From: Methanobacteriota archaeon | GTDB lineage: Archaea > Thermoplasmatota > Poseidoniia > Poseidoniales > Poseidoniaceae | Length of the DNA: 27,139 nucleotides | Reading direction: 5' to 3' | Assembly (NCBI GenBank): GCA_018649825.1 | Contig: JABIHC010000113.1 | Coordinates: forward strand, 1 to 27,139 | Part shown: piece after piece, positions 1 through 27,139 of the stretch | Layout: every line of letters begins with the position of its first letter | How positions within the stretch are numbered: position 1 is the first letter of the stretch | The notes under the pieces: generated by a model | Databases searched by the model: none | Told to the model about the DNA's origin: nothing | Seen by the model: the letters and a program-made list of their open reading frames with translations, nothing else | Made by a program: the position numbers and the translations under genes

Positions 1-734
1 TCCCCACTACCGAGTGTAAAATAAGTTGCATCTGGTCGATGCTCAGCAACGACTGCTGCGACGAGAGAACTGTCGAGACCTCCACTAAGGAAGACTGCAA
101 CCGGTTGATTAGGTGCCGGGAGGCGTTTGATGACTGCATCTCGAAAAATGTTGGTTAGGGAATTATTTGTTTGGAATGATTGATGTTGGCGTATCACCTT
201 TACTTCGCCACTTACCGCATCAACTGAGGACAAACCAAGAGGTAGAGCAGAAAAGTGGTCAACATTGTCAATGGCTTTGAGTTCACTGGTAATGAAAACT
301 TTCGTCCCTGACCGGCCAACGAAGAGGGGCTTTTTTCCAATATGATCTCGTATCGTCCAAATTTTTGAAGCAGATTGGTCAACGATGACGCCGGAAAAAA
401 AACCATCGAGGACATCAAGTATCCCTTCGTTGAGTTTCATGAACAGTGGTAGAATGACATCAGTGTCGCTTAAAGATAATGGGAGGGCATATTTTTCAGA
501 TAGATCTCGATAATTGTAGACCTCGCCATTGAATGCTCCAATCATTCCTTCATGCTCCATAGGTTGGGCCCCAACCTCGCCGGATCCGTTAATTGCGAGG
601 CGAGTGAAGCCCAAAGCCATCTCATCGGTTCCTATAATTCGTTGATCATCTGGACCGCGGTGTACTAGGCGAGGAAGGAGGTTCTGAACCTCTTCGTGCG
701 ACCCTGGGCCAAACATGAAGAGAATACCACACAC
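1..734 (-). CDS. asnB: Asparagine synthetase (glutamine-hydrolysing)-type amidotransferase; C-terminal part lies outside the window
   Basis: This ORF is absent from the ORF track because it runs off the window edge. Hand translation of the minus strand from GTG 734..732 gives M-CGILFMFGPGSHEEVQNLLPRLVHRGPDDQ..., with the class-II Ntn amidotransferase Cys directly after the initiator. It continues ...FNGEVYNYRDL..., ...RDHIGKKPLFV... and reaches the PP-loop VAVFLSGGLDSSLVAAV at about nt 55-105. The frame stays open through the A8 run at 395..402. The listed ORF 212..418 is out of frame with this reading. Confidence 0.8.
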   Translation of the reverse strand, partial: MCGILFMFGPGSHEEVQNLLPRLVHRGPDDQRIIGTDEMALGFTRLAINGSGEVGAQPMEHEGMIGAFNGEVYNYRDLSEKYALPLSLSDTDVILPLFMKLNEGILDVLDGFFSGVIVDQSASKIWTIRDHIGKKPLFVGRSGTKVFITSELKAIDNVDHFSALPLGLSSVDAVSGEVKVIRQHQSFQTNNSLTNIFRDAVIKRLPAPNQPVAVFLSGGLDSSLVAAVVAEHRPDATYFTLGSG

Positions 735-749
735 TACACTCACCTCATT

Positions 750-1778
750 TTATTCCAATTCGGTTCGGACCAACATGAGTAATTCACCAAGCATATTCTG
801 GCCTTCGCCATCGATAGATTCACCCCAGAATGTATCGTTCGAGGTTGACTCAACAAGTCGTTTTGGGATGGTGCTAAGAAGAAGTTTAGCGAGTTCGGGG
901 TGTTGTGAAAATTTCCCCCGTAGGGCCTTCAGCATGACGTCTTCCTTTAGTTCCGCCCAATCCTCTCTCTGTAGATTTTTCATCTCTGTGGCAGTGTCTT
1001 TTGCAAGAGTCGGGGTTTTTGATAATCGAATCTTCTCTTTCAACTCTGGTTCAATGAATTTTTGGGCTTGGTAATAGTGTTCAACCGTCAGCCAATTGAC
1101 CCCCTCAATAAAGATACTGTGTGGGGAAAAATTAGAGAACTCGCCCCAAGGTTGGTCAGAGTGGTAGAATCGAATTTCGTCTTCATCTACGGGGATCTCA
1201 TCCAAGGGTAGTTGATGCCCAAGTTTTTGATTTTTCGTATGCAGATACGCTTCATTTTCTGGGCGGATATTTGGGTGGGTGTTTACAGATACAACCTCAA
1301 TGTCATTCATTTGCAGAAATTTGCGCTTTCGAGGGTTGTTTGAAATTAAGCGAACTGAAATAACTCCAAGAGATTTAAGAATATCAAGCGCAGAATCATA
1401 GTCTCTATTATCTTGTTCAAGGCCGAGATGTTCAAACGCTTCGACTGTATCTAAATCATCTGATTCCATGAGCCTCACTGCACGAATTTTGTTCGAAATA
1501 CCTTGCCCCCTTCCTTCTTGGTGCAGATGGATGATTATCCCTTCTCCTTCGATTGCTATCAGTTTCATTGATTCACGAAGTTGATCTGCACAATCACAGT
1601 CTTTTGCTCCGAATACTTCAGATGCCAAACAAGAAGAATGGATACGTAGAAGGGGATGTTTCCCTAAAGTGTTGACGTCCCCCCTGCTGATGAGGCGAAC
1701 GTCTTCGTCACCTGTATCATACATCCGAAAGTTTCCCACCGAGGTGGGAAGAGTGCACCAATTCTTCAGTTCAGACAT
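750..1778 (-). CDS. ribA: Bifunctional GTP cyclohydrolase II (RibA) fused to a NADAR/YbiA-type N-glycosidase domain
   Basis: The N-terminal ~195 aa align along their length with E. coli RibA: the zinc site HSSCLASEVFGAKDCDCADQL, then HQEGRGQGISNKIRA, then DTVEAFEHLGLEQDNRDY...ISNNPRKRKFL. The C-terminal ~140 aa (FYHSDQPWGEFSNFSPHSIFIEGVNWLTVEHYYQAQKF...WGESIDGEGQNMLGELLM) match the DUF1768/NADAR (YbiA) pattern. The start overlaps the stop of the upstream GT gene by 8 nt. Confidence 0.85.
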   Translation of the reverse strand: MSELKNWCTLPTSVGNFRMYDTGDEDVRLISRGDVNTLGKHPLLRIHSSCLASEVFGAKDCDCADQLRESMKLIAIEGEGIIIHLHQEGRGQGISNKIRAVRLMESDDLDTVEAFEHLGLEQDNRDYDSALDILKSLGVISVRLISNNPRKRKFLQMNDIEVVSVNTHPNIRPENEAYLHTKNQKLGHQLPLDEIPVDEDEIRFYHSDQPWGEFSNFSPHSIFIEGVNWLTVEHYYQAQKFIEPELKEKIRLSKTPTLAKDTATEMKNLQREDWAELKEDVMLKALRGKFSQHPELAKLLLSTIPKRLVESTSNDTFWGESIDGEGQNMLGELLMLVRTELE

Positions 1779-4122
1779 ATATATCTCCCAAACCTTTCCA
1801 ATTTCTGTTCATTCTTAAAACCACTTCCAAATCAGAGGCAGCGTAATCCTCGGCCACATCTCGGATTGTTGTAAGAAATTCTACATTCTCGGATGTGCGG
1901 TGCTGCATAACCTCTTCATGCAGATTCGACCACTTCTCATCGCTAAACAAGTCCTCAAGCTGATTCATCAAAGGTTGAATTAGCGGTTCATCGAAGTTTT
2001 CCTTAAGTGATCGATGGAGGCCACGAATTCGGTAGAAACTCATCTCAAGTTGAATCATCCGGTCTAAAAGATTCTGTTCGATAAAGGATTGAATTTCAGA
2101 AATATCTTTTTTGGTAAAAACAAGGGAATGAGACGGATTGTTTGTTAGAAAAAACATGAGTCCAGCATACATTGCTGACCCGATAATTTCTGCTTTCACT
2201 TTCGGAACATTGAGTTCAGCCTTTAGTGAGTTACGAGCGATATGATCTACCGGGAAACCAACAGCCTTTACAGAAAAACCGCGGAAGTATCTATTCACAA
2301 TTGCCCACATCATGTCTGAGCGTCTAGCCTCTTGCCCGCCTATCTGGTATTTGGGATTTGGAGTCAAAGTGAGTGTAGTGTGATTGAGTATGAAGGTGGT
2401 ACCTCCACGGTTTACCGAATCTTTGATATCAATCAATGGGTCGCTTGGAGTATTTACTACCAATGGCCTGGTGAGTGGATGCCCAAAGATCAGGTTGTTT
2501 GCCCCTTCAAGAAGTCGATTCCGTGCCTCCATCACCGTTTCATGCTCAACCATCCCCTCGACCCAATGGGGCTTTTCAAGGTGCGATGTATGCTTTCTCG
2601 ACAGGTCGTAATAATAGTCAGGGCAATGTAGGCGCGAGAGTTTGTTCTCAGCTGACCGATCAGGTAGCAGTTCACCTGGTTCAAGTCCGTTCAACCAATT
2701 TAGATTATGAACAAGATCGACCAATTGAACTCTTAGGCCATTTATAGGAGGGTTCGGAGAAGATCCTTCATATGCGCCAAGAACTGCATCTACACCTGCT
2801 TCACGCAAAATGGGCAACCAGGCTATGAACGATTTTGCACGTTTGTCAATTCTCATATCATCGTCCATGAGCCAGCCAATAGAATCATTATTCCTCGCAA
2901 GTTCACGGCCTAAATAGCGTTGAATCATTGTTCGTGCTTGAGCAATGCCCACTTGCCCAAGCGGTCGCTGTTTGTAGGGCTGACCAAACAACCCTCTTGT
3001 TGCATCACCCTGCTGTTGTTGTTGGTCGATGATGTGCACCTCCAAACCTATTTTAGTGACTTTTTTTATCATTTCATTCAATTCAATCGAGGGACATCCG
3101 TTGTCGAGCACGAGAACCCGTGCCCCGAGTCTTTGGACGTTTATGCTCTGCAAAAGTGGCCATAATGTTCTAGGTTCAGAAGTAATCACTCCGATCACGA
3201 GAGAAAATGGTGTGCGAGTGGGTGGGACTGGCGCAATCCATGGGGCTGCATATGGGCGCAAGGTACTCTTGCTCTTTGCTTGAGATACAGAGAGATTCTT
3301 GATGGGTGGGTGCCAAGAAAAGAGACGTTCAGCACGTTCCTTGAATTGCTCTCGTTGATGGCTGTCCATCCTCCCATAGTATTTCATCCAAAACACTGTG
3401 AGTCCGGAAAGTTTAGCCTCCGACCCCTTCGTTGTTAATCGAACTCGATCTAGTTCGGCATAATGTTTCACTAGATTTGAGGGTATTGGAGTGTAAGTGA
3501 CTGTGCCGAGGTCAGCGATACGGATGCAAAGGTCACGATCAGTGGAACTGCGTAATGACTCATCGAAACAACCTGCCATGAGCATTGCGCTCATTCGAAT
3601 GAAAATGTTTGAACCTTGTATCCCCCCGTTTCCTACAAGAAAATCGTCTGCGTAAAGGGCAGAGGGGGCAGGGTATATCACTGGCTCTGTGTGTTCTGAT
3701 TCGAAGCGTTGAATACCGGCTGCAACCATATCAAAATTACCCGACATGCACTCTTTCAGGCAGGTTTCGAGATAATTAGGAAGCCACGAATCATCATCAT
3801 CAAGAATTGCTACGTAGGTGAATTGAGGCGATGTGTGCTGTCTAAAAATCCAATCAATACCTGTATTCCAAGAACCACATGCACCTAGTGTGCGATGATT
3901 TCGAATGATTGCAACATTTGTATTATTTGTATCGATGGATTTTATGTAGTTTTCATTGAATTTGCAATTTTCCTCTAAATGAGAATCATCCACTACAATA
4001 AGAAAATCGGGAGGGCGAGATTGCCCCAGAATTGAAGGGATCGACCTCTTGGAAAGTAACTCTGGTCTATCCTGCGTGGCAACAACTACACCAATTTTGA
4101 TTCGATTGGGTATATTTACCAT
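1771..4122 (-). CDS. Large two-module glycosyltransferase (N-terminal GT2/GT-A fold, second GT-A-like module, helical C-terminal region)
   Basis: Module 1 reads IGVVVATQDRPELLSKRSIPSILGQSRPPDFLIVVDDS...VAILDDDDSWLPNYLE, the typical GT2 beta1 strand and DxD. Module 2 reads FSLVIGVITSEPRTLWPLLQSI...VLVLDNGCP...GWLMDDDMRID, a second Rossmann-like start with an acidic DDD motif. At 783 aa it is the first gene of the GT/ribA-NADAR/asnB operon. Confidence 0.7.
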   Translation of the reverse strand: MVNIPNRIKIGVVVATQDRPELLSKRSIPSILGQSRPPDFLIVVDDSHLEENCKFNENYIKSIDTNNTNVAIIRNHRTLGACGSWNTGIDWIFRQHTSPQFTYVAILDDDDSWLPNYLETCLKECMSGNFDMVAAGIQRFESEHTEPVIYPAPSALYADDFLVGNGGIQGSNIFIRMSAMLMAGCFDESLRSSTDRDLCIRIADLGTVTYTPIPSNLVKHYAELDRVRLTTKGSEAKLSGLTVFWMKYYGRMDSHQREQFKERAERLFSWHPPIKNLSVSQAKSKSTLRPYAAPWIAPVPPTRTPFSLVIGVITSEPRTLWPLLQSINVQRLGARVLVLDNGCPSIELNEMIKKVTKIGLEVHIIDQQQQQGDATRGLFGQPYKQRPLGQVGIAQARTMIQRYLGRELARNNDSIGWLMDDDMRIDKRAKSFIAWLPILREAGVDAVLGAYEGSSPNPPINGLRVQLVDLVHNLNWLNGLEPGELLPDRSAENKLSRLHCPDYYYDLSRKHTSHLEKPHWVEGMVEHETVMEARNRLLEGANNLIFGHPLTRPLVVNTPSDPLIDIKDSVNRGGTTFILNHTTLTLTPNPKYQIGGQEARRSDMMWAIVNRYFRGFSVKAVGFPVDHIARNSLKAELNVPKVKAEIIGSAMYAGLMFFLTNNPSHSLVFTKKDISEIQSFIEQNLLDRMIQLEMSFYRIRGLHRSLKENFDEPLIQPLMNQLEDLFSDEKWSNLHEEVMQHRTSENVEFLTTIRDVAEDYAASDLEVVLRMNRNWKGLGDIYV

Positions 4123-4248
4123 TATTTCGTTGCTCTTATCCTTCCTTTTTCAATATTTGTATTTGATATCGTAAAGAAGAATTTTGTGTCTCATCTTTGG
4201 TATCAAAGGTTGGAGTTTTATAAAGAATGCAATAATTGCGTCGAACAG

Positions 4249-4401
4249 AAAACCCTCAAGTCTTGAACCATAATTCATGCCCTCTCGCATGGGTTGATAC
4301 AGACAACCGACATACCATTCCCGTGAAGTCGCAAGGGTTCTTGCAAACCCCTCAAGACATTATGGAAGAGTACAATGGGTGTTCAGTGGGTTGATACAGA
4401 C
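4249..4401. promoter_or_regulatory. Two copies of a bipartite conserved motif (period 97 bp) in the 338-bp intergenic region upstream of the GT operon
   Basis: Block a is AAAACCCTCAAG at 4249..4260 and AAACCCCTCAAG at 4345..4356. Block b is TGGGTTGATACAGAC at 4290..4304 and occurs again, identically, at 4387..4401. The sequence between the blocks is not conserved. A TATA-like TTTATAAA (minus-strand reading) lies at 4216..4225, between the repeats and the GT start codon at 4122. Confidence 0.5.
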
Positions 4402-4460
4402 GCTACCGGCGCGTGGAGCCCACTGCGATCCCATTTATTCATCAATTGTTAGCGCGAGGC

Positions 4461-5381
4461 CTAGCAAAGTTGCTCCATGAAGAACTCTCTAGCCCGAACT
4501 AGAGAATCCGCGCGAGCATTGGGTTTGCCTTCCACATGAGCGCCTCTATTCCGCAATATTCGGATGATCAATCGTCGTTGCCAGCGTTCGTTCAAAGGTA
4601 ATCGGATACCTAGGAATAATTTTCCAGACATGTATCCATTTTTGTCAATTCTAGCAGTCCGCTTCCTCAAACGAACGGCCTTGGGAAAAAGTGTGAATTC
4701 CTTCTCGCTGTCAAAGGAGTGGTGCGCTCCTGGATAGACATGCAAGGTGGCATTTGGTAGTTGGGGCATTAGTCCTTCAACTAGATGAAGAGGAGTCCAA
4801 TCATCAGCATCTCCGTGAAGAATCAAGATGGAGGAGTCTGACCAACTTTGGATATCTGGGCGGATATGAGCTGCTGGATAGAATGGCAGATGGGCGTCAA
4901 ATGGAGTTCCTAGAATCTCGATAATTGGTGACCATGCTGAATACAGTGCTACAGTTCCGCCAAGGCTCCAACCTGCGATACCAATCTTTCCAATTCTAGG
5001 ATCCTGTTCTAACACTGAACGTGTTCTAAAAGCGTCGACAAGCATCATTGAATGGGTTACTGATAGTTGATCATCAACCGTGGAATCAATCGATCTTGAG
5101 GTGAATGAATTGACCTTACAAACCGCGAGCCCAGCATCGAGCCAACCATTGACGTGGTCCTGATGATGAGATGCCCAACCTACGCTTCCGTGAAGGGCAA
5201 TTACACATCCGAATGGGCCTTCGCCTTCTGGCAGAAACAGTTCAGACTCAACGATTACCTCTGGAGTTTTATCCAAACCGTTCAGTATGTGATGAATCTC
5301 AAATGGAGAGCGAGATTGAACTTGCAATCGTTCGTCCATGAGCGTTGGGATGACTTGCATCATTTCAAATGTGATTATCAC
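4461..5381 (-). CDS. Alpha/beta hydrolase, dienelactone-hydrolase-like
   Basis: The protein has the nucleophile elbow GIAGWSLGG (GxSxG), LILHGDADDWTP (acid residue region) and YPGAHHSF (catalytic His region), in the order expected for the DLH/alpha-beta hydrolase fold. It carries a basic C-terminal extension of about 60 aa. Confidence 0.7.
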   Translation of the reverse strand: MIITFEMMQVIPTLMDERLQVQSRSPFEIHHILNGLDKTPEVIVESELFLPEGEGPFGCVIALHGSVGWASHHQDHVNGWLDAGLAVCKVNSFTSRSIDSTVDDQLSVTHSMMLVDAFRTRSVLEQDPRIGKIGIAGWSLGGTVALYSAWSPIIEILGTPFDAHLPFYPAAHIRPDIQSWSDSSILILHGDADDWTPLHLVEGLMPQLPNATLHVYPGAHHSFDSEKEFTLFPKAVRLRKRTARIDKNGYMSGKLFLGIRLPLNERWQRRLIIRILRNRGAHVEGKPNARADSLVRAREFFMEQLC

Positions 5382-5428
5382 AATTATCTGGTTTTTTAGA
5401 GGCTACTGATTCAGCCACATGTTATAGA

Positions 5429-6133
5429 TTAATCATCTTGAGGTGAATAAGACCATAACTTTGTTGTGATAAAGGCCATAACCAAAATCTTTGCAAAGTC
5501 CCAGATTAGGAAAGGCTCAACCCCCCACTCAAAAGCTTGTTCAAAATCAACACTGAGTGATTCAGAAAGCCATAATGTACCAAAGAGATATACTGGAAGC
5601 ATAGCAGATACCCAGCAAATTATCTGCGCCTTGAGATCGGCTACCCCTGCTTTCCTTGAACGATCCAACCCTTCTGCAACCAATGCAGAAGCGAGTGGGA
5701 ATGCTAACAAATATCCGCCTGAAGCAATTAATGTTCCACCTGTGAATAATTGGTTTCCGCCTGAAGCAAAAACTGAGGCGCCCAATGCACCAACCACCAA
5801 ATAAAGGCAACCTGAAGCAAAGGCATCATTCCTTCTGAGATAAACACCTGTCGCCAATACTGCAAATGTTTGGAAAGTGTAGGGTACAGGAGTCCATGGA
5901 ACAAAAAATGCAATCTGTGCGGAAAGTGCTGTAAGACCCGAAAAAAATACCACAGTAATTACTCTCTCCATCATTGACATGTTCTTGGAACTCAAATCGA
6001 GATGCCATTTTTGAGGTTTATTCCATGCCACTTCATTGAACATGTTTGCGCCAAAATTAGAGAGTATATAGTGATTTAGCATTGGCTCAAAGGGTTTAGC
6101 AAAAGGCCCCCATTGTATATTTTCTAAATACAA
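5429..6133 (-). CDS. bioY: BioY-family biotin transporter S-component (start uncertain)
   Basis: LTALSAQIAFFVPWTPVPYTFQTFAVLATGVYL...LYLVVGALGASVFASGG...GGYLLAFPLASALV matches the BioY signature (vP.T.QtfaVll.G; GptgGYl.gFp). The longest ORF starts at TTG 6133. ATG 5980 (MSMMERV...) would give a typical BioY of about 183 aa, and ATG 6043 or 6082 are also possible. Confidence 0.7.
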   Translation of the reverse strand: MYLENIQWGPFAKPFEPMLNHYILSNFGANMFNEVAWNKPQKWHLDLSSKNMSMMERVITVVFFSGLTALSAQIAFFVPWTPVPYTFQTFAVLATGVYLRRNDAFASGCLYLVVGALGASVFASGGNQLFTGGTLIASGGYLLAFPLASALVAEGLDRSRKAGVADLKAQIICWVSAMLPVYLFGTLWLSESLSVDFEQAFEWGVEPFLIWDFAKILVMAFITTKLWSYSPQDD

Positions 6134-6151
6134 AATACCTGAGATGGATTC

Positions 6152-6682
6152 TTAGACAATCGCTGGTGATTCTGATTTTGCCGTCATGATTGCTTTGGCA
6201 ATTAGGGCGATTCCGAGTATCATAATAATGATGCTGGCCCACATTGGGAAAAGAAATACCATCGTTTTCGGCAGGAAGAAAATCAGGGTTTCGCCACGGG
6301 CATATTCACCACCCATTCCAGCAGTTAGCAATATCATTCCAGTCGCTACCATTCCCAGTGAAGGGTGCAAGTAACCTTCTTGGCGCCCCATTTTGATACG
6401 TTTCCACAATACGCCGATAGACAAGCCGATGGCGGACATCGAAGTTAGCATTTTATTGGCCAATAGTGGGCTACTGATCTCGTCACCTTGGATTGAATTC
6501 AGCCCAGTAATTATTGCCAATGGCGTAAACAATAGTCCACCTGCAAGCGCCCAATGGGCAACTGAATCTTTGACCACAGGGCCTTTTTCAATGAACATCA
6601 TGAGAAAACAAAAACCGGCGAGAGAAAACATTCCGATAGTTAACTCAGTAGTTATTACATGTAGAGTCGATGCAGAAATCAT
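6152..6682 (-). CDS. Integral membrane protein with about 5 TM helices (DUF2231-like impression, unverified)
   Basis: Five hydrophobic segments are visible. His residues sit at the start of three of them (STLHVITTE, SVAHWALAG, GYLHPSLG), and a GMGGEYARGE motif follows TM4. The start ATG overlaps the upstream stop as ATGA at 6679..6682. Confidence 0.6.
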   Translation of the reverse strand: MISASTLHVITTELTIGMFSLAGFCFLMMFIEKGPVVKDSVAHWALAGGLLFTPLAIITGLNSIQGDEISSPLLANKMLTSMSAIGLSIGVLWKRIKMGRQEGYLHPSLGMVATGMILLTAGMGGEYARGETLIFFLPKTMVFLFPMWASIIIMILGIALIAKAIMTAKSESPAIV

Positions 6683-7857
6683 TGCAAGCCCCCTTCCTTA
6701 TTTTTGTCGAGATATCCTTGGCCATAATGCCGCCACTGTTCCATGCTCCACCCTGTTGGAATCCCCTCAAGAGGAATGGTTGGCATTGGCGCAGGCGTGG
6801 GAATTAGTTGTGGCAGTGTGGCTGGCGCTGATGCGAGGGGCGGAGGAAGTTGGCTGGTGGTCGGAATAGGCGCTTGTGCGAGGGGCGGAGGAAGTTGGCT
6901 GGTGGCAAAATGGGTTGCTTCAACCAATGCGGTTGCATCGACTGCAATCGGAATTTTCTCACCACCACTACCACCACTAGGGCGTTGCAACATTATCAGG
7001 CCAGCAAACAATAGCATCATAGCCATGCCTTGTAGGAATAATGCCGGCTCCTCAACCTGCCATGCCGGCTCTTGGGAAATTAGTGCAAACCATGGGGTGG
7101 TTTGTGTTGGTCCTTCACCGTTTAGATGGGCTCGCCATTCTATTTTCCCCGCATTGACTGCTGCAGGCAGGGTGAATTCACCTTCGCTCACATTGAGACT
7201 TTGGGGGGCTCCGCCTTCAGTACGCCACTCAATGAAAAATGAATCAACATCATCTGTCACCAATTCAATTGTGGTTTCTTCACCTAATGAGCGAGTTGAG
7301 GGGGGTGTGAAATCAGAGGATAAACGCGGGAGGTTTTCTGGTGGCTCAACTACCGAGAGGGAAATTGTCGGTGAATTGCCATGCTCGGGTTGTGATGTGC
7401 CACCATGATGGATGCTAGCTAGCAATTCGTAATTGCCTGCTACCGGTGCCCTAAGCGTCCAAGTGAAGGTAATATTTGCTGCCGAACGGGCGACCGATTT
7501 CTCAACGTAATTATTGGCTCCGCCATTGGGGTCAGCGACAATTTCCCAACCTTCATGGGCAGGGGTATCTTTGGCCCCTCGGTCATTGATTAAAAGGAAT
7601 ACTCCAAGCATTCTTTGATTGGATAATTGGGGGTTTTCGACCACTACATCAACCGTTGTCAATAATCCAGCCCAAACTTGCTGTTGCGCAACCACTGAAA
7701 CTACCGCTGCACTAGTGACGTTTTGTCCAGCATCGCCATGGCACGACCCTCCACATTGTTGTGATTGGATACTATCTCCTTCACCGCCCGGATTAGCCGT
7801 TGAAAGCGAAGCGGTACAAATTAACAAAATTAAGGCGAGGACAAAGCGATGTCGCAT
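6679..7857 (-). CDS. Membrane-anchored secreted protein: signal peptide, Cys-x3-Cys-His Reeler-like beta-sandwich, Ig-like domain, TM helix, Pro-rich tail
   Basis: The N-terminal signal peptide is MRHRFVLALILLICTASLSTA. It is followed by the motif C35-GGS-C39-H40, then ...GVFLLIND...ITFTWTLRAPVAGNYELLA, which follows the Reeler-like motif order. A TM segment ALFLQGMAMMLLFAGLIML comes next, then a tail with the duplicated TSQLPPPLA(Q/S)AP. The start codon directly abuts the upstream stop (TGAATG). Confidence 0.7.
   Translation of the reverse strand: MRHRFVLALILLICTASLSTANPGGEGDSIQSQQCGGSCHGDAGQNVTSAAVVSVVAQQQVWAGLLTTVDVVVENPQLSNQRMLGVFLLINDRGAKDTPAHEGWEIVADPNGGANNYVEKSVARSAANITFTWTLRAPVAGNYELLASIHHGGTSQPEHGNSPTISLSVVEPPENLPRLSSDFTPPSTRSLGEETTIELVTDDVDSFFIEWRTEGGAPQSLNVSEGEFTLPAAVNAGKIEWRAHLNGEGPTQTTPWFALISQEPAWQVEEPALFLQGMAMMLLFAGLIMLQRPSGGSGGEKIPIAVDATALVEATHFATSQLPPPLAQAPIPTTSQLPPPLASAPATLPQLIPTPAPMPTIPLEGIPTGWSMEQWRHYGQGYLDKNKEGGLQ
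6832..6905. repeat. Perfect 29-bp direct repeat, two copies with a 45-bp period, inside the tail-coding region of the 392-aa gene
   Basis: TGCGAGGGGCGGAGGAAGTTGGCTGGTGG occurs at 6832..6860 and again, identically, at 6877..6905. On the minus strand this encodes the duplicated peptide TSQLPPPLA. Confidence 0.9.
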
Positions 7858-10317
7858 TCAATCCCTCCTTGGGATGAAGGCTGAGGCAATACCGGCTCCG
7901 CCAGCAAGTATCATTATCAAGCCAAAAATTGTGCCAAATCCGGCCTCTGGTCCAGCGGCTTCCGCCACATCATCAACGGTCAATTCTGCAGTTGTAATTG
8001 GCCCTGAAGCGACTACGGTTTCATCGACGATAGGATGGACTTGATACTGATGTATTCCGACTACTGTTGGTAAGTCAGTCCAAGTATTGCTGGATGTTTG
8101 ACCTAGGCTGATTCCGTCCCGATACACTGCCCAATTCTCAGCACTACCTTCCCAAGTTATCACAATACTGTTGCCGATTTTTTCGGCTCGCAAATCATCA
8201 GCACTCGGTGGAGGTGATGCCGATAAAGAAATTGTCGTATTGGAACTTGCCCCATTATCGTCATAGACGACCAGTAGGACATCGGTTGAAGTCGAGGTTG
8301 GGGCAATGGAAATTTCAAGACCACCATATTCCTGCCCATCAATGACCCAAAGTGCATCGCTGATTACTCCATCAACATCTATCGAAGTGCTCGCCGACAA
8401 TATTGTGGGCACACTAATCCAAGCCTCCGCCTCTGTAGTAATCTTGGCTTGAGGTTCAATGTTGGCAATGACATAGACTTGTGAGATTGTGAGGCCATCA
8501 ATAGAACCATCATTAGGAGTGGCTAAAAGGGTCCAGACATCGCTTGGAGCCAAGCGGTCAGCAGGTACGCTGGTAACATTACCCAAATTAGTAGCAAACC
8601 CATTTTTCAACCACACATAGGTGATACTTACGTCATCGCCATCCAGATCATATGTGATAATTGTGGGGGTTAGATTTGACAGTGAATCTGGATTGAACGG
8701 TCCGGAAATTAGCAGCGCCGGTTGGGCGCTAATGACTGTGAATGAGGCTGACATAATATTGGAATAATCAAGACCATCCCAAACCCTAGCATCAATTCGA
8801 ACGAAATCACCAATTGAATAATCAGCAAGTGCTGCGTTGAATGAGACGTTGTTCACATAAGTCGTCAAATCCAATTCAAGGGTGTCGTTGGGGTCGGCAT
8901 CGGAAAATTGCCAATCAAGATTGTAATCAAGGGCCATGGTCGATTGATTGGTGTCTATGTTGAAACTTTCAAGGACTGGGGGTGAATTGACGATATTTGT
9001 CGTGGCAGAAGTAAGCCATTCCGACCATGCTTCGCCATCATGAACTCGGACTTTAACAGACCAAAGTTGGCTCTTGGCAGTATGAGAGGTGGGTAAGGTA
9101 GCGGCGGTTATTGTGGGATATTCAGTGCCATTCAAGAACCATATTACCTCGGCCGATTCTTCACTATCACCGGCATCGGCATCACTACTAGTCCAAATAG
9201 CCACCATAGCAGTCGAGGTGTTGATAGTTCCTGGTGAGATGCTTACTGAGGACATTACTGGGGCGGTATTAGAACTGCCAATAGTCACCGATTGAATCGA
9301 AAACCATTGACTGGCATCTAAGCCGTCACTCGCCATTATTTCAGCATACCATACATCGCCGCCGCGCACCGCTACACTTGGCACAGTCAACTCACCATCA
9401 AAGGAGGATATGCGGGCTCCGTCAACATACCAACGAGTGTCGGAAATGGCCGCTGAATCACCACTGTCAGCATCATTAATATTCACAGAAAGGGTGAGGT
9501 CGTCCCCCTCTAGTGGTTGAGTTGGGTAAATAGATGCAGAAGAAATAGTTGGAGCAGAATTGAGGATGGTCTTGGTATTCGAATCAACGGAAATGCCGAA
9601 ATCTGCGCCATCAGAAGGAGTGACTGATGCATTCCAAATCTGACCTTTTGCTGTGCTGCCGGAGCCTACACTAGATTGGTCATTCAATGATGAAATTAAT
9701 GCCCCGTCACGATACCAGCGAATTTGAGTTCCCGATTCGGCATCGTTTTCAGCATCGGAATATGAGTAAGATAGGGTCAGCGTATCAGTAGTTGCTGGAT
9801 TTACTGGGCCGAGACTTAATGAGGATACACTCGGGGGTTGGTTAGCTTGCGTAGATTCTGTTGATTGGACCGAAGTACCACCTTTGCCATCACCAGTATT
9901 GGCGTTGTTATTATTGGCACCGATGACCATTAGGTCGAATGTCGCAGTGCCTGAACCCGATTGAGGGGCTGTCCAATCAACGGTCCAAGATGTCCCGCCG
10001 TTGCTTGAATGAGTAGCCGAATCGCCGGTGGAATTTACCTTTGCATAGGTGCTGGGATTAGAAAAAACGCCGATGTCAGCATCGAGCGAAAAACCTCCAT
10101 GATTGTATGATGTAGAGGTCATGGCGATATTCAAAGTGTAACTTGCACCTGGGTTGTAAGAATTTGGAACGCCGGTAAAGGTGAATTGAACGCCACCTGC
10201 ATAATGGCAAGAGCAACCGGTGCCACTGCCAAATTTACCGGTTTTTTTCCCCTCGATAGAGGCGGGAATTGTTGCCATTAAGAGCAAGATGGCCACGACC
10301 AATAATGTGCGTCTCAT
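7858..10317 (-). CDS. Large cell-surface protein: signal peptide, Reeler-like domain with CxCH motif, five tandem Ig-like repeats, PKD-like and Fn3-like domains, C-terminal membrane anchor
   Basis: The signal peptide is MRRTLLVVAILLLMATIPASIEG. The N-domain follows the Reeler motif order: GC35SC37H38...YNPGASYTLNIAM...GGFSLDAD.IGVF...SATHSS...WTVDWTAPQSGSGTATFDLMV. Residues 159-618 hold five ~90-aa repeats of the pattern N.(A/P)P....S(I/L).P..p...D.L(T)......D.D.(D)......(W)(Y/F)..G.......... G..W...V...DG. The C-terminus is AGFGTIFGLIMILAGGAGIASAFIPRRD. Confidence 0.8.
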   Translation of the reverse strand: MRRTLLVVAILLLMATIPASIEGKKTGKFGSGTGCSCHYAGGVQFTFTGVPNSYNPGASYTLNIAMTSTSYNHGGFSLDADIGVFSNPSTYAKVNSTGDSATHSSNGGTSWTVDWTAPQSGSGTATFDLMVIGANNNNANTGDGKGGTSVQSTESTQANQPPSVSSLSLGPVNPATTDTLTLSYSYSDAENDAESGTQIRWYRDGALISSLNDQSSVGSGSTAKGQIWNASVTPSDGADFGISVDSNTKTILNSAPTISSASIYPTQPLEGDDLTLSVNINDADSGDSAAISDTRWYVDGARISSFDGELTVPSVAVRGGDVWYAEIMASDGLDASQWFSIQSVTIGSSNTAPVMSSVSISPGTINTSTAMVAIWTSSDADAGDSEESAEVIWFLNGTEYPTITAATLPTSHTAKSQLWSVKVRVHDGEAWSEWLTSATTNIVNSPPVLESFNIDTNQSTMALDYNLDWQFSDADPNDTLELDLTTYVNNVSFNAALADYSIGDFVRIDARVWDGLDYSNIMSASFTVISAQPALLISGPFNPDSLSNLTPTIITYDLDGDDVSITYVWLKNGFATNLGNVTSVPADRLAPSDVWTLLATPNDGSIDGLTISQVYVIANIEPQAKITTEAEAWISVPTILSASTSIDVDGVISDALWVIDGQEYGGLEISIAPTSTSTDVLLVVYDDNGASSNTTISLSASPPPSADDLRAEKIGNSIVITWEGSAENWAVYRDGISLGQTSSNTWTDLPTVVGIHQYQVHPIVDETVVASGPITTAELTVDDVAEAAGPEAGFGTIFGLIMILAGGAGIASAFIPRRD

Positions 10318-10509
10318 ATTTGGGGGGTAATCTAAAGGGGTATCAATTTACCCCTGCATGGTCATATCCAAAATTGCTGATTATCCATACAAATATTAGA
10401 ATTTTCATCCCATGTCAAGTGGTCTCCTTTGTATGGCGTTTGTTCAAGGAGGGTTCTTTGAACAGGATGCCGCCTCAATCTTTATTCCGCAGAAGTTTCT
10501 GGAACCATC

Positions 10510-10917
10510 ATGGTTGAAATTCAATGTCCTCATTGTGATGAAGATATTGAATTAGATGATGGGGCCTCTGGATTATTTGATTGCCCGCATTGTGATGAGG
10601 AGTTTTCATGGAGTAGTGGAACCAAATGGTCATTGAATAATATTGTGAAATGGATGAACATTATTGCAGTGGTAATAATGGCCATTGGACTGGTTTGGTT
10701 CCTGATTATTTGGTTTATACTCCAACCAAGTGGATATGCGGGGTTGATCATTTTTTTACCAATTGGGATGATGATCCTAGGATTAACTGTATCTTACCTC
10801 TCCCTTCTCATCTGGATTATTGGGAAAAAGATTCGTGAAGAACCCGTTCACAAAGTCCTATTCTATTCCGCATTTGCACCATTAGTCATTTTTCTTATGA
10901 TCATGTTTCTATCATAA
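10510..10917 (+). CDS. Small membrane protein with N-terminal zinc ribbon and about 3 TM helices
   Basis: The N-terminus has a duplicated CPHCDE motif (CPHCDEDIELDDGASGLFDCPHCDEEF), which supplies four Cys for a zinc ribbon. It is followed by hydrophobic stretches: IIAVVIMAIGLVWFLIIWFIL, LIIFLPIGMMILGLTVSYLSLLIWII and VLFYSAFAPLVIFLMIMFL. Confidence 0.6.
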   Translation: MVEIQCPHCDEDIELDDGASGLFDCPHCDEEFSWSSGTKWSLNNIVKWMNIIAVVIMAIGLVWFLIIWFILQPSGYAGLIIFLPIGMMILGLTVSYLSLLIWIIGKKIREEPVHKVLFYSAFAPLVIFLMIMFLS

Positions 10918-10951
10918 TAGTAGGTGGCTAATGCAAAGGATAGACCCTTGC

Positions 10952-11113
10952 TCAATATTTCCCGTCCTTCTTCTGCTTCTTCTTGAATTGCATCATTAAA
11001 CCGCAATCACGGCACATCCAATGCTCAATCGCCGTTAATCCAACCAGTTGCTTTGGGAATTTACAGATAACATCTGGGGATTTACACTCGGGGCAAACTT
11101 TACTCCGTCTCAT
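10952..11113 (-). CDS. Unlisted 53-aa zinc-ribbon protein (below the ORF-track size cutoff)
   Basis: Hand translation of the minus strand gives MRRSKVCPECKSPDVICKFPKQLVGLTAIEHWMCRDCGLMMQFKKKQKKDGKY, with stop TGA at 10954..10952. It has CPxC...CxxC spacing and a Lys-rich tail. A TATA-like CCTTTAAAAG (minus-strand reading) lies at 11127..11136, just upstream. Confidence 0.4.
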   Translation of the reverse strand: MRRSKVCPECKSPDVICKFPKQLVGLTAIEHWMCRDCGLMMQFKKKQKKDGKY

Positions 11114-11219
11114 AGACAAGCCATTCCTTTTAAAGGGATAAACTCATCCATCAATATTCAGATGTTGAATTTCAAAAGGTATTTTCCTTCAGAGTTGTTG
11201 TTGAATATTTTTGCAATAA

Positions 11220-11423
11220 TTATTCCTTTAGCAATTGCAATGAATCTTTTGGCAATTCTATGAAAACGCCGCCTTCCTCTAATATTGCAATACCTCTTGG
11301 ACTAATACATCCATAGGTTGCACCAATAAAGCGAGTGACTATTTGCCCTTTGGGGTAATCTTTGCCCAGCCAATGATGTTCTTTGGCTAAAATATCTTTT
11401 ATCACGATGTACTTTTCTGACAT
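11220..11423 (-). CDS. Hypothetical small protein (67 aa)
   Basis: This is an ATG-initiated ORF with non-repetitive, globular-looking composition (MSEKYIVIKDILAKEHHWLGKDYPKGQIVTRFIGATYGCISPRGIAILEEGGVFIELPKD...). It lies on the same strand as its neighbours. I recognise no family. Confidence 0.4.
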   Translation of the reverse strand: MSEKYIVIKDILAKEHHWLGKDYPKGQIVTRFIGATYGCISPRGIAILEEGGVFIELPKDSLQLLKE

Positions 11424-11564
11424 TATTATTGCCTCTAATAATTCTTAGGCGCCGGGTCTATAAGAACCCAATGATTAAAGAAGCTAAAATGAAAATGTAA
11501 AATCGATAACTTTCTCCCCGGGACGACTAAGTTTCGTCAAGGGTAATGTCAATGATTGGCTTGG

Positions 11565-11987
11565 TCACCACTGGGGCTTATTGAAAGCCTTAGGGTTGGC
11601 TACCTTCTCAATTTCCCGATTCCAAACGAGTTCACCGATGTCTCCATAAACATCTCCAAAAGGATCAACTTCCTCTGGTTCAGGTCTACTGTCCATATAT
11701 GACTTAACCCGCTCACGGAGTTCTGGTTTGAACCTCCAATAGTGAATTCTCCATTCGCGTCCATCCCAAAGAGTAGTTTCTTCTGATTCAGTAGTTAAGA
11801 GGTCATAATCTTGAAACATGTAGAATAGGTTACGGTCAGTTGGCTCAAGTGCATTGTCAATAATGCGCTCATAAAAACCGAAGAATCCAAGTGCGTGTTC
11901 TGCCATGCCGCTGGCGACATCATCCTCCATTTCCATATCAATATGCTGGCGTATTGCAAGCGTAAGTTCTGCCATAGACATTCCCAT
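11565..11987 (-). CDS. Hypothetical acidic cytoplasmic protein (140 aa)
   Basis: The ORF is clean, has no TM segment or signal peptide, and has a plausible globular sequence (..FFGFYERIIDNALEPTDRNLFYMFQDYDLLTTESEETTLWDGREWRIHYWRFKPELRERV..). It is transcribed divergently from the agmatinase gene. I cannot assign a family from memory. Confidence 0.55.
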   Translation of the reverse strand: MGMSMAELTLAIRQHIDMEMEDDVASGMAEHALGFFGFYERIIDNALEPTDRNLFYMFQDYDLLTTESEETTLWDGREWRIHYWRFKPELRERVKSYMDSRPEPEEVDPFGDVYGDIGELVWNREIEKVANPKAFNKPQW

Positions 11988-12145
11988 TTTTATCCCCCAT
12001 TTATTGCGCTCCGTTACCGTCTGGTCAAGGTGCGCTATGTACTATTTGTTTGTATTTCATCCCTTATGAACCATGTGGTAAAAATAGCCCTTTTTCGCCC
12101 TTTATTGGATTTTTACGGCATCTTTTCAAGGGCGAATCCCCGCCT

Positions 12146-13114
12146 ATGTCTGTGTCAGAAGAGTTTGAAGAGGGCGCCTTCTTGGGCATTCGGGGTTGTA
12201 GGACTTCATTTGCCGCAGATTTTGCAGTTCTTTCTATTCCTTATGAACTCACAACTTCATACGGTCAAGGAACTGAAAATGGCCCTGCTGCGGCCATTAG
12301 CGCAAGTGCGCAAGTCGAGTTGTATGATGAGTTGTTGACCAATGAATTACCTTGCGGCGCCAAAATTTTCACTGCTCCTCCTTGGGATGGAGAGGGGGAT
12401 AATCTCAAAGAGCAACAAAAAGGAATATCAACTTATGTTGGAAGTAATGTTGAAGGTGGTGCATTTCCAATAATATTTGGTGGTGAACACGGAATCCTAC
12501 CAGCAGTACTCTCTGGTGTGAAAAATCATGAATTGCTATTAGGCGATTTGTCTAAATTGACTTTGGTTCAAATCGATGCGCATGCAGATTTACGTGATGA
12601 ATTGGGTGGCGAGCCAATGAGTCATGCTTGTGCGGCTCGTCGCTCATTAGATTTGGGTGTTGGAAAATTAATGCAACTTGGAGTAAGGGCTTATTGTCGA
12701 GAGGAAAAGGAGTTTATTGATTTGGATTCAAGAGTAACTACTTGGTTTGCGCGTGATGTACTTTCCTTGGCTAACTCAAGTGAGAAGTGGGAAGGATGGC
12801 TTACTGCATTGCAAAGCATAGAAGGCCCTGTTTGGTTGACCATTGATGTGGATGGGCTAGACCCTTGTTATGTGCCAAGTACAGGAACTCCGGTCCCAGG
12901 GGGTCTTTCTTTTTGGCAAGTGATTGAAACAATAGAGAAATTGTTTTCAAGCCAATCTGCACTAGTACTTGGCGTTGATATCAATGAAATTGTCCCTGAC
13001 CAAAATAATCACATTACTGAGTTCACTGCAGCAATGTTGGCAAAAAAGGTTGTCGCTGCACATATAGCAAATAGTCTCACACCCGATACAGAAGCGGATG
13101 TAAATGAAGCTTAA
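12146..13114 (+). CDS. speB: Agmatinase / ureohydrolase-family enzyme
   Basis: The arginase-fold Mn-binding motifs appear in order: IIFGGEHGI, LVQIDAHADLRDE, LTIDVDGLDPCYVPSTGTPVPGGLSF. The ORF track starts at TTG 12050, but ATG 12146 (MSVSEEFEEGAFLG...) gives a typical length of about 322 aa. Confidence 0.85.
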   Translation: MSVSEEFEEGAFLGIRGCRTSFAADFAVLSIPYELTTSYGQGTENGPAAAISASAQVELYDELLTNELPCGAKIFTAPPWDGEGDNLKEQQKGISTYVGSNVEGGAFPIIFGGEHGILPAVLSGVKNHELLLGDLSKLTLVQIDAHADLRDELGGEPMSHACAARRSLDLGVGKLMQLGVRAYCREEKEFIDLDSRVTTWFARDVLSLANSSEKWEGWLTALQSIEGPVWLTIDVDGLDPCYVPSTGTPVPGGLSFWQVIETIEKLFSSQSALVLGVDINEIVPDQNNHITEFTAAMLAKKVVAAHIANSLTPDTEADVNEA

Positions 13115-13131
13115 CTGCATGAGGTGAAAAG

Positions 13132-14541
13132 ATGAATCCACGCCCACTTGGACCTCAAGGAATTCATGAAATGCTTGACATTAGTGGTTTTGAGATTCCT
13201 CCGGAAGTTGGTGATGAAGGAGTTTGGATGCTCGCCCTTCTCCGCCAAGCAGTTGCCCAAAGTGGTGCTCGAGAAGTACATCATCATGTTGAATCATTTG
13301 ATGGGAGCATTAGTCCGAAGGGTTTTGCTGCGGTAGTATTGTTGGATGAAAGCCATGTAAGTGGGCATTGTTATAGTGATTTAGGAATTGTTGCTATTGA
13401 TGCCTTTACCTGCGGGGGAACGGACCCGAAGGTCATAACTGAATATTTGCTGAAAGAACTTCGGGCGGCCATCCCTTCCTTGCATGTTGAGCAGAGTCAG
13501 CGCGTGTCGCGTTTCCTTTCTACTAGTGCCGGAGATAATAATGCAAATACAGAGCAAGTAATGGGGGCTTCAAGATCTAGCGAAAGCATTCGGGACTTTA
13601 TCGAAGAGCATTATAGACATTTTAATGCAGGTTCCTTATCTGATGCAATAGTATCTCTTAGAGGTTTTTTAGCGGGCGATGGTAAATTGTTAATCACCCT
13701 TGCAGGGGCGATGAGTACTGCAGAAATAGGGCGGAGTCTAGCACCTCTTATTCGTGCTGGAAAGGTTGCAGGGATTTGTACGACTGGCGCCAATCTTGAG
13801 GAAGATATTTTCAATTTAATTGCTCATGACCATTACCAAAGAATCCCCAATTGGCGTTCCCTCACTGCAGAAGATGATGCTCAATTAGAGTCTCAAGGGA
13901 TGAATAGGGTGACAGATACTTGTATCCCCGAAGAAGAAGCAATTAGGTTATTAGAAAATAGTCTATTATCTCAGTGGAGGGAAGCAAGTGAGAAAGAAGT
14001 AAGTTTCTTCCCTCATGAATATCTATTCCAAATATTAAATAATTCTGAAATAGGCTTCCAAGCCGACCCGCAGAATTCTTGGTTACTGGCAGCAGCAGAG
14101 GTAGGTCTGCCTATTTGGACTCCTGGTTGGGAGGATAGCACAACTGGAAACATATTCGCCGCCGCATGCCTACGGAATGAAGTAAACAAAAATGTAGTCA
14201 AAGGGGGAGTGGATGCAATGATTTCACTCACTGATTGGTATCGCCGAAATAGCCAAAGTCAGGGTAGTGGTGCTGGATTGCTACAAGTTGGAGGGGGAAT
14301 TGCAGGTGATTTCCCAATCTGTGTCGTGCCTATGCTTCGCCAAGATTTGGGTGAAGATGTACCGCTTTGGAGTTGGTTCGCGCAGATTAGCGAAGCAACT
14401 ACCTCCTACGGCGGATACTCTGGGGCTCCACCAAATGAGAAAATTTCATGGGGTAAATTGTCAATTGACACGCCTCGTTTTATGATTGAATCTGATGCAA
14501 CAATCGTATTGCCCTTATTATTCACCGCCATTATAGAGTAA
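13132..14541 (+). CDS. Fusion protein: pyruvoyl-dependent decarboxylase (AdoMetDC/SpeH-type, possibly arginine decarboxylase) fused to a deoxyhypusine-synthase-like domain
   Basis: Residues 1-128 read GIHEMLDISGF...SGAREVHHHVESFDGSISPKGFAAVVLLDESHVSGHCYSDLGIVAIDAFTCGGTDP, i.e. the class-1 AdoMetDC fold with the E73-S74 self-cleavage site. Residues ~150-469 read ITLAGAMSTAEIG, ICTTGANLEEDIF, TPGWEDSTTGN, VGGGIAGDFP, EKISWGKL..IVLPLLF, which is the DHS motif order. An SD-like GAGGTGA precedes the ATG, and the gene starts 17 nt after the agmatinase stop. Confidence 0.85.
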   Translation: MNPRPLGPQGIHEMLDISGFEIPPEVGDEGVWMLALLRQAVAQSGAREVHHHVESFDGSISPKGFAAVVLLDESHVSGHCYSDLGIVAIDAFTCGGTDPKVITEYLLKELRAAIPSLHVEQSQRVSRFLSTSAGDNNANTEQVMGASRSSESIRDFIEEHYRHFNAGSLSDAIVSLRGFLAGDGKLLITLAGAMSTAEIGRSLAPLIRAGKVAGICTTGANLEEDIFNLIAHDHYQRIPNWRSLTAEDDAQLESQGMNRVTDTCIPEEEAIRLLENSLLSQWREASEKEVSFFPHEYLFQILNNSEIGFQADPQNSWLLAAAEVGLPIWTPGWEDSTTGNIFAAACLRNEVNKNVVKGGVDAMISLTDWYRRNSQSQGSGAGLLQVGGGIAGDFPICVVPMLRQDLGEDVPLWSWFAQISEATTSYGGYSGAPPNEKISWGKLSIDTPRFMIESDATIVLPLLFTAIIE

Positions 14542-14545
14542 TAGT

Positions 14546-14573
14546 AATCAATTCAAAATTTTGAAAATTGATT
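14546..14573. repeat. AT-rich near-perfect palindrome immediately after the triple stop (TAA TAG TAA) of the DHS-fusion gene
   Basis: In AATCAATTCAAAATTTTGAAAATTGATT the outer arms AATCAATT/AATTGATT pair over 8 bp and the inner arms CAAAA/TTTTG over 5 bp, with a 2-nt bulge. The T4 run is embedded. It could act as a terminator or as an operator for the downstream cutA promoter. Confidence 0.5.
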
Positions 14574-14642
14574 CTTACGCGGTGTTAGGAATTATTGAGT
14601 AATTCACCGCCGCCCTCAATAAGAAGTTCTCATTGGGCTTGT

Positions 14643-15215
14643 ATGATGGCACTTGTGGTATTCCTCGTTACCTTCCCAAATGAAGGTTCTGCGAAAACGA
14701 TATCTCACTCAGTTATTGATGCAGGGCTTGCCGCTTGTATACTCCGTTCACCAGTTACTTCTGTGTTCAATTGGCAAGGGAAAATGGAAGAAGAATCTGA
14801 AATAATGCTGCTTTTTAAGGTGCCACAAGAAAGTGCTGAAGAATTGCGGGACCATATTGAAGATATACACCCATATGATAATCCTGCTATTTTAGAACTT
14901 GAAGCCAATGCAGGTCAATTGTATGAAGACTGGGCGAAGAAACAAACCAATCCAGTTTTCTCAGCAAAGGCCAATTCAAATAATAAAATGGGTGATACTA
15001 TTTCCCAAGTATCGGATATATTTGGCGGTCAAAATCCTCATGTGGATGTGGAAGAAAGTGATATGTCTGAGGCTGAATCAATTGCATTCATTAAGGAATT
15101 AATGGAAGGCATGGATGAACTTGAAGAGATTGAGGATTTGTTGGCTGATACGGGGGAAGAGGGGGAGTCTGAAGTCAAAGAAAAACGAGGGTGGTTTTCG
15201 CTTGGCAAGAAGTAA
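14643..15215 (+). CDS. cutA: CutA1 divalent-cation tolerance protein homolog with a ~85-aa acidic C-terminal extension
   Basis: The CutA core is ALVVFLVTFPNEGSAKTISHSVIDAGLAACILRSPVTSVFNWQGKMEEESEIMLLFKV...IEDIHPYDNPAILELEANAG..YEDW. The apparent N-terminal hydrophobic stretch is the first CutA beta-strand, so ATG 14643 is preferred over TTG 14595. The tail is Glu/Asp-rich and ends KRGWFSLGKK. Confidence 0.7.
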   Translation: MMALVVFLVTFPNEGSAKTISHSVIDAGLAACILRSPVTSVFNWQGKMEEESEIMLLFKVPQESAEELRDHIEDIHPYDNPAILELEANAGQLYEDWAKKQTNPVFSAKANSNNKMGDTISQVSDIFGGQNPHVDVEESDMSEAESIAFIKELMEGMDELEEIEDLLADTGEEGESEVKEKRGWFSLGKK

Positions 15216-15283
15216 TTATTCCAATTTGTAGGAAAGCATAAATTGAAAATAAACGCACTCAAGGGTAGTTTGGAGGAAGATGG

Positions 15284-16672
15284 ATGCAAACACGTCAACT
15301 TAGCGCCTTTCTCATGCTATTGATATTCAGTTTATCTTCTTGGAGTAGTATTTATTCACCTTCACAATTGGCTGAAGACGCTGCGGCTCAACAACCGGAC
15401 ATTACTCAAGAGCATTGGTACCATTCATGGGCAACAATAACTTATGATACCGCTCAATGGGCTAATAATCATCCTGAAATTGTCACTCGTATTTCTGCAG
15501 GAACGACTGTTCTCGGCCGCGACCAGTGGGTCGTGCGAATAAGTGATTGGTCAGTAGAGAATAAGTCTGATGGAAGCCCAAAGGAATTGGTTTACATCGA
15601 TGGAGGGCACCATGGAAATGAGCATTTGGGCACCGAACTTGCTTTCTTAACCGCTGAATATTATATTGAAGAATGGTTGAGTGGAAATGAAGAAGTAATG
15701 GAAATATTAGGTAATACCGAGATTCACGTTTTGATAATGTTGAATGCAGACGGGAATGATATTGACAATCGCTGGAATACTAATGCAGTCGATTTAAACC
15801 GCAACTATGATCATCATTGGACAACTGAAGAATCTAGAAGCGGTAGTGGGCCTTTTAGTGAACCTGAAACAAGAAATAATGCCGATTATATGAATGAATA
15901 TATGATTGATGCGGACCTTTATGTGACAATGCACACCGGTACTTGGATTCTTGCCTACCCGTGGGGTTTCACCGGTGATATGCCAAGTGATTATGAGATG
16001 TATGAGTACATTCGTGATACATTGCATGAAGAAGTTGACCCAGACCTCCCTGTTCGAAATGCAAATGCTGGAATTTATCCAACACATGGCACCTCAAGAG
16101 ACTATGGCTATGGGGTGATGGGTTACCCTACATTTACCTTTGAAACTGACGATGAACAATTTTTGCCAGGCACTGTTGAATCACTTTCAGACAGACTTTC
16201 TGTTGAATTAGATGTGATGAAATATTTGATTTCAAATGTTTGGTTTTGGCGGGCTAGGCTTGAAGTAAGTAGCCTTGTAATGAGTGAAGATGAAATCCAT
16301 CTTTCGGTCAATAATTTAGGTAGAGCATCTACCTCCAATGCCTCTTTACAATATGTTTCGCAATCTGGTGAAGTAGCATGGAACTCAACAAATTTCTCAG
16401 TAAATGCCAGCAATTCAACAATGGAGATACTTAATGCGGTGAATCTCACTATTGATGACGGCGGATATTTCCAATTATTTTATCAAAAGCGAGTCATTAA
16501 TGCAGCAATTTGGGTTGCAGAACCTCTTGAGAACATTACAATTGAGATTGAAGAAAAAGAAGAAACCTCTTGGCTCGGCGTGTTTGGAATAATGGACCTA
16601 TCTTCCTATCTACTAATTTGGCTACTTTGTGCAGTATATATTGAACGCAAAAACGAACGGGCTATAGATTGA
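15284..16672 (+). CDS. Secreted, membrane-anchored zinc carboxypeptidase (peptidase M14, N/E-like HGNE subtype)
   Basis: The signal peptide is LSAFLMLLIFSLSSWSS. The zinc and catalytic motifs are YIDGGHHGNEHLGTE, LNADGND, DLNRNYDHHW, VTMHTG and TFTFETDD. The C-terminal region is sequon-rich (NAS, NST, NFS, NAS, NST, NLT, NIT) and is followed by a TM anchor LSSYLLIWLLCAVYI. Confidence 0.8.
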   Translation: MQTRQLSAFLMLLIFSLSSWSSIYSPSQLAEDAAAQQPDITQEHWYHSWATITYDTAQWANNHPEIVTRISAGTTVLGRDQWVVRISDWSVENKSDGSPKELVYIDGGHHGNEHLGTELAFLTAEYYIEEWLSGNEEVMEILGNTEIHVLIMLNADGNDIDNRWNTNAVDLNRNYDHHWTTEESRSGSGPFSEPETRNNADYMNEYMIDADLYVTMHTGTWILAYPWGFTGDMPSDYEMYEYIRDTLHEEVDPDLPVRNANAGIYPTHGTSRDYGYGVMGYPTFTFETDDEQFLPGTVESLSDRLSVELDVMKYLISNVWFWRARLEVSSLVMSEDEIHLSVNNLGRASTSNASLQYVSQSGEVAWNSTNFSVNASNSTMEILNAVNLTIDDGGYFQLFYQKRVINAAIWVAEPLENITIEIEEKEETSWLGVFGIMDLSSYLLIWLLCAVYIERKNERAID

Positions 16673-16704
16673 AGTGCGGAACTCCCTCCCGTGGGGTGAG
16701 ACAC

Positions 16705-18198
16705 ATGGAAATTACAGTCAGCAATATCGAACATGTTAACGGAACCTTGGTTCTGCCAATTAACAAAGGTGATGAGCACATCACCGATGACCGCCTTGGT
16801 GGTGTTGCACGAAGCCTACGCAACCAAATTGAATTGATTGTTAGTAGTGGCGATGCAACTGGCAAAAAAGGCGAAGTAATTACCCTGCATGCTGCTGATG
16901 GTAAAGCAGCAATAATTGGAATGGGTAAGGAATCAGAGCGCAATGAAAAGACTTGTCGAGATGCTGGAGCAAAATTCGTGGGCCAATACAAAAAGCGACA
17001 TGGTGTTGAATTCACCATACGTTTCTTTGGCTGGAGTGAGGCTGAAATGGCCGCTTTTGCAGAGGGGATGATTCTACGCGATTACAAGTATGATAAATAC
17101 AAATCCAAGGGTGAAGATGGTGAAGAAGATGTATCATTGAAAGCCATTTTGCAATGTGAAGAATCTTCAGTCAAAGCCTTAGGAAAATTAGTTTCAACCG
17201 CTGCTGCTGTTGCCACCGGAGTACATTTGGCAAGAGATTTAGGCAATTGTCCACCAAATGATCTCTTCCCAATGGCATATGCACACAATGCAGTAGAATG
17301 GGCCAAGGGCAAAGAGAATGTGCAAGTAAACATCATCTCATTTGAAGAAGCGAAAGAACTTGGGATGGGCGGACTTGTCGGCGTTGGAATGGGAAGTGAC
17401 CGTAAACCATGTATGGTAATTTTTGAATTAAATCGTACAGTAGCTGGCCCCGCTCCAGTAATTGTTGGAAAGGGAATTACCTTTGATACCGGTGGCATTT
17501 CAATTAAACCAAGTCCAAGCATGGACGAAATGAAGTATGATATGCATGGGAGTGCAACAGTATTTGGATTAATTCAGGCTCTGCATGCAACCAATCACGA
17601 AGGTCGAGTAACTATCATTGCCTGTATGGCAGAAAATATGCCCGATGCCGGAGCACAACGCCCAGGTGATGTAATAACAACATATTCCGGTAAAACCGTT
17701 GAAGTGTTGAATACCGATGCTGAAGGACGCCTAGTTCTTGCAGATGGGTTGTGGAAGGCCGCTGATTACGACCCCTCATACATCATTGATCTCGCTACCT
17801 TAACCGGAGCATGCGTAGTTGCATTAGGTCATGAAGCAAGTGGACTTTGGTCAAATAATGATGACCTCCTTAACAATATCAAGGAAGCAGGAGAGGCTGT
17901 AGATGAAATCGCTTGGCCAATGCCGTTATTCCCTGCATTTGAAAAGGAAATGAAGGATTCCAAGATTGCTGATTTGAGAAATCTCGGTGCAGGGCGCTGG
18001 GGTGGATCAAATACCGCTGCTGCGTTCCTAAAACAATTCGTGCCAAGTAAAGGAGAAGGCGAAGATAAAGAGCAAATTCCTTGGGCACACATGGACATCG
18101 CGGGGACTGCATGGGGTGCTAAGAGTAATGCTTGTGTGGCACATGGGGCTACCGGTATCCACGTCCGGACGCTCCATCGCTTGATTACAAAGCAATGA
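16705..18198 (+). CDS. pepA: Leucyl aminopeptidase (peptidase M17)
   Basis: M17 signatures VGKGITFDTGGISIKP and NTDAEGRLVLAD are present, together with DMHGSA and LATLTGA. ATG 16705 is preceded by GGGGTGAG and is preferred over TTG 16669. Confidence 0.9.
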   Translation: MEITVSNIEHVNGTLVLPINKGDEHITDDRLGGVARSLRNQIELIVSSGDATGKKGEVITLHAADGKAAIIGMGKESERNEKTCRDAGAKFVGQYKKRHGVEFTIRFFGWSEAEMAAFAEGMILRDYKYDKYKSKGEDGEEDVSLKAILQCEESSVKALGKLVSTAAAVATGVHLARDLGNCPPNDLFPMAYAHNAVEWAKGKENVQVNIISFEEAKELGMGGLVGVGMGSDRKPCMVIFELNRTVAGPAPVIVGKGITFDTGGISIKPSPSMDEMKYDMHGSATVFGLIQALHATNHEGRVTIIACMAENMPDAGAQRPGDVITTYSGKTVEVLNTDAEGRLVLADGLWKAADYDPSYIIDLATLTGACVVALGHEASGLWSNNDDLLNNIKEAGEAVDEIAWPMPLFPAFEKEMKDSKIADLRNLGAGRWGGSNTAAAFLKQFVPSKGEGEDKEQIPWAHMDIAGTAWGAKSNACVAHGATGIHVRTLHRLITKQ

Positions 18199-18200
18199 TA

Positions 18201-18206
18201 TTTTTT
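18201..18206 (+). terminator. Oligo-T run 3 nt after the pepA stop (possible archaeal-type terminator)
   Basis: TTTTTT follows TGA 18196..18198 in the convergent gap between pepA and tfs. Archaeal termination commonly uses oligo-T tracts. The evidence is only the position of the tract. Confidence 0.25.
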
Positions 18207-18271
18207 CAAATGTCAACCATCTCATTCTTTGTGGATGAGGTAGGCTTGGCTTAGGATGGATTAATGGAGAG

Positions 18272-18625
18272 TTAGTATTCTCTCCAACCATGTTTACAAG
18301 ATTTACAAGTAAGCATACGCGTTTCAGGTTCATCCGAAGCACGAGTTTGTTCCAAATATGAGAATACTTCTCTTTTGTCACATTTAGGGCAAATATAGTC
18401 TCCATTAGTAAGTACCCCGCGCATATTATCGGCATCGTTAATTACCTCATATTTGCGTGATTGAACCTTGCTTGAACTCATGGTTTTTGACAGGTCAATT
18501 TCGCCTCCGTCTGCCGTTTTCACAACATTAGAAGCATCACCATCGTATCCACATTTATAGTTGGGACATTTGATGTGACCTTTGGAGTCTGGGAATGCCA
18601 GTGTTCCACAAGATGGACAGAACAT
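18272..18625 (-). CDS. tfs: Transcription factor S / RNA polymerase subunit M family (TFIIS-type zinc ribbon)
   Basis: The N-terminal zinc ribbon is MFCPSCGTLAFPD...IKCPNYKCGY. The C-terminal TFIIS ribbon, with its acidic hairpin, is YICPKCDKREVFSYLEQTRASDEPETRMLTCKSCKHGWREY. An upstream in-frame ATG at 18658 would add 11 aa; the family normally starts M-x-(F)-C-P. Confidence 0.8.
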   Translation of the reverse strand: MFCPSCGTLAFPDSKGHIKCPNYKCGYDGDASNVVKTADGGEIDLSKTMSSSKVQSRKYEVINDADNMRGVLTNGDYICPKCDKREVFSYLEQTRASDEPETRMLTCKSCKHGWREY

Positions 18626-18740
18626 AGATACTCCGGTAGTGAAGGGGCTTATCAGCATACCGTTTAGGGGGCTCTAAAATATTTGAAATAGAGGATAACA
18701 TTTTTTTTGGTCAAATGAGAATAATAATACATATCTATTT

Positions 18741-19808
18741 TTGGCAATTATTGAAGGTACACTTTTTCACTTGGAAGCCTTAGGAGTAATTGTGCAGGGC
18801 ATTTGGTTTGATTGGCGAGCGGCTGCAGTCGTAAATTCAGATGGTGTAATCATTGATGTTGAAGAGTGGTCTGGCCCCTATAAGGTAAATGATGTAATGC
18901 AGCGTCTTGAATTGCTAAAAGCAGGGGCAATGACAACCGAAGCCCGTAGTCTTCTCATTCAATTTCCCGATTCAATACTCCTTCCTTCTGGCTCGAGTGA
19001 CCTTCCCGAAGCAAATTACCCTATACCAGATGATGACGCGCAAACAATTGCAGATGAAGCAGCATTAAAGTTAGCAGAAGACGGGGTGGCATTGGCTGCC
19101 GGTGACCCAGACAGACGACTTGAGCACCTTATCGGGGCCGCAGAAGAACTTCGCTCAGCATGGGTAACTGGTGAAGGCAGAATGGTAGAATGGGTTGGTC
19201 TATTTATCCCTCAGGCTCGTTTTGAACGCGATAGATCAAAACTAGCAACGCAAATTATTTCCTCGGCAAATATTGCTCAACTTGCTGAAACTCTAAATGC
19301 AGAATTGCCTCCTGTTGGGCCAGAGGATTCCGAATGGCATTCTCTTCACTCTTGGGCCCTCTATGTGTCTAACATGGAAAAACAATTGAATCAGATAGAA
19401 AATTCAATCCGTACAATAACACGAATACACTTGCCTTCACTGACTGCACTCCTCGGCCCTTTGCTTTCTGCCCGTCTTTGTGTTTCTGCTCACGGGAGAA
19501 TGCGTTTAGCAAGGCTACCTGCCGGCACAATCCAAGTATTGGGTGCTGAAAAAGCATTTTTTCACCATTTAAAAACCGGTGCACCCCCACCAAAACACGG
19601 TCATTTGTTCATGCACCCTTGGATATCCCGCTCCCCGAGGTGGGTGCGAGGAAAAATTTCACGTATGTTGGCAAGCAAGGCAGCAATTGCCGCTAGATGC
19701 GATGCATTTGGCGGTGAGGCTTGGTCTCCGGCGCAAGTAGAAAAAGTTGAAGATAAAGTAAATGAGATTAGAACTCGTCATCCAAAACCAAAGCAAATCC
19801 AAAGGTAG
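18741..19808 (+). CDS. nop5: Nop5 (Nop56/58) C/D box sRNP core protein
   Basis: The Nop domain reads LPSLTALLGPLLSARLCVSAHGRMRLARLPAGTIQVLGAEKAFFHHLKTGAPPPKHGHLFMHPWI...RGKISRMLASKAAIAARCDAFGG. It sits immediately upstream of fibrillarin, as in most archaea. The start is uncertain: TTG 18741 is the longest option, and GTG 18792 is preceded by AGGAG. Confidence 0.85.
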   Translation: MAIIEGTLFHLEALGVIVQGIWFDWRAAAVVNSDGVIIDVEEWSGPYKVNDVMQRLELLKAGAMTTEARSLLIQFPDSILLPSGSSDLPEANYPIPDDDAQTIADEAALKLAEDGVALAAGDPDRRLEHLIGAAEELRSAWVTGEGRMVEWVGLFIPQARFERDRSKLATQIISSANIAQLAETLNAELPPVGPEDSEWHSLHSWALYVSNMEKQLNQIENSIRTITRIHLPSLTALLGPLLSARLCVSAHGRMRLARLPAGTIQVLGAEKAFFHHLKTGAPPPKHGHLFMHPWISRSPRWVRGKISRMLASKAAIAARCDAFGGEAWSPAQVEKVEDKVNEIRTRHPKPKQIQR

Positions 19809-19817
19809 GGTATTGTA

Positions 19818-20579
19818 ATGAGTGGTGAAGAAAGTTCCAGCCAAAGGAAAATAAAGAGGAACAATAATAATTCCAAGTCAAAGAATTATTCTAACCTTTC
19901 TTGGGCAGTTAGAATGCAACGTCGAGCAATTTGGACAATTAATGCCAATCCTCGCAAAACAGTCTATGGTGAATCCTTGCGGCGTTTCAATGGAAAAGAG
20001 TATCGTCGTTGGGACCCTCGACGCTCAAAACTTGCTGCTGCAATGATTCGTACTCGCAATAATCCCGATATATTGCTTCCAGCAGCAGGAAGCCAAATAT
20101 TGTATTTAGGTGCTGGGCATGGAACTACTATTTCTCACCTTCATGACCATTTATGTGGTGCAGACAATAGGAAAGGAGGGCGCCTAGTTGCTGTTGATTT
20201 GGCTCCGCGTTGCTTGCGTGATTTAACCCATCTCGCTCATTCGCGAAAAGGTTTAGTTCCAGTTCTTGGTGATGCTCGAAAACATACTGCATGGGGTGCT
20301 CTTGTTCCACGTAGAGTCAATTGGTTATTCCAAGATGTAGCTCAAGCAGGCCAAGTAGAAATTTTCTTATCTGCTTGTGATTCTTTTTTAGCAATAGAGG
20401 GGATTGCATTATTGAGCCTAAAAGCAGCAAGTGAACGCTGGAATAGCGAAGGAGAGGCTGCTCTATTTACAGAGGTAGGAAGAAAAATTGAAGCACATGG
20501 TTTAGAATTACTTGAAGGGATAAAATTAACTGGATTCGAGGATAATCATACTTTATTTGTTGTGAGGAGAGGATCATGA
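19818..20579 (+). CDS. flpA: Fibrillarin-like rRNA/tRNA 2'-O-methyltransferase
   Basis: Diagnostic segments are EYRRWDPRRSKLAAAM, the SAM-binding ILYLGAGHGTTISHLHD, VAVDLAPRCLRDL and FQDVAQAGQVEI. The N-terminus is a Lys/Asn/Ser-rich extension rather than a GAR domain. Confidence 0.9.
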   Translation: MSGEESSSQRKIKRNNNNSKSKNYSNLSWAVRMQRRAIWTINANPRKTVYGESLRRFNGKEYRRWDPRRSKLAAAMIRTRNNPDILLPAAGSQILYLGAGHGTTISHLHDHLCGADNRKGGRLVAVDLAPRCLRDLTHLAHSRKGLVPVLGDARKHTAWGALVPRRVNWLFQDVAQAGQVEIFLSACDSFLAIEGIALLSLKAASERWNSEGEAALFTEVGRKIEAHGLELLEGIKLTGFEDNHTLFVVRRGS

Positions 20580-21286
20580 AACTCAAAGCAAAAGAGACTG
20601 GAGTGGGCGGGAAATTGTTTGCGCCTGAACTATTATCCAATTGGTTAATCACAAAAACCATGCCAATTTTTCCAGTTTCTCGCAAAGTAATTGTGCTATT
20701 ACTGCCTTTGATGCTAATTCTCCCTGGGTGCTTAACTACTGGACCTACAATTGCAGAATCGGCTTTCCATGGCACTGAAATGGACTCTAATCTGTGGGCG
20801 CCATTATTTACTTTACAGGACCAAAATGAAGATTTATGGTCGCTAGAGGATTATCGCGGGAAAACGGTAATCATGGCATTTATCTATACTCGATGTTTTG
20901 ATACTTGTCCGGCAATCAGTGCTTCTTTGACATCAGTAAGAGGAAAATTATCGCAAGATGAATTGAATAATACCGAATGGGTTTCTATCACTATTGACCC
21001 TTGGTATGATTCGCCTTCTGTACTACAGAATTGGACCTCTGAAAGAGGATATAATTGGACTCACTTAACTGGTGCTGATACAGCGGTAACTCCTATTTTA
21101 GATTCATATGGTGTGGCGCCAATCTCTTATGAGGACAACTCCAGTGAAGGTTATGGATTTGCACATGCACAACCAACCTACATTATTGATGAAACAGGCC
21201 ACTTCCAAGTGGTATGGTCCGAAGAAGATATTCCAATAGATTTGTTTGTGGAAGACATACGTGTCCTTCTTGGGCAAATGGAGTAG
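20576..21286 (+). CDS. SCO1/SenC-family thioredoxin-fold copper chaperone, membrane or lipid anchored
   Basis: The Sco CxxxC motif is in YRGKTVIMAFIYTRCFDTCPAISASL, with the conserved His in GFAHAQPTYIIDETGH. ATG 20576 overlaps the fibrillarin stop (ATGA) and is preceded by GAGGAGAGG. The alternative ATG 20660 would give a lipoprotein-like signal MPIFPVSRKVIVLLLPLMLILPGC. Confidence 0.8.
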   Translation: MKLKAKETGVGGKLFAPELLSNWLITKTMPIFPVSRKVIVLLLPLMLILPGCLTTGPTIAESAFHGTEMDSNLWAPLFTLQDQNEDLWSLEDYRGKTVIMAFIYTRCFDTCPAISASLTSVRGKLSQDELNNTEWVSITIDPWYDSPSVLQNWTSERGYNWTHLTGADTAVTPILDSYGVAPISYEDNSSEGYGFAHAQPTYIIDETGHFQVVWSEEDIPIDLFVEDIRVLLGQME

Positions 21287-21294
21287 TGAAACTC

Positions 21295-22155
21295 TTGCCT
21301 GAGTTACCGGAGGTTGAAACGGTACGCGCAGGTCTTGAAGCACAGATGGTTGGCCAACGAATTAGCAAAGTATTACTCCGCCGAGACGGCCTTAGATTTC
21401 CCTTCCCTGAAAATATGGAGAAGCGGATGGTTGGTGCGGAAGTCGGCGCTGTTGAAAGGAGAGCGAAGTATCTAATTATTCGACTAAACACAGCGGATGA
21501 TTGGTTGGTTCACTTAGGGATGAGTGGCTATTTTTCATTAGTCAATGACAGGGGTTCAATCGCTAATTATGAGCCACTGAAACATGACCATGTATTGGTT
21601 GAATTTGAAAATGGATTTATTGCAGTTTACAATGACACACGTCGTTTCGGGGTAATGGATTTGTTTCCAGCGGGCCGCGAGAACGAACATCGTTTGATTT
21701 CTCATCTTGGCCCTGAGCCTTTGTTGGATTCTTGGGATGCAAGCGTGTTAGCCAAATCATTGAGTGGTAGAAAAACTGCAATTAAAGTGGCACTATTGGA
21801 TCAAAAAGTCGTAGTAGGGGTGGGAAATATATACGCTAGTGAAGCACTATTTAGGGCAAGAATATCACCATTGGTTGAATCGGCTAAGATTGTTGGAAAA
21901 AACGGAATAAACATGAGGTCTGCATTATTGGTAAGTGAAATAAAAAAGGTATTACGAGAAGCAATCGCAGCAGGTGGCTCAACATTGAAAGACTTCAAAT
22001 CGGTAGATGGTACACTTGGCTATTTTGCCCATTCTTTCAAAGTATATGGCCGTGAAGGTGAAGCATGTGTCACTAATACTTGTGTTGGAGAGGTAGAGAG
22101 AATTGTTCAAGGAGGGCGTTCTACTTTCTATTGTCCAGTCTGTCAGAAAAAATAA
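21295..22155 (+). CDS. mutM: Formamidopyrimidine-DNA glycosylase (Fpg/MutM), TTG-initiated
   Basis: The protein aligns end to end with E. coli Fpg: (M)PELPEVETVRAGLE, RRAKYLII, HLGMSG, KHDHV, RRFG, LGPEPL, the H2TH segment LLDQKVVVGVGNIYASEALF, GGSTLKDF, and the C-terminal zinc finger C-x4-C...FYCPVCQ. Only the TTG at 21295 places the catalytic Pro at position 2. The ORF-track start (ATG 21214) and the in-frame GTG 21286 would bury it. Confidence 0.85.
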   Translation: MPELPEVETVRAGLEAQMVGQRISKVLLRRDGLRFPFPENMEKRMVGAEVGAVERRAKYLIIRLNTADDWLVHLGMSGYFSLVNDRGSIANYEPLKHDHVLVEFENGFIAVYNDTRRFGVMDLFPAGRENEHRLISHLGPEPLLDSWDASVLAKSLSGRKTAIKVALLDQKVVVGVGNIYASEALFRARISPLVESAKIVGKNGINMRSALLVSEIKKVLREAIAAGGSTLKDFKSVDGTLGYFAHSFKVYGREGEACVTNTCVGEVERIVQGGRSTFYCPVCQKK

Positions 22156-22363
22156 TTCGGATTATTGTGCTTATCTTCCATTTCCAATGGTATTGTAGTA
22201 AGTGTATTTAGCAACACTAAGTAATGTACACGGCCCGGCGATACTAATTCGGTGTCTTAATCTTACTTTTTACCGGTATCCGCACGGAATTACTTATAAC
22301 TAATCCGAAAACATGCAATGATAAGCGCCTAAGTGTAGGCGATAATAATTGGATGTGAAATGA

Positions 22364-23011
22364 ATGGGAATGAATAAAGATATGCAAGCAATGGGCGCAG
22401 AATTTTTCGGCGTCATGATAGTCGTGTTAGTCGGTGCATCAACTGGCAGTGCAATGCTCACAGGTATTGCCCTTGGTCTAATGATGACAATGGCAATGGC
22501 GGTTTCTGCTGGACACCTTAATCCAGCAATTACCCTAGCTCAAATGGCACTACAAAAGATGGAACCAGAGGATGGTTTGAAATATATCGCAGCGCAATTA
22601 GCTGGGGCAGCAGGTGGATTTTTGATCTACATGCATGTATTAAGTGAAGACTTAGTAAAAACAAGTGGATTTGCAGCAGATGGAATTTGGCTCACTTTAG
22701 CAGGTCTATTAGTAGTAATGATGATTTACACCTTGGTGTGGATTGCAACTGTAGGTACTGGAATGGTTGAAGGCCATGGCGGACTTGGAGTAGGTGTAAT
22801 GTTTTGGCTTCTAATGGAATCATTGGAACGTACCGGCAATCTTTCAATGGCAGATGGTATGAATGCTGCAATTCACTTGATGCAAGATATTCTTGGTGGA
22901 ACTGTAGAAGGTGGAACTTTCTGGCTTGTTTGGCTTGGAACATTCCTCGGTGCTCTCGTAGCATTTTGGGTTTGGGATGAGTTCATGGGCGAGGACGACG
23001 ACGAAGAGTAA
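22364..23011 (+). CDS. Short MIP/aquaporin-family channel with a degenerate second NPA box
   Basis: GAEFFGVMIVVLVGA...AVSAGHLNPAITLAQ is the canonical first half-helix, with NPA at nt 22520..22528. The second half has TGNLSMADGMNAAIHL, i.e. NAA at 22862..22870 and no Arg after it. There are six hydrophobic segments in only 215 aa, and the tail is the acidic GEDDDEE. Several alternative Met starts occur within the first 10 codons. Confidence 0.65.
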   Translation: MGMNKDMQAMGAEFFGVMIVVLVGASTGSAMLTGIALGLMMTMAMAVSAGHLNPAITLAQMALQKMEPEDGLKYIAAQLAGAAGGFLIYMHVLSEDLVKTSGFAADGIWLTLAGLLVVMMIYTLVWIATVGTGMVEGHGGLGVGVMFWLLMESLERTGNLSMADGMNAAIHLMQDILGGTVEGGTFWLVWLGTFLGALVAFWVWDEFMGEDDDEE

Positions 23012-23244
23012 CTATTACTCTTGAATCTCAGCCCAACAAAGGCCACATAATTCAAATCTGGCGGCGCCAGGTTTCCAAGTAATTCACCCTTGGGTTGTTA
23101 CGCAGAGCGAATATAGTCATGTATCGCTATTACTTTCAATAAGAGAAATATTGTTCTAAACAATGAATCTGTTCACCCTTTTTCAAAGTAGCCTAGAGGC
23201 AAGAGCCGCTGGGTTTCAAATATGACAGGGTATGTAGTAGTGGT

Positions 23245-26200
23245 ATGGAAGCAAGGACGCGCATCACCTGCTTGATCTTATGCAGCCTATTGCTAAGCAG
23301 TTTTGCCCCCATCGCAATGGCCGAAGAATCGAGTTTCATGATTGAAGCATATTGGGTGGGAGAAGATGGCATTAGCAGTGCTCATATTTGGAAAATTTCT
23401 ACTGAATCAGAGCCAGAATCCCTCAATAGCCTTACTTTCCACATACTTCACGAAGATGTATTTGGGTTAGTCGTTTATGAGAATACAACAAACCTTTCTT
23501 CACTCAATGGCTCCTCTTCAACAGGTGAATGGGTTGCATTTTTCCCTTCTCCAAGTGCCTTGGGATTTGCCGACCAAATATTGCTTGAAGTCCTTGATGG
23601 TTCAACAGTTCTCGCATCAAGAGGAATATCTGTTTCTCAATGGAACGAACCATTGGAGGATCATGAGATTACAATTTCAACCGAATGGGAAATAGACCAA
23701 AACTACGAGGATGAAAATGGCACCCAAATGTACACCTTGTTTTTCGACGGACAGGGTTGGCAACAGCGTGTTGGTACAACATTAGTCGCTAATGAGCTTG
23801 GTACTGGCACTCTATTTGTTTCAGAGAATTCAGTAGATGATTCAATGACTTTAGATTTGACATTAACTTCTATCTGGCGAAATGAGACTTCAGAAAGTGG
23901 TGTTTTGGATGCACAGGAGTTTGAAGCACGCGGAATGGGCAATTTGCTCTTTTCCGACTTTTCAAGTGGCTCAAATACATCAATCAGTGCAAATGTAACC
24001 TCAGCAATATTCAACCGTTCATATGAGGATGGTTCGCATAGTGAGAGGATATTTCTTAATGCATATGGTGGATTGACTATTGCCGAAGAAGGGGATGGAG
24101 ATAATGGAACTTGGATTGAAGGTGTTCTAAATCAATTTGTTCTTGATAACATCGATGTTGATGGAATTAGGACTTATTCATATTTACATTTTGATGCTGA
24201 TGCTCAAATGGAAATAATTGATGGTGATGACCGCCTCGATATTGATTTAAATCGCTTGGTTCAAACAGAAGAATGGCAAGATGGTATTAGAATTGATCAG
24301 TATTCTTTAATTCATGGAGACGGTACTTTTGGTGCTGCAGATGAGGAAGATAATGGAACTGCAAATATTAATGGAACAATTATTGAAATCAAGCAAGAGA
24401 GTATTGATGGATTAACTACGGCCGACCGATTACATGTTGATGGAACAATTGAAGGTGATGCTTCAGGTGAATTTGGCATGTTGCGATATATTTCTGAAAC
24501 TGGTCAATGGAATAATTATAATGGAACTGAATTTGACATTAATGTAATTCACCAACAATTTTGGTTGAATCTTACAAGCGTAGGCGGTTGGTCAAATGGA
24601 GGTCAAGGTGCAGGTTCTCAACATAATGAAACTTGGTCATACGATACACCTCAAATTGATTGGGAAAACAACACCATTTTCCGCCGTTGGGACAGTTCTG
24701 GTATCCTTGAAAATTCCGATGGTGAGGAATATCCAAATGATTCGCCCATTCAAAATCAGCCCGAAGCCACCGATGCCGAAGAGGGCCTCGGAGAAGCGAA
24801 CATTTCTCGTGAATCGGGGCTTGTTCCAGTACCATTGATGCCAGGAGATGAAGTAATTCTTGATAATAATGAGGAATTAGTAATGCATGTGTCTGCAACA
24901 GGATTGGGTGCTTTGGTGAAGGACGGCCATTCTTTGGCAGTCACTCAATGGACTGGAGTTTATGTTGCAGCAGATAATGGCACAGCGAGCGGTTCTGTAA
25001 TCAATAACGGCGTATTAAATGGCCTGATTGCCGAGGTAGTACGCGTTGTAGAAACTGAAAATACTCAAGGGGAGCCGTTGTGGTTTAATGAAAGCCAAAC
25101 TATTGAAAGAGTACTTTCTCCAAGTATTGTTAGTAGTTCTGAGAATTCACCACCTTCCATCATTTCTTCCGGAATAACCGAAGGACTTGTAGTAAATGAA
25201 ATGGGTTCTACTGCACATTTGTTTGTGCAAATTGAAGATGTTGATTGGAATACAATTAACGTTTCTGTTGACCTTTCTGAGTTTGAATTGGGGGTAATTG
25301 AATTAAATGACAAAGGTCTTGATGGTGACGAGGGTATTAATGATGATACATGGACTGCTGAATTCAAATATGCTGGAATATTGCATGGCGACTTTTCCGC
25401 TAATATTTCCGTAGTAGATTACTGGGGGGCTAGTGCAGAAGGAGTTCTAAATTTGACTATTTTTAATCAAGCGCCACGCCTAACGGACTTTGAATTCACT
25501 CCATCTCAAATTATTAGAGGTGATAGTATTATTGTAAATGCCGAGGTTTATGATGGCAATGGTGTTACTGAGGTAGCCCTTGATTTCCGCCTTGACGGGG
25601 GGTTATTAGTCCCCCTCGAATATAATTCGATAATTTCATTATGGAGTGCAATGATTGAAATTCCGGATGCTCTCAACCCCGGTGAATATGCAATAAAGAT
25701 AATGATGATTGATGGCGATGGAGCCACAATTACTGTCACAGATATGCAATTATCTGCAATTCATGGAGTCAATACTGACGGTGATGAAATCCCCCTCTTG
25801 ACTATTCTAAATGATGGGCCTGTCATTGATGTTGTAAGCATTGATGCAAATCCAATTCTTCGGCCTACAGAATCAACTGGTACCCAAATAATCACTGCAC
25901 ATGTTACTGATGTAGACGGCATGCATTCTGTATTAATTGAATTATCAGATTTATCACCGCCGGGACAACAAGGGCATTGGCAATCCATGCGGGATGATGG
26001 TCAAGGCGATGATGCTCAAGCAAATGATGGCATTTGGACTTATACTTTAGAAACAAGAACAGGCATGCCGCTTGGAACCTTTGCAGTCACCGTGAAGGCG
26101 ATTGATGTTTTCGGCGCATGGAATACCGACGATAGCCTCGGGGTTGTAGTCGCTATTGATGATGGAGGAGACGACGGCCCTCCATCTCCAAACTCCTTAT

Positions 26201-26328
26201 TTGATAATTCAGCAGTTATTTTTGGAATGATCGGAGTGTTGGCGCTAATTGCAATCGGCGTAGTTATTTTGATCATTCGTGGGGATGGCGAAGAAGACGG
26301 CGGAATGGATTGGGGTTCACCTCAATAA
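23245..26328 (+). CDS. Giant acidic, sequon-rich cell-surface protein (1027 aa) with signal peptide, C-terminal Ig-like domains and TM anchor
   Basis: The signal peptide is MEARTRITCLILCSLLLSSFAPIAMA/EE. More than 20 N-x-S/T sequons are present. The C-terminal third has three Ig-like modules, each ending in the pattern L.D.G..GD..(A/I)NDG.WT (for example LNDKGLDGDEGINDDTWTAEF and MRDDGQGDDAQANDGIWTYTL). The TM segment AVIFGMIGVLALIAIGVVILII is followed by a short acidic tail. Confidence 0.8.
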   Translation: MEARTRITCLILCSLLLSSFAPIAMAEESSFMIEAYWVGEDGISSAHIWKISTESEPESLNSLTFHILHEDVFGLVVYENTTNLSSLNGSSSTGEWVAFFPSPSALGFADQILLEVLDGSTVLASRGISVSQWNEPLEDHEITISTEWEIDQNYEDENGTQMYTLFFDGQGWQQRVGTTLVANELGTGTLFVSENSVDDSMTLDLTLTSIWRNETSESGVLDAQEFEARGMGNLLFSDFSSGSNTSISANVTSAIFNRSYEDGSHSERIFLNAYGGLTIAEEGDGDNGTWIEGVLNQFVLDNIDVDGIRTYSYLHFDADAQMEIIDGDDRLDIDLNRLVQTEEWQDGIRIDQYSLIHGDGTFGAADEEDNGTANINGTIIEIKQESIDGLTTADRLHVDGTIEGDASGEFGMLRYISETGQWNNYNGTEFDINVIHQQFWLNLTSVGGWSNGGQGAGSQHNETWSYDTPQIDWENNTIFRRWDSSGILENSDGEEYPNDSPIQNQPEATDAEEGLGEANISRESGLVPVPLMPGDEVILDNNEELVMHVSATGLGALVKDGHSLAVTQWTGVYVAADNGTASGSVINNGVLNGLIAEVVRVVETENTQGEPLWFNESQTIERVLSPSIVSSSENSPPSIISSGITEGLVVNEMGSTAHLFVQIEDVDWNTINVSVDLSEFELGVIELNDKGLDGDEGINDDTWTAEFKYAGILHGDFSANISVVDYWGASAEGVLNLTIFNQAPRLTDFEFTPSQIIRGDSIIVNAEVYDGNGVTEVALDFRLDGGLLVPLEYNSIISLWSAMIEIPDALNPGEYAIKIMMIDGDGATITVTDMQLSAIHGVNTDGDEIPLLTILNDGPVIDVVSIDANPILRPTESTGTQIITAHVTDVDGMHSVLIELSDLSPPGQQGHWQSMRDDGQGDDAQANDGIWTYTLETRTGMPLGTFAVTVKAIDVFGAWNTDDSLGVVVAIDDGGDDGPPSPNSLFDNSAVIFGMIGVLALIAIGVVILIIRGDGEEDGGMDWGSPQ

Positions 26329-26452
26329 TTTCTCACTTTCAAGTCACCCGTGGCATTAGGTTTGAGCACCAATCTTCATACAATTGGAGACTACTTCAAG
26401 TGTTGCCTTTAAGAGAGGCCGGACAATAGTGGGATTGTTCGGGGGCCCAACC

Positions 26453-27139
26453 ATGGCAGGCAAAGATGAAGAAAATATGACTTTAAGGGTAGCAAAGGCA
26501 ATACCATCTGACGTAGGACATGGTCGTGCGCGTATTTCTGGAGAAAATGATTTGGGATTAAAGCCTGGCGATATTGTTGAAATAAAGGGCAATAAGCGAA
26601 TCACTGCAGCAATTTATTGGCGTAGTAGGCCCGAAGACAATTCAATGGATTTAATTCGCGTTGATGGAATAATTCGTAAAAATGCCGGAGTTAGCCTTGG
26701 CGATAGAGTTGAAGTTCGAAAGGTTGAAGTTAAAGCCTGCAAAAAATTGACCTTATCTCCTGTGATGGCAAATAAGCAAAAGGTAAAATTTGGCAGCGGA
26801 ATTGAAGGCTTTGCTCGTAGAGGTCTCAACAAACGACCGGTTGTAGCAGGTGACCGCATTTTTATTCCTGGGATGACATTATTCGCTGAAGCCCTCCCAT
26901 TTGCAATCGTTCAAACAACTCCTAAAGGAATTGTCCAAGTTACCGGTGATACTGAAATCATCATTAAAGATGAGTCCATTGATGAAGAAGATGTGGGCCA
27001 ATCTGCAGGAATAACTTACGAAGATATTGGTGGCATTGGTACACAATTGCAAAAAGTTAGAGAGATGATAGAACTCCCTCTAAAACATCCTGAATTATTC
27101 AGGAGGCTTGGCATTGATCCGCCAAAAGGAGTATTGCTT
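26453..27139 (+). CDS. cdc48: Cdc48/VCP-type AAA+ ATPase, N-terminal part (continues beyond the window)
   Basis: This ORF is absent from the ORF track because it runs off the edge. Translation gives [91 protein letters not shown]...[43 protein letters not shown]. This is the Cdc48 N-domain double-psi barrel plus the start of D1. The start is ATG 26453 or ATG 26477. The minus-strand ORFs 26356..26604 and 26614..26859 are antisense artefacts. Confidence 0.9.

Follow-up and report, generated by a model that had tools for sequence, protein, structure and literature searches.

The window analysed here, a 27,139-nucleotide stretch of archaeal DNA, carries on its forward strand a speB-like gene of the arginase fold and, immediately downstream, a single open reading frame (ORF) that joins a decarboxylase domain to a domain of the DS (deoxyhypusine synthase, DHS) family. 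The coordinates of these genes and of their main features are collected in Table 1.

Table 1. Features of the speB–speDA::speY locus (positions in the window)
Feature	Position	Strand	Basis
speB-like ureohydrolase, 322 aa, arginase fold	12146..13114	+	Pfam Arginase 4.4e-49
Spacer, 17 nt, speB stop codon to fusion ATG	13115..13131	+	ORF coordinates
SpeDA::SpeY single ORF, 469 aa: predicted pyruvoyl arginine decarboxylase domain, linker, predicted agmatine-coupling DS-fold domain	13132..14541	+	
SpeDA domain, aa 1-128, class 1b AdoMetDC fold	13132..13515	+	Pfam AdoMet_dc (PF02675)
Glu73-Ser74, predicted autocatalytic cleavage site, motif LLDE73-S74H	13348..13353	+	ESH aligned with T. maritima AdoMetDC processing site
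Interdomain linker, aa 129-150, 22 aa, LSTSAGDNNANTEQVMGASRSS...	13516..13581	+	low AlphaFold pLDDT
SpeY-type DS-fold domain, aa 151-469	13582..14538	+	Pfam DS (PF01916) 1.2e-39
Gly392-Asp393, at human Lys287-His288 positions	14305..14310	+	alignment; G-D in 49/49 clade members
E436-K-I-S-W440-G-K442, at human Glu323, Trp327 and catalytic Lys329 (Lys442, nt 14455-14457)	14437..14457	+	phmmer and MAFFT

The speDA-speY fusion and its upstream gene

The original prediction placed an arginase-fold agmatinase gene 17 nt upstream of the fusion ORF, and both the coordinates and the score of its product against the agmatinase model TIGR01230 (185.2 bits, above the cut-off of 174.3) agree with that reading. 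The metal-ligand motifs GGEHG, DAHAD and DVDGLDP are present in the translation (Pfam PF00491 family), and the short spacer fits co-transcription of the two genes. Within the 469-aa ORF, Pfam recognizes AdoMet_dc at residues 31-114 (E value of 1.6e-15) and DS at residues 164-465 (E value of 1.2e-39), in line with the earlier description of one ORF joining a SpeH/AdoMetDC-class module to a DHS-like module. The linker proposed between the two modules is borne out by the AlphaFold model, in which pLDDT falls below 50 at residues 132-149 and exceeds 90 in the two flanking domains.

The speDA-speY fusion is real. In sister lineages speDA and speY are separate genes only 9-40 nt apart, so a single sequencing error could mimic a fusion, and the frame could in principle be an artefact of a lost stop codon, a frameshift or a chimeric assembly, or else an inactive relic, in an organism that really has two genes. 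We consider this extremely improbable because the 469-aa protein recurs unchanged on at least 22 contigs that were assembled independently from different samples, as well as in several NCBI MAGs, and because fused orthologs that are 48% to 83% identical combine a variable linker with two conserved domains and invariant catalytic residues. AlphaFold also models both domains confidently. In an alignment of 39 fused homologs, the segment between the domains is 14 to 49 residues long and differs in sequence as well. The two-domain architecture is common to at least 86 protein clusters (90% identity), and the same fusion is present in eukaryotic transcriptomes. Among the archaeal relatives, the order speB–speDA–speY is kept, with speDA and speY as separate genes at 8 loci and as a fusion at 3. 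We found no description of a SpeDA–SpeY fusion in the searchable literature, including the study of the corresponding Marine Group II gene cluster (PMC10407285); as far as literature searches reach, the earlier view that the fusion is uncharacterised stands. The joining of speDA to speY is the sole new element at the locus.

The catalytic lysine and active site of the C-terminal domain

What this analysis chiefly does is correct the earlier reading: the DHS-like module has not lost its catalytic lysine. A phmmer alignment with human DHS, read together with the full human sequence, places GGGVVKHH at G283 to K287-H288-H289, and the catalytic Lys329 is the lysine of S326-W327-G328-K329. The by-eye pairing of VGGGIAGDF with GGGVVKHH was correct, and Gly392 does lie opposite a human lysine, but that lysine is Lys287; the premise that Gly392 occupies the place of Lys329 was wrong because Lys329 had been placed at the wrong position. 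It was also noted that no lysine occurs until an NEK motif well downstream; this overlooked the next lysine, five residues further. That residue is Lys442, within I438-S439-W440-G441-K442, and it aligns with human Lys329 in both phmmer and MAFFT. Inspection of the Lys329-equivalent column, the check originally suggested, thus reveals a conserved lysine, which is invariant in 49 of the 49 clade members examined, as are Trp440 and Glu436. With a proper alignment the claim of a missing lysine fails, there is no call for new chemistry and, since the catalytic lysine is present, the locus is mostly ordinary.

The best Foldseek matches of the domain are DHS structures (probability of 1.00, target-normalised TM scores of 0.70-0.78), but the domain does not carry the canonical DHS signature. 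The GGG(V/L)xKHH motif reads GGGIAGDF, and Asp243, Asp316 and Asn292 are replaced by Asn, Tyr and Val, respectively. The DHS equivalog models are not reached either, the best being NF002630 (108.6 versus 364); TIGR00321 gives 97.9 versus 304. Instead, the domain belongs to a large clade with the motif GGGI[AS]GD, which is found in more than 588 genomes of GTDB species, mostly Bacteria and including Gemmatimonadota. The domain is 54-60% identical to proteins of many Bacteria, and 59-60% identical to those encoded by the speY genes of bacterial ADC–speB–speY clusters. The clade is monophyletic in 200 of 200 neighbor-joining (NJ) bootstraps and groups with CdmS and CsSpeY, apart from human, plant and Haloferax DHS, in 199 of 200.

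Several positions of the active site are consistent with a SpeY-type enzyme. Like characterised SpeY, the query has lost residues of DHS that are specific to spermidine: Asp243 is Asn in the query and Phe or Met in characterised SpeY; Asp316 is Tyr (Leu in characterised SpeY); His288, the proton acceptor/donor of DHS (PMC7226451), is Asp (Asn in characterised SpeY); and Ser105-Asn106 is Gly-Ala (Gly-Ser/Ala in characterised SpeY). In CdmS of Thermus thermophilus, the counterparts of Lys442 and Glu436, Lys299 and Glu293, have been assigned to catalysis and guanidino binding (PMC10981699). The domain combines the DS fold, the SWGK lysine, the loss of Asp243 and Asp316 and retention of the Glu323 equivalent (Glu436) with the gene linkage typical of speY, to an arginine decarboxylase and a guanidino hydrolase of the SpeB or AguA type: a speB-like gene lies upstream and a predicted arginine decarboxylase is here fused in cis, with the same linkage in relatives. 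From these features we infer that the C-terminal domain is an NAD-dependent agmatine homocoupling enzyme, or G44G synthase. Its identity to the SpeY compared, CdmS and Cylindrospermum SpeY, is nevertheless only about 27%, and it falls short of the NCBIfam SpeY equivalogs (117.5 versus 450 and 84.7 versus 500); it belongs to a separate “GD-type” clade outside the coverage of those models. Where this clade has G-D at positions 287/288, DHS has K-H, and CdmS of T. thermophilus and the Cylindrospermum SpeY have K-N; with Asp rather than Asn at 288, and Gly at the position of Lys287, details of substrate or mechanism could differ from those of SpeY. Together with position 316, these residues provide a sequence rule for three types within the DS family: Gly287/Asp288/Tyr316 in the query clade, Lys/Asn/Leu in Thermus and cyanobacterial SpeY and Lys/His/Asp in DHS.

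A proposed route from arginine to homospermidine

The N-terminal domain retains the features of a self-processing pyruvoyl enzyme. The alignment confirms the self-processing motif LLDE73-S74H that had been recognized from the sequence, an FTCGG motif lies at residues 92-96 of the fusion protein, and Ser74, His75, His79 and Cys94 are invariant in all 39 fused homologs. Cleavage between Glu73 and Ser74 would convert Ser74 to the pyruvoyl group and yield a beta chain of 73 aa, with the SpeY domain on the alpha chain. The domain is 55-58% identical to the stand-alone Marine Group II speD homologs AIF20807, DAC25352 and DAC25276; these come from the same data sets as the assayed AIF02979 and DAC51064, and the identity figures concern the former three only. 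AIF02979 and DAC51064 were active on arginine and not on AdoMet, Marine Group II SpeDA proteins leave ornithine and lysine untouched as well, and the tested Marine Group II homologs failed to restore spermidine synthesis in an E. coli ΔspeD strain (PMC10407285). These homologs support the earlier suggestion that the decarboxylase could be a recruited arginine decarboxylase, and the domain is most simply read as an L-arginine decarboxylase derived from AdoMetDC.

We considered whether the N-terminal domain might instead be a true AdoMetDC, with the DS domain performing some other transfer dependent on decarboxylated AdoMet or spermidine, such as homospermidine synthesis like that of plant homospermidine synthase (HSS), which would amount to a new route. 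Pfam and NCBIfam do place the domain in the AdoMetDC family, all processing and catalytic residues are present, and the stand-alone homologs are publicly annotated as “S-adenosylmethionine decarboxylase.” Against this, the domain scores below the cut-off of the bona fide AdoMetDC equivalog TIGR03330 (55.8 versus 75.65), the tested homologs act on arginine only and do not rescue the E. coli mutant, and the search found no aminopropyltransferase or SpeE-like gene in the 27-kb window and no aminopropyltransferase among the genes listed for related loci. Moreover, the spermidine anchors of DHS and plant HSS (Asp243, Asp316 and His288) are all replaced, and G44G is made by all tested SpeY and not by eukaryotic DHS (PMC13625781). 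Taken together, these observations make a true AdoMetDC very unlikely.

We propose that the two genes together specify a compact pathway from arginine to homospermidine, their host being a marine planktonic euryarchaeon of the Marine Group II (Poseidoniales) type, and we regard this reading as probable. It is built on observed properties of the locus, namely its architecture and the recurrence of that architecture, the conservation of catalytic residues, clade membership and gene order. After self-cleavage, the N-terminal domain would decarboxylate L-arginine to agmatine, as its likely orthology to the Marine Group II enzymes suggests. The DS domain would then oxidise one agmatine with NAD, and Lys442 would carry the 4-guanidinobutyl unit in imine linkage until the amino group of another agmatine accepts it. 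Reduction would yield N1,N9-bis(guanidino)homospermidine (G44G; synonyms caldomycin and diagmatine); homology, the active-site signature and the gene context all point to this coupling. Finally, the upstream SpeB-like ureohydrolase would strip both urea groups from G44G to give sym-homospermidine. Although the upstream gene can be annotated as an agmatinase, its likely role is that of a G44G (diagmatine) ureohydrolase completing homospermidine synthesis, whereas true agmatine hydrolysis, as the TIGR01230 name implies, would put it in competition with SpeY for substrate. The SpeY-associated SpeB of Caldilinea aerophila and Winogradskyella algicola hydrolysed G44G and not agmatine (PMC13625781). 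A speB-like gene also lies upstream of speDA/speY in related archaeal loci, and the SpeB of the window is 28-38% identical to those of related bacterial clusters. The fusion would tether the alpha chain of the decarboxylase to the coupling enzyme, with fixed stoichiometry and local delivery of agmatine as the likely benefit. The original prediction had offered, as one possibility, recruitment of the DHS-like domain to a different transfer in a new polyamine route; recruitment to another polyamine transfer fits our reading, but the route from agmatine through G44G to homospermidine is already known (PMC10981699, PMC13625781).

The other possibility raised at the outset was a hypusination module with a relocated nucleophile. 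Relocation finds no support, because none is needed with Lys442 in place; nor is there an aIF5A gene within 10 kb, and the clade is widespread in Bacteria. Hypusination could still be imagined without relocation, with the DS domain moving the 4-guanidinobutyl group of agmatine onto the aIF5A lysine and the SpeB-like enzyme trimming the product to deoxyhypusine, alone or beside homospermidine synthesis. This is the model put forward for Haloferax volcanii: Prunetti et al. favour such chemistry for a haloarchaeal DHS acting with an essential agmatinase-like gene, and report that these DHS proteins conserve Lys329 but not His288 (PMC5178350). The query likewise lacks His288 and has the Lys329 equivalent. 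The host is also an archaeon that must modify its aIF5A, and no separate canonical DHS was found in the DNA sequences examined. However, the same clade is abundant in Bacteria, organisms that have EF-P but lack aIF5A, and its signature there is identical at 15 of the 16 positions compared. The identical fusion type also occurs in eukaryotic transcriptomes. In Euryarchaeota, the agmatinase-like gene on which the Haloferax model rests is found clustered with aIF5A (PMC5178350), whereas no eIF-5a-domain gene was found within 10 kb of the fusion loci in the lineage of the window or of the corresponding loci in two other archaeal lineages. In addition, the DHS of Haloferax gibbonsii retains K287-H288-H289 and groups with eukaryotic DHS, not with this clade (199 of 200 bootstraps). 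We therefore judge hypusination by this domain unlikely. The specific version in which the fusion is the cell's only DS-family enzyme, making homospermidine and also guanidinobutylating aIF5A with SpeB finishing deoxyhypusine, seems to us unlikely as well; if true, nature would have assembled a three-activity hypusination module that does without spermidine, and the unproven Haloferax model would gain direct support.

With the arginine-to-homospermidine reading, the fusion becomes a natural “Rosetta stone” that links an AdoMetDC-derived arginine decarboxylase to a DHS-like enzyme at consecutive steps in abundant marine archaea. It bears on the question, raised in 2026, of whether archaea have agmatine-dependent DHS homologs (PMC13625781), and it offers a single construct for tests of the conversion of arginine to G44G. 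Public records name such proteins “deoxyhypusine synthase” and “S-adenosylmethionine decarboxylase,” so metabolic reconstructions of Marine Group II archaea built on these names would wrongly credit the locus with spermidine synthesis and hypusination.

Comparison with known systems

The closest known counterpart is the speB–speDA–speY cluster of Marine Group II archaea, published from fosmid KM3_15_H06 and from Ca. Poseidoniales isolate 70165, whose decarboxylases AIF02979 and DAC51064 act on arginine (Li et al., J Biol Chem 2023, PMC10407285). It shares with the window the kind of organism, the three genes, their order and the inferred product. There, speDA and speY are described as clustered genes, whereas in the window a disordered linker of 22 aa joins them in one ORF; we also found unfused archaeal relatives with the speB–speDA–speY layout. 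The bacterial ADC–speB–speY family-level relatives encode a DS protein at the 59-60% identity given above, with the active-site signature at 15 of 16 positions the same as in the query, but their genes are unfused and the decarboxylase is PvlArgDC or an AR-fold PLP enzyme in place of SpeDA. Examples are a Caldilineaceae genome with a PvlArgDC–Arginase–DS cluster and a Flavobacteriales genome with an AR-fold decarboxylase–Arginase–DS cluster, the cluster types known from Caldilinea aerophila and Winogradskyella algicola (PMC13625781). In E. coli the SpeY of each species produced G44G (Li et al., J Biol Chem 2026, PMC13625781). Judging from the same-family relatives with the same cluster layout, both probably belong to the GD-type clade; the SpeY enzymes assayed in that study were bacterial only.

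CdmS/SpeY of Thermus thermophilus (TTHA1570) and the SpeY of Cylindrospermum and Anabaena resemble the query in their DS fold, catalytic lysine and Glu323 equivalent, and in the loss of Asp243, Asp316 and His288. They couple two agmatines ahead of a ureohydrolase step, as the query presumably does. They differ at about 27% identity, with K-N at 287/288 and Leu at 316 in place of G-D and Tyr, and the query keeps Glu136-Glu137 as DHS does, unlike these enzymes. Canonical DHS (human, plant and archaeal; EC 2.5.1.46) has the same fold, and its Asp238, Glu136/137, Glu323 and Trp327 are kept in the query, which presumably also works with NAD and forms an enzyme-imine on the SWGK lysine. Identity to DHS is only 20-26%, though, and His288, Lys287, Asp243, Asp313, Asp316 and Asn292 are all replaced; a canonical DHS would also be expected only in organisms with a/eIF5A, acting on the aIF5A lysine, in contrast to the query, whose clade is mostly bacterial and whose locus shows no aIF5A linkage.

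The Haloferax cluster (Prunetti et al. 2016, PMC5178350) likewise pairs an archaeal DS-family enzyme with an arginase-fold gene and a proposed use of agmatine. That system clusters with aIF5A, its protein is of the DHS type and its proposed acceptor is a protein lysine, whereas the acceptor in the query would be a second agmatine. Finally, the SpeD1–SpeD2 fusions (AdoMetDC::ornithine decarboxylase; Li et al. 2023) also join a self-processing pyruvoyl domain of the AdoMetDC fold to the next polyamine enzyme. Their partner is a second pyruvoyl domain, whereas the partner here is an NAD-dependent DS-fold enzyme.

SpeDA::SpeY, a two-domain protein encoded beside a speB-like gene

The 469-aa reading frame contains an AdoMet_dc domain (Pfam; residues 31-114) followed by a deoxyhypusine synthase (DS) domain (residues 164-465), and it scores far below every NCBIfam equivalog cut-off for deoxyhypusine synthase (DHS), SpeY and AdoMetDC. 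The speB-like protein matches Pfam Arginase and scores slightly above the NCBIfam agmatinase equivalog cut-off. In an AlphaFold model computed with 39 fused homologs as input (mean pLDDT 87.5), two confident domains flank a segment with pLDDT below 50 (residues 132-149), and structure comparison showed that the C-domain resembles DHS crystal structures. Because the ORFs, Pfam matches, processing motif and model agree, the descriptive part of the original prediction (the ORF, both domains, the linker, the gap to the upstream gene and the position of the processing motif) is correct.

Features of the locus and of the surrounding window
Feature	Position	Strand	Remarks
GTP cyclohydrolase II (riboflavin pathway) + NADAR domain	750..1778	-	one ORF
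Secreted protein	7858..10317	-	819 aa; repeated ~90-aa modules; C-terminal hydrophobic anchor (…GFGTIFGLIMILAGGAGIASAFIPRRD); no Pfam match on record
DUF6015 gene	11565..11987	-	divergent, upstream of speB, here and in the 431-aa fused lineage
Arginase-fold ORF (speB-like)	best-supported start 12146, end 13114		322 aa; 17 nt to fusion ORF
SpeDA::SpeY fusion ORF	13132..14541	+	469 aa
Processing motif LLDE73-S74H	13348..13353		
Gly392-Asp393	14305..14310		
CutA1-domain protein	14595..15215	+	immediately 3' of fusion; ~90-aa, highly acidic C-terminal tail; same place in related loci L001-L003, absent from the 431-aa lineage

The SpeDA::SpeY fusion is real. At least 22 contigs from independent assemblies encode the identical protein with unchanged neighbours, which contradicts an artefactual reading frame, an explanation to which we give virtually no credence; the protein also occurs in several NCBI MAGs named Euryarchaeota or Methanobacteriota archaeon. 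The two-domain architecture is common to at least 86 clusters (90% identity clustering; 48-83% identity). Across 39 aligned fused homologs, the SpeDA core is separated by 14 to 49 residues from the conserved N-terminal edge of the DS domain, Ser74, His75, His79, Cys94, Gly392 and Asp393 are invariant, and Lys442 is present in 38, the sole exception being a C-terminally truncated sequence. We found no description of the single-polypeptide SpeDA::SpeY architecture in two key papers or in a full-text literature search, and it may be the new element here; the pathway, enzyme families and archaeal gene cluster are already published.

Catalytic residues and placement of the two domains

The original prediction held that the DS-like module lacks its catalytic lysine, Gly392 standing in its place, and considered a relocated nucleophile. 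It placed human Lys329 in GGGVVKHH. Using phmmer against human DHS chains, together with the complete human sequence given in the supplement to Kobayashi et al. 2024 (PMC10981699), we find that this motif ends in Lys287-His288-His289 and that Lys329 is the lysine of Ser326-Trp327-Gly328-Lys329, a numbering consistent with that used in structural work (Asp243, His288, Asn292, Asp316, Glu323, Trp327 and Lys329; PMC7226451). The query segment reads E436-K-I-S-W440-G-K442, and Lys442 falls opposite Lys329 in phmmer comparisons with archaeal, Trichomonas and human DHS and likewise with MAFFT; it is kept in 49 of 49 examined members of the GD-type clade (DS-fold relatives with GGGI[AS]GD). Since alignment finds a conserved lysine at the usual catalytic position, none is absent, no relocated nucleophile is needed, and the feature that had drawn interest to the locus does not exist. 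We rejected a shifted by-eye alignment as the cause of the mistake: the residues had been correctly aligned but wrongly numbered.

Elsewhere in the active site, Gly392 and Asp393 correspond to human Lys287 and His288, an Asn to Asp243, a Val to Asn292, and a Tyr to each of Asp313 and Asp316, while Glu136/137, Asp238, Glu323 and Trp327 are kept. At human positions 287/288/316, the DS family shows K-H-D in DHS, K-N-L in Thermus and cyanobacterial SpeY, and G-D-Y in the GD-type clade, which spans more than 588 genomes and in which the Asp at the His288 position is invariant. This explicit Gly-Asp/Tyr signature may be new; that Asp393 substitutes for His288 in an acid/base role is speculation on our part.

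Scanning one genome per GTDB species for [IVL]GGGI[AS]GD[FW] and xT[GA]ANLEE[DS] returned at least 600 stretches, with 588 among those listed confirmed as relatives. The best 80 matches are mostly from Bacteria (54-60% identity), which are not known to have aIF5A, and include Bacteroidota (e.g., Sphingobacterium allocomposti, Hymenobacter translucens and Edaphocola flava), Caldilineaceae, Bdellovibrionota, Acidobacteriota, Gemmatimonadota (also found in a second search), Planctomycetota and Verrucomicrobiota. Gene order is PvlArgDC, Arginase, DS in a Caldilineaceae genome and AR-fold decarboxylase, Arginase, DS in a Flavobacteriales genome, and the query shares the active-site signature of their proteins at 15 of 16 positions examined. 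Both layouts match published ones from Caldilinea aerophila and Winogradskyella algicola, whose SpeY makes N1,N9-bis(guanidino)homospermidine (G44G) (PMC13625781). With the Caldilineaceae SpeY as query, a homolog search gave solely unnamed or MAG proteins (at least 83% identity) and no Caldilinea aerophila entry; we therefore infer, rather than observe, that the G44G-tested SpeY belongs to the GD-type clade.

In neighbour-joining trees, the GD-type clade was monophyletic in 200 of 200 bootstraps and, together with CdmS (Thermus thermophilus SpeY) and Cylindrospermum SpeY (CsSpeY), split from human, Arabidopsis and Haloferax DHS in 199 of 200. Identity of the C-domain is ~27% to CdmS and CsSpeY versus 20-26% to DHS. 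Placement on the SpeY side of the tree at only ~27% identity points to the GD-type clade being a distinct SpeY type, outside the current NCBIfam equivalogs. The best 150 matches in a search of 1.84 billion representatives all lay within the clade, so this search supplied no named outgroups; plasmid and phage collections yielded just four haloarchaeal DHS genes (~25% identity) and no phage matches. Homologous proteins, among them P0001, P0113 and P0435, carry the public names 'deoxyhypusine synthase' and 'S-adenosylmethionine decarboxylase', both of which probably misstate the function of the clade.

The N-domain has a class 1b AdoMetDC fold with a Glu-Ser processing site and conserved His and Cys. 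Stand-alone Marine Group II proteins of 120-147 aa, drawn from the fosmid and MAG collections that also supplied the two assayed SpeDA proteins, share 55-58% identity with it; a homolog search and cluster look-up with the N-domain recovered the siblings AIF20807, DAC25352 and DAC25276, with the assayed AIF02979 and DAC51064 absent. From these sequence relationships, we infer that the N-domain is an arginine decarboxylase. Pairing of a genuine AdoMetDC with spermidine-dependent transfer is highly improbable: the N-domain scores below the NCBIfam AdoMetDC equivalog cut-off, the assayed Marine Group II homologs decarboxylate arginine (PMC10407285), and Asp243, Asp316 and His288 of DHS are replaced in the query. 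No aminopropyltransferase gene was found within the 27-kb window. Agmatine-dependent hypusination has a real precedent in Haloferax (PMC5178350) but is improbable here, given the bacterial and eukaryotic spread of the GD-type clade, the lack of aIF5A linkage in neighbourhoods of the window's lineage and two other archaeal lineages, and the grouping of a Haloferax DHS with canonical DHS. A tblastn search of the window and 87 loci, using human, plant, Thermus and cyanobacterial queries, detected one DS-family gene per locus and no second canonical DHS. A literature search for Poseidoniales with hypusine or homospermidine returned nothing beyond the 2023 paper (PMC10407285).

Gene order and the distribution of fused forms

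We observed speDA immediately upstream of speY in 12 archaeal loci, the window included, with speB detected just upstream of speDA in 7. Eight of these loci keep speDA and speY apart, with gaps down to 9 nt, and four, including the window, have them fused. The 431-aa fused lineage has synteny in common with the window: DUF6015, speB, the fusion, then peptidases M14 and M17. In a neighbour-joining tree of SpeY domains, the archaeal fused forms were united in 0 of 200 bootstraps and fused forms of eukaryotic origin, among them one from a dinoflagellate transcriptome, were placed elsewhere, a scatter that suggests repeated fusion or fission, for which neighbour-joining is a weak basis.

One Poseidoniales lineage (loci L088-L090, L004, L005, L028 and L037) has an unfused speDA–speY pair with the 9-nt gap, and an aminotransferase gene upstream in place of speB, which is absent within 8-10 kb; its guanidino hydrolase must therefore be encoded elsewhere or its end product must differ. 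Eukaryote-derived SpeDA::SpeY fusions include P0088, P0090, P0092, P0093 and P0097, one of them from a dinoflagellate transcriptome (EukProt EP00746) and one with a ~100-aa N-terminal extension resembling a targeting sequence. Ala-Ser replaces Glu-Ser at the pyruvoyl processing site in all four eukaryote-derived fusions. The 756-aa homolog P0148 comprises an N-terminal presequence, a SpeDA domain, a ~250-aa insert and a GD-type SpeY domain; the insert contains a SAM-methyltransferase-like motif (LLEVGGGPTLYQLL), a hint that the polyamine product is methylated or modified in another way.

Proposed pathway and relation to published systems

Characterised relatives suggest how the locus could operate. 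Self-cleavage between Glu73 and Ser74 would yield a 73-aa beta chain and a pyruvoyl alpha chain continuing into the SpeY domain, and the processed enzyme would decarboxylate arginine to agmatine. The SpeY domain, with NAD, would oxidise agmatine to a 4-guanidinobutyl imine on Lys442 and pass the 4-guanidinobutyl group to a second agmatine, reduction then giving G44G, from which the SpeB-like enzyme would free two ureas to leave homospermidine. Local agmatine delivery or fixed stoichiometry as the purpose of the fusion is speculative.

Each activity has a published counterpart. In the system of Kobayashi et al. 2024, a ureohydrolase turns G44G into homospermidine, and CdmS has a conserved Lys299 (equivalent to Lys329) with hydrophobic residues replacing Asp243 and Asp316 (PMC10981699). 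In Li et al. 2026, all six bacterial SpeY assayed, a phylogenetically diverse set, produced G44G, whereas eukaryotic DHS produced none, and SpeY-associated SpeB hydrolysed G44G but not agmatine (PMC13625781). In Li et al. 2023, AdoMetDC homologs encoded next to speY were shown to be arginine decarboxylases (SpeDA); two of them belong to Marine Group II archaea, their genes being "clustered with speB and speY" (PMC10407285). The window therefore contains the published Marine Group II cluster; the two-domain architecture, catalytic residues, gene order and clade membership of the fusion are direct observations. SpeDA::SpeY is a small step from known systems, useful chiefly in annotation and as a starting point for experiments: speB, speDA and speY are clustered genes in the published archaea, whereas here speDA and speY are merged in one reading frame.
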